Notes under the pieces: generated by a model
What the model was told of the DNA's origin: nothing
The model's input: the letters and a program-made list of their open reading frames with translations, nothing else
The model's database searches: none
In this document: one piece after another, positions 1-64,000 of the stretch
Position numbering within the stretch: position 1 is the stretch's first letter
Layout of the letters: every line of letters begins with the position of its first letter
Made by a program: the position numbers and the translations under genes
Assembly (NCBI GenBank): GCA_964016885.1
Contig: OZ024745.1
Location: 12,586,001-12,650,000 of the forward strand
Direction of reading: 5' to 3'
DNA length: 64,000 bases
Source of the DNA: Eledone cirrhosa
Taxonomy: Eukaryota

Positions 1-1250
1 AGGATACTGGCCCTTTGACGTGATGCATAAGGAGTCTTAAATAATACAGGTCACCACTTCGTGAGGAAACAGTGTATACTCGTCCCAAAATGTTCGCCTA
101 AAAATCCCTGGATACTGCTCAACTGTTTTCCCCACCTTTCTCCTTTTCCACCTCTTATTACTCCAAGTGTAAAACTTTGGCACATCGGCATAATACAATG
201 TTTTTGCAAACGGATCGCGATCGCAAAGATCCATGAACTCAGTCAGAGTCGTCTTAGCCATGTTATTGTTTACTTTAACAGCAGCATTGACCCGAAAGAA
301 GATTTGATTTTCCTCAGGTAGATGAACTTGAAGGCGAACTACGGCCGGTTCTCTCTCATGAATTGGAAATCCAAGTACCAAGGCAACAGCTTCTGAAGGA
401 CTGATATATCTTCCTATTAAATACTGTATTATCTCATCTTCCCTGTTCACTCCAAACATTGCCTGATCACTGCCCTTCATGGTATATTTGATAACGTATT
501 TGATCGATTTCACAGAAGAGCACATCTCTACGTTTAGGTGGCAGTTGAACAGTTTTAATAGTTTCATATTGTAGAGAACCACCCATTCCGAAGTTATATT
601 TCAGCTTCCCCTTCCTTCTTGGTGTCCCTCAAATCCTCCCATTCCCGGAGACCGTCTTCTGTACACAGGATAAGAGTCCTCTCCACACAATGTATATTCA
701 TTGAAATGCTTAGGGTGCGGCTTACTGCACGTTCCATCTTTCCAACACGGCGAATTGTTAGAGCAATTCGGACCGTGGATCATGTGATTCAGCACCAATT
801 CATGACCCTCTGGATCTGGTATTTCGGCTTGAACAAATTTATCGTATTCCTGCGGTCTGGGCTTGGAGGCTTCATTGAGCCATAGCAAACAGTGCACACG
901 AGGAAGACCTCACTTTTGATATTCGACTGTCAGCATGTAAGCAATGCACTTGCCAAATAGGCCATCTACTCCAGTAATATACTTTCTTAACAGTTTAGCT
1001 TCAGATCAAATACTCTGGCAATTAAATCTGGCCTGTAATGTGGCTTCTGATTCAGGAATAGGTTTTGCTGGATATCGGGCCAGTTTGGATTGCATGTCAT
1101 TGTGATGAAGAACGAAGGATTGCCGTACTTCCGTATGTACATCATGGCGTCCTGGCATCGTTCCATCATATATCTCGGTCCACCGACAGATGTGGAAGAG
1201 AGTATGATTCGCCTGCCAATATTGCGAAAATCGTCATCATCATTCAATGC
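1..1250 (-). mobile_element. Helitron Rep (HUH/Y2) domain, decayed, runs off the window start
   Basis: Three collinear minus-strand ORFs: GRRIILSSTSVGGPRYM..QDAMMYIRKYGNPSFFITMTCNPNW..RPDLIARVFDLKL (Rep motif 1); VEYQK*GLPRVHCLLWL (degenerate HUH motif 2); HMIHGP; YPVYRRR; LFNCHLNVEMCSSVKSIKYVIKY (motif 3 YxxKY); GRYISPSEA..FPIHEREPAVVRLQVHL. Stops and frameshifts present. Confidence 0.93.
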
Positions 1251-3767
1251 GTCAATAAGGCCCTTGTATGTTGTAGATCGCGAAGAAGAAGAAGAAGTGC
1301 CGGATCATTGATCATTAGGTGCCAGAAAAGCGGTGTTACACCCGTGTATTCAGATGCAGATTTATAGCCAAACAAATAAATATTTTAAGCTCACTATTAA
1401 AGAATTACCTCCCTTGCATCGTAGAGCAAAGTAAAAGGATCTCCGTCGGTTTCATTGGATCAACGAAATGGCCTGCTCGTTAAAATAACGTGTAAGTGGC
1501 TGAGTATTCACAATACACATGCACCTTGAATGTAATTCTCAGGGAGATTCAGCGCGACATTCTACCTATTTGAATTAGAGGTAAAGTCCACCCAACGCGA
1601 TTCCAAGCAGTTTCCATCCACCTAATTCCACTGACAAGGTTTGGGTCAACACAAAGCTATAGTAAAATAAATTTTCCGCAGATGCCACACACTGGAATCA
1701 AACTATGAACCTCACAATTGTGAAACAAACTTGTTAACAATTCAACTATGTTACAATCATCAGTTCTCTAATTTAGAATTACTTCCCTTTCATTGTAATC
1801 TTTTCATATATGGTATATATGGTCCCGTAACTCCCGATGAACGGCTGCCATATTGACAAGCGCTGTTTCTTAGGGCATATTTTCAAAACCTAGCGGAGTT
1901 CATCTCTTTTCCTGGTCTGAATACAGCAAATTTCTTCCAAAGTAGGATAGGAAGTGAGAGAATAGAAGTGTGAAAGAGATATAGAGGAAGAATCGACTCC
2001 AGTACTAGACTGGTACTTTTTTTATCAACCTTGTTGAACTCAGAGAGCAGAGGGCCCGAATGAGTACAGCAAAGCATTCTATCCGACCTGTTAACGTCAA
2101 TTCACTGCCTTAATTTAAATAGGAACTATTTAAAATGGGTTGTTTTGTTTCCTAGAATCAGAGGTGGTTTCGTGCGGCGGGTTGGTATCTAAACGGTATC
2201 TAATACGAGTTTATCATATTCACTATAACAAATCATTTTAAATCCACCAACGTTTATTTCACAGTGAATTGTTTTTCTCTCGTGTGAAGGTCTGTTAACT
2301 TTAGTTCGGTTCTCATTTTAAACGCATTCAATGACAATTCAATTAATCACAAATGAATATATTATATATAAATGAATATAACCAGTAAAAGACAGCCGTG
2401 GAGTAATATATATAATGCCAAACAACGAAACAAGGCTTGTTAGTTAGTTAAGCCACAGTTTACGATCGCTTCAGAAGGCAAAAAACATTTATTCTCGATA
2501 GTTATATAGCTCCATACTATTATACCCCCACCTCAGCACATTACATATATACACACACGCGCGCGCGCAAACACACATATATAGATATATGTATAATATA
2601 TATGTTCGTGTGTAGAGAGAGAGAGAAAGAAAGAAAGAGAGAGGGGGAGATATTATTCATACATACACACACACACACATATATATATATGTGATATATA
2701 TATACATATAATATATATATACATACAATCTATATATTCATACCTATAACACACACACACGTATACACGTGTGCATATATCTTCCCCTCCCTCCACTCCC
2801 CTTACCATCACCATTGAATTTATTTCTACCTTTCTTTCTCTCTTTTTTTTTTATTTTTTTTTTTTCAAACATGACATAACTTAATTTATGAATAAAACTT
2901 TTGATTTTTGAAAAACGTACATAACATAAGATAACATTAAAGGAGATTACTCTTGTTTCCATCTCTTCCTGATTATCTCCCTTGACACAATTGGTATCTG
3001 TCGGACAGACAACCCTGATACGATATTCTTTAAGAAGTTCGTTTATTAAGCAAGCGATGCGATGTTCGATCCCATTTTATGTCAAAATGAATGAATGTCT
3101 TCTACTGTAGCATCGGGTGGGCGTGTGTGTGTTTATTCTGTGTGTGTGTGTATGTGTGTGTCTGGGATTTATATGCTATATATATATATATATATATATA
3201 TAAATATTCCAACCATCCACACCATATCTTGAAAAATATCCAGCACCTCGCCATAATCTGACGGAACTACCTCAGGACCTTATCCATGAACATACACTCA
3301 CACATTTTTTTTCGCACCACGCCACCCACATCCACACCACATATAAACACAAACACACACGTGCGTACCCCCACATATACACAACCTCCGGAATCCATAC
3401 GCCACCTCCCTCACCCCCTGAACCCTCTCCTTCCACACGTACGCACACATCGACTTACACCCCACCCCACGCAAACACCTTTTCCTGAACATGGAACCTC
3501 GTTCTTCCGCAAACGCTCACATACACACGCACACACACTCACGTACACCTACACACATACAAAAACACCACCTTCAGCCTTCCTCGCTTCGACCCCCGCC
3601 TCCCTCTCCCAACTCCACCTGCCACCACCCTTACACGCCCCACAACCTTCCACCACTTGTCCATCTTATTGTTTATTCTTATTTTTATTTTTATTTGTTC
3701 TCCTTCCCCCTTTTTTCTAAATGTATTTCCACGCACCCTCTGAACACTCTTCCTAACCTATTTATTC

Positions 3768-3795
3768 CTGAAGAAGGGCTTATGCCCGAAACGTC
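3768..3795 (+). ncRNA. Minimal Penelope-type hammerhead motif near the 3' end of a (TA)n-flanked element (about 3203-3882)
   Basis: CTGAAGA-A-GGGC-TTAT-GCCC-GAAA-CG-TC: intact core, 4-bp stem II, palindromic ACGT stem III, GUC site. Stem I pairs poorly. AATAAA follows at about 3830. Confidence 0.7.
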
Positions 3796-3897
3796 GTGCC
3801 CCACCTCCCACTCTCAAAAGCGTGAACCTAATAAACCTTTCTTTGTCTGCCTCTCTGTTTTGTTCCCGTATAAATTTGCACTATATATATATATATA

Positions 3898-4367
3898 AAT
3901 GTAAGTATGTATACGTACATACATATATGTATACAGACATACAGTAGTATGTATATACATACATACATGCACACACATATATATATGTACGTATGGGTTT
4001 ACCGAACATTTATTATAATGCTCGGTTTGTTTGCAAATTAGGCTGCTCAGCCGTTAATATGAATAAGGAGGGTATATACATTCAAACGTTCAATCAACTG
4101 ACAGGAAGGTATACTGTGCTGATGACAGCTAATAAGCTAGAAACTAGTTCATCGTTCCTTTGTCAGTGTTGAACAAAATGGCAGCGATGGTTGCCGAACA
4201 CTGTACGGCTAATAATTCGGGATGTTTGTTTACAAACAAACCGAGCATTATAATAAATGTTCGGTAAACCCATACGTACATATATATATGTGTGCATGTA
4301 TGTATATATATACATACTACTGTACGTCTGTATTCATATATGTATGTACGTATACATACTTACATTT
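3898..4367. mobile_element. Fold-back element with about 140-bp inverted repeats and an HHR-like motif in the spacer
   Basis: 3898-4038 is the near-perfect reverse complement of about 4229-4367. The left end abuts a (TA)n tract. Confidence 0.8.
4088..4174 (+). ncRNA. Type I hammerhead-like motif (GUU site, C·A at 10.1-11.1)
   Basis: GTG-CTGATGA-C-AGCT-AATA-AGCT-A-GAAA-CTAG-TT-CAT. Extended interrupted stem I: GTTCAA/TTGAAC, ACTGACA/TGTCAGT, GGAA/TTCC. Confidence 0.7.
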
Positions 4368-4466
4368 AAGTATCAGCCGTTCTAAGAGTGAGAAATGAAA
4401 TTTCATTTTTTCCATTTATATATATATATATATGTATGTATATATATATATATGTATGTATATATA

Positions 4467-4549
<83 letters not shown>

Positions 4550-4767
4550 TATATAGAAATTATAGAATTATATAGAAATTATAGATTCATGTAATTTCTA
4601 TTTAACTGGTCTGTAAAACAACTGATGTTGTTACATTGAGCTATTTATCTTACTGGTAATAAGATAGTAATAAATTACTGTCTTTCACTATTTAGGGTTT
4701 AAAATATATATAACTATAAAAGGTTTTAGTATATACATAACCATAAATAGTATCATATTCAGTGAAT

Positions 4768-4836
4768 ATGGTTAGTTCGCGAAATTGGTTAGTTCGCGAA
4801 ATTGGTTAGTTCGCGAAATTGGTTAGTTCGCGAAAT
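4768..4836 (+). repeat. 17-bp tandem repeat (TTGGTTAGTTCGCGAAA) x4
   Basis: Direct reading. Confidence 0.9.
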
Positions 4837-5142
4837 TTATTATACTTATTGACCAACCAATCAAATTACTTCTCTAAATACCTGGCGTTTCGAGCCACTT
4901 TTTTCCATATAAAACAAGTAACATTCAAAGACCAACCAGATGTGAGAAAAACCACAGACCCCCCATCTCAACTCTACTTTAGAAAAGCAGAAGAACTGCG
5001 AAACCGATAAAGGAACCAAATAAATATATATATATTTTTTAAATAAGACTCCAGTTGCATTTTCGATTTCATCTTTTTTTCTTTATACTTTCACTCGTGT
5101 AGGACACCTCGGTTATTTTTCATTTTGTAAAAAAAAACTCAC

Positions 5143-5221
<79 letters not shown>

Positions 5222-5231
<10 letters not shown>

Positions 5232-6300
5232 AAGAATCAAAGAACTGTTCAAAACATTATTGTGCTTACAGCTGTTTCCTCCAAACCGAGGTTTGGATTC
5301 TTCGGAGCAATTTATTAATGCATGGACAGTTATATGACCTCCTTTTCAGCCGAGAGACATACCAATACATATTCAAACATTGATACATATTCAAACATTG
5401 TGGGTCAACATTCATTACAGAATTTAGAGTGGCAGTACACACTTCGAGATTACATTTATATTAATAGGTACAATCAAAAATCAAAAATATAGGTTAAGAT
5501 ACAACATGAAGATAAGCGGTTATATAGTGCAAATGTTATATGTGTGGCACGCATGTGCGTCTTGTTTATATAGTGTGGCAGAGAGATATGTGTGGTAGAG
5601 GCACTTAGGTAGGTAAATCTCCATTACTTATAACACTTTTAATGCTTGCACTATCTTTAATGCTTATAATATTTCTCCACACACAGACTATATCAATCAT
5701 ATAAAGGATTTTCCACCAGATCTACCAACCTAACACTCTTATTTACCTACCTAAGTGCCTCTACCACACATATCTCTCTGCCACACTATATAAACAAGAC
5801 ACACATGCGTGCCACACATATAACATTTGCACTATATAACCGCTTATCTTCATGTTGTATCTTAACCTATATTTTTGATTTTTGATTGTACCTATTAATA
5901 TAAATGTAATCTCGAAGTGTGTACTGCCACTCTAAATTCTGTAATGAATGTTGACCCACAATGTTTGAATATGTATCAATGTTTGAATATGTATTGGTAT
6001 GTCTCTCGGCTGAAAAGGAGGTCATATAACTGTCCATGCATTAATAAATTGCTCCGAAGAATCCAAACCTCGGTTTGGAGGAAACAGCTGTAAGCACAAT
6101 AATGTTTTGAACAGTTCTTTGATTCTTATATTTCATATAACTGCTCTGTAAATCATCTGATGTTTTTACATTGAGCTACTTAACTTACTGGTAATAAGGT
6201 AGTAATACAATACTGCCTACCACTATTTAGGGTGTGTGTAAAATACTTACAACTGCTTAAGGTTTTGTATTTACATAACCATAAATAGTATAACTAATAC
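5222..6300. mobile_element. Penelope-like fold-back element (about 400-bp inverted repeat, HHR in each arm) between (TA)n tracts
   Basis: About 5222-5615 is the reverse complement of about 5742-6138. A diverged copy of the 6130-6290 tail lies at about 4570-4755. Confidence 0.8.
6050..6096 (+). ncRNA. Type I hammerhead-like motif, C4 core variant (inverted copy at 5263-5309, minus strand)
   Basis: TGCT-CCGAAGA-A-TCCAAAC-CTCG-GTTTGGA-G-GAAA-CAGCTG-TA-AGCA. Palindromic loopless stem III, GUA site. Confidence 0.72.
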
Positions 6301-6361
6301 TATATATATATATATTCATTCAAAATATTAACAAAAATAGAACTTCATTGTGATCAAGTAT

Positions 6362-6426
6362 ATTTTATTATACATATTTCAGAGGTACTGAGCTAACTTC
6401 AACAGTACGTCCTCATCAGATAAAAT
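6362..6426 (-). ncRNA. Type I hammerhead ribozyme within a short fold-back (IR about 6312-6372 / 6486-6546)
   Basis: Minus strand: ATTTTAT-CTGATGA-GGACGTACTG-loop-CAGTACCTCT-GAAA-TATGTA-TA-ATAAAAT. 7-bp stem I, canonical core. Confidence 0.8.
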
Positions 6427-6963
6427 AAGATGATGCATGACATACCCTGACATAGTAGATGGTTAAGATCCAGTCATGGTATAAATATAATAAAATATAC
6501 TTGATCACAATGAAGTTCTATTTTTGTTAATATTTTGAATGAATATCAATAACTCCGGAAAACCTTTTTTCTGTTGAGTGCTTCCAATCTATTGTAAAAT
6601 TAATTCTTTGATGTATTCATCGAACCTTGTTTAACCTTTAAGTATAGATATATATATATATATACGCACACCCACACACAGTGGAACCTCGGTTCACGAC
6701 CATGCAAGCTGCCAACAACACTTGGCGACAAGCTGGGAGTATCGGCGGTAAAGCATCACTTGCTGTGTAGTTAGTTACTATGGTAACATCTCTCTGCCTT
6801 TCAAACACTGTATACCTTTCTCTCTCACAGAATTTCTCTCTCAATATTTCGTATGAAAAAAAAAAAAAAAAAAGTTTCGGCTTACGAACATTGGTGGCCT
6901 TCAAGAAGGAATTAGGTCGAGAACCGAGGTTTCACTGCATATGCTTCTTTATGTGTGTATACG

Positions 6964-7007
<44 letters not shown>

Positions 7008-7014
7008 TGCTGAT

Positions 7015-7955
7015 GTCGCACCGCCCCAACAGAGGGGAGAAGGCAAACATATACAGAGCAATACAGACGGCGGCAGCGGAGCAAAGGAGTTTTTAGAGAT
7101 GGCGGAGAGGATTGTGGGACAACTGACCTGACCTGGCTGCATCGTTTTCAGAGCCAGGGTCACTCACACCAACACTCGAGACCACCACAATCAAAGGACC
7201 CAGGGCGGCCACCGCTGACACCAGGCCAGGTGCCACACCGATAGCTATTGCTGACACCCCAAATGTCACATCAGTGCTGCTGTTGAATGTCAGAGGCCTG
7301 TTCTGTTGAAACTCACTAACATGGATAAAATTCCCTACCTGAGAGACGTAACCATAAGCAATCAAACAATATCCATGGCACTAACTGAAACGCACCTGAC
7401 AAACAGATGCGGAAATACATATACCAACATACACTTCATTTCGTTCAGACAGGAAGGAGAGAATGCATGGTGGGGTTGTAGATCTGTGAAGATGTCACAC
7501 CCATGAGTCAACAGTACAATGTAACACACTGATAGTACATATAAAGCAACTAGAAATGGTAATATGTGTCACATATCACGAATAGTCACAAAGGTAAGTT
7601 TGAAGATAGCCTCAAAAGGATGGAATAAGTCCTTGACAAACTGGACCAAGGTCTCAAAATTCTGCTGCTGGGAGACTTTAACTTATCGAAGGTCAAATGG
7701 CCTGAAGGCCCTCAACTCTTCAACAAGCTGCCAAGAAATTTGAGAGATCTGCATGATGTGGACGTGGATGTTTTCAAGAAACATCTTGATACTCTGCTAT
7801 CGAGGATCCCGGATGAGCCCACAGCACTACGAAGGTAACTTAAGGACAGCAGCAACGAACTCCCTCTTACACCAATGGCCAGCCAACACAGAATGTGTAG
7901 CAACAAGGTCGGTGTCCCAGCATCGCCTCAGCCGGATGGCTAGAACAGGTAAAAG
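7015..7955 (+). mobile_element. Internally deleted CR1/L2-type LINE remnant (APE endonuclease start joined to the 3' end)
   Basis: SVLLLNVRGL..., ALTETHL, ILLLGDFNL (APE motifs) followed directly by GPQLFNKLPRNLRDLH..FKKHLDTLL. The same 3' end occurs at 59955-60200. Confidence 0.7.
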
Positions 7956-8014
7956 AGAATATATATATAGTTTACCTCAGTAAATGTAATGAAAAATTAA
8001 CACCTCGTCCATTT

Positions 8015-8074
<60 letters not shown>

Positions 8075-8137
8075 CCACGTCACAGTTCTTAGCCATTTTG
8101 AATTCGTTTCTGGCGGGGATCATTTAAAAAAATTCTT

Positions 8138-8221
8138 TGTTTCCTGATGAGTTCGAAGCTCGAGAATTTATCCTTGATAGGATATTTCCGAAAGCGAACG
8201 AAACCCTGAAGGGTAGAAACG
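8138..8221 (+). ncRNA. Canonical type I hammerhead ribozyme in a roughly 440-bp element (about 8071-8512) bounded by (TA)n on both sides
   Basis: TGTTTC-CTGATGA-GTTCG-[hairpin ATCCT-TGAT-AGGAT]-CGAAC-GAAA-CCC-TGAA-GGG-TA-GAAACG. All core nucleotides and three stems present; GUA site ends at 8215. Confidence 0.9.
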
Positions 8222-8510
8222 TAATCCTGGTATGTGTATATGCATTTTTTCTTCTAACTTTTATTTTATACCTAATTGTGTATGGTTGACGATATATTTA
8301 ATCGATTTCCATGTGCTATTGAAATGCTGGGTACATATTCTATAGCGGTTGATCGCGCGAATAGATGGCTGTCGTTTATTTATCTACTATTTCTTCATAG
8401 GTGCCTTTTAATCATATAGCCTTGTTTAATTGGTTTTTTGTGTGGTTGATTATGCTAATTGGGAGAGGAAATTGTATATATGTATATTATCAAATGATTC
8501 TATGGACATA

Positions 8511-8605
<95 letters not shown>

Positions 8606-8789
8606 TTGCCAGCCACCATGGGCACAGTCATGAATGAGAAAATTAAAAAGAAGTATAAATATATTCGGACACGAGGAGGAGCCTTATACTCATTAATGAT
8701 GGACGCTATAAACCCTATCATAGCTCAGTGTAGTGTTGATGAGAATATCCAATGAAAGCAAAGCGTACATTTGTGTATATGTGTGTGTA

Positions 8790-8836
<47 letters not shown>

Positions 8837-9552
8837 GAGAGAGAGAGAGAGACTGGCTAATATCCAGCTGATCGTATTTCGAATCATGTCAGCAATATCT
8901 CCCGATGACATTACTGTTTTATTTATTATATTCTGTTTCGTTTATCATATTAGTCATGCGGTAGAAACTTGTTGAGATTCAATGTGTCATTATTATTTGA
9001 ACATCAACTATGCTTTAACCTTTACTTGAAACAGTAAACTAAATATAAACAATCTAGTTTTAGAACTACTGGGCTGGTAGGATGTTTTTAATTTTCACGT
9101 TAACTTAAAGTTAGAAGCATAAACGTACGTATTTGGCTGTGAAAAAATAGTTTAAATTAGATACAAAAGTCCCTTGGACGGGCGATGTTCTACAATTTTT
9201 CTTGTCATCTTCAGGAGCTTATATGTCTAAATTATTAAACTGAGTATGTTTTATTACAAATCTCTGGTTAACTGTTTCTTGTTCTTTTTTTAAAATATAT
9301 AAAGAGCTCTTATATATCATCTATTATATATTTCTTAATGTTTGTCTCTGTGTGCACCCCATCCTTTTACCCCTGATCCCTTAAGTATTTTTTCACATTC
9401 CTCATCACACTTTTTCGCATCCCTTTTTTCATTTGTATGTAGCCGTCATCTTCATCCTTTTGCTGTAGTTATCATCTACTTCTCCGTTACCACTACGGTA
9501 TTGAATCAATGTTTTACTAACCTACATCTTAATGCCACTCCCTTTCTCTAAC

Positions 9553-9743
9553 AATTGTTTCTATTTTTGGCACAAGGCCAGCAATTATCCTAGTGTATTA
9601 CTGGTACTTTATTTTATCGACCCCGTAAGGATGAAAGGCAAAGTTAACCTCGCCGGGATTTGAACTCAGAATGGCAAGGGCCGTAACTCTTTACTGCAAA
9701 GTATGGCGTCCGACCCTCTACCGATACTGCCAATCCACCGCCC
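9553..9743 (-). mobile_element. tRNA-derived SINE family A
   Basis: Box A/B-like head (TGGCAGTATCGG..GAGTTCAAATCCC), core AACTTTGCCTTTCATCCTTACGGGGTCGATAAAATAAAGTACCAG, tail GCTGGCCTTGTGCC..GTAGAAACAATT; many copies in the window. Confidence 0.85.
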
Positions 9744-10574
9744 TTTCTCTAATAATGTTACTACCTCTTATTTCCACTTTCCCATCTCTTTGTCTTTCCA
9801 CTCACTTTTGCTTTCTATCCACCCCATTCTCTCTCATATTCCTTCCAGTCTTCCCTAACCGCTAGGTTATCTGCCTTCTTTCTTTTTAACTTTAAATTAC
9901 ATTTGTTTTTTTTTCTCTTGTTTTTTTTTTACAAAGGTCCAAGCTAAACAATTTGGTAGGAAAGACTAGTCGATTACATCGAGCAATTCTTGACTAGTAC
10001 TTATTTTATTGGCCCCAGAAGGAGGAACTGCCTCAATAAAGCCACAGAAAAGCCATCTGTCAATTACGATATCCCCTCCACCGTTGTCACCTTCACTTTA
10101 GCTTTATTTTAACTTTTCTTACTGACACTCTCTACTTCATACTATTACATTTTATTTACACTCCTCCACTTCTGCTTTTCTCTTTCATTCTTCGGATTGC
10201 CTTTCTCTCCCACTTTCTAACCCCCCTCACTACTATATATATATCTCATATTCTTCCAATCTGAACTAATGAATGTATACTTTGCGATCCCCAGAGAAAT
10301 GGAAGGTAGGACTGCTTCTGTTTATATTTTGAACTCATAACCTGGAAGGACGAAACTATATGATTCGATTCTATGTGGCAACCACTGTACTCTCCATGCG
10401 CAACATATTCAATACCCTTAGGTATGGCTGAAACACCACAATATCCCAATATTCGTCTCTTATCCATTTGAGACGACAATTAGTATTTAATAATTAAAAC
10501 ATATAGACACGAACACAAACAGTCAGGGTACTTTTGTATTTCAAACTGTTCAGAGCTGCACACTCACTCGTAAA

Positions 10575-11190
10575 TCCACATTGGTCATAATTTCAGATTG
10601 GTCATAGTTCCATACTGATCCTAGGCATACACTGATCATAGGGTCATACTAATCATAGTTGCAGACTAGTTATAGATCTACACAGATCATAGCTCCACAA
10701 CAGTCATAGGTGTACACTTCTTCTGTCCCTAACTTCAGATTAGTCATATTTTCACTCTGATCAACACTAGTCTTAAGTCAACATTGGTTATAGGTCCATA
10801 ATTCTCCTAGATTTATACTGGTACTAGTTATAGGTCCACATCTATCACAGTTTCACAATGATTAATACTTGTCATAAATTCACACTGGTCATAAGACAAC
10901 ACTGGTTCTAGGTCTACGCTGATCCTAGTCACAGGTTGACATTGATCATAGCTTACAATGATTAGCACTATTCATAAGTCCACAATAGTCATAAGTCAAC
11001 ACTGATCATAGGCCTGTATATGCTGGTTCAAGACATAAGTTAACATTGATCATAAGTTCACACTGATTATCATAAATCATAAGCTGATACTGGTCATAAA
11101 CCCACTTTGACAATAAATTTGTTTACACCGGTCCTGATCTCACACTGATAATCGATTAATACTAATTATATGTCGATACTGATCAAAGAT
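10575..11190 (+). repeat. Degenerate minisatellite, unit about 19-20 bp (CACACTG[G/A]TCATAGGT-like)
   Basis: Recurrent ACTGATCATA / ACTGGTCATA words at short regular spacing. Confidence 0.7.
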
Positions 11191-11378
11191 CCATTAGATC
11201 CACGTAATGATTCCTTGTTTGGCACAATAATTCATTGAAAAGTCACTGGAGATGCATGCTGGTTCTATATTCTGGCAGTTTCCACGGTTAGCACGGGACC
11301 CAAGCCATCACAATTTTGTTGTAAGTCACAAATACACCTTTGTTGGGTTTACTGAAAATATATAAACATAAATAATAT

Positions 11379-11570
11379 AATTGTTTCTACTTTTGGCACA
11401 AGGCCAGCAATTACCCAGTGCATTACTGGTACTTTATTTTATCGACCCCGTAAGGATGAAAGGCAAAGTTAACCTCGGCGGGATTTGAACTCAGAATGGC
11501 AAGGGCCGTAACTCTATGCGTCAAAGCATGGCGCCCGACCCTCTACCGGTACTGCCAATCCACCGCCCTT
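11379..11570 (-). mobile_element. SINE family A, full-length
   Basis: Closely similar to 9553-9743. Confidence 0.85.
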
Positions 11571-11599
11571 TTTCGACTTACAGTAATACGCCAGCTTCA

Positions 11600-12090
11600 G
11601 CATTCACTAATCAAAAGAAGGTAGTTTGGCATAAAAGTCAAACTCGCTATCTTCAATTTGGTATTCGTTCCAATTCTTACCTATGGTCATGAATATTGAG
11701 TAATGACCAAAAGAATACCATCGCGAATACAAGCGGCCGAAATGGGGTTCATCCAAAAGGTCTTTGGAGTAATGTTACTCGATAGAGTGCGTAGCTCTGA
11801 GATCAGAGTCACTCCAGGTAGAGTTGCTACTTCTCCCAATTGAGAGATCACAGCTCCGATACTATGGGCATGTGCTTAGAATGTCTCAGGAAAGAATTTC
11901 TGGACATATTTTACCGGTAAAGTCCACCGGTAGGAGGCCCAGGGATAGACCCCGAGCAAGGACTGTTGGATATCATCCATGAGCTTGGCTGGTCTCACTT
12001 GGGGATCCAGTCGGATTAGTTGGAGATGGTTGCTTCTGACAGGAAATTTGTGGCCGTACATTACAATTTCCCCAAATGTTTGGGGATGCC
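11600..12090 (+). mobile_element. RTE-like LINE 3' fragment
   Basis: VPILTYGHEY*VMTKRIPSRIQAAEMGF..LLDRVRSSEIR..IERSQLRYYGHVLRMSQER, the C-terminal region typical of RTE-clade ORF2. A related tail lies at about 42365-42535. Confidence 0.75.
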
Positions 12091-12382
12091 TGTGTATATA
12101 TATATATATACATACACACATGTATGTGTGTGTATATATATATATATATTCACACACATACATGTGTGTGTGTGTGTGTGTGAATATAGCCTATATCATT
12201 CGTTTTGATACAGGCTGTATATGAAGTCTAAAAATGTTTAGATAGAATGGAAGAATGGTCTTACCACTTGAAATACCTGCATCCTTCAAACACCCCGTCA
12301 TGTTTACCATCTGTAAATAAAGAATAGATTATTAACAATCCTTCCGTCAATATGTTTCTTATTACTATTATATACAGGAGGG

Positions 12383-12602
12383 AGGGCGGTGGATTGGCAG
12401 TATCGGTAGAGGGTCGGACGTCATGCTTTGCAGCATAGAATTACGGCTCTTTATGATCTAAGCTCAAATCCCGCCGAGGTTAACTTTGCCTTTCATCCTT
12501 ATGGAGTCGATAAAATAAAGTACCAGTCACGCACTGGTGTCGATTTAATCGACTTTCCCCTCCCCCCAAATTACTGGCCTTGTGCCTATATAAGAAACCA
12601 TT
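12383..12602 (+). mobile_element. SINE family A (variant with a longer body)
   Basis: Same head, core and tail as 9553-9743. Confidence 0.85.
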
Positions 12603-13562
12603 ATATACAGGAGGATCAGTTGACTATGATTTTATTCAACATATTCCCCTCTCAGATTCACACACTTATTGCAGATGTCCTACCTCCTTTGTAAAGGTAA
12701 CAGCTCTACCATTTCGGGATACCATTAAGCCAGAAACTTTTCAGCACCCGGTATACTTAAGCTCCCTCTCCCCAATCCCCAAAACTGTAACGGAAGTGCT
12801 CTTAATAAATTAATAACTGTTAATAAATTAATAAGGCATGACTCCAACAATTTTGGTGAAAGGGAAAGTCAATTACAACGACCCCAGAACTTCACTGGTA
12901 CTTTATTGGATCGATCCTGGAAGGATGAAGGGCAAAGTTGACCTCATCCGAATTTGCTCTGGAAGCATAAACAAATAACGCAGGACATATTTTCCAACGT
13001 CAAACGATTCTGCCAGCCCACAGCTCACTTTAAGCTAATAATAGTGATTATATAAGAAAGAACTTTGATAAATTATAATTATAAACATTGATTGCCAGCT
13101 AAATTATTTATAAAAATAAACTGAAGCAAAATCCCAACCAAACAGTGAATGTGTTTTACTACTTTTGCCAATATTAGGACAACATGACCCTCCCCAAATA
13201 TAAAATTGGGATGATATTATACAATTTTTTACATACCGTCTTGGTGAAGTTCAACTCCTATATAAGTATCGGAGCGACCAGAGAGTGGGCCAACAAACTT
13301 CACAATCCCTTGTGATATTTTACCACCATGTTTCGAGAATTTCACAATATCTCCCAAATGAATGTCGTCTGGTGACTGAGGAACATAAGGTCTTTTGCCC
13401 TTGGTCAATGCCCATTGCCTGTCAAGAAGAGATCATATCATCATCATCATTTTACGTCCGCTTTTCCCTGCTTGCATGGGTAGGACGGGAATTGATTCTG
13501 GCTTGATTTCTACAGCTGGATCCCTATTGATTTATACAGCTGGATCCCTGGTGATTTAATGA

Positions 13563-13727
13563 TAGGGACCCCAGTCCTATCATCTCATTTTTACAGCTGA
13601 GTAAACTGGAGCAATGTGAAATAAAGTGTCTTGCTCAAGGAAACAACACATCACCTGGTCTGAGAATTGAACTCACAACATTTCGATTGCAAGGCCAATG
13701 CTCTAACCATTAAGCCATGTACCTCCA
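13563..13727 (-). mobile_element. tRNA-derived SINE family B (copies at 25600-25860, 37840-38005, 62512-62675, 63442-63575)
   Basis: TGGCTTAATGGTTAGAGCA head, GAGTTCAATTCTC box B, body TTGAGCAAGACACTTTTATTTCACATTGCTCCAGTTTACTCAGCTG. Confidence 0.82.
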
Positions 13728-13916
13728 TATATAAGTAATAAGTCAGTGATAAGATGTTTAATGGAGAGGGACATTCAAAAATTAGCTACAGATAACTACG
13801 TGATGATACGAGGTTCAATTAAATCTCCCAGATACCGGCTAGGCGCTTTGAAACAATATATATATATATTTATATCCCAGCATGGCCTTAGCCTGTTGGC
13901 TGGAACAGGTAAAAGA

Positions 13917-13991
<75 letters not shown>

Positions 13992-14129
13992 GAAATAAAA
14001 TGTTATTTTATTTCACTATAATACACTCTGTCTAGCTCTACACCTCGACACTGAAGTGAACCTAAACATCGAGTGCTCAGCCGGATGAACCTACAGTTAC
14101 TCCAAGTTACACTCCCTGGATACATATAT

Positions 14130-14160
<31 letters not shown>

Positions 14161-14272
14161 TATATATATGTATATGTATATATATGTAAAAGGTAAACAG
14201 AAATAACAACACAATTGGTACAGTATATGGAAGGAATATATTAGGTTAACGCTTGAAATAGCAGGAAGAGGG

Positions 14273-14308
14273 TTTTAACGTTTCGGACGCTAGTACTTCA
14301 CCAGAAGA
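14273..14308 (-). ncRNA. Degenerate minimal hammerhead motif
   Basis: CTGGTGA-AGTAC-TAGC-GTCC-GAAA-CG-TT. Same layout as 3768-3795, with substitutions in the core and stem II. Confidence 0.4.
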
Positions 14309-14404
14309 AAGAATGAGAAATAAGATAGATTGAGAGGACGGGCGGGTTGGAATTGGAAAAAAAGTCTTTACATAAAAATAACAGGTCCATTCATGCTGAC
14401 ATCT

Positions 14405-14455
<51 letters not shown>

Positions 14456-14495
14456 GATATTAATAAATGGAAACTATGTTTATAAAACCATATTT

Positions 14496-14558
14496 ATTTC
14501 ATTATACATATTTCAAGGACACCAAGTTAAATTATGGTGTGCTTTCATCAGATAAAAT
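14496..14558 (-). ncRNA. Type I hammerhead ribozyme immediately upstream of, and antisense to, a Penelope endonuclease fragment
   Basis: ATTTTAT-CTGATGA-AAGCACACCA-loop-TGGTGTCCTT-GAAA-TATGTA-TA-ATGAAAT. Same family as 6362-6426, with a covarying stem II. Confidence 0.82.
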
Positions 14559-14597
14559 ATAATATAGAACAGTTTTATAAATAAATATTGACATACC

Positions 14598-15149
14598 CTT
14601 AAAGCTCTTGACAAATGCTTCCCTAGAACACATAGGTATTACTCAATTTTTAATAGACATACTATAAAATTAACTTATTCTTCCACCAAAAATTTAGCGC
14701 AAAATATTAATAGAATTAATAATAGAAATTTAAAACCTAACCAAAATACCAATAATAATCCAGGCAATATCCAATTTGATAAATGTAACTGTAGAAATAA
14801 ATCTAACTGTCCGTTAAATAACAATTGCTTAGCTAAAAATATAGTATATAATTGTAATGTAAAAACTAATTTAAATTCATTTAACTATGTGGGATACACT
14901 TCCACAGAGTTTAAATCCCGCTTCAATAATCATAAAAATTCTTTTACAGATCTAAACAAAAAATCTTCAACTTCTCTATCTAGCCTATTATGGGACCTAA
15001 AACTAGAGAACGTTGAATATTCGTTGATTTGGAATATTATTTCAAAAGCTACACCTTTTAACTCCTCTTCAGAAAACTTAAGGAATAATTTATTCAGTTG
15101 CTGTAGACATAGATTAAACTCAACGTTTAAATATAAATTTAAAATGTAA
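14598..15149 (+). mobile_element. Penelope-like element: linker, Cys motif and GIY-YIG endonuclease (5'-truncated, internally deleted)
   Basis: Open frame LDKCFPRTHRYYSIFNRHTIKLTYSSTKNL..CNCRNKSNCPLNNNCLAKNIVY..NYVGYTSTEFKSRFNNHKNSF..TSLSSLLWDLK..WNIISKA..NLRNNLFSCCRH. Confidence 0.88.
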
Positions 15150-16190
15150 TATATAAATAATTAATTAATTCTATTAATATATTGGACCTGTCGATAAATC
15201 ATTATATTCCTTCATCTTTTTTGACTGATTATACACTCAAGTAAAAATAACTTTTCTTCCTAAATATAAATAAATATAATAAACTATTCTAGAGAAATAT
15301 AGTGAGGGCTCTTGAAATGAGAAAATATTTCTTATATTTTTTATTATTTATTATTTGATAGTTTCTCCTATTTTCGAAAGTTTATCCTTTCAAAGTTTGT
15401 TTATTTCTCTTATGAATATAAAATTAAGGTAAATGTACGTAGAAAATTTCTATACTAAATCTATTAAACATACTATTATTTTGAAATTATAACTTGAAAA
15501 TATTCTATAATATTTTAAAGTTATATTGTTTTTAAAGTTATATTGCTTATAATTATATTTCCAAATCGTAATATAATTCTTTTGTATTTTATGTGCTTCA
15601 ATTATACTTCTCTCTCTATATGTGTGTATATATGTATATGTGTGTATTGACATACATGTACATATGTTTTATGCGTGTATATCTATCTGTATGTATATAT
15701 ATACGTGATGCGTATCTACCTATTTGTGTGGGTACATATATGTATGTAGATGTGGGAATTGTGTATGTACATGTGCGTGTATATCCATACAGTTAGATTG
15801 CACTTATGTATAGTGATTATCCCAAGATTCGTGACAAATAGACATATAATAACAGCCATAAATACATAACAGGTAATCTTATAAAACTTATATTAAAAAA
15901 ATGTTGTTTAATAACATAAAGTATGTATAACATAAAATTTCCTTTAATATCTTAACCGTTTCGACGGCTATTTCTGGACTCGAGAAATAGCTGTCGAAAC
16001 GGCTTGAGCTCTGCCGTCGGAGTCCTGAACTTTTTCCTATTACTCATTCTACTACCCTAAGTATCGAGTACTCTGGTGCGTTATGGTCCATCTGGTTCCT
16101 TACCACATTTCCTTCGTTATATATATATAGAGAGTCCAGAAATAGCCGTCGAGACGGCTTGAGCTCTGCCGTCGGGTTCCTCAACATTTT

Positions 16191-16273
<83 letters not shown>

Positions 16274-16588
16274 CCTTCAGTCGACCACGTATAAAGCCTG
16301 AGAAAATAATGTTTTTAGTGAATGACAAATACAATTAATTTCAATAAACTGTTTGTCTTAATGTTTAATCCATGGCTGATTGTTAAAACTGTATTTGAAT
16401 GACAACGTGTGTTGGCCGTGTGGGGACATCTGTATCTCTATACACAAGTTTATCTTGATTAATGTTTTATGTGTTTGTTTACATGCTACAATTTCTATGT
16501 CTTCTGTTTATATGACCGTGTGTCTATGTGTGTATGTTTGTATGTGTGTGTTTATGTTTGTGTCCATATCTGCGTGTGTGTATATGCA

Positions 16589-16639
<51 letters not shown>

Positions 16640-16848
16640 CGAAGGAAATGTGGTAAGGAACCAGATGGACCATAACGCACCAAAGTACTCAATACTTAGG
16701 GTAGTAGAGTGGGTAATAGGAACAAGAATGACCCCGACGGCACAGCTCAAGCCGTTTCGACGGCTAATTCTGGACATACACATACACTAGGTCCAGAATT
16801 AGCCGTCGTAACGGCTTGAGCTCTGCCGTCGGGGTCGTACTTGTTCCT

Positions 16849-16924
<76 letters not shown>

Positions 16925-16984
16925 CTTTCTCCCGAATGAAACAGTTCTAGTCCTGTAGAAGCCATTTCTATATATATATATATA

Positions 16985-18455
16985 TAGGAACCAGTAAGAC
17001 CCCGACAGCTGAGCTCAAGCCGTTTCGACGGCTAATTCTGGACTAAATGAACATTTATCCTGGTATTTAAATAGCCGATCTTCTCAAGGGGTAATTCCAT
17101 ATATGGTCAAAGTGATTGTCAAAAATCAGTAGTAATTCTGTGGTTGCAAATTAGTAGGGGAGATGGTGGCTAAACCTGCCAGTAGGAGAAAGAGGGGAGG
17201 GGGTGGAGTAGACCCAATCAAGCGTTGGTAGTGCCAGCTACAGCTGGGCATGAGGTCAAAGAAGATACAGGGGAGGGGGAGGGGGAAGAAGTCGGAACGG
17301 TAGGTAGAACAATGGGGGGTAAAAATAGGAAAGAAAAAATACTGAGAGTGAAGAAAAGCAAATAAGTGTAGCCTTAGTAGCCCCACTCCCCCCTCCCCTA
17401 GTCTTTGATAGATTTGGCGGACTCCGCCCTTTATAGCAGTTGGCTTAGACCCCGGATATTTGCCCCCCTTTTCCGACCGCTCCCACTATTCTCTGTGCCC
17501 TCTATATTTCTTAGTGGCACTTATGCCTTATTTTTTCGTTTCAGTATTTCTTGCTTCGCTTTTCTTCTGGGCGGGGTGGATTCTGAACTTATTTCTCCGT
17601 ATTCTACCTTTATTTCGTACGAACTTTCATGTAGCTTGTTTTAGATCTTTTAGAGTTAGCATTAGTATATATTTTTCCCGGGACTCAGAATTATTATGTC
17701 GTACAAGTTCACTTTGCTGCACTGGGTCGTTGCTGGCCCGGGATGGAAACCTTTATTGTTTATTTCGTGGTAGTCTCTTTAGTATTTTGGCCCCTTTTGT
17801 TGACCAGTCACCGTATCATTTACGTACTTATACCTCTTAAAAGGGTCCTTGCCTAATTCGTCCCACCTAGTTCTTTTACTTATTTCCTTATTTATTTATT
17901 TATTTATTTATTTACTTCTTTCTTTCTTTCTTTATTTTATTCTCGCCTAACAATAGCCTGACACCTAGGTCGTAGAATTTAATTTTTTCTTTACACTTAT
18001 TTGCTTTTCTTCACTCTCAGTATTTTTTCTTTCCTATTTTTACCCCCCATTGTTCTACCTACCGTTCCGACTTTTCCCCCTCCCCCTCCCCTGTATCTTC
18101 TTTGACCTCATGCCCAGCTGTAGCTGGCACTACCAACGCTTGATTGGGTCTACTCCACCCCCTCCCCTCTTTCTCCTACTGGCAGGTTTAGCCACCATCT
18201 CCCCTACTAATTTGCAACCACAGAATTACTACTGATTTTTGACAATCACTTTGACCATATATGGAATTACCCCTTGAGAAGATCGGCTATTTAAATACCA
18301 GGATAAATGTTCATTTAGTCCAGAATTAGCCGTCGAAACGGCTTGAGCTCAGCTGTCGGGGTCTTACTGGTTCCTATTACCCACTCTACTACCTCAAGTA
18401 TTGAGTACTTTGGTGCGTTATGGTCCACCTGGTTCCTTACCACATTTCCTTCGTT
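16985..18455. mobile_element. Non-coding Penelope-like / retrozyme-like element with about 385-bp inverted arms, inserted in (TA)n
   Basis: 16985-17370 is the reverse complement of 17992-18376. The 3' end CACATTTCCTTCGTT joins (TA)n. Short fold-back or truncated copies of the same end lie at about 15955-16118, 16133-16192, 16638-16848 and 18727-18932. Confidence 0.82.
18269..18362 (+). ncRNA. Type I hammerhead ribozyme, U3-A8 core variant, family 1 (inverted copy 16999-17092)
   Basis: ACCCC-TTGAGAA-GA(T)CGGCTA-loop-TAGCCGTC-GAAA-CGGCT-TGAGCTC-AGCTG-TC-GGGGT. GUC site ends at 18357. Confidence 0.82.
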
Positions 18456-18615
18456 ATATATATATATATACATGTGGAAGCTTAGTAAAATCGAAGCTTT
18501 GGCTGTGAGCAAGCAAAGTCGACCTACAATATGAATGAGTTAGCAAAGCACTCAATAAGGGTAGGTCCTTAGAGTAATAACATACGTTTAAATAGCTTGG
18601 CAAATTGAACATTGT

Positions 18616-18677
<62 letters not shown>

Positions 18678-18931
18678 ACAATTTAAATACCTTATGTTTG
18701 GAATTCCATATATATGTATATATATATAGGAACCAGTAAGACCCCGACGGCTGAGCTCAAGCCGTTTCGACGGCTAATTCTGGACGCTAATTCAGTCCAG
18801 AATTAGCCGTCGAAACGGCTTGAACTCAGCCGTCGGGGTCTTAATGGTTCCTATTACCCACTCTACTACCCCAAGTATTGAGTACTTTGGTGCGTTATGG
18901 TCCACCTGGTTCCTTACCACATTTCCTTCGT

Positions 18932-18971
<40 letters not shown>

Positions 18972-19130
18972 TGTATGTATATATTTGTGTGTGTGAGTGT
19001 GTGTGTATATGTATGTGTGCGTATATGTATGTTTGCGAGCACTTGTGTATGTGTATGTCCCAAGTTTTCATCTAAGTGTGCATATGAATGTAAATATATG
19101 TGTATGCATGTATATTTATATATATGCGCG

Positions 19131-19163
<33 letters not shown>

Positions 19164-19389
19164 ATATTTTTTTTTTGATGTACACGAGTAGTTGATTTGT
19201 AATCTCACCGTTTGCTTGATTCACTTCCGGTTCGCTAGTTTTTCTTGTACATTTTTCAGTTTGTTCATGTGAGTGAACTGCGTGGGGTGAGAAGAGTGCA
19301 GGCTAGCGGTTCTGTTCTCTGGCACAATGGAATCGACTTGAAGTGAATCGGAAACAACAGGGCTCTTCACTGAAAACATATTAAAACTG

Positions 19390-20885
19390 ATTTCAATTCT
19401 GTTTATTCTACCAATACTGCCTAGTCTGTTTATACTGACAATTCTGTTTATTCTACCAATACTGCCTAGTCTGTTTATACTGACAATTCTGTTTATTTTA
19501 CCAATACTGCCTAGTCTGCCTATACTGCCAATTCTGTTTATTCTACCAATACTGCCTAGTCTACCTATATGACAATTCTGTTTATTCTACCTATACTGCC
19601 TAGCCTGCCTATACTGACAATTCTGTTTATTCTACCAATACTGCCTAGCCTGCCTATACTGACAATTCTGTTTATTCTACCAATACTGCCTAGTCTGCCT
19701 ATACTGCCAATTCTGTTTATTCTACCAATACTGACTAGTCTACCTATACTGACAATTCTGTTTATTCTACCAATACTGCCTAGCCTGCCTATACTGACAA
19801 TTCTGTTTATTCTACCAATACTGCCTAGTCCGTTTATACTGACAATTATGTTTATTCTACCAATACTGCCTAGTCTGTTTATACTGGCAATTCTGTTTAT
19901 TCTACCAATACTGCCTAGCCTGCCTATACTGACAATTCTGTTTATTCTACCAATACTGCCTAGTCTGCCTATACTGACAATTCTGTTTATTCTACCAATA
20001 CTGCCTAGCCTGCCTATACTGACAATTCTGTTTATTCTACCAATACTGCCTAGCCTGCCTATACTGACAATTCTGTTTATTCTACCAATACTGCCTAGCC
20101 TGCCTATACTGACAATTCTGTTTATTCTACCAATACTGCCTAGCCTGCCTATACTGACAATTCTGTTTATTCTACCAGTACTGCCTAGTCTGCCTATACT
20201 GACAATTCTGTTTATTCTACCAATACTGCCTAGCCTGCCTATACTGACTATTCTGTTTATTCTACCTATACAGCTTAGTCTACCTATACTGACAATTCTG
20301 TTTATTCTACCTATACAGCTTAGTCTACCTATACTGCCAATTCTGTTTATTCTACCAATAATGCCTTGTCTACCTATACTGATAATTCTGTTTATTCTAC
20401 CAATACTGCCTAGCCTGCCTATACTGACAATTCTGTTTATTCTACCAATACTGCCTAGTCTACCTATACTGACAATTCTGTTTATTCTACCTATACTGCC
20501 TAGTCTGCCTACACTGACAATTCTGTTTATTCTACCAATACTGCCTAGCCTGCCTATACTGACAATTCTGTTTATTCTACCAATACTGCCTAGTCTACCT
20601 ATACTGACAATTCTGTTTATTCTACCAATACTGCCTAGCCTGCCTATACTGACAATTCTGTTTATTCTACCTATACTGCCTAGCCTGCCTATACTGATAA
20701 TTCTGTTTATTCTACCAATACTGGCTAGCCTGCCTATACTGCCAATTCTGTTTATTCTACCAATACTGCCTAGCCTGCCTATACTGACAATTCTGTTTAT
20801 TCTACCAATACTGCCTAGTCTGCCTATACTGACAATTCTGTTTATTCTACCAATACTGCCTAGTCTGTTTATACTGACAATACTA
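19390..20885 (+). repeat. 45-bp minisatellite built from five 9-bp subunits, about 33 copies
   Basis: ATACTGACA-ATTCTGTTT-ATTCTACCA-ATACTGCCT-AGCCTGCCT. Accounts for the 451-aa ILPILPSLP ORF. Confidence 0.95.
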
Positions 20886-21153
20886 CCTATTCTTCTTATC
20901 TATCTGTTAACTAAATCCCAGTAGTATAAAGTGGTTTTGTATCAATAAATTATGTTCCTCTTCTACAAATGGCGGTGTGTGGGAGGAACGAAAGTGGTTT
21001 CTCATATTTCACTGTAGTAATATTGTAAGAGATGAATGATCACCAGTTCTCTCTAACAAACCTCCATACAGATACACGATGATCGAATCGTAGAAAACTG
21101 ATCAAGTAATCGATATTCGTTATTTCACTGATGTCACTAACATATTTCAAACA

Positions 21154-21274
<121 letters not shown>

Positions 21275-21684
21275 AGTCTCCTCTGATCTCGCAATCTTCC
21301 CTGACAAAGGTCACCACCTTTAAACTCTCTATTTCACTATGCTTGTTGACACCATTAACATCGTTATCAGATTCTACCAACATATTAAGTGATGTCACAC
21401 CAGTAGACATCCTAACAAGCTAACATAACATACTTGAATCAGAGTTTGAAACGCGGCAGTTGTTGAGGTTCAAGGAAGATCAATGAAGGCTCAAGCAGAA
21501 CATTTCTCTCATTAGAATTTAGACAACTTCATACAGTTGAGTGTTGGAAAAGATTTTTTTAAATTGATATTCATTTGTCGACAGAGAATAATTGATTGTA
21601 CACACTACAGGCTCAAACATTGGTGATTGTGAAGTTCGATTTGCAGTCACTTCTGAATCCGATCCCACTGCGCAGGACTTACTA

Positions 21685-21884
21685 CGAGGGTCCAGTGAAA
21701 AGTTCATAAGTTGACTATGAAGGAGTGATGCTAGAGCTGTGAAATCTTGCATGCATTGATTTCAACTCTTCTTATCAATAACTGCATTGTTTCTTTCCAA
21801 GGTCTGTGTTGCAAAAAATAAACCTCATTTGGTCATTCCATGAGAGTATCTTGGTCAACCTATGAAATGTTCAGTCGATCCTCG
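21685..21884. mobile_element. Mariner-type MITE (about 200 bp)
   Basis: TA|CGAGGGTCCAGTGAAAAGTTCATA...TATGAAATGTTCAGTCGATCCTCG|TA: imperfect terminal inverted repeats with TA flanks. Confidence 0.65.
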
Positions 21885-22479
21885 TATTATAAGCTCAAGT
21901 TAACCGTCATTACAACTTGGGTAGAATTAAGTAGATGAGACCCATGTAGAAATCTGCTCGAGCTATATGCAGTTATTTTCAAACATATTGGGAAACACGT
22001 TGCTTGTGTTTCTGGACCCGTAACTCCTGATAGAGTGACATGGGTGCCGTTGGGGGCCTTTTCTAAACTTTGCTAAGCCCATCTCTTCTCCAAGTCTGAA
22101 CACAGCTGAGAAAGATTGAGAGTGAGAGAATGAAAGTGAGAAAGAAATATATAGAGAATGATAGAGAGGGGTGAGAAGGAAAAGTGATATAGAAGAATTG
22201 ACTCCAGTACTGGGCTGATACTTTTTTATCGACCTCAAATGGAAGAAAGGCAAAGTTGATTTCGGCGGGTTTTGAACTGACGGAGCTGAGGGCTGGAACG
22301 ATTGCCACAAAGTATTCTATCCAACGTCACAAATGAGGTTTCTAAACGTTCAATACTTAACTCCAAGAGGAAGAAAAACAATAAGTACTATTCATAAAAC
22401 AGAAGGATTGTTGATAAACAACAGAGAAACTATAACATAGACGAGGGCACTCTCTCTCACACACACACGCGCGCGCGCA

Positions 22480-22519
<40 letters not shown>

Positions 22520-23053
22520 CTTAAGAAAATTAATAGACAGTGGACAAGACAACGAACCGAAAAAAGGCAAAACGAAAAGCAATATTTTAAGGGGAAACCT
22601 TAAAAAAGAATAGAATCAAGAATGTCACCAATTGATAGCCGCAACTTGACAGAAACCAGATATTAAAGACGTTTTGTTTTTTGTTTTTTGTCTACTGTTT
22701 TCAGTTATTGCTGCACTGGAAGCATGTTATAAAGGTACAAAATATACATAAAAGATATTGTTATAAAGATATTGTTATAAAGCTACCAACTAAACCAGTT
22801 TATATTATCTTTTGTACTTCAGTATCCTGTCATAAGCAAGCAGTTGCTGAAAAGAGGCGTAAATACTGAAATACGTATGAAGCGCTCTTACAGTCATAGT
22901 ATGGTAGTTGTGATATGATACATAGTATGTGATATGATCACAGCTTAAAATACTCATAGCGAGACTATATATATGATTATTATACATAAACATATTGTAT
23001 ATGGGTCTATATACGCCTTTATTCTGAACCACACCATGTTAGTGCTATCACTA

Positions 23054-23159
<106 letters not shown>

Positions 23160-23679
23160 AGTGCTTAAACATAAATCGATTTATATCTATGTACTCATAA
23201 ACTTCTAAATCTATAAATTAATGTTTAAACTTTCCTGTCGGTCAAAATACGTGCGCGCGCGTGTGTGTGTGTGTGTGTGTGTGAGTATGTACATACATGC
23301 ATACATGCAACATACATACATACACACACACATACATACATACATACATACACACATACATAGAAGACAGTGTGAATAATGAGTCCCATAAAGCCTCTTC
23401 TAAATGATGTTCCTACTATTTGAAGTTATTACAGCATATAAAATATGCTAATTGCTGCCAAAACATTGAAAATATGCCATCAAATTTTTAAAAAGCGATT
23501 TTCAACTTTTTTAATTTAATTAAATACCGAGAAACAATGAAACGTATTTATTGTAATAAATTATTTTATATGAGATGCACATATTTTAATTTTCATGCAG
23601 CAAAAAAGAAAACACACACAATCCTATTTAGTGAGAAAAAAAGGCGACGAATTGGTGAGTACAGACGTTGTAAGTTTGG

Positions 23680-25487
23680 GGGGTGGAAGATGGCGACGTT
23701 GGAACGTCGGGTGGAAGATTGAGACGTTAGAAGGTCGGGTGAAAGATAGAGACGTTAGAACGTCGGGTGAAAGATAGAGACGTTAGAACGTCAGGTAGAA
23801 GATAGAGATGTTAGAACGTCGGGTGGAAGATAGAGACGTTAGAACGTCGGGTGGAAGATAGAGATGTTAGAACGTCAGGTGGAAGATAGACGTTAGAACG
23901 TCGGGTGGAAGATAGAGACGTTAGAATTCGGGTAGAACATAGACGTTAGAATGTCGGGTGGAATATAGATAGTTAGAACGTCGGGTGGAAGATAGATATG
24001 TTAGAATGTCGCGTAGAAGATAGAGACGTTAGATCGTCGGGTGGAAGATAGAGACGTTAGAATGTCGCGTAGAAGATAGAGACGTTAGATCGTCGGGTGG
24101 AAGATAGACGTTAGAACTTCTTGTGGAAGATTCACGTTAGAACGTCGGGTGGAAGATAGAGACGTCTGAACGTCGGGTAGACGATAGAGACGTTAGATTG
24201 TCGGGTAGAAGATAGAGACGTTACAACGTCGGGTAGAATATAGACGTTAGAACGTCGGGTGGAAGATAGAGACGTTAGAACGTCGGGTAGAAGATAGAGA
24301 CGTTAGATCGTCGGGTGGAAGATAGAGACGTTAGAATGTCGGGTAGAAGATAGAGACGTTAGATCGTCGGATGGAAGATGGAGACGTTAGAACGTCGGGT
24401 GGAAGATAGAGACGTTAAAATGTCGGGTAGAATATAGACGTTAGAACGTCGGGTGGAAGATAGAGACGTTAGAACGTCGGGTAGAAGATTGAGACGTTAG
24501 AATGTCGCGTAGAAGATAGAGACGTTAGATCGTCGGGTGGAAGATAGAGACGTTAGAAAGTCGGGTAGAAGATAGAGACGTTAGATCGTCGGATGGAAGA
24601 TGGAGACGTTGGAACGTCGGGTGGAAGATTGAGACGTTAGAAGGTCGGGTGAAAGATAGAGACGTTAGAACGTCGGGTGAAAGATAGAGACGTTAGAACG
24701 TCAGGTAGAAGATAGAGATGTTAGAACGTCGGGTGGAAGATAGAGACGTTAGAACGTCGGGTGGAAGATAGAGATGTTAGAACGTCAGGTGGAAGATAGA
24801 CGTTAGAACGTCGGGTGGAAGATAGAGACGTTAGAATTCGGGTAGAACATAGACGTTAGAATGTCGGGTGGAATATAGATAGTTAGAACGTCGGGTGGAA
24901 GATAGATATGTTAGAATGTCGCGTAGAAGATAGAGACGTTAGATCGTCGGGTGGAAGATAGAGACGTTAGAATGTCGCGTAGAAGATAGAGACGTTAGAT
25001 CGTCGGGTGGAAGATAGACGTTAGAACTTCTTGTGGAAGATTCACGTTAGAACGTCGGGTGGAAGATAGAGACGTCTGAACGTCGGGTAGACGATAGAGA
25101 CGTTAGATTGTCGGGTAGAAGATAGAGACGTTACAACGTCGGGTAGAATATAGACGTTAGAACGTCGGGTGGAAGATAGAGACGTTAGAACGTCGGGTAG
25201 AAGATTGAGACGTTAGAATGTCGCGTAGAAGATAGAGACGTTAGATCGTCGGGTGGAAGATAGAGACGTTAGAATGTCGGGTAGAAGATAGAGACGTTAG
25301 ATCGTCGGATGGAAGATGGAGACGTTAGAACGTCGGGTGGAAGATAGAGACGTTAAAATGTCGGGTAGAAGATAAACGTTAGAATGTCGGGTAGAAGATA
25401 GAGACGTTAGATCGTCGGGTGGAAGATAGAGACGTTAGAACGTCGGGTGGAAGATAAACGTTAGAACGTCGGGTGGAAGATAGAGTC
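23680..25487 (+). repeat. 28/26-bp CpG-rich minisatellite with a 910-bp higher-order duplication
   Basis: Unit GATAGAGACGTTAGAACGTCGGGTGGAA. The variant series starting at 23701 recurs at 24611. Confidence 0.95.
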
Positions 25488-25954
25488 AACGAAATCAAAA
25501 TTCGTCTAAATGACTAGTAATAGTTGAATACTATGAATAAGAGTTGAGAAAATCGGGTAAAGTATCCCTGAGACGCAGGAAAGAAAGAGAGTTTGTCTGG
25601 TGGACAAAAGCTCATCAGGCTTTCCCCGGTTTTCGTGGCGTGAAGTGACTGAGAGTACAAGACTTCCTCCTGGACAGGACACCAGTTCATCGCAGGGTCA
25701 AACTCAGTGCTATTGTTGGTACTCATTTTCAGCTTAGTGGACTGGAGCAATGTGAAATGAAGTGTTTTGCTTAAGAACACAACACGCAACCCAGTAATCG
25801 AACCGACGACATTATGATCATAGGTCCAACACCCTTACCAATAGGCCACACACCTCCACAGATGCACAAGAGAACAACAAACGTTAATAAGTCGTGTTTT
25901 CTTTTGTTTTTTTTTCCAAAAGTGATTCCACGAGAAAACTACAGTATAGGTTAT

Positions 25955-26492
25955 TGTAATGACAGCAGTTCTCACTCAATATTGTAATGACAGCAGTTCT
26001 CACTCAATGCTGTAATGACAACAGTTCTCACTCAATGTTGTAATGACAGCAGTTCTCACTTAATGCTGTAATGACAGCAGTTCTCACTCAATATTGTAAT
26101 GACAGCAGTTCTCACTCAATGCTGTAATGACAACAGTTCTCACTCAATATTGTAATGACAGCAGTTCTCACTTAATACTGTAATGACAACAGTTCTCACT
26201 CAATGTTGTAATGACAGCAGTTCTCACTTAATGCTGTAATGACAGCAGTTCTCACTCAATATTGTAATGACAGCAGTTCTCACTCAATATTGTAATGACA
26301 GCAGTTCTCACTCAATGCTGTAATGACAACAGTGCTCACTCAATGTTGTAATGACAGCAGTTCTCACTCAATGCTGTAATGACAGCAGTTCTCACTCAAT
26401 GTTGTAATGACAGCAGTTCTCACTCAATATTGTAATGACAGCAGTTCTCACTCAATGTTGTAATGACAGTAGTTCTCACTCAATGTTGTAAT
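25955..26492 (+). repeat. 28-bp minisatellite, about 19 copies
   Basis: GTAATGACAGCAGTTCTCACTCAAT(G/A)(C/T)T. Confidence 0.95.
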
Positions 26493-27426
26493 GTGGCACC
26501 TCTACGAGTCCACAGGGAGCTACAGAGCAATAATACATGTAAGAGTTTCACGGTATCTCTGATATTCCCACGGTCAACAAAAGTTGACATTCCTGGCCTA
26601 CAAAAAGCAACAAGGTTCTTGCTTACCCTGAATCTAACTCCAGTACCCGCATGTGCGAACCACGCGTTGTGGAATGGTTTCTCTAGGGTGTCTCCCTCAC
26701 CATCCCCCGGTGCAATGTTTTCTCTACCCTGTCTACCAGACCACGAGGCCGACTTAAACATTATTTTATATTATACAATCTCCCCATTGCCATAGGTGAG
26801 GTCACCCTAGCTCCATATTTTCATGCTGTGTAACTGAGGCTCCCCTGTCCCATAATGTGCCACCCTCGCTTCAAAGTACCATACCTTCTTACACTATCTC
26901 CCCATTACCATAGGGGTGTTGCCCTAGCTCCATATTTCCATTCTGTGTCACTGAGGCTCCCAACACTATGTCACAACAGTGTGGCACCCTAGCTCCACAG
27001 TGTCATAGTGCGGCACCCTAGCTCCACAGTGCCATAGTGCGGCATCCTAGCTTCAAAGTGCCATATTTTACCACCCTATGTTCCCAGTGCCATACTGTCC
27101 CTAAACAGGTTGTTAAGGTGATGACGATGCTGTTGATGGTGATGATGATGTTGATGGTGATGATGATGATTATGATGATGAGATTGACGAAGATGATGAC
27201 AATTATTTACTCACCAGTTCATTCTCTTTTGGAGACACATACACTGACAGAGACATAGGTTTTTACACCAGCCCCTTCCTTCTTTTTACACTCATACATT
27301 CACACATACACACACTTACACTCATACATTCGCACACACACGTGCACACACTTACACACATATTTACACACACACACACACATTTAGACACATTTACACA
27401 CACAGACACACTTACACACACACGGA

Positions 27427-29456
27427 CTAACCCAGAGACAGACACAGGGACTGACACAGGGACAGACACAGGGACAGACACAGGGACAGACAGAGGGACA
27501 GACACAGGGACAGACACAGAGACTGACACAGGGACAGACACAGGGACAGACACAGGGACAGACACAGGGACTGACACAGGGACAGACACAGGGACTGACA
27601 CAGGGACAGACACAGGGACTGACACAGGGACTGACACAGGGACAGACACAGGGACTGACACAGGGACAGACACAGCGACAGACACAGGGACTGACACAGA
27701 GTCTGACACAGGGACAGACGCAGGGACAGACACAGGGTCTGACACAGGGACTGACACAGGGACAGACACAGGGACAGACACAGGGTCTGAAACAGGGACA
27801 GACACAGGGACTGACACAGGGACAGACACAGGGACAGACACAGGGACTGACACAGGGACAGACACAGGGACAGCCACAGGGACAGACACAGGGACTGACA
27901 CAGGGACAGACACAGGGACAGACACAGGGACAGCCACAGGGACAGACACAGGGTCTGACACAGGGACAGACACAGGGACTGACACAGGGACTGACACAGG
28001 GACAGACACAGCGACAGACACAGGGACTGACACTGGGACAGACACAGGGACAGACACAGGGACTGACACAGGGACAGACACAGCGACAGACACAGGGACT
28101 GACACAGGGTCTGACACAGGGTTAGAAACAGGGACAGACACAGGGACTGACACAGGGACAGACACAGGGACTGACACAGGGACAGACACAGGGAACAGAC
28201 ATAGGGACTGACACAGGGACTGACACAGGGTCTGACACAGACACAGACACAGGGACTGACACAGGGACAGACACAGGGACTGACACAGGAACTGACACAG
28301 GGAGAGACACAGGTACTGACACAGGGTCTGACACAGGGACAGACACAGGGAGAGACACAGGGACTGACACAGGGTCTGACACAGGGACAGACACAGGGAC
28401 AGACACAGGGACAGACACAGGGACAGACACAGGGACAGACACAGGGACAGACACAGGGACAGACACAGGGACTGACACAGGGACTGACACAGGGAGAGAC
28501 ACAGGGACTGACACAGGGTCTGACACAGGGACAGACACAGGGAGAGACACAGGGACAGACACAGGGTCTGACACAGGGACAGACACAGGGACAGACACAG
28601 GGACAGACACAGGGTCTGACACAGGGACAGACACAGGGACTGACACAGGGTCTGACACAGGGACAGACACAGGGAGAGACACAGGGACTGACACAGGGTC
28701 TGACACAGGGACAGCCACAGGGACAGACACAGGGACAGACACAGAGACAGACACAGGGACAGACACAGGGACTGACACAGGGACAGACACAGGGACTGAC
28801 ACAGGGTCTGACACAGGGACAGACACAGGGACAGACAGAGGGACAGACACAGGGTCTGACACAGGGACAGACACAGGGACTGACACAGGGACAGACACAG
28901 GGACTGACACAGGGACAGACACAGGGACTGACACAGGGTCTGACACAGGGACAGACACAGGGAGAGACACAGGGACTGACACAGGTAGAGACGCAGGGAC
29001 AGACAGAGGGACAGACACAGGGACAGACACAGGGTCTGACACAGGGAGAGTCACAGGGACAAACACAGGGACTGACACAGGGACTGACACAGGGACTGAC
29101 ACAGGGAACAGACATAGGGACTGACACAGGGACAGACACAGGGACAGACACAGGGTCTGACACAGGGACTGACACAGGGACAGACACAGGGACAGACACA
29201 GGGACAGACACAGGGTCTGACACAGGGACTGACACAGGGAAAGACACAGGGACAGACACAGGGACAGACACAGGGACTGACACAGGGACAGACACAGGGA
29301 CTGACACAGGGACAGACACAGGGACTGACACAGGGACTGACACAGGGACAGACACAGGGACAGACACAGGGATAGACACAGGGACTGACACAGGGACAGA
29401 CACAGGGACTGACACAGGGTCAGACACCCGGTCGATTCCACTTTTATTTATATAGA
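27427..29456 (-). repeat. 12-bp satellite (GACACAGGGAC[A/T])n, about 2 kb, probably expanded inside a non-autonomous Helitron
   Basis: The minus strand begins A|TCTATATAAATAAAAGTG (Helitron-like 5' TC end), enters the CTGTGTC repeats and ends ..GGGTTAG|T. Accounts for the TDTG, SVPV and CVCP ORFs. Confidence 0.85.
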
Positions 29457-29559
29457 TTGAAAAATAAACTTGTCCCTGACCTACTTTAATGTCCCTGACA
29501 TACTTTAATAGATCTTACGCAAAAAAGACTCTAAACTTATTTGAATGTCTTTGAGAGCA

Positions 29560-30115
29560 TTATTATGCCATTAATTTGAAGCAAAGTTTTAACATCAATT
29601 ACTGCCATAGTATTTGAAGCGAGGCTACAAATGATGTCAATCGGTATAATTGGACAATTCTTTACGTCAAAAATGAAACAGTTTTCTTAGTGAAACTAAA
29701 GTTCTTGCTCGAAATATTGGAAACTCAAATGTATTTTCTAACAAGAGATAAAAGAAGATGGAACACGTGATAGAGAAGTGTATTCTACCAGCGAAGATTT
29801 AATGTACCAGTATTGGACGCCATATTGTCATTTCAAATGTTTCAAGGTGATTCAATGCTGCAATGTTTGGAGTCATTTGGAAATATTCCGAAATAGGAAT
29901 TGATCAGATTCACCTCAATGTTAATCAATTGTGTGAAATATATAATATCGATATATCAATTGATATGAAAGATGAAATATTTTATTTTAAATCGATACAC
30001 GAATCAAATATTTTACCAACCTCAATTCCACCAATTGAATTATTAAATAAACTTACTGAGCTGTATCTTACTATTCCCAAATGTAATTCCAGCACTTGGA
30101 ATATTCTTTACTGTC
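29560..30115 (+). pseudogene. Probable decayed hAT transposase C-terminal (dimerisation) region
   Basis: LCEIYNIDISIDMKDEIFYFKSIH..PIELLNKLTEL..(frameshift)PNVIPALGIFFTV resembles hAT C-termini. Confidence 0.5.
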
Positions 30116-30484
30116 TAGAATTTACAGTTAAACAGACTGAAAGATATTGTAGTGCTTTAGCAGAATGGCCCGGCGTTGCTCGGGATTTGCTCTAGGGTTC
30201 TTATATATTTGATATATATTTATCCTTCTCGAGTCTCGTGAAGTAAATACGTTTGTTTATATTTTGTTATTGTCTATGCAAAAATATCTGTACACGAATA
30301 TATAAATAACAGTACAGAGAAGTACGGAATACCTCGGCCTCGGATTGGTGTCTACATTTTGTGCTTATAAAAAAAATTCGTCGTAGATTACCAGGGTTTT
30401 TTCCCGTTCGAAGAAAATCAATACTTTATCGCGAAATAAATACTTTTGTTTATGTGTATGCAAAAATATCTGTAAACGAATATG

Positions 30485-30540
<56 letters not shown>

Positions 30541-30582
30541 TATAAATATATGTTATTTTAATATATATATATATATATATAT

Positions 30583-31836
30583 ATTATGAAGAGAGAAGAA
30601 ACATTTAGATATAATTAGTAATAAAATGTATCATACCTAAACTGCTCCTAGATTCCTCGACTACGTAGTTTCGTGGCATAAACAAAAACAATACATCATA
30701 AAGATATAGAGTCCTTGCGAGGTCTGCCGACTTATCAAGAGGATACCTCATTTTACTAGTCTCAAGAACGCGTCTACACGACGTGAGAAAGAATCCCAAA
30801 AGGTGGAGGGGGAGATAGTCACGCGATATAACGGTCGAGAAACAGAGCTAAGCCTCTTATAACCCCGAAGAAAATACCACGGAGGCGGAGGGGGTATTTA
30901 TATCGAAGCCGTAGAAGAGGTGGTGAAGGGGGCGAGAAGTATGAGTAATGGAAGCTTTCCAGCAGTCCCCACACTTCAAAGATTGCTCGACCAGAGGGAG
31001 TTATTAACAATATATTTAGAAACACACAGATACATGCGGACACACACATATACATGAATGCATCCGCACCCAACCGTGAGTTAAGGGTGCCAACTTCACC
31101 GATGTTGCTCAATGAATGACTGGGACAGACCAATCCGGTTGAACTAGACTGAACCAGTATCAGAGTTAAAAATACATTATGAAGAGAGAAGAAACATTTA
31201 GATATAATTAGTATGTGTGTGTCCGCATGTATCTGTGTGTTTCTAAATATATTGTTAATAACTCCCTCTGGTCGAGCAATCTTTGAAGTGTGGGGACTGC
31301 TGGAAAGCTTCCATTACTCATACTTCTCGTCTCCTTCACCACCTCTTCTACGGCTTCGATATAAATACCCCCTCCGCCTCCGTGGTATTTTCTTCGGGGT
31401 TATAAGAGGCTTAGCTCTGTTTCTCGACCGTTATATCGCGGGACTATCTCCCCCTCCACCTTTTGGGATTCTTTCTCACGTCGTGTAGACGCGTTCTTGA
31501 GACTAGTAAAATGAGGTATCCTCTTGATAAGTCGGCAGACCTCGCAAGGACTCTATATCTTTATGATGTATTGTTTTTGTTTATGCCACGAAACTACGTA
31601 GTCGAGGAATCTAGGAGCAGTTTAGGTATGATACATTTTATTACTAATTATATCTAAATGTTTCTTCTCTCTTCATAATGTATTTTTAACTCTGATACTG
31701 GTTCAGTCTAGTTCAACCGGATTGGTCTGTCCCAGTCATTCATTGAGCAACATCGGTGAAGTTGGCACCCTTAACTCACGGTTGGGTGCGGATGCATTCA
31801 TGTATATGTGTGTGTCCGCATGTATCTGTGTGTTTC

Positions 31837-31845
<9 letters not shown>
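30583..31845. mobile_element. Retrozyme-like element: two inverted, differently permuted, terminally redundant copies of a 593-nt monomer in (TA)n
   Basis: Left arm: ATTATGAAGAGAGAAGAAACATTTAGATATAATTAGTA at 30583 and again at 31176. Right arm: TATGTGTGTGTCCGCATGTATCTGTGTGTTTCTAAATATAT at 31212 and again at 31805. Both periods are 593 nt and the arms are reverse complements. Confidence 0.88.
31519..31608 (+). ncRNA. Type I hammerhead ribozyme, U3-A8 core variant, family 2 (inverted copy 30654-30743)
   Basis: TCCTC-TTGATAA-GT(C)GGCA-loop-TGCCAC-GAAA-CTACGTAG-TC-GAGGA. GUC site ends at 31603. Confidence 0.85.
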
Positions 31846-31906
<61 letters not shown>

Positions 31907-31908
31907 TA

Positions 31909-31984
31909 ACAGATTAAAGTTTAAGCAAAGAATCGCTGCTTTCACCCTTAACGGGATCTTCTGAAACTAAAGTAGTAAATCTGT
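31909..31984 (-). ncRNA. Hammerhead-like motif, A4 core variant (second copy 63693-63780)
   Basis: ACAGATT..AGTTT-CAGAAGA-T-CCC-GTTAA-GGG-T-GAAA-GCA-loop-TGC-TT-AAACT..AATCTGT. Confidence 0.62.
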
Positions 31985-32087
31985 GAACGCAGAAGTAAAT
32001 ATTTCGAAAAACGTTACACACTATATATATATATACACACGCTATATATACATACAGACACACACACGCACACACGCACACACACAC

Positions 32088-32245
<158 letters not shown>

Positions 32246-32356
32246 ACTCACTCACTCACTCTCTCACTCACTCACTCACACACACACACAGCGTCATAAT
32301 GACGTAGTGCAGACAGCCAGTCATATAGACAACTATTATAAGGGCGCAACGTAATA

Positions 32357-32582
32357 TCTATCTAAAAAGAGAAAGACTAAGAGAGAGAGAAAGAGATCGC
32401 TAAATCGCCTCGTGCGGTCCCTAGGGCATTGAAAATTTGAAAAAGATTTTGCTCAGAACACGCAACAGGACCATAAGTAGTACATGTGTAAAATTTGAAT
32501 ACAATCGGTTGGGTGGTTCTCGAGTTTTAGGGATTGTACAGACAGACAGACAAACAGACATTCTCTGTTTTAGTAATATAGA
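32357..32582 (-). mobile_element. Non-autonomous Helitron-like 5' end with (CTGT)n
   Basis: Minus strand A|TCTATATTACTAAAACAGAGAATGTCTGTTTGTCTGTCTG..AACCGATTGTATTCAAATTTT. Confidence 0.55.
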
Positions 32583-33033
32583 TTAAAAGATGTCATGAGA
32601 GCCACGATGTCCCAACCAATCTGGCGATCATAACGGTCGAATCATCTGTTGCAGGTCAGCTTCATTATCTCCCTGAAATGAATGTCTTTGTTAAAAAGTA
32701 TTGAGAAAATTTAACATTTGAAATGTAGTCGTCCCAATGGAAGTGACCAGAAGAATAGTCAATCACTATAAATGCTATTTGATAAAACGTTTCCTAAATT
32801 AAACGTTTTGTTTATAGTTGTAGTTACAGGCTTAAAATCTTAAAACAAGACAGAATTGCTGACCAAACTGGTTCGTTGACAGTTTATAACTCAATTTTGA
32901 AAAGACATAAAACAAAGTTCAAATAGAAAATAACAAATTCCCTGAAAAAGAAACAACATATTTGCCTGAAGTGTTGACGGTCTATTACAGCAGACTATAC
33001 ATGTGGTTAAATACACGACTACCCATTTACAGC

Positions 33034-33139
<106 letters not shown>

Positions 33140-34236
33140 CGTGTATGTGTGTGTTATATACCCAATTTTCTTGAACTGTATTATAATTATTATATTTTAT
33201 AATATCCAGTGCATTACTAATAAAGTACCAGTGCATTACTAATAAAGTGCATTACTAATAAAGTACCAGTAATGCACTGGGTAATTGCTGGCCTTGTGCC
33301 TAAAGTAGAAACAATTATATTTTATAATATCCTTTGCAAAAAGCACGCCCTTTATATATATATATATTTAACGAAGGGTAAAAGTGAGAAGTAGAGAAAG
33401 TAAAAGGAAGTATTTGTTAGATGAGAAAACACGGTTATTAGATGAAATAACAAGAATAATAAGAATAAATGATTTGGTTTATATATGGTTTACTTCACGT
33501 GAATCAATTAAGAAGTACAATAAAACAGTTACCAAAAGTTGAGAAGTTTGACGTTGTCGTCGTGAGTCTGAGACCATAGTGAGTGAGAAAGAGTAATGGT
33601 TTGTATATGGTTGTAGACCACTGTGGCTTGTAGATAGCGGAATATCTTTCACATAGCGGGTCTGTAGTAGTAGGGCTCTGATCTCTCTGTATCTCTGTAG
33701 ACCACTGGGGTCTGTTGATAGTGGTGAATCTTTACATAGCTTGTTCTGTAGAGTAATAACATACGTTTAAATAGCTTGACAAATCGAACATTGTGGTAGG
33801 CGAAACTAACACAATATATACCAAAGTAACGATAGAACTAATCAGGTTGAGAAAAGTACACCTGGACAAATCAAACGAATATATATATATACCTGTATAG
33901 TATCCGTAAAAATATTTAATTACATAATTCCTTGATTACAATATATGTGAAGACGCTTGAATCTGCACGTGTTCCTTTTTCTGTCAGTGTCACTGTCAAC
34001 CTTGACTTTTATCTGTGTCCTTGTATTACTGTGTATATATCTAAAAATAGTTATTTCAAAGAATCCTTGTTCTTTAAAATCCTTTGGCCAATGACCTCCC
34101 CTCATCCCCCAAATCACCACCTTCCCCTCCCACCAGAGAACATACAACAGTTTTACAAGTAGAGTCAGCTTTACAGATGATTTCTTTTGAATGAAACAGG
34201 TTTAATCCTGTAAAAGCCTATTAAACATTATATATA

Positions 34237-35700
34237 CAGGCTGTCCATAATTTACAATTTACAATTTTAAAAAATTATTACAAAAGCAAATGAAAATAAA
34301 ATATGTGAAAATTGTTATAAAATGAGGAGAAAGTTTTTTATAACTAATTTAATTGTTTCTACTTTTGGCACAAGGCCAGCAATTAACCCAGTGTATTACT
34401 GGTACTTTATTTTATCGACCCCGAAAGGATGAAAGGCAAAGTTAACCTCGGCGGGATTTGAACTCAGAATGGCAAGGACCGTAACTCTATGCGTCAAAGC
34501 ATGGCGTCCGACCCTCTACTGGTACTGCCAATTTTATAACTAATTTAATACACCTCTTTATGGGCAGCATTAGTTGCACGAAGCACATCAAGATGGTACT
34601 AGATTTCTTGCCATGTTTACTGTAGCATGGCCTCATCAATGGAGGCAATAGCACCAGTGATCTTTTGCTTTAGATCAGTGATGTCTCATATCTTTGATAC
34701 ACGATATCTTTTACATAACTCCATAGAAAGAAGTCCAGCGGTGTGATATCTGGTGAACGAGGTGGCCAAGGAATTGGGCCATCCCTTCCAATCCACCGGT
34801 CTGTAAATGTTTGATTTAGGAACCCACGAACGTACAGTCCCCAATGTGGTGGTGCAGCATCTTGCTGGCAAATGATGGTTGGTTGAAGGTCATCTAGTTG
34901 TGCCACATATTCAGTCAAAAGGTCAAGGTAAACATTTGCAGTAATTGATGTCTCTTGACGAAATAGGGACCAACTTTTCGATTGCACATAATCCCAGACC
35001 ACACATTCACCTTTGGACTCGGTGAAGTTCCCTAGTCACGTGGAGGTGTTCTGATCCCCAGATTCTCACATTGTGTGTGTTCAGTTTTCCTGAAACATGA
35101 AAGCTTGCCTCATCACTAAAACATCTTCAGAAATTCGTTCCAGCCTGTCAACTGCAAACTCTTTTCGTCTTGGTTTATCATTTGGCTCGAGTGCCTGTAA
35201 GGGTTGCACTTTGTAAGTATCGCAAGGTGTAGGAGTTTTTGTATTGTTGAACGTGGCATCTGTAACTGTCTGGCAGCAGTACGGATGGATTTTGTAGGAG
35301 AACGCTGAAAGGCTTGTCTTACACGATAGATATTTTCCTCAGATGTTCTTGGTCGTCAACTCCTCTCTTTATCTGGCACTGTCCCTGTCTCATTAAATTT
35401 CTTGTGCCATACACGAATTGACAGACGTGGCGGTGGATCTCTTCCATACTTAGTTCTGTAGTTTCGCTGAGTCTGCGTATCCGATTTTGTTTCAATAAAC
35501 CATGGCACTCATTGTGCCTTTTCTTGAGGAGTAGCCATTTTTTAGGGGTTCATTTAACAGAATACCAGACATACACAAATGCAGTTTGATTAAAAACATT
35601 GATAACTACTGAGAACATAGAACAAATCTGATTAAGATATCTCATCAATTGCCTTTGTAATATATTTTTTAAATTGTAAAGAGACTTTATGGACACCCTG
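34237..35700 (-). mobile_element. Tc1/mariner DD41D (rosa-like) transposon, decayed, full-length
   Basis: TIRs TA|CAGGCTGTCCATAA...TTATGGACACCCTG|TA. N-terminus MATPQEKAQ*VPWFIETKS..QRNYRTKYGRDPP; FSDEASFHVSG; QQDAAPPH..WPPRSPDITPLD with 41 residues between the second and third Asp. Confidence 0.92.
34351..34531 (-). mobile_element. SINE family A inserted into the DD41D element, with target-site duplication
   Basis: Flanked on both sides by TTTTATAACTAATTTAAT. Confidence 0.88.
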
Positions 35701-38329
35701 TATCTATATATTATATGTATTGTAAAAAAAAACGGTTGTGAGAAAACGGGGGAGAAGAGAGAGGGGTGTATTGAAAGGAAGAGAGACATGATGTAGGGAC
35801 GTTACTACTTCAATAAGTATTTTCACATTATATATCTCCGCCACTGCTTATCTCCCTTGAACTCATCAGCCAACATGTCTTAAAGGTCGTTATATATAAA
35901 CAATATATTCAACATATACAATCTATTAACGAATTAAAACCACTTAAACTATATTTTAGATATATATTTTAATCAATATATTAACATATTAAACTATCAG
36001 TAGGTTAATATCAATTATTCTGTTCTCAAGGCTGATATATTTTGACTTACACCAGTGATAATCACAAAGGAGGAAAGGTTTGAACGATGGCAGGTAGAAA
36101 ATGTTCTTCTATTTTACCACATAATCTATTTTATTGTATTTTATATTATTTTGTTTTCGTTATAAGAGATATTTTAAAACCATTAAATGGATTAAAGTGT
36201 TTAGTAATACATTGGTCGTCTGTTGTAATCGTCACATAAATATGTATGTTTATGTATATATGGATGGTTGTATGTAGCCGTGTATATATATATATGTGTT
36301 TGTATGTAGGTATGTGTATGTATACATGTATGTGTGTGTATCTATGTATGTGTTTGTATGTAGGTGTATGTATATATACGTATGTATATGTATGTATATA
36401 TGTGTGTATGTATGTGTATATATGTATGCGTATGTATGTATGTGTATATATGTATGTATGTGTATATATGTATGTGTGTATGCATGTACGTGTATGTATG
36501 TATGTGTATATATGTATGTATGTGTATATATATGTATGTGTGTATGTATGTATTGGTATGAAGTAAGTATGGTCCCTTAATTTCTGATGGAGTCGTACGG
36601 TGAGTCTTAACACTTTAAACCTGATGGAGTCCATTTCCTCTCCAGTTCTAAACACAGTCGATTTCTGGGAAGGATAGAGAGAGTGAGAGAGATAGAGAGA
36701 GTAAGAATTGACCCCAGTACTAAACTTTTTAGTACATTTTTATCGCTCCCGAATGGATGAAAGGCAAAGTTAACCTCAGCGAGATTTGAACTCAGAGAGA
36801 AGAGAGTTGAAACAAATACGACAAGGTAGCCGACGTTCTAACAACTCCACCAATTCCCACCTTCAGATATAATAAATTGAAACAAGAAAAAATTTCAACA
36901 GCCAAAAAGTTTAAACCTCAATCTAACGAGAACATCCTTCCCTTCTCATGGTATATCTGATTATGTGATCTAAGGACTCTTCTGTGTGTTACACTGACTG
37001 GCTGGGGCCATGCTGGGGCACTGCCATTAATATGTTTATGTTAAAAGAAAAAATGTTCAAGTGTAATTTTAGTGAAGTTTGGTTGTTATTTCTAGCAGGT
37101 TGGGTCAACTCCTTCGTTGACGCCTGAAGAAAAAAAAGTAAAATGTAGATGTGGCTCAGCCCCATGTTGGTTTTTATCAAAGGTCGTCTAACAATGTCTC
37201 CGACTACAATATCCAATATGGCTGTTCTTTCTTTTTAAATAGATATTAAGTATATCAATGAAATACATAAATGATTAAATTTCTATTTAATCATTTTTTT
37301 AGCTTTATTTTTTAAGAAAGGATGTAATTTGATGTAGATTTGACTGCTATTTCTAATAGGTCGGGCTCCCTTGTGGTTTAAAACAATTAATTGTTTCTAC
37401 TTTTGGCACAAGGCCAGCAATTACCTAGTACATTACTGGTACTTTATTTTATCGACCTCGTAAGGATGAAAGGCAAAAAACAATTAATGAAAGTAAAATA
37501 GCTGTGAAATGGCTGGACCAACTCGAGTGAGGAGACGACATTTGTCTGGTGCAGCTCCAGTGCGGAGACGACATTTATCTGGTGCAGCTCCAGTGAGGAG
37601 ACGACATTTGTCTGGTGCAGTTCAGGAAGTGAACGAAAATATCAACCCGAGAAAAACGTCACAGAAAAAAGCGATACTTTGTGTGGCTAGAAAACAAAAT
37701 GGTTTACCCCAGTATTTAAGTTTTTCTGTAATTTTTCTATCGTATATCTGTCTGTGTGTATCAATGTTATTGTTTTAAAATATACACTGATATATATTGT
37801 GCGGGTTGCTAACATCTCGTACAGACCTCTATGCGTAGAGTAGAAGCTCATCAGACCAGTGCTTATCTTGGTTTCATTGGCGTTAGGTAACTGAGAGTTA
37901 AAGATATCCTCCTGGTCAGGACACCAATCCATCGCAGGCTTAACCTCCAAGCTACTGCTGTTACTCATTTTCAGCTGAGTGGACTGAAGCTATATGAAAT
38001 GAAGTGAAAACTCCAGTGTAAATATATTTACACGAAGGTTTCAACTGAGTTGCTTCCCTTGCATAAGCTGCACAGTTTGTGGTTTTTAACGTATCTATTG
38101 ATATGTGAGACACAAGCCATTTACAATTGTTGATACGGTTACTGTTGGCAATTTATTGTGTATTGTCAACTGATTGTCATGGAATTTCTCTACATAGCAG
38201 TATGGTGACTAATAGGAAAAGTTCAATACCTAAAATCTGAGTTGCTATGGATAAAACCAGTGGTACAGTGGCCAAGATCGGATTACTTGGTATATTTACT
38301 GGGATCAGAAGCATGATGATCGAGATCAG

Positions 38330-39900
38330 TGGTGCAGAAGCTTAGATCAGTGGTGCAGAAGCTGAGATCAAATGTGTGATGGCTGAGATCAGTGGTACAG
38401 AAACTGAGATCAAATATGTGATGGTTGAGATCAGTGGTACAGAAATTAAGATCAAATGTGTGATGGTTGAGATCAGTGGTACAGAAACTAAGATCAGATG
38501 TGTGATGGTTGAGATCAGTGGTACAGAAACTGAGATCAGATGTGTGATGGCTGAGATCAGTGGTACAGAAACTGAGATCAAATGTGTGATGGCTGAGATC
38601 AGTGGTACAGAAACTAAGATCAGATGTGTGATCGCTGAGATCAGTGGTGCAGAAACTGAGATCAAATGTGTGATGGCTGAGATCAGTGGTACAGAAACTA
38701 AGATCAGATGTGTGATGGCTGAGATCAGTGGTACAGAAACTAAGATCAGATGTGTGATGGTTGAGATCAGTGGTACAGAAACTGAGATCAGATGTGTGAT
38801 GGCTGAGATCAGTGGTACAGAAACTGAGATCAGATGTGTGATGGCTGAGATCAGTGGTACAGAAACTGAGATCAGATGTGTGATGGCTGAGATCAGTGGT
38901 ACAGAAACTAAGATCAGATGTGTGATGGTTGAGATCAGTGGTACAAAAACTGAGATCAGATGTGTGATGGCTGAGATCAGTGGTACAGAAACTAAGATCA
39001 AATGTGTGATGGTTGAGATCAGTGGTACAGAAACTGAGATCAGATGTGTGATGGCTGAGATCATTGGTACAGAAACTGAGATCAAATGTGTGATGGCTGA
39101 GATCAGTGGTACAGAAACTAAGATCAGATGTGTGATCGCTGACATCAGTGGTGCAGAAACTGAGATCAAATGTGTGATGGCTGAGATCATTGGTACAGAA
39201 ACTAAGATCAGATGTGTGATGGTTGAGATCAGTGGTACAAAAACTGAGATTAGATGTGTGATGGCTGAGATCAGTGGTACAGAAACTAAGATCAGATGTG
39301 TGATGGCTGAGATCAGTGGTACAAAAACTGAGATCAAATGTGTGATGGCTGAGATCAGTGGTACAAAAACTGAGATCAAATGTGTGATGGCTGAGATCAG
39401 TGGTACAAAAACTGAGATCAAATGTGTGATGGCTGAGATCAGTGGTACAGAAACTGAGATCAAATGTGTGATGGCTGAGATCAGTGGTACAGAAACTAAG
39501 ATCAAATGTGTGATGGCTGAGATCAGTGGTACAGAAACTGAGATCAAATGTGTGATCGCTGAGATCAGTAGTGCAGAAGCTGAGATCAGATGTGTGATGG
39601 CTGAGATCAGTGGTACAGAAACTGAGATCAAATGTGTGATGGCTGAGATCAGTGGTTCAGAAACTGAGATCAAATGTGTGATGGTTGAGATCAGTGGTAC
39701 AGAAACTGAGATCAAATGTGTGATGGCTGAGATCAGTGGTACAGAAACTGAGATCAAATGTGTGATCGCTGAGATCAGTGGTACAGAAACTGAGATCAAA
39801 TGTGTGATCACTGAGATCAGTGGTACAGAAACTGAGATCAAATGTGTGATGGTTGAGATCAGTGGTACAGAAGCTGAGATCAGATCTGTGATGGTTGAAA
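38330..39900 (+). repeat. 42-bp minisatellite (two 21-bp halves), about 37 copies
   Basis: GAGATCAGTGGTACAGAAACT-GAGATCAAATGTGTGATGGCT. Accounts for the 524-aa and 499-aa ORFs on the two strands. Confidence 0.95.
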
Positions 39901-39989
39901 TAAGATATGTAGAGCCTAAAGAGGAATTACAAGGGCTGCAAATTTACTAATAATTTATACTATTTCTATCAATAAATATTACCGTTCAG

Positions 39990-40142
39990 AAAATTCCGGT
40001 TTAAAGAAAGTGCGACTGCTTTCATTAAAACAAATTCATGAAGCGAAGAAAAAAATAAAGAACTATATTAGAGTGACACCTCTGGAATACTCTCCATTCT
40101 TGTCTAAAATGGCAGAAGGTTCTCATGTATATATAAAATGTG
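39990..40142 (+). CDS. PLP-dependent threonine/serine dehydratase (serine-racemase family), first visible coding exon
   Basis: ttcag|..LLSLKQIHEAKKKIKNYIRVTPLEYSPFLSKMAEGSHVYIKC(E)|gtaagt. Phase 1 matches the next exon. The start-codon exon was not located. Confidence 0.9.
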
Positions 40143-41139
40143 GTAAGTATTTTAGGAGTTGACCTGCTACTATATTTCTTAATCTAATTTAATTTTTATT
40201 GCTTCATGTATCAAGGAAAGAGTGGCACCATTTTATTCAAAACAAATGTACCAGTTATTATACAAAAATTGTTTTTGGCAAATTTTATATATTAGGAGAT
40301 GAGGGAGAGGGGTACCATAATCTTTTAAGTGCTAAGGGCCTCAAAAAAACATAACCCAGCCCTGGTAAACCCCTTTACTCCACACAATTGGCAAGTAAAT
40401 TGACCATTGATACAGAGAACTCTCACTTCATATTAACAATTTACTAGCATTATCTTACTGCATACCTTGATTCCAAGCCTTAAACATTATCACCTGACCA
40501 GACCAATAAGAAAGAATCATTTGATGTCTGCTGTATTCCACCTAATCAAATAAATCCATTTATCTTTTTGTTGCCTGAAGGATCACACAGAAATAATAAA
40601 ATGAATCAACAGTTTTTGAATGAATAGAGAGATATTGAAGAAGTCTTATTTCAATAGGATCTTTGAAAATTTAAACTATTAAACTAATTATCAGTTATTG
40701 CTGTGTGTAATTCAGTTTTTAGAATAAATACACCACATCTCTGCTGTGTGGGGTAAGAGGCAACTAAAAGGGTTGGTGTCGTCTGGCTGTAAAACATTGT
40801 CTCAAAACATTCTGTCCAACCCATACCAACTTCTTGTCCTCCTCCTTCTTCTCCTTCTTTTTGGCTTTTCCTGTAAAATCAGTCCAGAAATATTCTAACC
40901 ACATGTTCGTAGTACCAGAGCTGTGATCTTTCAATAAAAATAAAGTAGTGACTCTCTGATCTGCGAGTTACGTACTCTGTTGAGTAACATTACTCCAAAG
41001 ACCCTTCAAAGGAACCCCATTCCAGCCACTTGTATTCTTTCAGTCATTACAATTAACATTCAGTAATCAACATATTGTTTAAACATTTCTTCAGTTGATC
41101 AAATCATATATAAATACTTGACTTTGATTTCTCTTTTAG

Positions 41140-41273
41140 AAAATTTGCAGTGTACAGGGTCTTTCAAAGTACGCGGTGCCTTTAACAAACTATACTTGCC
41201 TAAAGAATCCATTCCAGATATTTACAGTAAAGGAGTTGTGACAGCATCTACTGGTAATCATGCTTTGGCCTGT
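41140..41273 (+). CDS. Same gene, exon with the PLP-binding lysine
   Basis: tttag|(E)[44 protein letters not shown]|gtaagt. Confidence 0.93.
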
Positions 41274-42193
41274 GTAAGTAGTTTAAATATCAAAACTTGC
41301 TTTCTTAGTCACATTAGATCCAACAAGAACTGCATGTATTATGATATATATTAACATGGAATCACACTAGATATATCTAGATTGAGAGAATTAAAAGCAT
41401 ATCTATCATCATCATCTTCATCGTTTTTACATCTGCTTCTCCATGCTAGCATGGGTTGGACGGGTCCTTCTCAGCATGGCATCTCTCCACTTGTTTGTGA
41501 CACAAGTGACTGTGTCTTACTTATAGAGAACAGTTTCTGGCTTGGTTTTTACAGCTGGATGTCCTTACTAACAACAACCACATTTACAGTGTGGGCTGAG
41601 TGCTTTTGGTTGGGACACCTACTCGACAACTTTACAGTGTTTTACATTAACAAAAAAAAAATATATATATATATATAGTTAGGGAAGCAGAAAATTGCTT
41701 TTTGTGATCCAGTTCGGGGTTAAGAAACCCAGTTTCATGGATGGTTTCAACGTACGGTTAGAGGTAACTCCACAAGTTTGTAAGAATTCTGTTCAATCTT
41801 GGAGTATAAAGTATAAAAGAGAAAACACAGGTAAGCATTAAGAGAAAGGTGTGGACTGGGTGGACTGGGTGCTTTTCATCATGGCAGCAACACTACCACC
41901 TTACTGGGTGGAGTTGGTGCTTTTCATCATAGCACCATTTCTACCACCTTACCGGGTGGACTGGGTACTTTTCATCATGGCACCATAGATGAAACAGGAT
42001 TCCCAGAATGATGATGTAATTCTAAAGAAGGGGTATGTTTGGTAAAGGTGATGGAAGATGAGACAAGAATCATAAAAGCAGAAGAGGTGAGTATATTGTG
42101 TAAGTTTAGATGGAATTTCAGGTGTAAACGCATTAAGTTTTGTAGCGTAAAGGATGTTGAGATGGTGTATTATTTCTTGGTTATTTATTCAAG

Positions 42194-42308
42194 GCTTGAA
42201 ATATTTGAAGAACTACCTGACGTTGATAATGTTTTTGTACCTGTCGGTGGAGGTGGCCTTATTGCTGGCATCGCTGCATATCTAAAGCAAGTAAACCCAG
42301 ATATAAAA
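42194..42308 (+). CDS. Same gene, exon with the tetraglycine phosphate loop
   Basis: caag|g [38 protein letters not shown]|gtaagg. The 5' boundary is uncertain. Confidence 0.88.
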
Positions 42309-42801
42309 GTAAGGATATATCTTCTTCTTCTTTGCTCACTTGTTCTTGGGAGGGTTATAGGGGCAAAATCTTAAATCAATCCTTCCAGTGGTTCCAGGCA
42401 CATGTGGACAGATTTTACAAGCAAAACAAACCAGCAGGAGACCCAGAGGTAGACCCCGTTCAAGGTGGTTGGATAATATCAATAAGCTCAGCTGGTCTCA
42501 CATGGGGATCCAGTCAGATCTATTGGAGGTGGTTGAAATATAAATCTACTTGTAAAATGAAAAATTAATTTTCTCTACTCACCACAGGTTCTCATACCTC
42601 TAACACTAAAAAGGTCCCCCCACCCCTAGATTAGAAGCTTCCTCTTTAACCCATTTTTACAATCCAAGTCAGCATATTGGCAGAATATTAGAGTAGGAGC
42701 AATATTTCTACTTAAAACTATAAGTGACCAAACAAGATACAAGATATCAAATACATTTGTTATCATGCTTGCTATTTACTATCTTCTATTTTGAAATGTA
42801 G

Positions 42802-42927
42802 GTGATTGGTTGTCAACCACGGTCTTCTAAAGTGACGTATGAGAGTATCAAGGCTGGAACTATAATATTTGAAGAAAGTCAGGAAACACTCTCAGATGCC
42901 ACCTCCGGTGGAATTGAAGAAAACTCA
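42802..42927 (+). CDS. Same gene, exon
   Basis: gtag|VIGCQPRSSKVTYESIKAGTIIFEESQETLSDATSGGIEENS|gtatgt, phase 0/0. Confidence 0.9.
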
Positions 42928-44537
42928 GTATGTACAGTTTATACTCCATTTTTACTATTATAACTCTACTACTGTGCTGCTAATGTTTGATTTGAACACT
43001 TTTTAGTGATGTAGCAGTTATATGGAGCTGCTAATATATAGAGTTACCATCATCATCATCACAATTTGACGTTCATTTTCCACGCTAGATGGGTTAGACA
43101 AGTTATCTTATTTGAGGCAAGTTGAGGTCAGATTACCATTTCTTGCTCAAACAGAACCGATTTTTGCTTGGTTTCTATGGTTGGATGCCCTTCCTAATGC
43201 CAACCACCTTTACAGTGAGTACCGGGTGCTTTTTGTTGTGGCACCTACATGACCACATGTATAAAGAGTAATATAGAGAGAGAGCTGCTAATATATATAG
43301 AGTAATATAGAGAGCTGCTAATATATATATAGAGTAATATATAGAGAGAGCTGCTAATATATATAGAGAGCTGCTAATATATATAGAGGTATATATACAG
43401 AGGTATATATAGAGAGCTGCTAATATATATAGAGGTATATATAGAGAGAGCTGCTAATATATATAGAGTAATATAGAGAGGAATATATAGAGTTATGTAT
43501 GGAGAGTTATATACAGAGCTGCTTAGCAGAAAGTTTAAAAAAACAAAAAAGAAATGCATGTTTGTTGATTCAAATGTTTATAGTGTGTTTACATTTTGAA
43601 AACGTGCAGTGTCAGAGTAAAGACTTTAATGTTTAATGTGGTTCAGACATCGTGTTATTTCCTACTTTACAAGAATAGTTTACCAATTGTATTCTACATG
43701 TATACTGAAATCAATATTATCGCTAAAATTAATGTTTAATAGTCAAATAACTTTTCGTTCAAAATTCAAGGGAGATAACTTTGATCAAGGGAGGCAATTC
43801 TTTAAAATATCAATTATCAATATTCACTCTTCTTGAATTGACCATATTTCTTAAGGAGAACTGGCTTGAGTAGTAGATTTCTTCAAATCAAGGATATTAC
43901 TAATTCACCAACATGAAGGGCTGATGGGTAGATAGCCTTTCACGGTTATACCAGAATTACTAGTACAAAGTATTCATGGTGACTCAGTATTATAATAATT
44001 CCTTCTAACTTTAGCATAAGGACAGCAATTTGGGAAAATGGGAAAGATGATTATACTGACCGCAGTACATAACTGGTACTTTATTTTATTGACCCCGGAA
44101 GAATGAAAGGCATAGTTGACTGTGGCAGGATTTGAACTGAGATACTAAAGAGCCAGAACCAACATTGATATGCTTCTGTCCAAGCCTCTCACAACTCCAT
44201 CGCATTACTCCTTGATTTCTAACTTAAGCGGAAATCCGTAAATATGAGGTCTGTCGATAAAGTATCCAACTTTACTGTGGGAAGTAATGACGTTAGGGAT
44301 AGAAAATAGTGCAGACTGAAGTCACATACATTCATGTGCCTGTCTAGTTTGGGGCAAGTTCTCTGGATGTGGCAGTCACTGTCAGACAGCCAGTGTGTGG
44401 AGTACTGTTCTATGTATATACACGTTACATTTTCATTTCACCTTATACTGCCCAAAAGGATTCTGAGATCCTGGATACCATGGCAACTAGAGTTGAGGTG
44501 TATGGTAGGAGCCATAAACTGAAGCTCAAGTATTACA

Positions 44538-45045
44538 GTGGAAACATCCAACATTGCAAAGTTCAGGTGGAAACATCCATTGCCAAGGCCAGGAAGAAAC
44601 ATACAACACTGCCAAGGTCAGGTGGAAACATCCAACATTGCCAAGGTCAGGTGGAAACATCCATTGCCAAGTTCAGGTGGAAACATCCATTGCCAAGGCC
44701 AGGAAGAAACATACAACACTGCCAAGGTCAGGTGGAAACATCCAACATTGCCAAGGTCAGGTGGAAACATCCAACATTGCCAAGGTCAGGTGGAAACATC
44801 CATTGCCAAGTTCAGGTGGAAACATCCAACATTGCCAAGGTCAGGTGGAAACATCCAACATTGTCAAGGTCAGGTGGAAATATCCAACATTGCCAAGGTC
44901 AGGTGGAAACATCCAACATTGCCAAGGTCAGGTGGAAACATCCAACATTGCCAAGACCAGGTGGAAATATCCAACATTGCCAAGGTCAGGTGGAAACATC
45001 CATTGCCAAGGTCAGGTGGAAATATCCAACACTGCCAAGGTCAGG
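44538..45045 (+). repeat. 29/26-bp intronic minisatellite
   Basis: GGTGGAAACATCC(AAC)ATTGCCAAGGTCA. Open in all three frames, a repeat artefact. Confidence 0.92.
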
Positions 45046-45409
45046 CACAGCAAGTACAGAGCAAAATCAACATGATGCTGTCTTCTTCAATTACTGAGAC
45101 TTTGTACATCCTGAATATTCACCATAAAAACAATTAGAAAGGATTAGTGACGCCAGATGTGTGAACCTGGCAACTACACCTTGACATCAACCCATACATC
45201 GCAACTGATCCAAAGAATCACTTACCAGACACCCTACTCTCCAGACATGGCTTCAACTGACTTACTTGAGGACTAACAAGATATAATAATTGTTTCTACT
45301 TTAGGCACAAGGCCAGCAATTACCCAGTACATTACTGGTACTTTATTTTATCGACCTCGTAAGGATGAAAGGCAAAAAAACAATTAATGAAAGTAAAATA
45401 GCTGTGAAA

Positions 45410-48400
45410 TGCCTCCATACACTTAGCCCAATAATCCTTTATCAAGTTACGTCACTTGTGCCTCCATACACTTAGCCCAGTGATCCTTCATCAAGTTACG
45501 CCCCTTGTGCCTCCATACACTTAGCCCAATAATCCTTTATCAAGTTACGTCACTTGTGCCTCCATACACTTAGCCCAATAATCCTTTATCAAGTTACGCC
45601 ACTTGTGCCTCCATACACTTAGCCCAGTGATCCTTCATCAAGTTACGCCCCTTGTGCCTCCATACATTTAGCCGAGTGATCCTTCATCTAGTTACGCCCC
45701 TTGTACCTCCATACACTTAGCCCAATAATCCTTCTTCAAGTTACGCCCCTTGTGCCTCCATACACGTAGCCCAGTGATCCTTCAGGAAGTTACGCCCCTT
45801 GTGCCGCCATACACTTAGCCCAGTGATCCTTCTTCAAGTTACGCCCATTGTGCCTCCATACACTTAGCCCAGTGATCCTTCTTCAAATTACGCCCCTTTT
45901 GCCTCCATACACTTATCCCAGTGATCCTTCATCAAGTTACGCCCCTTGTGCATCCATACACTTAGCCCAGTGATCCTTCTTCAAGTTACGCCCCTTGTGC
46001 CTCCATACACTTAGCCCAGTGACCCTTTATCAAGTTACGCCCCTTGTGCCTCCATACACTTAGCCCAGTGATCCTTCTTCAAGTTACACCCCTTGTGCCT
46101 CCATACACTTATCCCAGTGATCCTTCATCAAGTTACGCCCCTTGTGCTTCCATACACTTAGCCCAGTGATCCTTCTTCAAGTTACGCCCCTTTTCCCTCC
46201 ATACACTTAGCCCAATAATTCTTCTTCAAGTTACGCACTTTGTGCCTCCATACACTTAGCCGAGTGATCCTTCTTCAAGTTACGCCCCTTGTGCCTCCAT
46301 ACACTTAGCCCAGTGATCCTTCTTTAAGTTACGCCCCTTCTGCCTCCATACACTTAGCCCAGTGATCCTTCTTCAAGTTACGCCCCTTGTGCATCCATAC
46401 ACTTAGCCCAGTGATCCTTCTTTAAGTTACGCCCCTTCTGCCTCCATACACTTAGCCCAGTGATCCTTCTTCAAGTTACGCCCCTTATGCCTCCATACAC
46501 TTAGCCCAGTGATCATTCATCAAGTTACGCCCCTTGTGCCTCCATACACTTAGCCCAATAATCCTTCTTCAAGTTACGAACCTTGTGCCTCAATACACTT
46601 AGCCCAGTGATCCTTCATCAAGTTACGCCCAGTGTGCCTCCATGCACTTAGCCCAGTGAACCTTCTTCAAGTTACGCCCCTTCTGCCTCCATACACTTAG
46701 CCCAGTGATCCTTCATGAAGTTACGCCCAGTGTGCCTCCATGCACTTAGCCCAGTGATCCTTCTTCAAGTTACGCCCCTTCTGCCTCCATACACTTAGCC
46801 CAGTGATCCTTCTTCAAGCTACGCCTCTTGTGCCTCCATACACTTAGCCCAATAATCCTTCTTCAAGTTACGAACCTTGTGCCTCAATACACTTAGCCGA
46901 GTGATCCTTCATCAAGTTACGCCCCTTGTGCCTCCATACACTTATCCCAGTGATCCTTCTTCAAGTTACGCGCCTTGTGCATCCATACACTTAGCCCAGT
47001 GATCATTCATCAAGTTACGTCCCTTGTGCCGCCATACACTTAGCCCAGTGATCCTTCTTCAAGTTACACCCCTTGTGCCTCCATACACTTAGCCCAGTGA
47101 TCCTTCATCAAGTTACGCCTAGTGTGCCTCCATGCACTTAGCCCAGTGATCCTTCTTCAAGTTACGCCCCTTCTGCCGCCATACACTTAGCCCAGTGATC
47201 CTTCATCAAGTTACGCCCCTTGTCCCTCCATACACTTAGCCCAGTGATCCTTCTTCAAGTTACGCCCCTTGTGCCTCCATACACTTAGCCGAGTGATCCT
47301 TCATCAAGTTACGCCCCTTGTGCCTCCATACACTTATTCCAGTGATCCTTCTTCAAGTTACGCCCCTTGTGCCTCCATACACTTAGCCCAGTGATCCTTC
47401 TTCAAGTTACGCCCCTTGTGCCTCCATACACTTAGCCCAATAATCCTTCTTCAAGTTACGCCCCTTGTGCCTCCATACACTTAGCCCAATAATCCTTCTT
47501 CAAGTTACGCCCCTTGTGCCTCCATACACTTAGCCCAGTGATCCTTTATCAAGTTACGCCCCTTGTGCCTCCATACACTTAGCACAATAATCCTTCTTCA
47601 AGTTACGCCCCTTGTGCCTCCATACACATAGCCCAGTGATCCTTCTTCAAGTTAGGCTCGTTGTGCCTCCATACACTTAGCCCAATAATCTTTTATCAAG
47701 TTACGCCCCTTGTGCCTCCATACACTTAGCCCAGTGATCCTGCTTCAAGTTACGCCCCTTGTGCCTCCATAGACTTAGCCCAGTGATCCTTCTTCAAGTT
47801 ACGCCCCTTGTGCCTCCATCCATTTAGCCCAATAATCTTTTATCAAGTTACGCCCCTTGTGCCTCCATACACTTAGCCCAGTGATCCTTCTTCAAGTTAC
47901 GCGCCTTGTGCCTCCATACACTTAGCACAATAATCCTTCTTCAAGTTAGGCTCGTTGTGCCTTCATACACTTAGCCCAATAATCCTTTTTCAAGTTACGC
48001 CCCTTGTGCCTCCATACATTTAGCCCAGTGATCCTGTTTCAAGTTACGCCCCTTGTGCCTCCATACACTTAGCCCAGTGATCCTTCATCAAGTTACGCCC
48101 CTTGTGCCTCCATACACTTAGCCCAGTGATCCTTCATCAAGTTACGCCCCTTGTGCCTCCATACACTTATCCCAGTGATCCTTCATCAAGTTACGCCCCT
48201 TGTGCCTCCATACACTGAGGCACAAAAGTCGTAACTTGAAGAAGGATCACTGGGCTAGGTGTATGGAGGCACAAGGGGCGTAACTTGAAGAAGGATCACT
48301 GGGCTAAGTGTATGGAGGCACAAGGGGCGTAACATGATGAAGGATCACTGGGCTAAGTGTATGGAGGCACAAGGGGCGTAACATGAAGAAGGATCACTGG

Positions 48401-51400
48401 GCCAAGTGTATGGAGGCACATGGTGCGTAACTTGATGAAGGATCACTGGGCTAAGTGTATGGAGGCACAAGGGGCGTAACTTGATGAAGGATCACTGGGC
48501 TAAGTGTATGGGGGCACAAGGGGCGTAACTTGAAGAAGGATCACTGGGATAAGTGTATGGAGGCACAAGGGGCGTAACTTGATGAAGGATCACTCGGCTA
48601 AGTGTATGGAAGCACAAGGGGCGTAACTTGAAGAAGGATCACTGGGCTAAGTGTATGGAGGCACAAGGTGCGTAACTTGAAGAAGAATTATTGGGCTAAG
48701 TGTATGGAGGCAAAAGGGGCGTAACTTGAAGAAGGATCACTGGGCTAAGTGTATGGAGGCACAAGGTTCGTAACTTGAAGAAGAATTATTGGGCTAAGTG
48801 TATGGAGGCACAAAGGGCGTAACTTGAAGAAGGATTATTGGGCTAAGTGTATGGAAGCACAAGGGGCGTAACTTGATGAAGGATCACTGGGATAAGTGTA
48901 TGGAAGCACAAGGGGCGTAACTTGAAGAAGGATCACTGGGCTAAATGTATGGAGGCACAAGGGGCGTAACTTGATAAAGGGTTATTGGGCTAAGTGTATG
49001 GAGGCACACTGGGCGTAACTTGATGAAGGATCACTGGGCTAAGTGTATGGAGGCACAAGGGGCGTAACTTGAAGAAGGATCACTGGGCTAATTGTATGGA
49101 GGCACAAGGGGCGTAACTTGATAAAGGGTTATTGTACTAAGTGTATGGAGGCACAAGGGGCGTAACTTGATGAAGGATCACTGGGCTAAGTGTATGGAGG
49201 CACAAGGGGCGTAACTTGAAGAAGGATCACTGGGCTAAGTGTATGGACCCACAAGGGGCTTAACTTGAAGGAGGATCACTCGGCTAAGTGTATGAGGCAC
49301 AAGGGGCGTAACTTGAAGAAGGATCACTGGGCTAAGTGTATGGAGGCACAAGGGGCGTAACTTGATTAAGGGTAATTGGGCTAAGTGTATGGAGGCACAA
49401 AGGGCGTAACTTGATAAAGGGTTATTGGGCTAAGTGTATAGAGGCACAAGGAGCTTAACTTGAAAAGGATCACTGGGCTAAGTGTATGGAGGCACAAGGG
49501 GCGTAACTTGAAGAAGGATCACTGGGCTATGTGCATGGAGGCACAAGGGGCGTAACTTGAAAAGGATCACTGGGCTAAGTGTATGGAGGCACACTGGGCG
49601 TAACTTGATGAAGGATCACTGGGCTAAGTGTATGGACCCACAAGCGGCGTAACTTGAAGAAGGATCACTGGGCTAAGTGTATGGAGGCACAAGGGCCGTA
49701 ACTTGAAGAAGGATCACTGGGCTAAATGTATGGAGCACAAGGGGCGTAACTTGAAGAAGGATCACTGGGCTAAGTGTATGGAGGCACAAGGGGCGTAACT
49801 TGATGAAGGATTATTGGGCTAAGTGTATGGAGGCACAAGGGGCGTAACTTGATGAAGGATTATTGGGCTGAGTGTATGGAGGCACAAGGGGCGTAACTTG
49901 ATAAATGATCACTGGGCTAAGTGTATGGAGTCACGAGGGGCGTAACTTGATAAAGGATCACTGGGCTAAGTGTATGGAGGCACAAGGGGCGTAACTTGAT
50001 GAAGGATTATTGGGCTAAGTGTATGGAGCCAAACGGGGCGTAACTTGAAGAAGGATCACTGGGCTAAGTGTATGGAGGCACAAGGGGCGTAACTTGATGA
50101 AGGATTATTGGGCTAAGTGTATGGAGGCACAAGGGGCGTAACTTGAAGAAGGATCACTGGGCTAAGTGTATGGAGGCACAAGGGGCGTAACTTGAAGAAG
50201 GATCACTGGGCTAAGTGTATGGAGGCACAAGGGGCGTAACTTGATAAAGGATTATTGTGCTGAGTGTATGGAGGCACAAGGGGCGTAACTTGATGAAGGA
50301 TTATTGGGCTAAGTGTATGGAGGCACAAGGGGCGTAACTTGAAGAAGGATCACTGGGCTAAGTGTATGGAGTCACGAGGGGCGTAACTTGATAAAGGATC
50401 ACTGGGCTAAGTGTATGGAGGCACAAGGGGCGTAACTTGATGAAGGATTATTGGGCTAAGTGTATGGTGCCAAACGGGGCGTAACTTGAAGAAGGATCAC
50501 TGGGCTAAGTGTATGGAGGCACAAGGGGCGTAACTTGATGAAGGATTATTGGGCTAAGTGTATGGAGGCACAAGGGGCGTAACTTGAAGAAGGATCACTG
50601 GGCTAAGTGTATGGAGGCACAAGGGGCGTAACTTGAAGAAGGATTATTGGGCTAGGTGTATGGAGGCAAAAGGGGCGTAACTTGATGAAGGATCACTGGG
50701 CTAAGTGTATGGAGGCACAAGGGGCGTAACTTGATGAAGGATTATTGGGCTAAGTGTATGGAGGCACAAGGGGCGTAACTTGAAGAAGGATCACTGGGCT
50801 AAGTGTATGGAGGCACAAGGGGCGTAACTTGAAGAAGGATTATTGGGCTAAGTGTATGGAGGCACAAGGGGCGTAACCTGATGAAGTATCACTGGGCTAA
50901 GTGTATGGAGGCACAAGGTGCGTAACTTGAAGAAGGATTATTGGGCTAAGCGTATGGAGGCACAAGGGGCGTAACTTGAAGAATGATTATTGGGCTAAGT
51001 GTATGGAGGCACAAGGGGCGTAACTTGAAGAAGGATCACTGGGCTAAGTGTATGGAGGCACAAGGGGCGTAACTTGATGAAGGATCACTGGGCTAAGTGT
51101 ATGGAGGCACAAGGGGCGTAACTTGAAGAAGGATCACTGGGCTAAGTGTATGGAGGCACAAGGGGCGTAACTTGAAGAAGGATCACTGGGCTAAGTGTAT
51201 GGAGGCACAAGGGGCGTAACTTGAAGAAGGATCACTGGGCTAAGTGTATGGAGGCACAAGGGTCGTAACTTGAAGAAGGATCACTGGGCTAAGTGTATGG
51301 AGGCACAAGGGGCGTAACTTGATGAAGGATCACTGGGCTAAGTGTATGGAGGCACAAGGGGCGTAACTTGAAGAAGGATCACTAGGCTAAGTGTATGGAG

Positions 51401-51743
51401 GCACAAGGGGCGTAACTTGAAGAAGGATCACTGGGCTAAGTGTATGGAGGCACAAGAGTCGTAACTTGAAGAAGGATCACTGGGCTAAGTGTATGGAGGC
51501 ACAAGGGGCGTAACTTGAAGGAATACTGGGCTAAGTGTATGGAGGCACAAGGGGCGTAACTTGAAGAAGGATCACTGGGCTAAGTGTATGGAGGCACAAG
51601 GGGCGTAACTTGATGAAGGATCACTGGGCTAAGTGTATGGAGGCACAAGGGGCGTAACTTGAAGAAGGATCACTGGGCTAAGTGTATGGAGGCACAAGAG
51701 GCGTAACTTGAAGAATGATTATTGGGCTAAGTGTATGGAGGCA
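45410..51743. repeat. 49-bp intronic satellite with a strand switch at 48216/48217 (giant inverted repeat)
   Basis: TGCCTCCATACACTTAGCCCAGTGATCCTTCTTCAAGTTACGCCCCTTG, about 57 units, followed by about 72 units of its reverse complement. Confidence 0.96.
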
Positions 51744-52101
51744 ATTACTCCGGGCCCCTGCAGTGGGGATCCCACCAGTGACACCCTTAGCAATTTATTT
51801 GTGACCTCAGCTGGAATTTTTAGTTTTAGAATGGTTAAAATGTTTTAATTTGCTACCTGTATATATAACTTTTTAATTCCAGTTACTTGAGGCAAGCTAA
51901 CCTTGATATGTAAAATTTGAGGGGTTTGCTGTGTATTCTAGGTTTTTGTGTAAGAGAGCCCGAAAAACCTGAAGTGCCCCGGGCCCCCACCAAGGTCTAA
52001 ATCCAACCTCCATAGTAAATTTTCATAGAAACCTTTTATTAGTTATACTTTGATTAAGAAGAACTTCTAAGATGTAAACATTATGATATTCCTTTTCCTA
52101 G

Positions 52102-52203
52102 GTAACTTTTGAACATTGTCAAACATTTGTTGATGACTGGATTCTTGTTGAAGAAGAAACGATTACAAAAGCTATATTTTTTATGCTTTCACAACATCAA
52201 ATG
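52102..52203 (+). CDS. Same gene, exon
   Basis: cctag|VTFEHCQTFVDDWILVEEETITKAIFFMLSQHQM|gtaagg, phase 0/0. Confidence 0.9.
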
Positions 52204-52486
52204 GTAAGGTTGTTTTTTATTTATTATTTTAGTATGGTTGAGACAACAAACTCATTATGTAGAAATTGGATGGGAGTCGTTGTCAACTGTTGATTATCTG
52301 ATGGTATGTGGGTGAGATAGAAGGAAGCTTTGTGATACAGAGGTAGTCACAGGGGTGGAGGATATTATGTAGTTGAGGTTAAAATGTAGGAGGAGAGCTC
52401 AGCAGAAGAATTCAAGATCCCAGCAGAATTTTAACTCAGAACATAGAAGGACCAAATTAGGCACTAAATCTGGTATTCTGACTTTA

Positions 52487-53575
52487 ATAGTAATAATAAT
52501 GAAATTATTGTGTACAGTGCTCAGGTGCACTACAACTCATCAAAGGTGCATGTATGGTACATAGAATAATATACAGATGTCAGGAAAGTGAATAGTGTAT
52601 GAGTCATGATATACATGTGTGCGTGTGTATGGAGGGGGATATCAGGTGTAGTGTTGGTGAATCTCAGGAAGCATGGAGGTTTTAAAGGATGCAGTGTCTC
52701 GACAGCTAACAACTGATGCAGGTAGTTTGTTCCATGGAGGTTTTAAAGGATGCAGTGTCTCGACAGCTAACAACTGATGCAGGTAGTTTGTTCCATGAAG
52801 GTTTTAAAGGATGCAGTGTCTCGACAGCTAACAACTGATGCAGGTAGTTTGTTCCATGGAGGTTTTAAAGGATGCAGTGTCTTGACAGCTAACAACTGAT
52901 TCAGGTAGTTTGTTCCATGGAGGTTTTAAAGGATGCAGTGTCTTGACAGCTAACAACTGATGCAGGTAGTTTGTTCCATGGAGGTTTTAAAGGATGCAGT
53001 GTCTCGACAGCTAACAACTGATGCAGGTAGTTTGTTCCATGGAGGTTTTAAAGGATGCAGTGTCTTGACAGCTAACAACTGATGCAGGTAGTTTGTTCCA
53101 TGGAGGCTTTAAAGGATGCAGTGTCTTGACAGCTAACAACTGATGCAGGTAGTTTGTTCCATGCTTCAGCAACTCTAAGCATGAAAACATGTTTCAGAAA
53201 GTCATGGGAGCTGTGCTGTTTTCTGACTTTGTAGGCATGTCCACGTGTGTTAGACACATGGAAATCAAAAATGTGCTCAGGGTTGTTGTTGGCAAGATGG
53301 TTAATAATTTGGTGGGTGTCTACCAAGTCAGTTGCCAGACGTCGGAGCTTTAATGTGTCCATGCCCAGGGAAGCAAGGCATTCAGAGTATGGTAGATGCC
53401 TGATGGAGGGTATTCACTTGGTTGCACATCCCTGAACAGGTCAATGTTCTGAGCAAGATAGAGGTTCCAGAGTGGTGATGCAAATTCTAAGTGTGGCCAC
53501 ACCATAGCTATGTACAGCTTTAAGTAGATAGCTGGAGAGCGACTGACAAAGGTCTTTGCTGCCAGACAGCAGACA
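52487..53575 (-). mobile_element. CR1-like LINE 3' fragment containing a 61-bp tandem array (52672-53165, about 8 copies)
   Basis: IYLKLYIAMVWPHLEFASPLWN..TLKLRRLATDLVDTHQII..NTRGHAYK..RVAEAWNKLPASVV; (ATT)n tail at about 52490. Confidence 0.82.
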
Positions 53576-53616
53576 GTCCAAGATATCATAAAATTTAATT
53601 ACTTTTTCTCTTGCAG

Positions 53617-53760
53617 GTTATTGAAGGTTCTGCTGGAGTTTCTCTTGGAGCATTTATTGCTAATGCGCCTCGCTTTGCTGGTCAGAAAAGTGTTATATTA
53701 GCTTGTGGTGCCAACATTTCAATGATGAAACTTAAGGATATCATCAATGCAGCAGTATAA
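53617..53760 (+). CDS. Same gene, terminal coding exon
   Basis: tgcag|VIEGSAGVSLGAFIANAPRFAGQKSVILACGANISMMKLKDIINAAV*; AATAAA at about 53770. Confidence 0.92.
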   Translation, partial: VIEGSAGVSLGAFIANAPRFAGQKSVILACGANISMMKLKDIINAAV

Positions 53761-53834
53761 AGAATAGAAAATAAATATTTTGAAGTTAAGATATAATTCT
53801 TTCATTTATATATAAATACAGAAGACTTGCCTTC

Positions 53835-54320
53835 CCATGCATACAGATTGAAGCCTACATCTAGTATGTACCACTTAACCACTATCCTTCCCCTGCCATA
53901 CACTACCCCACACTATAAAGTAGTTGCGTTGCTGTCATGGGAAGGTGGGTCTTCTGTATTACTGCATAACGCCAAAAATCTTGATCCTATTTTGTTGCTT
54001 TTAAGAGGTGCAATTGTGCAAGGTCAGCTTTTATCACCTCATCCCAGGTCTTCCTATTCCATAGTTTCCATCAACTTTGAGTACTCTACTCCTTTTTATA
54101 CAGCTGTCATCCTTCCTACACATCATATGGTCATACCAACACAATCTCCTCTCATGCACACTGCATCTGATTCCTCTAATGCTAAATTTCTCTTTTAGTT
54201 CATTTATGCTTTACCATTCATGTATATTACTATTACACATTCATCAGAGCAAACAGGCTTCATTTCTTTCCAATCTTCACAGGACCTAGGTCTCACTACC
54301 ATGCAATATTGCTGTTCCTC
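53835..54320 (-). mobile_element. RTE-like LINE 3' fragment (same family as 61690-62230 on +)
   Basis: TAILHGSET..LERNEACLL*..IRGIRCSVHERRLCWYDHMM. The + copy reads KGFSLRIKGRLYD..AMLHGSESW..LERNEACMLRWMC. Confidence 0.72.
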
Positions 54321-55188
54321 TTTCAAATTTGACCTTTGGCGCCTAAAAATATCTTGGTAACACAACTAAACACCATATATAGTCATTTGTATGTATGGAC
54401 CTGTAACTCCTGATGAAGTGATAGGGGCACCCTAATGACATACAGCATTTCTTGGCCATTTAAAACCTGGTGAAGCTCATCTCTTCTCTCATAAGGCAAG
54501 CAATATGTGACAGAGGAATCAATGATAAAATGGAGTGTAGACTTATATTTGACATCAATATTTTGCTGATTTTCACCAACTTCAACATCAAAAAGATACC
54601 AAAACACCCGAAGTGATTGCATTACAATGAAACACTGTTTTAATACATTTTTACAGAATATCTTTAGTACTTGCTGTCTTTACATTTTCATTTCTCTCGG
54701 CATGTGATTGGCTGAAAGTAAACAAATATTCAAGAAACTGGCACTACAACGCTATTAGCTGTCAGTCCAGTGGAAAACAGGCGAAGGTGACGTCACTCGT
54801 CAACATCGTTTATTTCCGTATTACTACCACGCGTAAGTGGAGTTTTCACGCGGTTTTTTGAGAGAGAGAGGGAAGAGGAGAGAGAGAGGGAAGACTTAAA
54901 AGGGCCAAATTAGAAAACAAATAGAAAAAACAAATAGAAAACAAGTCATGGTTATAAAGCATATCGATGTAAGTGGAGTTACTTAAATGAAAATATAGGT
55001 GGCCCTTAAAAGGGCCAAATTAGAAAACAAATTTAAGTTAATTAGAAAACAAGTCATGGTTATCAATGTAGAAAACAGGTCATTCATAAATTTAAGTTTT
55101 ATAATCAAATTTTTTTTACCAACAAATATGACAGCTAATAGCGTTGTAGTGCCCGCAATTCTGTATCTTTACGTATATTGCGCATAGA

Positions 55189-55450
55189 TACGAGGGTTGA
55201 CAAAGATACTCTCATGGAATGTGACCAAATGAGGTTTATTTTTCAACATAGTCTCCCTTGCGTTCCACACACTTCTTCCATCGGTGTTGCAGTACTGAGA
55301 TCAATGTTTTCCTCGGTAGTGGCAGTTGTAGGACGTCCAGACATTGGGTCATCTTCAAGAATCCCCTATCCTTTCCTAAATTCGGCTGCCCACTTTTGCA
55401 CAAAGGAAAATTGTGGTACAATATTGTAAGGTCTGCTTATAGCATTATCC
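55189..55450 (-). mobile_element. Internally deleted mariner remnant
   Basis: TACGAGGGTTGACAAAG TIR-like end. Minus-strand KWAAEFRKG*GILEDDPMSGRPTTATTEENID (HTH linker motif). Confidence 0.65.
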
Positions 55451-56154
55451 ATCTTTCAAAAATGAAGGTCCACATTTCGTCGACTTCAATACACTTTATT
55501 ACATTTTATTGTATTGTAAACATTAACTTTTATGGAAATTGTATTACAAAATTTCAATTTAGTTCGATTTTTTGGAATTTATTTAACAAACATGGAAAAA
55601 TAAGAAAAATAAGAAAAAGAATAAAATAATTTGATTGCCTTTAATAAAGAAGATAAATAGAGTAGAACTGATTTCCAAGTCATACTAATGAAACAAGGTT
55701 TTTTTCCATTACTGATATTATCTGTCTGCCGCAAGTCCTGGTAGAAGATGCTACATGAACTAAAGTATTTTACTGAAGGACGCAACATGCTGCAGGATCG
55801 AAGAAACGAGCCCATGACTTTATAATGGTTAGTCCAGTACCGTAACCTCTAAGGCATGTGCCTTCACAGAGGAAAGGTAAATCATATTATAACAGATTAG
55901 ATGGGTACTATGTTAGATATTACTATGTGTCATATTATACCAAAGAGGAAGTGAGCTGTATAATAAACATTGATATCAGGTTGATTCAATAACTACCCGG
56001 TCCCAAATATGAACCCATGAACTAATGGTCGTCAGTCAAACACTTTAACCATTGTATGTATGTATACACGTATGGATCGATGGATGTATGTATGTGTGTA
56101 TACATGTATGTATGGATGTATGCATACATGTATATATGTAAGTATGTATGCGTG

Positions 56155-58400
56155 TATGAAAACAACTGGAAGGACTTCAGGAGCTCGGTCTATGAGGCTT
56201 CAGCAGAGTTCCTTGGCTTTGTCACAAGAAAACAAGGACTGGTTTGATGAGAATGACCAGGAGGTCAAGGCTCTGCTAGACAGAAAACAAAAGGCACTTG
56301 ATGCAGTTCTTAAAGGTGGTAGCTCTGTTGGTGACAATTATGAGTGTTACAGACAGGTAAAGAAGGAAGTGCAGGTGAAACTCAGGGCTATGCAAAATAC
56401 CTGGTGGAGCAACAAAGCAGATGAAGTTCAAGTGGCATCTGACGGCAACAATGTGAAACTGCCGCACTTTCTACTCACAGAGGTGTATGGCCCTTTCAGC
56501 TCTCCAGTGGCCCCTTTGAGATCGAAAGATGGCAAGCAATTACTGCGTGACCCAAAAGACACTCAACAGATAGAGAGATCACTTTGATGAGCTCTTAAAC
56601 CAACCATCCCAGGTTGATGATGATTTCCTTTGTTCCATTCCTATTGAACCAGTGAAGCATATGAGATGGCTAATGTATCTTCTCTTGCAGAGGAGACTTC
56701 TGTTGTGCATAAGCTGAACTGTGGTAAGTCTCCTGGTATGGATGGTCTGAGTGGAGCGGTTTTGAAGTGTGGTGGTGAAAACTTCACGCAGCGCATGACT
56801 GACCTCATGAAAATGGTGTGGGAAGATAAGAATGTCCCACAAGAAGGATGCGCTCATGGTGATTCTCCATAAAGTAAAGGACGGCAAGGACAAATGTGGC
56901 AATTATCATGTCATATCCCTTCTTTCAGTAGTTGGTAAAGTTGTGTCGAATATTGATGGATAGATTGATCCCAAGAGTTGCTCTGAATGTGTTGCCTGAG
57001 TCGCAGTGTGGGTTCAGAAACGAAAGAGGAACAGTGGATATGATCGTTTCTGCTCGGCAGCTGCAAGAAAAGTGTATCGAACAATGTATGGACCTCTACC
57101 AGGTCTTTGTTGACTTGACAAAGGCCTTTGACACTGTCAATCGAACTGCATTGTGGGAAAAAATCCAAGGTAGGGTAGAAGATTCTGCATCTTTTCCATG
57201 ATGACATGAAGGCTTTGGTCAGTATTGGTGGTAGCATCTCTGAACCAATATCAGTTGAAAATGGAGGGAAGCAGGGGGACATTCCGGCTCCAACTCTGTT
57301 TCCCTTATATTTTACGATAGTGTTTCTCATGGCATTCAAATATTGTTCTCATGGGGTTTACATCAGGTATCGCACTTCAGGAAGGTTGTTCAACACCAGG
57401 CGCTTTGGTACAAGCACAAAAGTATTAACATCTATAATCCGAGAGTTTTTGTATGCAGACGACTGCGATCTTTTTGCACGCTCACAAAGTGACATGCAGC
57501 ATATTATGAACTCTTTTTCTGCAGCCTGCAGCATTTTAGGCGTCACAATAAGCTTGGAAAAGACTGTTGTGATCTATCAGCCAGTACCTGGAAACGAGCA
57601 CACTGCACCAAGTGTGTACGTGTACGGAAAGAGGCTAAACGTTGCTGACAAGTTTCTTTACCTTGGTAGTACGTTGAACACTTCATGCACACATGATAAT
57701 GAAATATCCTTAAGAATCAAGAAAGCCAGTGATGCTTTTGGACGGCTGCATCAACGTTTATGATCCAGACGAGGTATCACTATCGAAACCAAGGTGAAAG
57801 TGTATCTGACTTGTGTCGTCTCCTCTTTACTTTATGTTTGTGAAACGTGGGTCACATACAGAAAGCACCTCAAGGATCTGGAGAGATTTCCCCAACAATC
57901 TCTTCATAAGTTACTTGGGGTGTGGTGGAAAATGTTCGCCAGTGACTTGGAAGTTCTAGAACGGAGCAGGTGCGTGACTATAGAGAGCATAATCTTTCGG
58001 TTGAGGTGGTACAGTCACGTGGTCCGGATGTCTGATGATCGTATTCCAAAACAACTTCTCTATGGAGAACTGTGTGAAGGAAGGCGACCACCACATAAAC
58101 CAAAATGGCGGTATCGGGACTGTATCAGGGGCACCTTGGCTTGTGCTGGAATTTCATCTGACGAATGGGAGAAAATGGCTGACGAGCGTGTGAAGTTTGA
58201 TCAAGTCAGGTGGTGAACACTTTGAAACTCGTCGGAGAGAACACCTAACACTGAAAAGGAAGGTGAGGATTGAGACTGTTCTGAACTGCCTGCTGTTGAA
58301 CATCATCTGGTTTGCCAGCACTGTGGTCGAGTCAGCCTGAGCAAAGCTGGTTTGATTAGACATGAATAAAGTCATATCAGTAGACCTCATGTAGATCATG
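56155..58400 (+). mobile_element. RTE-clade (BovB-like) LINE ORF2, 5'-truncated and decayed
   Basis: ENKDWFDEND, GKSPGMDGL, LPESQCGFR, FVDLTKAFDTVNR, GGKQGDIPAPTLF, FLYADDC, FLYLGS, RLRWYSHVVRMSDDRIPKQLLYGEL and a terminal CQHC..H zinc knuckle; several frameshifts and stops. Confidence 0.95.
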
Positions 58401-59539
58401 ATCTGAAAATGTACAAGCATAGGAGGTCTTAAAAGATACATGTGAACATACAGCCAGAACAAAGCAATGGAAGGTTTCGGGGGAGCCTAAAGTTGCCATG
58501 TGTGTGCCAGAGGGTGCAAGTATTTGGCTGGTTTAAAGAGTCACATTTGTGCTTCACATTTTTGAACATTTTATCGGGCGATGGCAATACTTGAACACGA
58601 GTTTGCAGCCATCATATAGTATGTATGTATGTATGTTGGGTCACTCTTGAGTGCTATTAGTAACATGTAACCCAGTACAACCTGTCGCGTGGTCGGGTCG
58701 TCGGCGACTAAACCGGCAACCCCACCAAGTTTACTTGGTGAGGAGGGTGATTTTGGACACCCTGCAGGACAAAAAACAAAACCTGACAAAGGGCGGAAGA
58801 TCTCATAAGAGTCAACGGCCATCCAAAAGTGCGTAAATATGTATATACACATGTATATATGTATGTATATGTATGTGTGAATATACATGGGTGCATGTGT
58901 ATGTACATACGCGGGGACATAGAAATAATTGGGCTGGACACCCGATTGCGCGGTTAAACCACTGGGTGTGAAGGACCCCTAGCCTTTGTCAGGGCATTCT
59001 TCTAGGTGAAGGCAACTCAGGAAACTGGGATAACTCCGATATAAAACCTGCGGCTCAGTAGTTACCGATGATGTTGATATTTTCTTCTTTTCGGGTTATA
59101 GCTACTGTCGCTCAGAGAGTGGGATTGGCTCAGTGCACAGTCTTTCCTCATTTAAAAAAATATCTTCATGCACAGGCATTGCACGATAAAATTAATTAAT
59201 AATACGGCCCTTGCCATTCTGAGTTCAAATCCCGCCAAGGTTAACTTTGCCTTTCATCATTACGGGGTCGATAAAATAAAGTACCAGTAATGCACTGGGT
59301 AATTGCTGGCCTTGTGCCTAACGTAGAAACAATTATTAATAATGGTATATCGTGCAATGGGCAGCCATCATGTATGCATGCATGCGTGTATGTATGTGTA
59401 TGTTTGAGTGTATATATATATATATGTGCATGTGGGTGTGTATATATATATCTCCATATACATATTTATTCAGCTGATATAGGCTGGATTGGTTGGAATA
59501 TTCTGACGCGAATTCTTTCTGCTCTGTTAAATCGAAACA

Positions 59540-60200
59540 AATCTTGACTTTTTATTTGAGGTTTTCTATATAAGAGACCGGGAGAACATGTTGATACTAT
59601 GAAGGCCATTTTTCCTAAGCCGCCTGGACTATTGCTCCCAGCTGTGGTCACCCCCATAGTATCAAACTAACCACGGAACTTGAGAAAATCCAACGAAGCT
59701 ACACCAAGAGGATTGCACAATGAAGGAGATGAGCTACTAGGAGAGGCTAAAAGAACTGAAACTCTACTCCTTGGAACGAAGACGGGAGAGATACGCAGTG
59801 ATATACATATGAAAAATCCTGGAGGGACTAGCGCCAAACTTTGGTATTGAGAGCGGGACCAACCCCCAAACAGGACGTCACTGTGTGGTGACAAAGGTCC
59901 CGTCTTCCACATCTAGAACAAGAAGCAGATATTGCAATAGACTGGGGTTCAAAGGCCCTCAACTCTTCAACAAACTGCCGAGGGATTTGAGAGATCTACA
60001 TGGTGTGGCCGTGGATATTTTCAAGAAACTTCTTGACACCCTGTTATCCAGGATCCCGGTACGAAGGTAACCTAAAGGCAGCAGCAACGAACTCCCTCTT
60101 ACATCAATGGCCAGCCAACACAGGCTGGAGATAGAATGTGTAGCAACAAGGGCAGTGCCCAATCATGGTCTCAGCCGGATGGCTGGAACAGCTACAAGAG
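59540..60200 (+). mobile_element. CR1/L2-type LINE 3' fragment (minus-strand copy at about 62915-63232)
   Basis: RLDYCSQLWSP..LKELKLYSLERRRERYAVIYI..GPQLFNKLPRDLRDLH. Confidence 0.8.
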
Positions 60201-60227
60201 TATATATATATATTTAATATAGAAATG

Positions 60228-60277
60228 GCTTCAACAGGACTAGAACTGTTTCATACGGAGGAAATCATCAGAAAAGC
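60228..60277 (-). ncRNA. Degenerate hammerhead-like motif (truncated related copy at 16921-16963 on +)
   Basis: GCTTTT-CTGATGA-T-TTC-CTCC-GTA-T-GAAA-CAG-TTCTAGTC-CTG-TT-GAAGC. The other copy has TTC-TCCC-GAA and a GUA site. Confidence 0.5.
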
Positions 60278-60540
60278 TGACTGTCAATGTAATATGGTGG
60301 TATTTTCTGGTGGTAGGGGAGGGTAGTAAATTGATGCTAAGTAGTCAAACACATACACACTGACAGGCACTCCTAATTTTCAAGATTCATTTATTCTAAA
60401 ACAAAAGGTTTTCATTGAGTGGCAATATTAAAATGCTCTGCTAAAAGATATAAATGTGTGTGTATACATATATATATGTGTGTGTTTGTGTATATATATA
60501 TATGTGTGTGTGTGTTTGTGTATATATATTTGTGTGTGTG

Positions 60541-60572
<32 letters not shown>

Positions 60573-60739
60573 CAAATTTCAATAATATTAATACACCCTA
60601 ATGGGGGTTAAACTCCCTATAGTGAAAAGTTTGGCCAATAAATGGAACAAGATTTTACGAACTTATCCTCTGGTTTTGGAGATAGACCCCCATAACCATA
60701 TATATTCTGAAACTACATTGCCCAGGGTACTTGTATAAG

Positions 60740-61180
60740 TATATTTCATTTTAATCAAAGGGTTCATCGGGGGCACAAAACCGCCGCTGATACTTTACCT
60801 TCGATTTATATGAAATTTAAACCATAGGTAAATGACAAGATATGATGCCTATTCACATCATTTCAGCAAATTTCAATAAAATTACAATACCCTAAATCTG
60901 AGTTAAACACTCTATTAGGGTTCACCAGAGGGCACAAAATCCCCGCTGAAAGTTTTTTCGGTTCGATTTATATGCAATTTAAACCATAGATAAATGAAGA
61001 GATATGATGCCTATTCACAAAATTTCAATACTATAAGACACCTTAATACTATAAGACTCTATTAGGGTTCCCCGGGGGTACAAACCCCCGCTGAAAACTT
61101 CTCCCTTTCATTTTATATGAAACTTAAACCATAGGTAAATGACAAGATATGATGCCTATTCACAAAAGTTTCAATTGATA
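60740..61180 (+). repeat. Degenerate tandem repeat, about 3 units of roughly 150-160 bp
   Basis: AGGGTTC..GGGCACAAAA..CCGCTGA..TTTATATGAAATTTAAACCATAGGTAAATGACAAGATATGATGCCTATTCACA recurs three times. Confidence 0.75.
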
Positions 61181-64000
61181 TTTTGAAAAAAATTATTTAC
61201 AAGAAACAAAATAAGAATAAGATTTAATAATGCAATTTTGATTTGATATATTACAAAAAAATGATGTTTTCCAATTTTTCATGCATTATATTTTACAGCA
61301 TAGTTACGTCCCTTTACGATCTGAGTTCAAATCCCGAGGTTGACTTTATTTTATCGACCCCGTAAGGATGAAAGGCAAAGTACCAGTAATGCACTGGGTA
61401 ATTGCTGGCCTTGTGCCTAAAGTAGAAACAATTATATTTTACATTGAGTAATATTGAGTTTTTCTCCATAAATCACTGATTTAAAATCAATCATTTTCTT
61501 ACAAAAAAAATGAGTGAAACTCAGCAAGGCGCTGGTAATTCGGCTAGTATATATATATATGTGAGTGTGTGTATATATATGTGTGTATGTGTATGTAGGA
61601 GAGGTGTAGGTAGAAACTCCATCCTCCGCCACATATGCAAACTATGGATACACAAGAGATGTAGTGGGATCTCAGGAAGTTTAGTTAAGAATGTAGGCTT
61701 TACATGTAGCAGTTGGACAAGTGACATCAAAGTCTGGGAGGACTTGGTAAAAACAATACCGAATTAGCAGCGGAGGGGGTGTTCTGAAAGGATGGGATGG
61801 AAGAAGTTGAGGGAGCTACTGCCGCAGCTGGATACAAAAGGCTTTTCCCTCAGAATAAAAGGTAGACTGTATGATGTGTGCACATGAACGGCAATGTTGC
61901 ATGGTAGTGAGAGCTGGGTGCTGTGTGTAGAAGACTTGCGTAGATTAGAAAGGAATGAAGCTTGTATGCTCCGATGGATGTGTAATAGTAATATACGCGA
62001 ACAGCAAACCATAAACAAACTGTAAGAGAAACTAGGCATAAGAGGAATCAAATGTGCAGTAGAGGAGATTATGTTGGTATGGACATGTGATTCGTATGAA
62101 GGATGACAGCTACATAAAGTCCCAGAAAGACTTGAGATGAAGTGATAAAAGCCGACCTTGCCCAATTGCATCTCTGAAAGGCAATGACACAGGACCAAGA
62201 TCTCTGGCGTTATGAGGTAATACAGAAACCCCAACTTCCCACAGGCCAAGGCTGAAACATACATACAGTATGCACCACTCCATCCCACATGCCAATATAT
62301 CTTTCATGAGAACAGGCCGAAACACTGTAAAGTGGTCGTGATGGTGACACGGTAAAAAACACCCAGTCCACACTGTAAAGTAGTCGTGGAGGAATCACAA
62401 CAAAAAAAACCCAGTACTCACTGTAAATGAACTTGGCATTAGGAAGGGCATCCAGCTGTAGAAACCAAGCCAAAATCAGTTCTTTATGAGCAAGACATGG
62501 TCACCTGACCGCACATGGCTCAGTGGTTAGAGCATTGGGCTTGCAATTGAAAGGTTGTGAGTTTAATTCTCGGACTGAGTGATGTGTTGTTTCCTTGAGC
62601 AAGACACTTTATTTCACATTGCTCCAGTTTACTCAGCTGTAGAAATGAGATGATAGGACTGGGGTCCCTATCATTCCACGGCAAAAAAAAAACAGCCAGC
62701 ACTCACTGTAAATTAAGTTGGTGTTAGGAAGGGCATCCAGCTGTAGAAATCAAGACAAGGTCAGCCGACCGGACACTGCCCACAACAGGACAACCCATGC
62801 TAGCGTAGAAGAACTGACATAAATGATGATGATGATGATGAAATATAATAGAGTTTTATAGCTTGCTTGAAGCATTGATGAATAGGAAACACAAATTAAA
62901 ATTTTGAAAACCAAGTTGAGGGCCTTTGAACCCCAGGCTGCTCCTGATTCTAGATGTGGAAGACGGGACCTTTGGTACCACACAGTGACGTCCTGTTCGA
63001 GAATTGGTCCAGCCCTCAATGCGAAAGTTTGGTCTTAGTCCCGGCAGGATTTTCCATATGTATATCATTGCATATCTCTCCCGTCTTCATTCCGAAGGGT
63101 AGAGTTTCAGTTCTTTTAGCCTCTCCCAGTAGCTCATCTCCTTCATTGTGCAATCCTCTTGGTGTAGCTTCGTTGGATTTTCTCAAGTTCCGTGGTTAGT
63201 TTGATACTATGGCGTGACCACAGCTGGGAGCATTCATCATCATTTCATTTTATGTCCACTTTTTCCCTGCTTGCAAGGGTGGGACGGGAACTGATTCTGG
63301 CTTGATTTCTACAGCTGGATGCTGTTCCTAACACCAACCTCATTTACAGTGAGTGCTGGGTGCTTTTTTCCCCGTGGCAACTCCACATCCACTTTACAGT
63401 GTGGGCTGGGTGCTTTTTTGTCATGGCACCTCCACGACTGCCAGTCCTATCATCTCATTTCTACAGCTGAGTAAACTGGAGCAATGTGAAATAAAGTGTC
63501 TTGCTCAAGGAAACAACACATCACCCGGTGTGAGAATTGAACTCACAACCTTTCGATTGCAAAGCCAATGCTCTCAATATGTACACACACAGTAATAATA
63601 ATACATATGAAGACTAAAATCCAAAGAGGGCTCGATAGGGATAAATATATATCAAATATATAAGAACCGTAGAGCAAATATTTATTAAAATAACAGATTA
63701 AAGTTTAAGCAAAGAATCGGCTGCTTTCACCCTTAATGGGATCTTCTGAAACTAAAAAAGAAAAAAAAAAATCAATCTGTGAATGCAGAAGTAAATATTT
63801 CGAAAAACGTTGCAACCGAAAGAAGACAGGAAGGCGATACTTTGGTTCGTGGAGACGTAGTTTTAGGTATTTCTTCTTGCTTGGTACGGGTATGTTCTTT
63901 GTAGAAATATTCAGATGTTTCTGCATTATGAATATAAGTCAATAGAGTACTCAATCAAGGGAGCCAAATAGTAATAATAATAAATTTGAAGACATCCAAA

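What the first reader, a model, noticed from the sequence alone, without database searches (positions are those of the whole stretch)
14496..15149. Hammerhead linked to a Penelope endonuclease, with stem II covariation against the 6362 copy
Seen: the HHR is antisense and directly 5' of the GIY-YIG fragment, the geometry of an inverted pLTR on a 5'-truncated PLE. The copies at 6362 and 14496 share stems I and III. Stem II differs (GGAC-GUACUG/CAGUAC-CUCU versus AAGC-ACACCA/UGGUGU-CCUU) but keeps its pairing and a C·C mismatch at the fourth position. Inference: selection on structure, and a candidate for the mobilising enzyme class.
Basis: partly seen in the sequence, partly recalled or inferred. 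Interest (0 to 1): 0.7.

Follow-up and report, generated by a model that had tools for sequence, protein, structure and literature searches.

The report
Two-armed Hydra-type Penelope retrotransposon insertion
This is a broken, two-armed copy of a known kind of ribozyme-carrying jumping gene; the link between ribozyme and endonuclease is real but already described, and the useful extra is that such copies almost always pair one short end with one long end, which likely records how the enzyme copies its RNA from both sides of a chromosome cut.

Summary
Observation confirmed. A type I hammerhead (HHR) lies antisense at 14497-14557, joined at 14599 to a 5'-truncated RT-linker/GIY-YIG fragment. The adjacency is not chance: 29 of 36 other copies carry this HHR region in sense 1.6-2.3 kb downstream, and 20 carry an inverted piece at their own 5' break. 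[quoted passage not shown] The 6362 copy belongs to a sister family with its own ORF (54% identity), so it needs no enzyme from the 14496 family; the window's endonuclease has a 57-bp deletion. Stem II covariation holds across about 25 lineages (about 8 independent double changes) and the fourth pair stays open (C·C 52,927 copies, C-G 233). Beyond the finding: 116 of 120 two-armed insertions pair one short with one tailed end, none two short ends, and 26-32% of arms that reach one initiator-like base stop there. I read this as twin priming at two start sites. The scan noted the same pattern before, in this and other genomes. New member of a known kind.

The parts
14407..14455 (.). (TA)n microsatellite target into which the left arm runs
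   Evidence: sequence
14452..14603 (-). Family A inverted arm (pLTR piece), ending at the short terminus, no tail; reaches 151 nt 5' of that terminus
   Evidence: 96% to the 3' end of copy L043
14497..14557 (-). Type I hammerhead motif, family A; predicted cleavage 3' of base 14503
14599..14603 (.). Head-to-head junction of the two arms, 5-nt overlap shared by both
14599..15149 (+). 5'-truncated ORF end: RT thumb/linker, CxCx5C motif, GIY-YIG-type endonuclease; 57-bp in-frame deletion near 15076 removes the CxxC motif and the conserved Glu
15150..15956 (+). Part of the long 3' UTR; homology stops at 15956 where another repeat begins; the element's own 3' pLTR was not found in the window
6310..6481 (-). 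Family B left arm, short terminus in (TA)n; 5' end 2 nt from the initiator-like hotspot
6363..6425 (-). Type I hammerhead motif, family B
6486..6644 (+). Family B right arm: 59 nt before the short terminus plus the 88-nt tail, ending in (TA)n

Best explanation
The locus is a dead two-armed insertion of a Hydra-type Penelope-like retrotransposon in a (TA)n repeat, likely made when the element's enzyme cut both strands and copied its RNA from each broken end, one copy starting at the short terminus and one at the tailed terminus, after which the two truncated copies were joined head to head. Shown: the anatomy, the family link between HHR and ORF, the clade motifs, two fixed 3' termini about 87 nt apart, their pairing one-short-one-long, and a fixed 5' stop upstream of the HHR. 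Inferred: twin priming, that the 5' stop is the transcription start of a pLTR promoter, and that uncleaved RNA is the template (most arms run through the predicted cleavage site). The HHR is under lineage-level selection for its fold and, with a 2-3 bp palindromic stem III, would cleave mainly as a dimer; cleavage was not tested. The 6362 copy is the same kind of product from a sister family, copied from an RNA that likely began in the pLTR.
For: HHR-ORF link: 29 of 36 loci sense, 20 of 36 inverted at 0.2-1.7 kb upstream, 2 tandem. Motifs RWR/RWH, DKT, CxCx5C, CxxC-E-N-CxH, one Cys only between the two Tyr strands match the Hydra definition (PMC8557442 section 11). EN model pLDDT 88.6; best Foldseek rows are GIY-YIG nucleases T4 EndoII and I-TevI. 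End pairing in sets not chosen on the tail: 82 mixed, 2 long-long, 0 short-short of 84; in tail-chosen sets 34 mixed, 2 long-long of 36. The long ORF-bearing arm is short-ended in 8 and tailed in 6 of 14 family A pairs. 5' stop: 377 of 1,453 (B) and 673 of 2,082 (A) copies of the anchor motif have a non-templated base just before it; in fetched loci that coincides with loss of upstream homology in 69 of 71 cases; a TATA box lies 31 nt upstream in B. In vitro, an anole PLE cuts and extends both strands, starts at two sites that bound the tail, is predicted to be a dimer and uses uncleaved RNA (PMC11167929).
Against: The Foldseek matches are weak (best E 0.14) and Pfam finds nothing in the family A proteins; one homolog has a sub-threshold GIY-YIG hit. 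No tree with named Hydra sequences was built. Four long-long pairs exist (two are complex loci). 70 loci across these sets showed no facing partner within the stretch fetched, so one-armed insertions also occur or were cut off. Junctions are mixed: 31 overlaps, 6 blunt, 31 with extra bases of 68 rough BLAST junctions, about 7 of them spurious, so microhomology joining is not established. Family A has no clear TATA box at -30. About half of the extra G bases could come from the partner arm. PMC11167929 saw no difference in start site between strands.
Confidence: 0.62

Rival explanations
1. Same element, but the inverted arm arises by fold-back or self-priming of a single cDNA (or of an antisense template), and the tail is lost from one end when the endonuclease resolves the intermediate.
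For: Proposed in PMC3846280 (self-priming on an antisense template) and PMC8557442 (tail from EN resolution). Nine of 68 junctions have arms ending within 10 nt of each other and several carry short fold-back inserts.
Against: A single sense-templated cDNA predicts that the longer arm always carries the tail; it does in only 6 of 14 family A pairs. Arms of very unequal length are common.
Confidence: 0.2
2. Two RNAs and an asymmetric enzyme dimer: each subunit primes one strand but the protein geometry, not a shared RNA, fixes which start site each uses; the 5' hotspot is an RT pause at a stem-loop rather than a transcription start.
For: Fits the end pairing equally well. A stem-loop is predicted to begin at the family B hotspot.
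Against: G is twice as common as composition predicts at the first non-templated base (160 of 377 and 256 of 673 against 19%), as for a copied cap; both families share a YCACTA context; B has a TATA box at -31.
Confidence: 0.15
3. Chance adjacency of an unrelated HHR repeat and a PLE fragment, with the 6362 element a non-autonomous retrozyme moved by the 14496 family.
For: Only the four duplicated copies of this region have the HHR at this exact junction; most family B copies are short and non-coding.
Against: The same HHR is the 3' end of 29 of 36 family A copies; family B UTRs lead upstream to their own ORF in at least 10 of 22 loci.
Confidence: 0.02

Closest known systems
Hydra clade of C-terminal EN+ PLEs, including Hydra-1_Obim (Craig et al. 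2021, PMC8557442)
   Same: Single RT-EN ORF, RWK-type, DKT, CxCx5C, CxxC and CxH motifs, no CCHH, 3' HHR, (TA)n target, inverted 5'-truncated copy (noted there for Penelope-13_HM).
   Different: Units of about 3.9 kb (A) and 4.6 kb (B) with 1.6-2 kb 3' UTRs against 'generally <3 kb'; a different HHR from that listed for Hydra-1_Obim; a long stem II with an open fourth pair not seen in the 26 Hydra HHR rows of File S2; an 87-nt tail; about 50,000 HHR copies.
PLE hammerheads (Cervera and de la Peña 2014, PMC4209133)
   Same: Type I motif in the pLTR, long helix II, small palindromic helix III, families full of compensatory changes.
   Different: First stem II pair is mostly A-U or G·U and sometimes unpaired; conserved pyrimidine-rich mismatch at pair 4 ('mismatch' does not occur in that paper's main text).
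Poseidon_Ac in vitro mechanism (Frangieh et al. 2024, PMC11167929) and the optional tail (Arkhipova et al. 2013, PMC3846280)
   Same: Two reverse-transcription starts bounding a tail; both strands cut and extended; tail on one of the inverted pLTRs.
   Different: Tail 87 nt rather than 30-40, lying upstream of the ATG; both termini end in AT-rich bases that merge with the (TA)n target; the one-short-one-long rule is near strict rather than optional.
Non-LTR retrozymes (bioRxiv 10.64898/2026.07.22.740005)
   Same: Short, non-coding, type I HHR-bearing pieces related to pLTRs.
   Different: These copies are inverted pairs, not tandem repeats, and each family tested has its own ORF-bearing copies.

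Membership tests
EN+ Penelope-like element | Single ORF with RT and C-terminal GIY-YIG endonuclease | tested here: met
   Longer copies join a YRDD RT to this C-terminus; homolog P0029 hits RVT_1; EN fold closest to GIY-YIG nucleases, weak E-values
EN+ Penelope-like element | pLTRs in tandem or inverted, 5' truncation, optional tail | tested here: met
Hydra clade | RWK motif and DKT in place of DKG | tested here: met
   RWR/RWP and RWH, DKT in L038, L049, L143; DKT-type in 54 of 54 and RW[KRH] in 46 of 54 long proteins held
Hydra clade | CxCx5C linker; CxxC and CxH around the conserved E and N; no CCHH | tested here: met
   the one family B copy read in full (L143) has substitutions at two of these cysteines
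Hydra clade | (TA)n target and canonical 3' HHR | tested here: met
Hydra clade | Length generally under 3 kb | tested here: not met
   about 3.9 kb and 4.6 kb; a typical trait, not a strict criterion
Hydra clade | Placement in an RT/EN phylogeny with named Hydra families | not testable with these tools
   Named reference sequences exist only as supplement text; compared by eye
Type I hammerhead ribozyme | Conserved core with three helices | tested here: met
   Core invariant and 94% of cells paired in 23 representatives
Type I hammerhead ribozyme | Self-cleavage | not testable with these tools
   Only about 3 of 136 arm ends lie within 3 nt of the predicted site (family A rechecked by hand)
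Non-LTR retrozyme | Tandem non-coding HHR units without an own ORF | tested here: not met
   Family B has ORF-bearing copies and inverted, not tandem, arrangement

The most novel reading that the evidence does not exclude
Penelope-like elements insert by concerted twin priming on one RNA: a single enzyme complex loads at two start sites 87 nt apart and hands one to each end of a double-strand cut, so every two-armed copy has exactly one tail; many templates are capped RNAs begun at a pLTR promoter and copied through an uncleaved hammerhead to the cap, and the invariant unpaired C in stem II is a contact that controls when the ribozyme may cut. This genome holds tens of thousands of such records from a Hydra radiation.
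Probability: 0.4. Interest if true: 0.62.

Novelty: new member of a known kind. Interest (0 to 1): 0.33.

Why it matters
The finding itself is ordinary: HHRs in PLE pLTRs and inverted 5' copies are published. What could matter is the record of mechanism. How PLEs make inverted ends, and what their ribozyme does, are open questions; a near-strict one-short-one-long rule, a fixed 5' stop with excess G, and a conserved open pair in stem II each give a direct bench test. [quoted passage not shown]

Tried and rejected
Rfam scan: no hammerhead family listed. Pfam on the window peptide and on a 543-aa family A frame: 0 families. PDB sequence search: 0 matches. VIA-align second look: machine busy twice, no result. 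Sequencing runs: no RNA holder listed, so expression was not examined. Idea that family B is non-coding: rejected. Idea that arms start at the HHR cleavage site, prompted by the 6362 right arm ending 3 nt from it: not supported (the script's family A coordinate was wrong, so A was rechecked by hand). Idea that covariation is only palindrome repair: unlikely, because the C·C between corrected pairs is never closed in any lineage. Nematis or Neptune assignment: rejected on CCHH absence and DKT. Loci L067-L096 were left out of end-pairing counts because the query itself had one short and one tailed end; L107, L113, L232, L241, L256 and L270 were dropped as duplicates. Monomer energy of the HHR fold could not be evaluated with a 2-nt loop.

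Full report
Observation. The frame at 14592-15149 encodes an RT-linker and endonuclease end. The window is G000:C5:12,586,001-12,650,000 of a 3.0-Gb genome, and the region is present four times on C5 at 97-99% identity, so those four count as one event. The host was not determined; the only homologs with a species name were from Octopus.

Is the adjacency chance? No. The 36 other places scored by the search match from 14599 onward, and in the 25 read at the junction the upstream sequence continues as ORF. In 8-kb stretches around these 36, the HHR-bearing end lies in sense 1.6-2.3 kb downstream in 29, partly in 2 more, and is missing in 5; an antisense piece sits at the 5' break in 20 (15 with the whole HHR), 0.2-1.7 kb upstream; 2 have a sense copy in tandem before the ORF start. 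The unit is about 3.9 kb: ORF about 2.2 kb, 3' UTR about 1.6 kb. In the window the inverted arm is 14452-14603, the sense arm 14599-15956, with a 5-nt overlap; a 57-bp in-frame deletion removes CxxC and the conserved Glu, and the 3' end is lost after another repeat begins at 15957.

Which element? Longer copies show RWR, DKT, YRDD, CxCx5C and CxxC-E-N-CxH, without CCHH. These are the defining features of the Hydra clade (PMC8557442; I read passages, section 11 and parts of the supplement), which also lists (TA)n targets, HHRs, an Octopus family and an inverted 5' copy. Pfam does not detect the domains. An AlphaFold model of an undeleted copy's endonuclease (pLDDT 88.6) has T4 EndoII and I-TevI as best matches, at weak E-values (0.14-0.6).

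The 6362 copy. It is a 335-bp two-armed insertion in (TA)n. Walking up its UTR led to ORF-bearing copies: at least 10 of 22 loci have PLE coding sequence directly upstream, L143 over 565 aligned residues at 54% identity to family A. It is a sister family, not a dependant.

Covariation. A pattern free in stem II finds 49,126 copies, control 0. In 23 hand-picked variants 94% of cells pair and 9 of 18 pairs change on both sides, above all 500 shuffles in score and above slid controls; these rows are related, so I also mapped changes on a flank tree of 25 clusters: by my reading about 8 independent double changes at pairs 2, 3, 5 and 6. Pair 4 is never a standard pair in 23 of 23: C·C in 21 of 25 clusters, C·U 2, C·A 1, U·C 1. 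With a slightly looser pattern, C·C occurs 52,927 times and C-G 233 times, the 100 listed being scattered over many families. Selection acts on master lineages, not on these dead copies. Family-level covariation in PLE HHRs is already stated in PMC4209133 (passages).

Ends. Each family has two 3' termini about 87 nt apart; in tandem copies the tail is simply the sequence before the ATG. Facing pairs: family A by endonuclease 14 mixed of 14; family B by HHR or UTR 25 mixed and 2 long-long of 27; other loci in genome order 17 of 17 (read by hand); hotspot-chosen loci 16 of 16 and 10 of 10; tail-chosen 18 of 19 and 16 of 17. Total 116 mixed, 4 long-long, 0 short-short of 120; only the 84 pairs not chosen on the tail could have shown short-short. 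Many loci had no facing partner in view (22, 19, 7, 11, 6 and 5 in the scripted sets). The literature I saw calls the tail optional on one of the inverted pLTRs (PMC3846280, passages) and ties it to two RT start sites (PMC11167929, main text). Six searches showed no paper stating a strict rule, but the library lacks most subscription papers, including Arkhipova 2006, and bioRxiv supplements are closed.

5' stop. Arms pile up 170 (B) or 186 (A) nt before the short terminus, at the A of a shared YCACTA. The base before it is non-templated in 26% (B) and 32% (A) of exact motif copies, and is G in 42% and 38% of those against 19% by composition. B has a TATA box at -31; A has only AT-rich sequence. 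About half of the 27 G cases inspected could be templated by the partner arm, so the cap reading is suggestive. Pol II starts in pLTRs are known (PMC2377424, listing only).

Mechanism. Most likely, RNA from the pLTR promoter or read-through RNA is bound at two sites; both strands of (TA)n are cut; each end primes a cDNA, one per site; both run through the uncleaved HHR, stop early or at the RNA's 5' end, and are joined. A single fold-back cDNA is disfavoured because the long arm is short-ended in 8 of 14 pairs. Whether both arms come from one RNA is untested.

Earlier notes of this scan (opened after these counts were largely made) report the same end pairing, fixed starts and twin priming in this and other genomes; they are not independent support.

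Verdict: real, correctly read, known kind. Interest 0.33, carried by the mechanistic regularities rather than by the HHR-endonuclease link.

Noticed in passing
window 1-64000; G000:C5 12.59-13.17 Mb: The region is present in four copies 174-208 kb apart at 97-99% identity, a recent segmental array or an assembly artefact.
   Followed up: partly
window 42195-42311 (+): Exon of a PLP-dependent enzyme (Pfam PALP, E 3e-10; serine/threonine dehydratase-like by recall), so the array may duplicate this gene.
   Followed up: partly
window 3768-3791 (+): A second, minimal HHR type with a short GC-rich stem II, likely from another PLE clade; similar motifs in L029.
   Followed up: no
window 15957-16190 and 16600-16950: An abundant hairpin-rich short repeat that interrupts the PLE and often lies in (TA)n next to these elements (also L074, L076, L101).
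   Followed up: no
tails of families A, B and others, e.g. window 6549-6644: A short motif (ACTCC...GAGTGCT) is kept in the tails of nearly all families although the rest diverges: a candidate protein-binding or start signal.
   Followed up: partly
window 45400-51520: A 49-bp tandem array arranged as a large inverted repeat.
   Followed up: no
window 56021-58213 (+): Broken LINE-type reverse transcriptase (Pfam RVT_1, E 4e-8).
   Followed up: partly
window 54977-55021 (-): Histone 3' UTR stem-loop match at the Rfam gathering score, with no histone frame seen nearby.
   Followed up: no
L229-L252, L283-L297: Arms that reach the 5' hotspot are mostly short-ended (19 of 24 in B), as expected if the short-site enzyme runs ahead on a shared RNA, though arm length alone could also explain it.
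   Followed up: partly
P0099, P0101: Hydra-type PLE fragments are annotated in public databases as 'GATA zinc finger domain-containing protein 14-like'.
   Followed up: no

Follow-up and report, generated by a model that had tools for sequence, protein, structure and literature searches.

How does a genome come to carry two copies of one non-coding repeat unit set head to head, each starting at a different point of the unit and each ending in (TA)n, and from what template were they copied? This question is raised by a fold-back at 30579-31845 of the window, by which we mean the whole 64,000-nt stretch of Eledone cirrhosa DNA analysed here (assembly GCA_964016885.1, contig OZ024745.1, positions 12,586,001 to 12,650,000 of the forward strand).

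Layout of the insertion

The fold-back is made of two head-to-head arms between two (TA)n tracts, with the 3' ends of both arms pointing outward and their 5' ends meeting at a junction with a 2-nt TA overlap. In the unit numbering used below, window position 31604 is unit position 1. In window coordinates, the features of the insertion are:

30489-30584, no strand: left (TA)n target tract (from sequence)
30579-31213, minus strand: left arm, 635 nt, 1.07 units (from arm alignment)
30654-30743, minus strand: type I hammerhead of the left arm, predicted cut 30659/30658
30895-30902, minus strand: left-arm copy of TATAAATA, putative promoter (from sequence)
31212-31213, no strand: head-to-head junction of both truncated 5' ends, 2-nt overlap
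31212-31845, plus strand: right arm, 634 nt, 1.07 units (from arm alignment)
31252-31260, plus strand: internal copy of the long start site, read through (unit 242-250, AATATAT/TTGTTAA)
31360-31367, plus strand: TATAAATA, putative promoter, ~160 nt upstream of the hammerhead core (from sequence)
31519-31608, plus strand: type I hammerhead of the right arm, predicted cut 31603/31604
31676-31683, plus strand: internal copy of the short start site, read through (unit 80, CATAATGTAT)
31840-31901, no strand: right (TA)n target tract (from sequence)

The left arm starts (5') at unit 39 and finishes (3') at unit 80, the 'short' fixed end, at window position 30579; the right arm starts at unit 202 and finishes at unit 242, the 'long' fixed end, at window position 31845. 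Both arms have a period of 593 nt, with a redundancy of 41/41 nt in the right arm and 41/42 nt in the left (38 nt counted from 30583), and each carries one hammerhead. The longest stop-free frame on the 593-nt circle is 149 aa, and unit lengths of 591, 593 and 595 nt are all common, so no reading frame is conserved. Snap-back copying of the first cDNA is ruled out at this locus, since by their coordinates neither arm is nested in the other. A preliminary description of this DNA had reported two arms of 593-nt period with a short redundancy, beginning at different points of the unit, each with one intact hammerhead read through its cut site, without a credible open reading frame, with a sequence at about 31360 and with (TA)n adjoining both ends. 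All of these points stand: the sequence is TATAAATA, the (TA)n tracts are read directly, frame-breaking length variants accompany the short frames, and the hammerheads are supported by motif, predicted fold and conservation.

The same description had named an assembly artefact as what might undo its reading. This is ruled out because the two arms differ at 4 of 472 overlapping bases, the same layout recurs at dozens of independent loci, and the insertion is found with its flanks at three further places on the same contig. These four occurrences (L002, L001, L004 and L022, at 12.44, 12.62, 12.79 and 12.98 Mb) are spaced 175-190 kb apart at 97-99% identity, and their recurrence is evidently a large tandem segmental duplication.

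Several other repeats were recorded in the window. Those flanking the insertion at 30150-30490 and 32330-32590 resemble what we take to be Helitron-type non-autonomous elements. A head-to-head palindrome of a 49-nt minisatellite, with 57 copies and then 72 inverted ones around a junction at ~48216, occupies 45410-51743 and may be another two-armed insertion. Near-perfect fold-backs between (TA)n also lie at 5224-6135 and 16987-18374, with arms of 395 and 384 nt (99.7%).

A family of thousands of copies

The repeat is one of thousands of young, non-coding copies with a predicted self-cutting RNA. In the 3.0-Gb genome, a 24-mer spanning the cut has 7,135 exact matches against 0 for its reversed control, so the family is not due to chance, and the short end joined to TA has 2,578 matches. 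Three samples of insertions were drawn: 27 from the 30 best-scoring loci, three segmental duplicates having been dropped; a positional sample of 49, from the 50 clusters formed by the first 100 pattern matches less one near-duplicate; and 60 from the first 100 short-end matches, namely those beyond 54 Mb, minus one already sampled and minus the last three. Unit length ranges from 585 to 607 nt with a mode of 591 (591, 593 and 595 nt make up 34, 14 and 9 of 68 intervals), and arrays of consecutive head-to-tail copies with intact hammerheads reach 4.9 units.

A sister family with a 594-nt unit, 76% identical, yielded at least 1,922 candidates at a first look, and 27 of its insertions were analysed (loci within L206-L234); its stem I measures 7 bp, and its two ends match those of the 593-nt family. 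A relaxed hammerhead pattern search found merely 3 deletion variants and no parent element.

The predicted hammerhead

The hammerhead is ordered TCCTC, TTGATAA, stem II with a long hairpin, GAAA, ACTACGTAGT and C, followed by GAGGA. In the right arm, stem I pairs 31519-31523 with 31604-31608, the TTGATAA core of U3-A8 type lies at 31524-31530 and GAAA at 31590-31593, stem II is capped by a hairpin of ~35 nt, and stem III is a 10-nt palindrome (31593-31602) with a possible duplex of -12.9 kcal/mol. An Rfam scan of 28-35 kb at E<=5 did not detect the hammerhead; the call rests on motif, fold and conservation. The 593-nt family and its sister are identical at 45 of 49 positions of core and stems, versus 407 of 544 elsewhere (p=0.005). 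Folding z scores (25 shuffles) are -7.7 for the sense circle, -0.6 for the antisense and -5.0 for the sister family. In the loop-II hairpin 98.7% of cells are paired, and 9 of its 13 pairs vary yet stay paired. Covariation barely tests the core, since pairs of stems I, II and III are nearly invariant and just 1 of 29 pairs has changed on both sides. Purifying constraint at the RNA level is seen in the family conservation, the sense-only folding signal and the loop-II pairing. The active hammerhead is distinct from the minimum-energy fold of the circle.

The core had been described beforehand as a variant one. U3-A8 is indeed present, but it is no novelty, having already been described in Penelope-like elements of Schistosoma (PMC4209133), and it is also shared by coding families A and D of the Penelope-like elements in this genome.

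Two fixed 3' ends and their pairing

Across the family, 3' ends fall at two fixed sites, 80 and 242-250 nt past the cut, and 5' ends vary. Among the 76 arms of the positional sample, 36 end at 80, 35 at 242-250 and 5 elsewhere, with 5' ends spread round the unit (Rayleigh p about 0.08). The preliminary description had traced the permuted arm starts to free entry on a circle and proposed tabulating the permutation points and flanks of genomic copies. The tabulation recovered the (TA)n-flanked two-arm copies, but it gave two fixed 3' ends with variable 5' truncation instead of free entry. Nor was each arm copied slightly more than once as a rule: arm lengths range from 0.13 to 4.9 units and only 4 of the 76 arms measure 1.0-1.15 units, so that the 1.07 unit per arm in the window is a matter of chance and was dropped as a signature. 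The lengths of paired arms are uncorrelated (rho -0.16, p 0.25).

All two-arm insertions examined, in both families, consist of a minus arm followed by a plus arm with the 3' ends outward. A short end is paired with a long one in 22 of 22 classifiable two-arm insertions of the positional sample (4 being unclassifiable) and in 16 of 17 of the score-picked set, in which L012 is long plus long and L023 unclassifiable. Of the 60 insertions chosen by their short end, 30 have a long partner, 29 have none and 1 has a partner that could not be classified; no partner is short. Over all three samples, 68 of 69 classifiable fold-backs are thus short plus long. The sister family has 18 short-plus-long insertions, 1 long-plus-long, 3 of other kinds and 5 with a single arm; the long-plus-long exceptions in the two families are L012 and L218. 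Each fixed end carries an AAT(A/G)TAT motif resembling the target. Insertion ends sit in (TA)n, and 48 of 61 single-arm 5' junctions are TA-rich too.

A fold bringing the two start sites together was considered and found unsupported, their graph distance lying at the 38th-46th percentile (two units, 593-nt family). As a separate observation, 5' truncations cluster at unit 386-402 (window 31396-31412) in 11 of 76 and 5 of 91 arms; the cluster lies 30-50 nt past the TATA box, at the base of a predicted hairpin, and could be either a transcription start or an RT pause.

A probable single template per insertion

Within insertions of the first two samples, arms differ at 167 of 28,861 positions and units at 153 of 30,421, and between insertions the medians are mostly 2-3% difference. 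At polymorphic sites in all 136 insertions, the arms disagree in 3 of 714 comparisons, against 33% in 1,000 shuffles (minimum 23%); a recurring discordance at unit position 115 proved to be an alignment artefact. Among rare variants, 35 are common to both arms (in 18 of 74 insertions) and 88 occur in one arm only, and in multi-unit arms such variants occupy all units 32 times, a single unit 150 times and part of the units twice. Individual loci illustrate this: L133 has a private two-base variant in 7 of 7 scored units across both arms, L134 a private change in 4 of 4 units, and in L236 the two passes of one arm share a 26-nt deletion that the pattern search found nowhere else. The near-concordance of arms, together with rare variants that recur in both arms and in all units, points to one template per insertion, although two RNAs transcribed from a single active locus could give matching arms as well, and gene conversion may have added to the likeness afterwards.

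Unequal crossing-over and conversion readily affect repeats in tandem or inverted order, and segmental duplications are present in this genome, so one may argue that the arrays and the likeness of arms arose later in DNA, by unequal crossing-over and by conversion between inverted arms. Such a history would leave the fixed 3' ends and the short-plus-long rule unexplained; moreover, 88 one-arm variants persist beside the 35 two-arm ones, and partial patterns are almost absent. We therefore regard it as very unlikely.

A mutation in a single unit can reach all units in no other way than through a monomer, from which we infer a monomer stage followed by re-multimerisation, and it is this bottleneck that argues for a circle. 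The same consideration bears on a rival account that keeps the enzyme and the start sites but takes as template an uncut or partly cut linear multimer from a genomic array, whether as one RNA or as two from one locus. Multimer loci of up to 4.9 units do exist, and the clustered 5' ends at unit 386-402 lie downstream of the TATA box. Unprocessed linear RNA is also the dominant in vitro substrate in PMC11167929, where hammerhead mutants were still inserted and no RNA-seq ends were found at the cut site of that element. However, linear copying only shortens arrays, as the mean arm length of 579 nt implies, yet arms of 4-5 units occur, and a new mutation would still need a monomer to reach all units, as it did in 32 cases against 2 partial ones. 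A linear multimer as template is a real possibility but, in our view, a doubtful one.

Reading through the cut site

Exact matches number 7,240 for the sequence immediately before the cut, 7,135 for the one spanning it and 7,136 for the one immediately after, and since the three counts are level, copying crosses the cut nearly always and without a scar. Such crossing would fit a ligated circle or an uncut RNA, not a cut linear monomer. Arms do occasionally stop exactly at the cut: 2 arms in 116 passes of the 593-nt family (0.20 expected, P 0.018) and 1 arm in 45 passes of the sister family, which together make 3 stops (L167, L177 and L227) against 0.31 expected (joint P about 0.004). This count excludes L171 and L174 as alignment artefacts, and L222 is ambiguous by microhomology. 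The stops are a weak hint that the site may be cut or ligated in vivo, and they suit the linear multimer too, as linear RNAs with a cut 5' end would stop at this point.

They also bear on a cut linear monomer as template, on which the RT would jump from the 5' end to the 3' end of the same RNA and so produce multimers. Template jumping occurs in other RTs, and such a route would yield the same monomer bottleneck as a circle and account for the rare stops at the cut. But it sits poorly with a junction that is exact in nearly all copies, with matches that show no excess downstream of the cut, and with stops in just about 2 of 116 passes; we consider it quite unlikely.

A self-closing 620-nt contig, found singly in one of four runs of unknown kind, was rejected as evidence of a circle, because tandem DNA at low depth looks alike. 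Of the circular or multimeric template put forward in the preliminary description, the passage across the cut site has held up and the shared variants favour a circle, while the circular RNA itself keeps the standing of a prediction. A circular RNA template is, in our estimate, somewhat favoured.

Penelope-like elements as the probable source of the mobilising enzyme

The genome holds 10,597 GIY-YIG candidates, of which 150 were scored. Open frames of 938 and 1,096 aa were found among the fetched loci, as near-intact Neptune-type frames at L061:3812-6622 (-) and L063:1775-5062 (+), and at L061 the coding element is itself permuted, with a unit of ~4,980 nt and a terminal redundancy of ~985 nt. 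Pfam identified RT in 4 of 5 scanned proteins and GIY-YIG in 3 of 5, and families A, B, D and E carry the CX4CxxC linker that is given for Neptune and Nematis (PMC8557442). In six local coding families, two ends separated by 38-66 nt lie downstream of a hammerhead. In families A, D and E the inverted pairs, found by pattern, are short plus long in 6 of 6 cases, and coding families leave short fold-back stumps that obey the same rule. In the in vitro work of PMC11167929, a Penelope protein cleaved each of the two strands and extended it, and copying began at two sites inside the RNA, which set the limits of the 'tail'. Given the same end rule in the local coding families and these in vitro start sites, the 593-nt repeat bears the insertion signature of Penelope-like enzymes. 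It is almost certainly a non-coding hammerhead repeat mobilised by such an enzyme, and the earlier suggestion of a retrozyme-like repeat moved in this way is upheld by the family and by its paired fixed ends.

The coding families also raise the alternative that there is a long coding Penelope-like element of which the unit is just the terminal repeat (pLTR) and the copies are stumps; the preliminary description had named this as grounds for abandoning its reading. Coding families here do leave stumps with this end rule, and Xenopus retrozymes are homologous to pLTRs (bioRxiv 10.64898/2026.07.22.740005). In a tblastn screen, however, none of 109 insertions ran on into a coding frame of which it would be the 3' repeat, and the sequence upstream of the hammerhead is another copy of the 591-nt unit, which makes this alternative extremely improbable. 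A search for a parent found no homology in 44 loci of the 10,597 GIY-YIG candidates, bar one nested copy, and end-motif matches to local families reached a z of at most 2.8 among 12 comparisons, none of them clear. A rare or extinct coding parent is possible. Three loci were rejected as evidence of a parent: at L056 and L019 the repeat has inserted into the TA-rich 3' UTR of family E, and L124 has a (TA)n tract in common with family G.

Several further observations concern the surroundings of these elements. Several Penelope families accumulate in the same (TA)n tracts. At L072:6330-6900 lies a further abundant family inserted in (TA)n, whose hammerhead is of the canonical CTGAAGA type and whose two ends are separated by 60 nt. 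In the window itself, 4829-5149 is a 3' end of coding family A (88% identical, hammerhead region) running into (TA)n. At L173:1409-2332, in a single case that offers a lead, the 5' end of an arm joins the middle of the family F ORF directly and in the same orientation. At L211:1-1330, an arm of the sister family stands head-to-head with the GIY-YIG end of coding family G with no (TA)n between them, a join that is possibly a chimeric event.

Proposed mechanism

We think it rather likely that the fold-back was made by a Penelope-like enzyme priming both (TA)n strands on one, probably circular, RNA. The proposed sequence of events would start with transcription of multimer genomic copies, from which the hammerhead, probably dimeric via the palindromic stem III, would excise monomers of ~591 nt, and a host ligase would circularise them. 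A GIY-YIG/RT dimer of a Neptune-type element would then cut (TA)n and prime one strand at unit 80 and the other at unit 242-250, each at the AAT(A/G)TAT motif that is like the target. Both RTs would circle the same ring, each displacing the cDNA made by the other, over roughly one unit as a mean and five at most, and microhomology would finally join the two cDNA ends. A single arm ending in (TA)n would mean that only one strand was primed or that one product was lost. In its full form, the fold-back would be frozen double rolling-circle reverse transcription, carried out by an RT/endonuclease dimer on one ribozyme circle from two fixed starts, and to this we assign about an even chance (roughly 0.5).

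Both the enzyme that moves animal retrozymes and the circle as template have been proposed before (PMC7229834), and the later steps towards the inverted copy with a one-sided tail are left unvalidated in the available part of PMC11167929. The present family offers ~2,600 short ends of young insertions, a near-strict pairing of ends, and sequence variants by which both arms can be traced to one template. With its 591-nt non-coding unit as substrate, and with nearly intact candidate enzymes in the same genome, linear and circular templates could moreover be compared directly. If double rolling-circle copying is true, the family provides genomic evidence of an animal circular RNA as a template for transposition; the inverted copy plus tail of Penelope-like elements would then reflect an obligatory pairing of two start sites, and circles would possibly serve coding elements too.

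Comparison with known systems

The closest likeness of the 593-nt repeat in kind is to EN+ Penelope-like elements on the one side and to metazoan non-LTR retrozymes on the other. As in Neptune and Nematis (Craig et al. 2021, PMC8557442), insertions comprise an inverted 5'-truncated copy, a one-sided tail and a bias to (TA)n, and the hammerhead lies upstream of two internal start sites as in the element of Frangieh et al. (2024, PMC11167929). The coding families here resemble EN+ elements in their RT, CX4CxxC linker and GIY-YIG domain and follow the same end rule as the 593-nt family, which, unlike autonomous EN+ elements, has no RT/GIY-YIG ORF. The tail measures 162-170 nt in the 593-nt family, compared with 38-66 nt in the six local families and 30-40 nt in published elements. 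Furthermore, the available part of PMC11167929 describes initiation without homology to the target and no difference in start site between strands, and the ends of single events are not paired there, whereas the ends of the 593-nt family resemble the (TA)n target and are paired almost strictly. A literature search covering the main texts of openly available papers found no description of retrozymes with paired ends or with arms copied from the same template; the question of pairing may be touched on in Fig. S2 of PMC11167929.

With minimal Penelope hammerheads such as those of Schistosoma (Cervera and de la Pena 2014, PMC4209133), the repeat shares the U3-A8 covariation and a palindromic stem III suited to dimer cleavage, but it differs in being a non-coding, multimerising unit and in the greater length, 10 nt, of its palindromic stem III. 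Non-autonomous Chlamys elements, for example MRC1 (PMC8557442), are likewise non-coding dependants of Penelope elements with multicopy head-to-tail arrangement. In contrast to the 593-nt family, for which no homologous parent was found in 44 loci, they share 3' sequence with autonomous families, and most Chlamys are reported to be without canonical hammerheads.

With metazoan non-LTR retrozymes the repeat has in common a non-coding, head-to-tail organization with one type I hammerhead per unit, low GC, the absence of an LTR, high copy number, a predicted self-paired circle and Penelope-like elements alongside. The unit had seemed longer than animal retrozymes, but 593 nt falls within the 51-972 bp given for metazoan retrozymes (Li et al. 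2026, bioRxiv 10.64898/2026.07.22.740005), though it exceeds the 150-450 bp given by Cervera and de la Pena (2020, PMC7229834), who name the mobilising RT as a candidate only. Metazoan retrozymes are described, in the parts of these sources that were available, as tandem repeats with TSDs, whereas the 593-nt family makes two-armed, paired-end, (TA)n-targeted insertions, and its U3-A8 core with a long loop-II hairpin is unlike the metazoan retrozymes compared. Circular RNA has been demonstrated for published metazoan retrozymes, and for the 593-nt family it is a prediction. With cleavage and circle predicted, the 593-nt repeat fits the sequence-level definition of a metazoan non-LTR retrozyme: an element ordinary in kind, a further animal retrozyme, whose mechanistic footprints are unusually clear.

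Follow-up and report, generated by a model that had tools for sequence, protein, structure and literature searches.

The 64,000-nt stretch of Eledone cirrhosa DNA analysed here (hereafter, the window) carries a motif that, by its sequence, is a true type I hammerhead with a U3–A8 core (31519–31608, plus strand). The best overall explanation, which we consider likely, is that it represents the hammerhead of a short non-autonomous Penelope-like retroelement (PLE), in effect a long non-LTR retrozyme. That the element itself is of the non-autonomous PLE type appears very likely, and its master copies would probably undergo real cleavage, as dimers and perhaps assisted by a protein.

Three helices surround the core of the motif, with the open ends in stem I, as is typical of type I hammerheads. 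Stem I is formed by 31519–31523 and 31604–31608 (pair probabilities of 0.90–0.94, with two-sided changes in four of its five pairs) and is followed by core positions 3–9 (31524–31530, UUGAUAA, with U3 at 31524 and A8 at 31529), by stem II (31531–31589) and by the segment 31590–31603, in which G12-A13-A14 leads from GAAA (31590–31593) into the palindromic stem III (ACUACGUAGU, 31593–31602) and the GUC triplet (31601–31603); the predicted cut lies between 31603 and 31604. Stem I, the core, GAAA, the palindrome and GUC had all been described in an earlier note on this DNA, and each of them was confirmed in its place letter for letter. Stem II, which that note considered intact, is present but irregular, spanning 59 nt overall and consisting, according to folding and covariation, of two base pairs, a bulged nucleotide (C31533), four further base pairs and then, past an internal loop, a long distal hairpin. 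Core residues 4–6, 9 and 12–14, A15.1–U16.1 and the NUH cleavage site are all present, and positions 3 and 8 form a Watson–Crick combination, U3–A8. The motif had thus been located correctly, but the minus strand holds a second copy, identical to the first (30654–30743, core start at 30738) and evident from letter indexing and the pattern scan, which had been missed.

The core UUGAUAA does not match the literal CUGAnGA consensus, to which this variant is an accepted exception (PMC3088659), and the expectation that a standard search would overlook this hammerhead holds for Rfam. With its gathering thresholds applied, the window contains no Rfam hammerhead, the single match overall being a histone 3′ UTR stem-loop at 54977–55021 (minus strand), which lies at the gathering score. 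With a descriptor that requires the core, a 10-nt palindrome and five base pairs in stem I, there are two matches in the window and none in 200 order-2 Markov windows, and the patterns used to scan the genome yield thousands of matches, compared to 0–1 for the reversed control.

Both copies reside within an insertion at 30,579–31,845. Its right arm (31212–31845, plus strand) comprises one 593-bp unit (31212–31804) and an additional 41 bp, terminating at a distal fixed 3′ end, as established by self-BLAST and end mapping. The left arm (30579–31213, minus strand) is inverted, lies head to head with the right one and terminates at a proximal fixed 3′ end, which maps to 31683 in the right arm; it represents the same unit in another phase. 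Self-BLAST aligns the arms over 472 bp at 99.15% identity and over 204 bp at 100%, and each of the four differences in the 472-bp stretch is located outside the hammerhead motif. On both sides, the insertion is bordered by its target, a (TA)n microsatellite (30489–30584 and 31840–31901). In public contigs, four sets of which were aligned to the unit, loose (TA) ends occur at two places, 31252 and 31683, matching both fixed 3′ ends, and in two contigs the unit's end runs on into its start, forming a tandem junction; the aligned contigs show no difference within 31459–31567 or 31569–31610. Contigs from two other organisms cover most of 31212–31806 with few differences, tandem junction included, and represent either relatives or carry-over. 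The unit has a G+C content of 42.7%, and no reading frame of 120 aa is found within one unit in either arm, the lone listed 164-aa frame spanning the arm junction.

In the genome, the family of this repeat is young and abundant. The 3′ 20-mer has 7,620 exact matches in 3.0 Gb (control, 0). A neighbour on the same strand, at 580–612 bp, accompanies 61 of the first 100 places listed, and these places form 49 clusters, of which 16 contain both strands, head to head in all 16 cases. The unit repeats itself head to tail at 585–607 bp, and non-LTR retrozymes are units of this kind, non-coding, in tandem and carrying a type I hammerhead apiece (PMC7229834); the window locus itself carries one motif per strand. 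In loci L001–L047, 45 of the 49 distinct 3′ ends mapped fall on two fixed sites followed by (TA)n, at unit positions 465–473 (26 ends) and 38–52 (19 ends). Measured from the predicted cut, these sites are situated approximately 80 and 242 nt downstream, with 162 nt between them. The signature described for PLE insertion comprises tandem copies, inversion of a 5′ arm, a tail that may or may not be present and (TA)n as the target (PMC8557442); the family displays 5′ truncation, the inverted arm, the optional tail and the microsatellite target. Across 40 young segments, 41 of the 593 unit positions are polymorphic, compared to none of the 38 structural positions that were not selected for.

A pattern allowing for a longer stem II retrieved 791 further matches (control, 1), which are older subfamilies; the nine motifs compared are 51–87% identical to the window copy, and among the places listed for this pattern an old subfamily is likewise spaced at 593 bp. 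We built an alignment of 45 rows from the window copy, all 30 of the 30 loci of the longer-stem-II search, 5 of 30 loci of a shorter-stem-II search (64 matches versus 15 in the control; the five were picked by eye, and the loci left aside are either copies with deletions or likely due to chance), another 5 of 30 from the 20-mer search and 4 loci with a C3–G8 core. In these rows, 88.4% of 985 cells are paired and 86 cells show two-sided changes, compared to 29 in shuffles (none of 500 reaching 86) and 10–19 in slid controls, with the qualification that the patterns selecting the rows fixed positions 3, 8, 10.1–11.1 and 15.1–15.2, and that kinship of the rows inflates the counts. One of the five measures, further pair types, is not above the shuffles (382 of 500). 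Among the pairs that the patterns left free, inner pairs of stem III alternate between A–U (24 rows) and G–C (17), and between C–G (30) and U–A (12), while stem I pairs alternate between C–G (21) and U–A (18), and between U–A (24) and C–G (9). Pair 10.2–11.2 in stem II is U–A in 32 and C–G in 11 of the 45 rows. Moreover, stem III occurs as three different palindromic sequences among the subfamilies. Because the innermost pairs of such a palindrome are impossible within one strand, this switching points to selection for intermolecular pairing. It is this covariation of stems I, II and III among the older subfamilies that provides, at the level of sequence, the real support for the hammerhead.

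Within the young family, the U3–A8 core is the norm. Counted with exact flanks, it has 5,898 genomic matches, compared to 11 with another letter at position 3 (5 C, 4 G and 2 A, with A8 in all of them) and 13 with another letter at position 8 (8 G, 4 T and 1 C); the same counts contain no C3–G8 combination. The genome-wide consensus is therefore U3–A8, in agreement with the earlier note's reading, and neither C3/G8 nor an unpaired combination. Position 7 of a hammerhead is normally free to vary, and served as a control. With only nine variants, it varies as little as positions 3 and 8, hence the fixation of U3–A8 mostly reflects the youth of the family, and we rejected the within-family invariance of these positions as a sign of selection. 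The earlier note, which took U3–A8 for a tolerated but uncommon natural variant and made no mention of a retroelement, overrated this core, as it has been published in both natural and PLE hammerheads (PMC3088659, PMC4209133). In several natural hammerheads C3–G8 covaries to U3–A8, and activity in vitro has been cited (PMC3088659), while in Schistosoma mansoni about 1,300 U3–A8 motifs occur in the context of Penelope-like elements, the supplement listing the identical core letters UUGAUAA (PMC4209133). The U3–A8 core is, consequently, an already published variant, here represented by a new example in another repeat. At least two further U3–A8 families are present in the E. cirrhosa genome. A third U3–A8 family (L005:2414, L044, L181 and L184) features the core UUGAAAA, a 13-nt stem II and a 6-nt palindrome.

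Within one molecule, the palindrome can form only 3 bp closed by a 4-nt loop (computed at +1.5 kcal/mol), as opposed to a 10-bp duplex between two molecules (−12.9 kcal/mol). The motif thus possesses the palindromic stem III, unstable as a monomer, that is characteristic of the PLE type, for which dimers have been described as well (PMC4209133). In the computed ensemble, the two stem II pairs nearest the core reach only 0.16 and the monomer stem III about 0.1. A hand-built active dimer lacking the pseudoknot discussed below was evaluated at −62.5 kcal/mol, 4.8 kcal/mol higher than the best co-fold (−67.3 kcal/mol), and the 131-nt fold is no better than its shuffles (z −0.66). The active core is thus not the arrangement favoured by the computed fold. 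A competing hairpin at 31513–31523, considered as a potential switch, was dropped owing to its computed probability of 0.02. Cleavage would most likely need a dimer. Since the window locus has one motif per strand, its hammerheads could dimerise only in trans; moreover, a read-through transcript would fold both arms into a long duplex, so the window copy is probably idle.

Just upstream of stem I, 31512–31517 is complementary to 31539–31544 inside the stem II internal loop, and the two strands could form a 6-bp pseudoknot (−6.9 kcal/mol). In the 41 U3–A8 rows, their mean column identity amounts to 0.89 and 0.93, compared to 0.51–0.74 for flanks and loops; specifically, the 5′ strand (0.89) exceeds the six columns preceding it (0.62) and the 3′ strand (0.93) exceeds its neighbours (0.57 and 0.74). 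Pairing is retained in 85% of the pseudoknot cells, with a two-sided change in just three. We are inclined to accept this candidate pseudoknot on the strength of its conservation, with the qualification that it barely covaries. Pseudoknots between stems I and II have been predicted in about 40% of hammerhead representatives, across all three types (PMC3088659). The word pseudoknot is absent from the searchable supplement text of PMC4209133 (one file lay outside the search), and among the sources within reach, which largely excluded subscription papers and figure-only supplements, we found no paper that treats this repeat family or a PLE hammerhead with a pseudoknot.

A pattern combining both pseudoknot strands with a C3–G8 core found four loci (L139–L142; control, 0), which form one family of 84–91% identity, with the stems intact in the better-preserved copies. 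Profile searches match this family to the U3–A8 lineage at E values of 0.01–0.1 in a nine-sequence database, the pseudoknot strands having been part of the search pattern, and common ancestry of the two is weakly supported by these sequences. Elsewhere in the window, hammerhead-like motifs with the standard C3–G8 core are present at 8144 (plus strand), 6419 and 14551 (both minus strand), and the upstream flank of the copy at 8144 resembles, by eye, the family of L139–L142. A more far-reaching scenario, which we put forward tentatively and regard as rather doubtful, is that of a long-lived non-autonomous PLE lineage with a distinct hammerhead subtype, in which the pseudoknot and the long stem II would make the weaker U3–A8 work in an obligate dimer, a probable C3–G8 sister family would keep both pseudoknot strands, and the ends 162 nt apart would mark two start sites of reverse transcription. 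If true, the sister family would offer a natural paired comparison, and the distance between the two start sites would greatly exceed the usual PLE tail.

The genome also holds coding PLEs, namely a family with a 713-aa protein, a family B (a 718-aa frame, with repeats 3,118 bp apart) and a family that we take, from its motifs, to be Neptune-like. A frame encoding a reverse transcriptase and GIY-YIG between pLTRs was found neither in the window arms nor joined to the unit in 60 loci (L001–L030 and L078–L107). Compared with 30 loci of the 713-aa family, the unit showed no similarity beyond a unit-bearing locus and simple repeats; it had no significant DNA similarity to family B (best E 0.06) and shared only simple repeats with 30 loci of the Neptune-like family. 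The autonomous partner was thus not found among the three PLE families checked. Pfam assigned no family to the proteins of the 713-aa family and family B; both carry, by eye, motifs of the Hydra clade (RW-basic, DKT and CxCx5C), and we consider them candidate helpers. A third PLE-like fragment is present in L101.

Family B carries a U3–A8 hammerhead of its own in the terminal repeat. It precedes the start codon by about 190 nt and links U3–A8 cores with coding PLEs in this genome. This hammerhead, unrelated to the 593-bp unit, has a 19-nt stem III and a bulge after two stem II pairs, and a 5-bp pairing of loop II with a 3′ bulge of stem I looks possible; the tail measures about 80 nt by eye. 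The full element with the open 718-aa frame is located at L138:4300–7530, and a 28-mer of the family has 10,799 exact genomic matches, many copies being tiny hairpin stubs. In the window, family B occupies 16984–17370 (minus strand) and 17371–18455 (plus strand), with cores at 17087 and 18274. Hammerheads have been called universal in the Hydra clade (PMC8557442); our scan of 30 loci of the 713-aa family revealed no family-wide canonical hammerhead. Short 3′ ends resembling the 713-aa family by eye lie in the window at 31902–32000 (minus strand) and 63678–63814, the second copy being 86% identical. The window further contains, at 5220–6139, a head-to-head inverted pair (399 bp at 99.7% identity) beside (TA)n, in which the scans detected no hammerhead, and, at 45410–51743, a 49-bp unit in two adjoining, oppositely oriented arrays of 57 and 72 copies.

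In the mechanism that we propose, a transcript of tandem units would bring two hammerheads together, and their palindromes would pair as a 10-bp stem III. U3–A8 would replace the C3–G8 tertiary pair, and both stems may be aligned by the 6-bp pseudoknot, in which the 5′ flank of stem I would pair with the stem II internal loop. The cut after C31603 would free a unit-length RNA, possibly circularised, whereupon a reverse transcriptase–endonuclease borrowed from an autonomous PLE would nick (TA)n and begin copying either about 80 or about 242 nt downstream of the cut. Two such start sites would explain why there are two fixed ends and why the arms are inverted. In an anole PLE, the tail has been placed between two start points of reverse transcription (PMC11167929).

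Conservation of the fold could also be explained by a hammerhead-shaped RNA acting, for the borrowed reverse transcriptase, as a signal for dimerisation or protein binding, with cutting negligible or unneeded and U3–A8 tolerated since catalysis hardly matters. In a mutagenesis scan of another hammerhead, U–A at positions 3 and 8 was inactive, with activity confined to the G–C swap (PMC9901934), and an anole PLE inserted in vitro irrespective of mutations in its hammerhead, which depended on protein, no RNA reads ending at the cut site (PMC11167929). Easy activity of the window motif is also spoken against by the weak cleavage of PLE hammerheads in vitro (PMC4209133; PMC6765202). The insertion 3′ ends observed here do not coincide with the predicted cut site, and the computed core is weak. 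Nevertheless, the catalytic residues and the UH triplet are intact across the old subfamilies, and the families use either U3–A8 or C3–G8, never mismatches (both observations being partly fixed by the search patterns), which, along with the in vitro activity reported for U3–A8 ribozymes (cited in PMC3088659), makes this explanation unlikely in our view.

Family B, which occurs in the same window and whose U3–A8 hammerhead belongs to the terminal repeat of a coding PLE mostly seen as stubs, raises the question of whether the unit is only the pLTR of an unfound autonomous PLE and its copies 5′-truncated stubs, the more so as the inspected copies are a small share of the total. Such an origin is improbable, considering that the unit repeats head to tail, that no same-strand neighbours 0.7–5 kb apart occur among the 100 places listed, that the 593-bp spacing recurs among the places listed for an old subfamily, and that no PLE frame joins the unit in the 60 loci mentioned above. 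As for a chance match or a plain satellite without ribozyme ancestry, the lack of an Rfam hammerhead and the unremarkable folding z-score would fit, but the absence of matches from the 200 simulated windows and the dispersed insertions with fixed ends leave it a negligible probability, and the compensatory changes in three stems refute it.

With copies that number in the thousands and belong to several age classes, this family, along with the other U3–A8 and C3–G8 families of the same genome, provides a natural series for studying the tolerance of U–A at positions 3 and 8. The same series bears on whether PLE hammerheads must cut for transposition, a matter taken up in PMC8557442 and PMC11167929. 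Furthermore, very abundant ribozyme-bearing repeats (7,620 and 10,799 matches of the diagnostic words) can be missed by CUGAnGA descriptors and Rfam thresholds.

The motif shares with PLE hammerheads, including those of S. mansoni Cercyon, the type I topology, a short stem I and a palindromic stem III that requires a dimer, as well as G10.1–C11.1, the U3–A8 covariation, the letters UUGAUAA and closely spaced copies in opposite orientation (PMC4209133). Compared with the hammerheads described there, the window lineage is without the additional nucleotide separating positions 9 and 10.1, G10.1 following A9 directly in all 45 rows, and the window unit differs in its 10-nt palindrome, its 59-nt stem II with a bulge, an internal loop and a distal hairpin, its candidate pseudoknot and its lack of a coding frame. 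Among natural hammerheads, U3–A8 cores and stem I–stem II pseudoknots have both been described, whereas the passages of PMC3088659 on these features mention no dimer-type animal retroelement that combines them. Like Hydra-clade PLEs, the element targets (TA)n and forms tandem and inverted insertions with a tail (PMC8557442); it departs from them in that it is non-coding and without significant DNA similarity to the 713-aa family or family B, and in its tail of 162 nt, compared to the usual 30–40 bp. With animal non-LTR retrozymes it shares non-coding tandem units, a type I hammerhead in each of them and dispersal as monomers, dimers and multimers (PMC7229834; bioRxiv 10.64898/2026.07.22.740005), along with a low G+C content (42.7%, compared to the described value of under 45%). 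Unlike these retrozymes, the unit, known here from DNA alone, is about twice the usual length (593 bp versus about 300 bp, PMC7229834) and combines a U3–A8 core with a clear PLE insertion signature; its length, like that of the tail, counts against the explanation that we favour. Non-LTR retrozymes have themselves been proposed to derive from PLEs (bioRxiv 10.64898/2026.07.22.740005).
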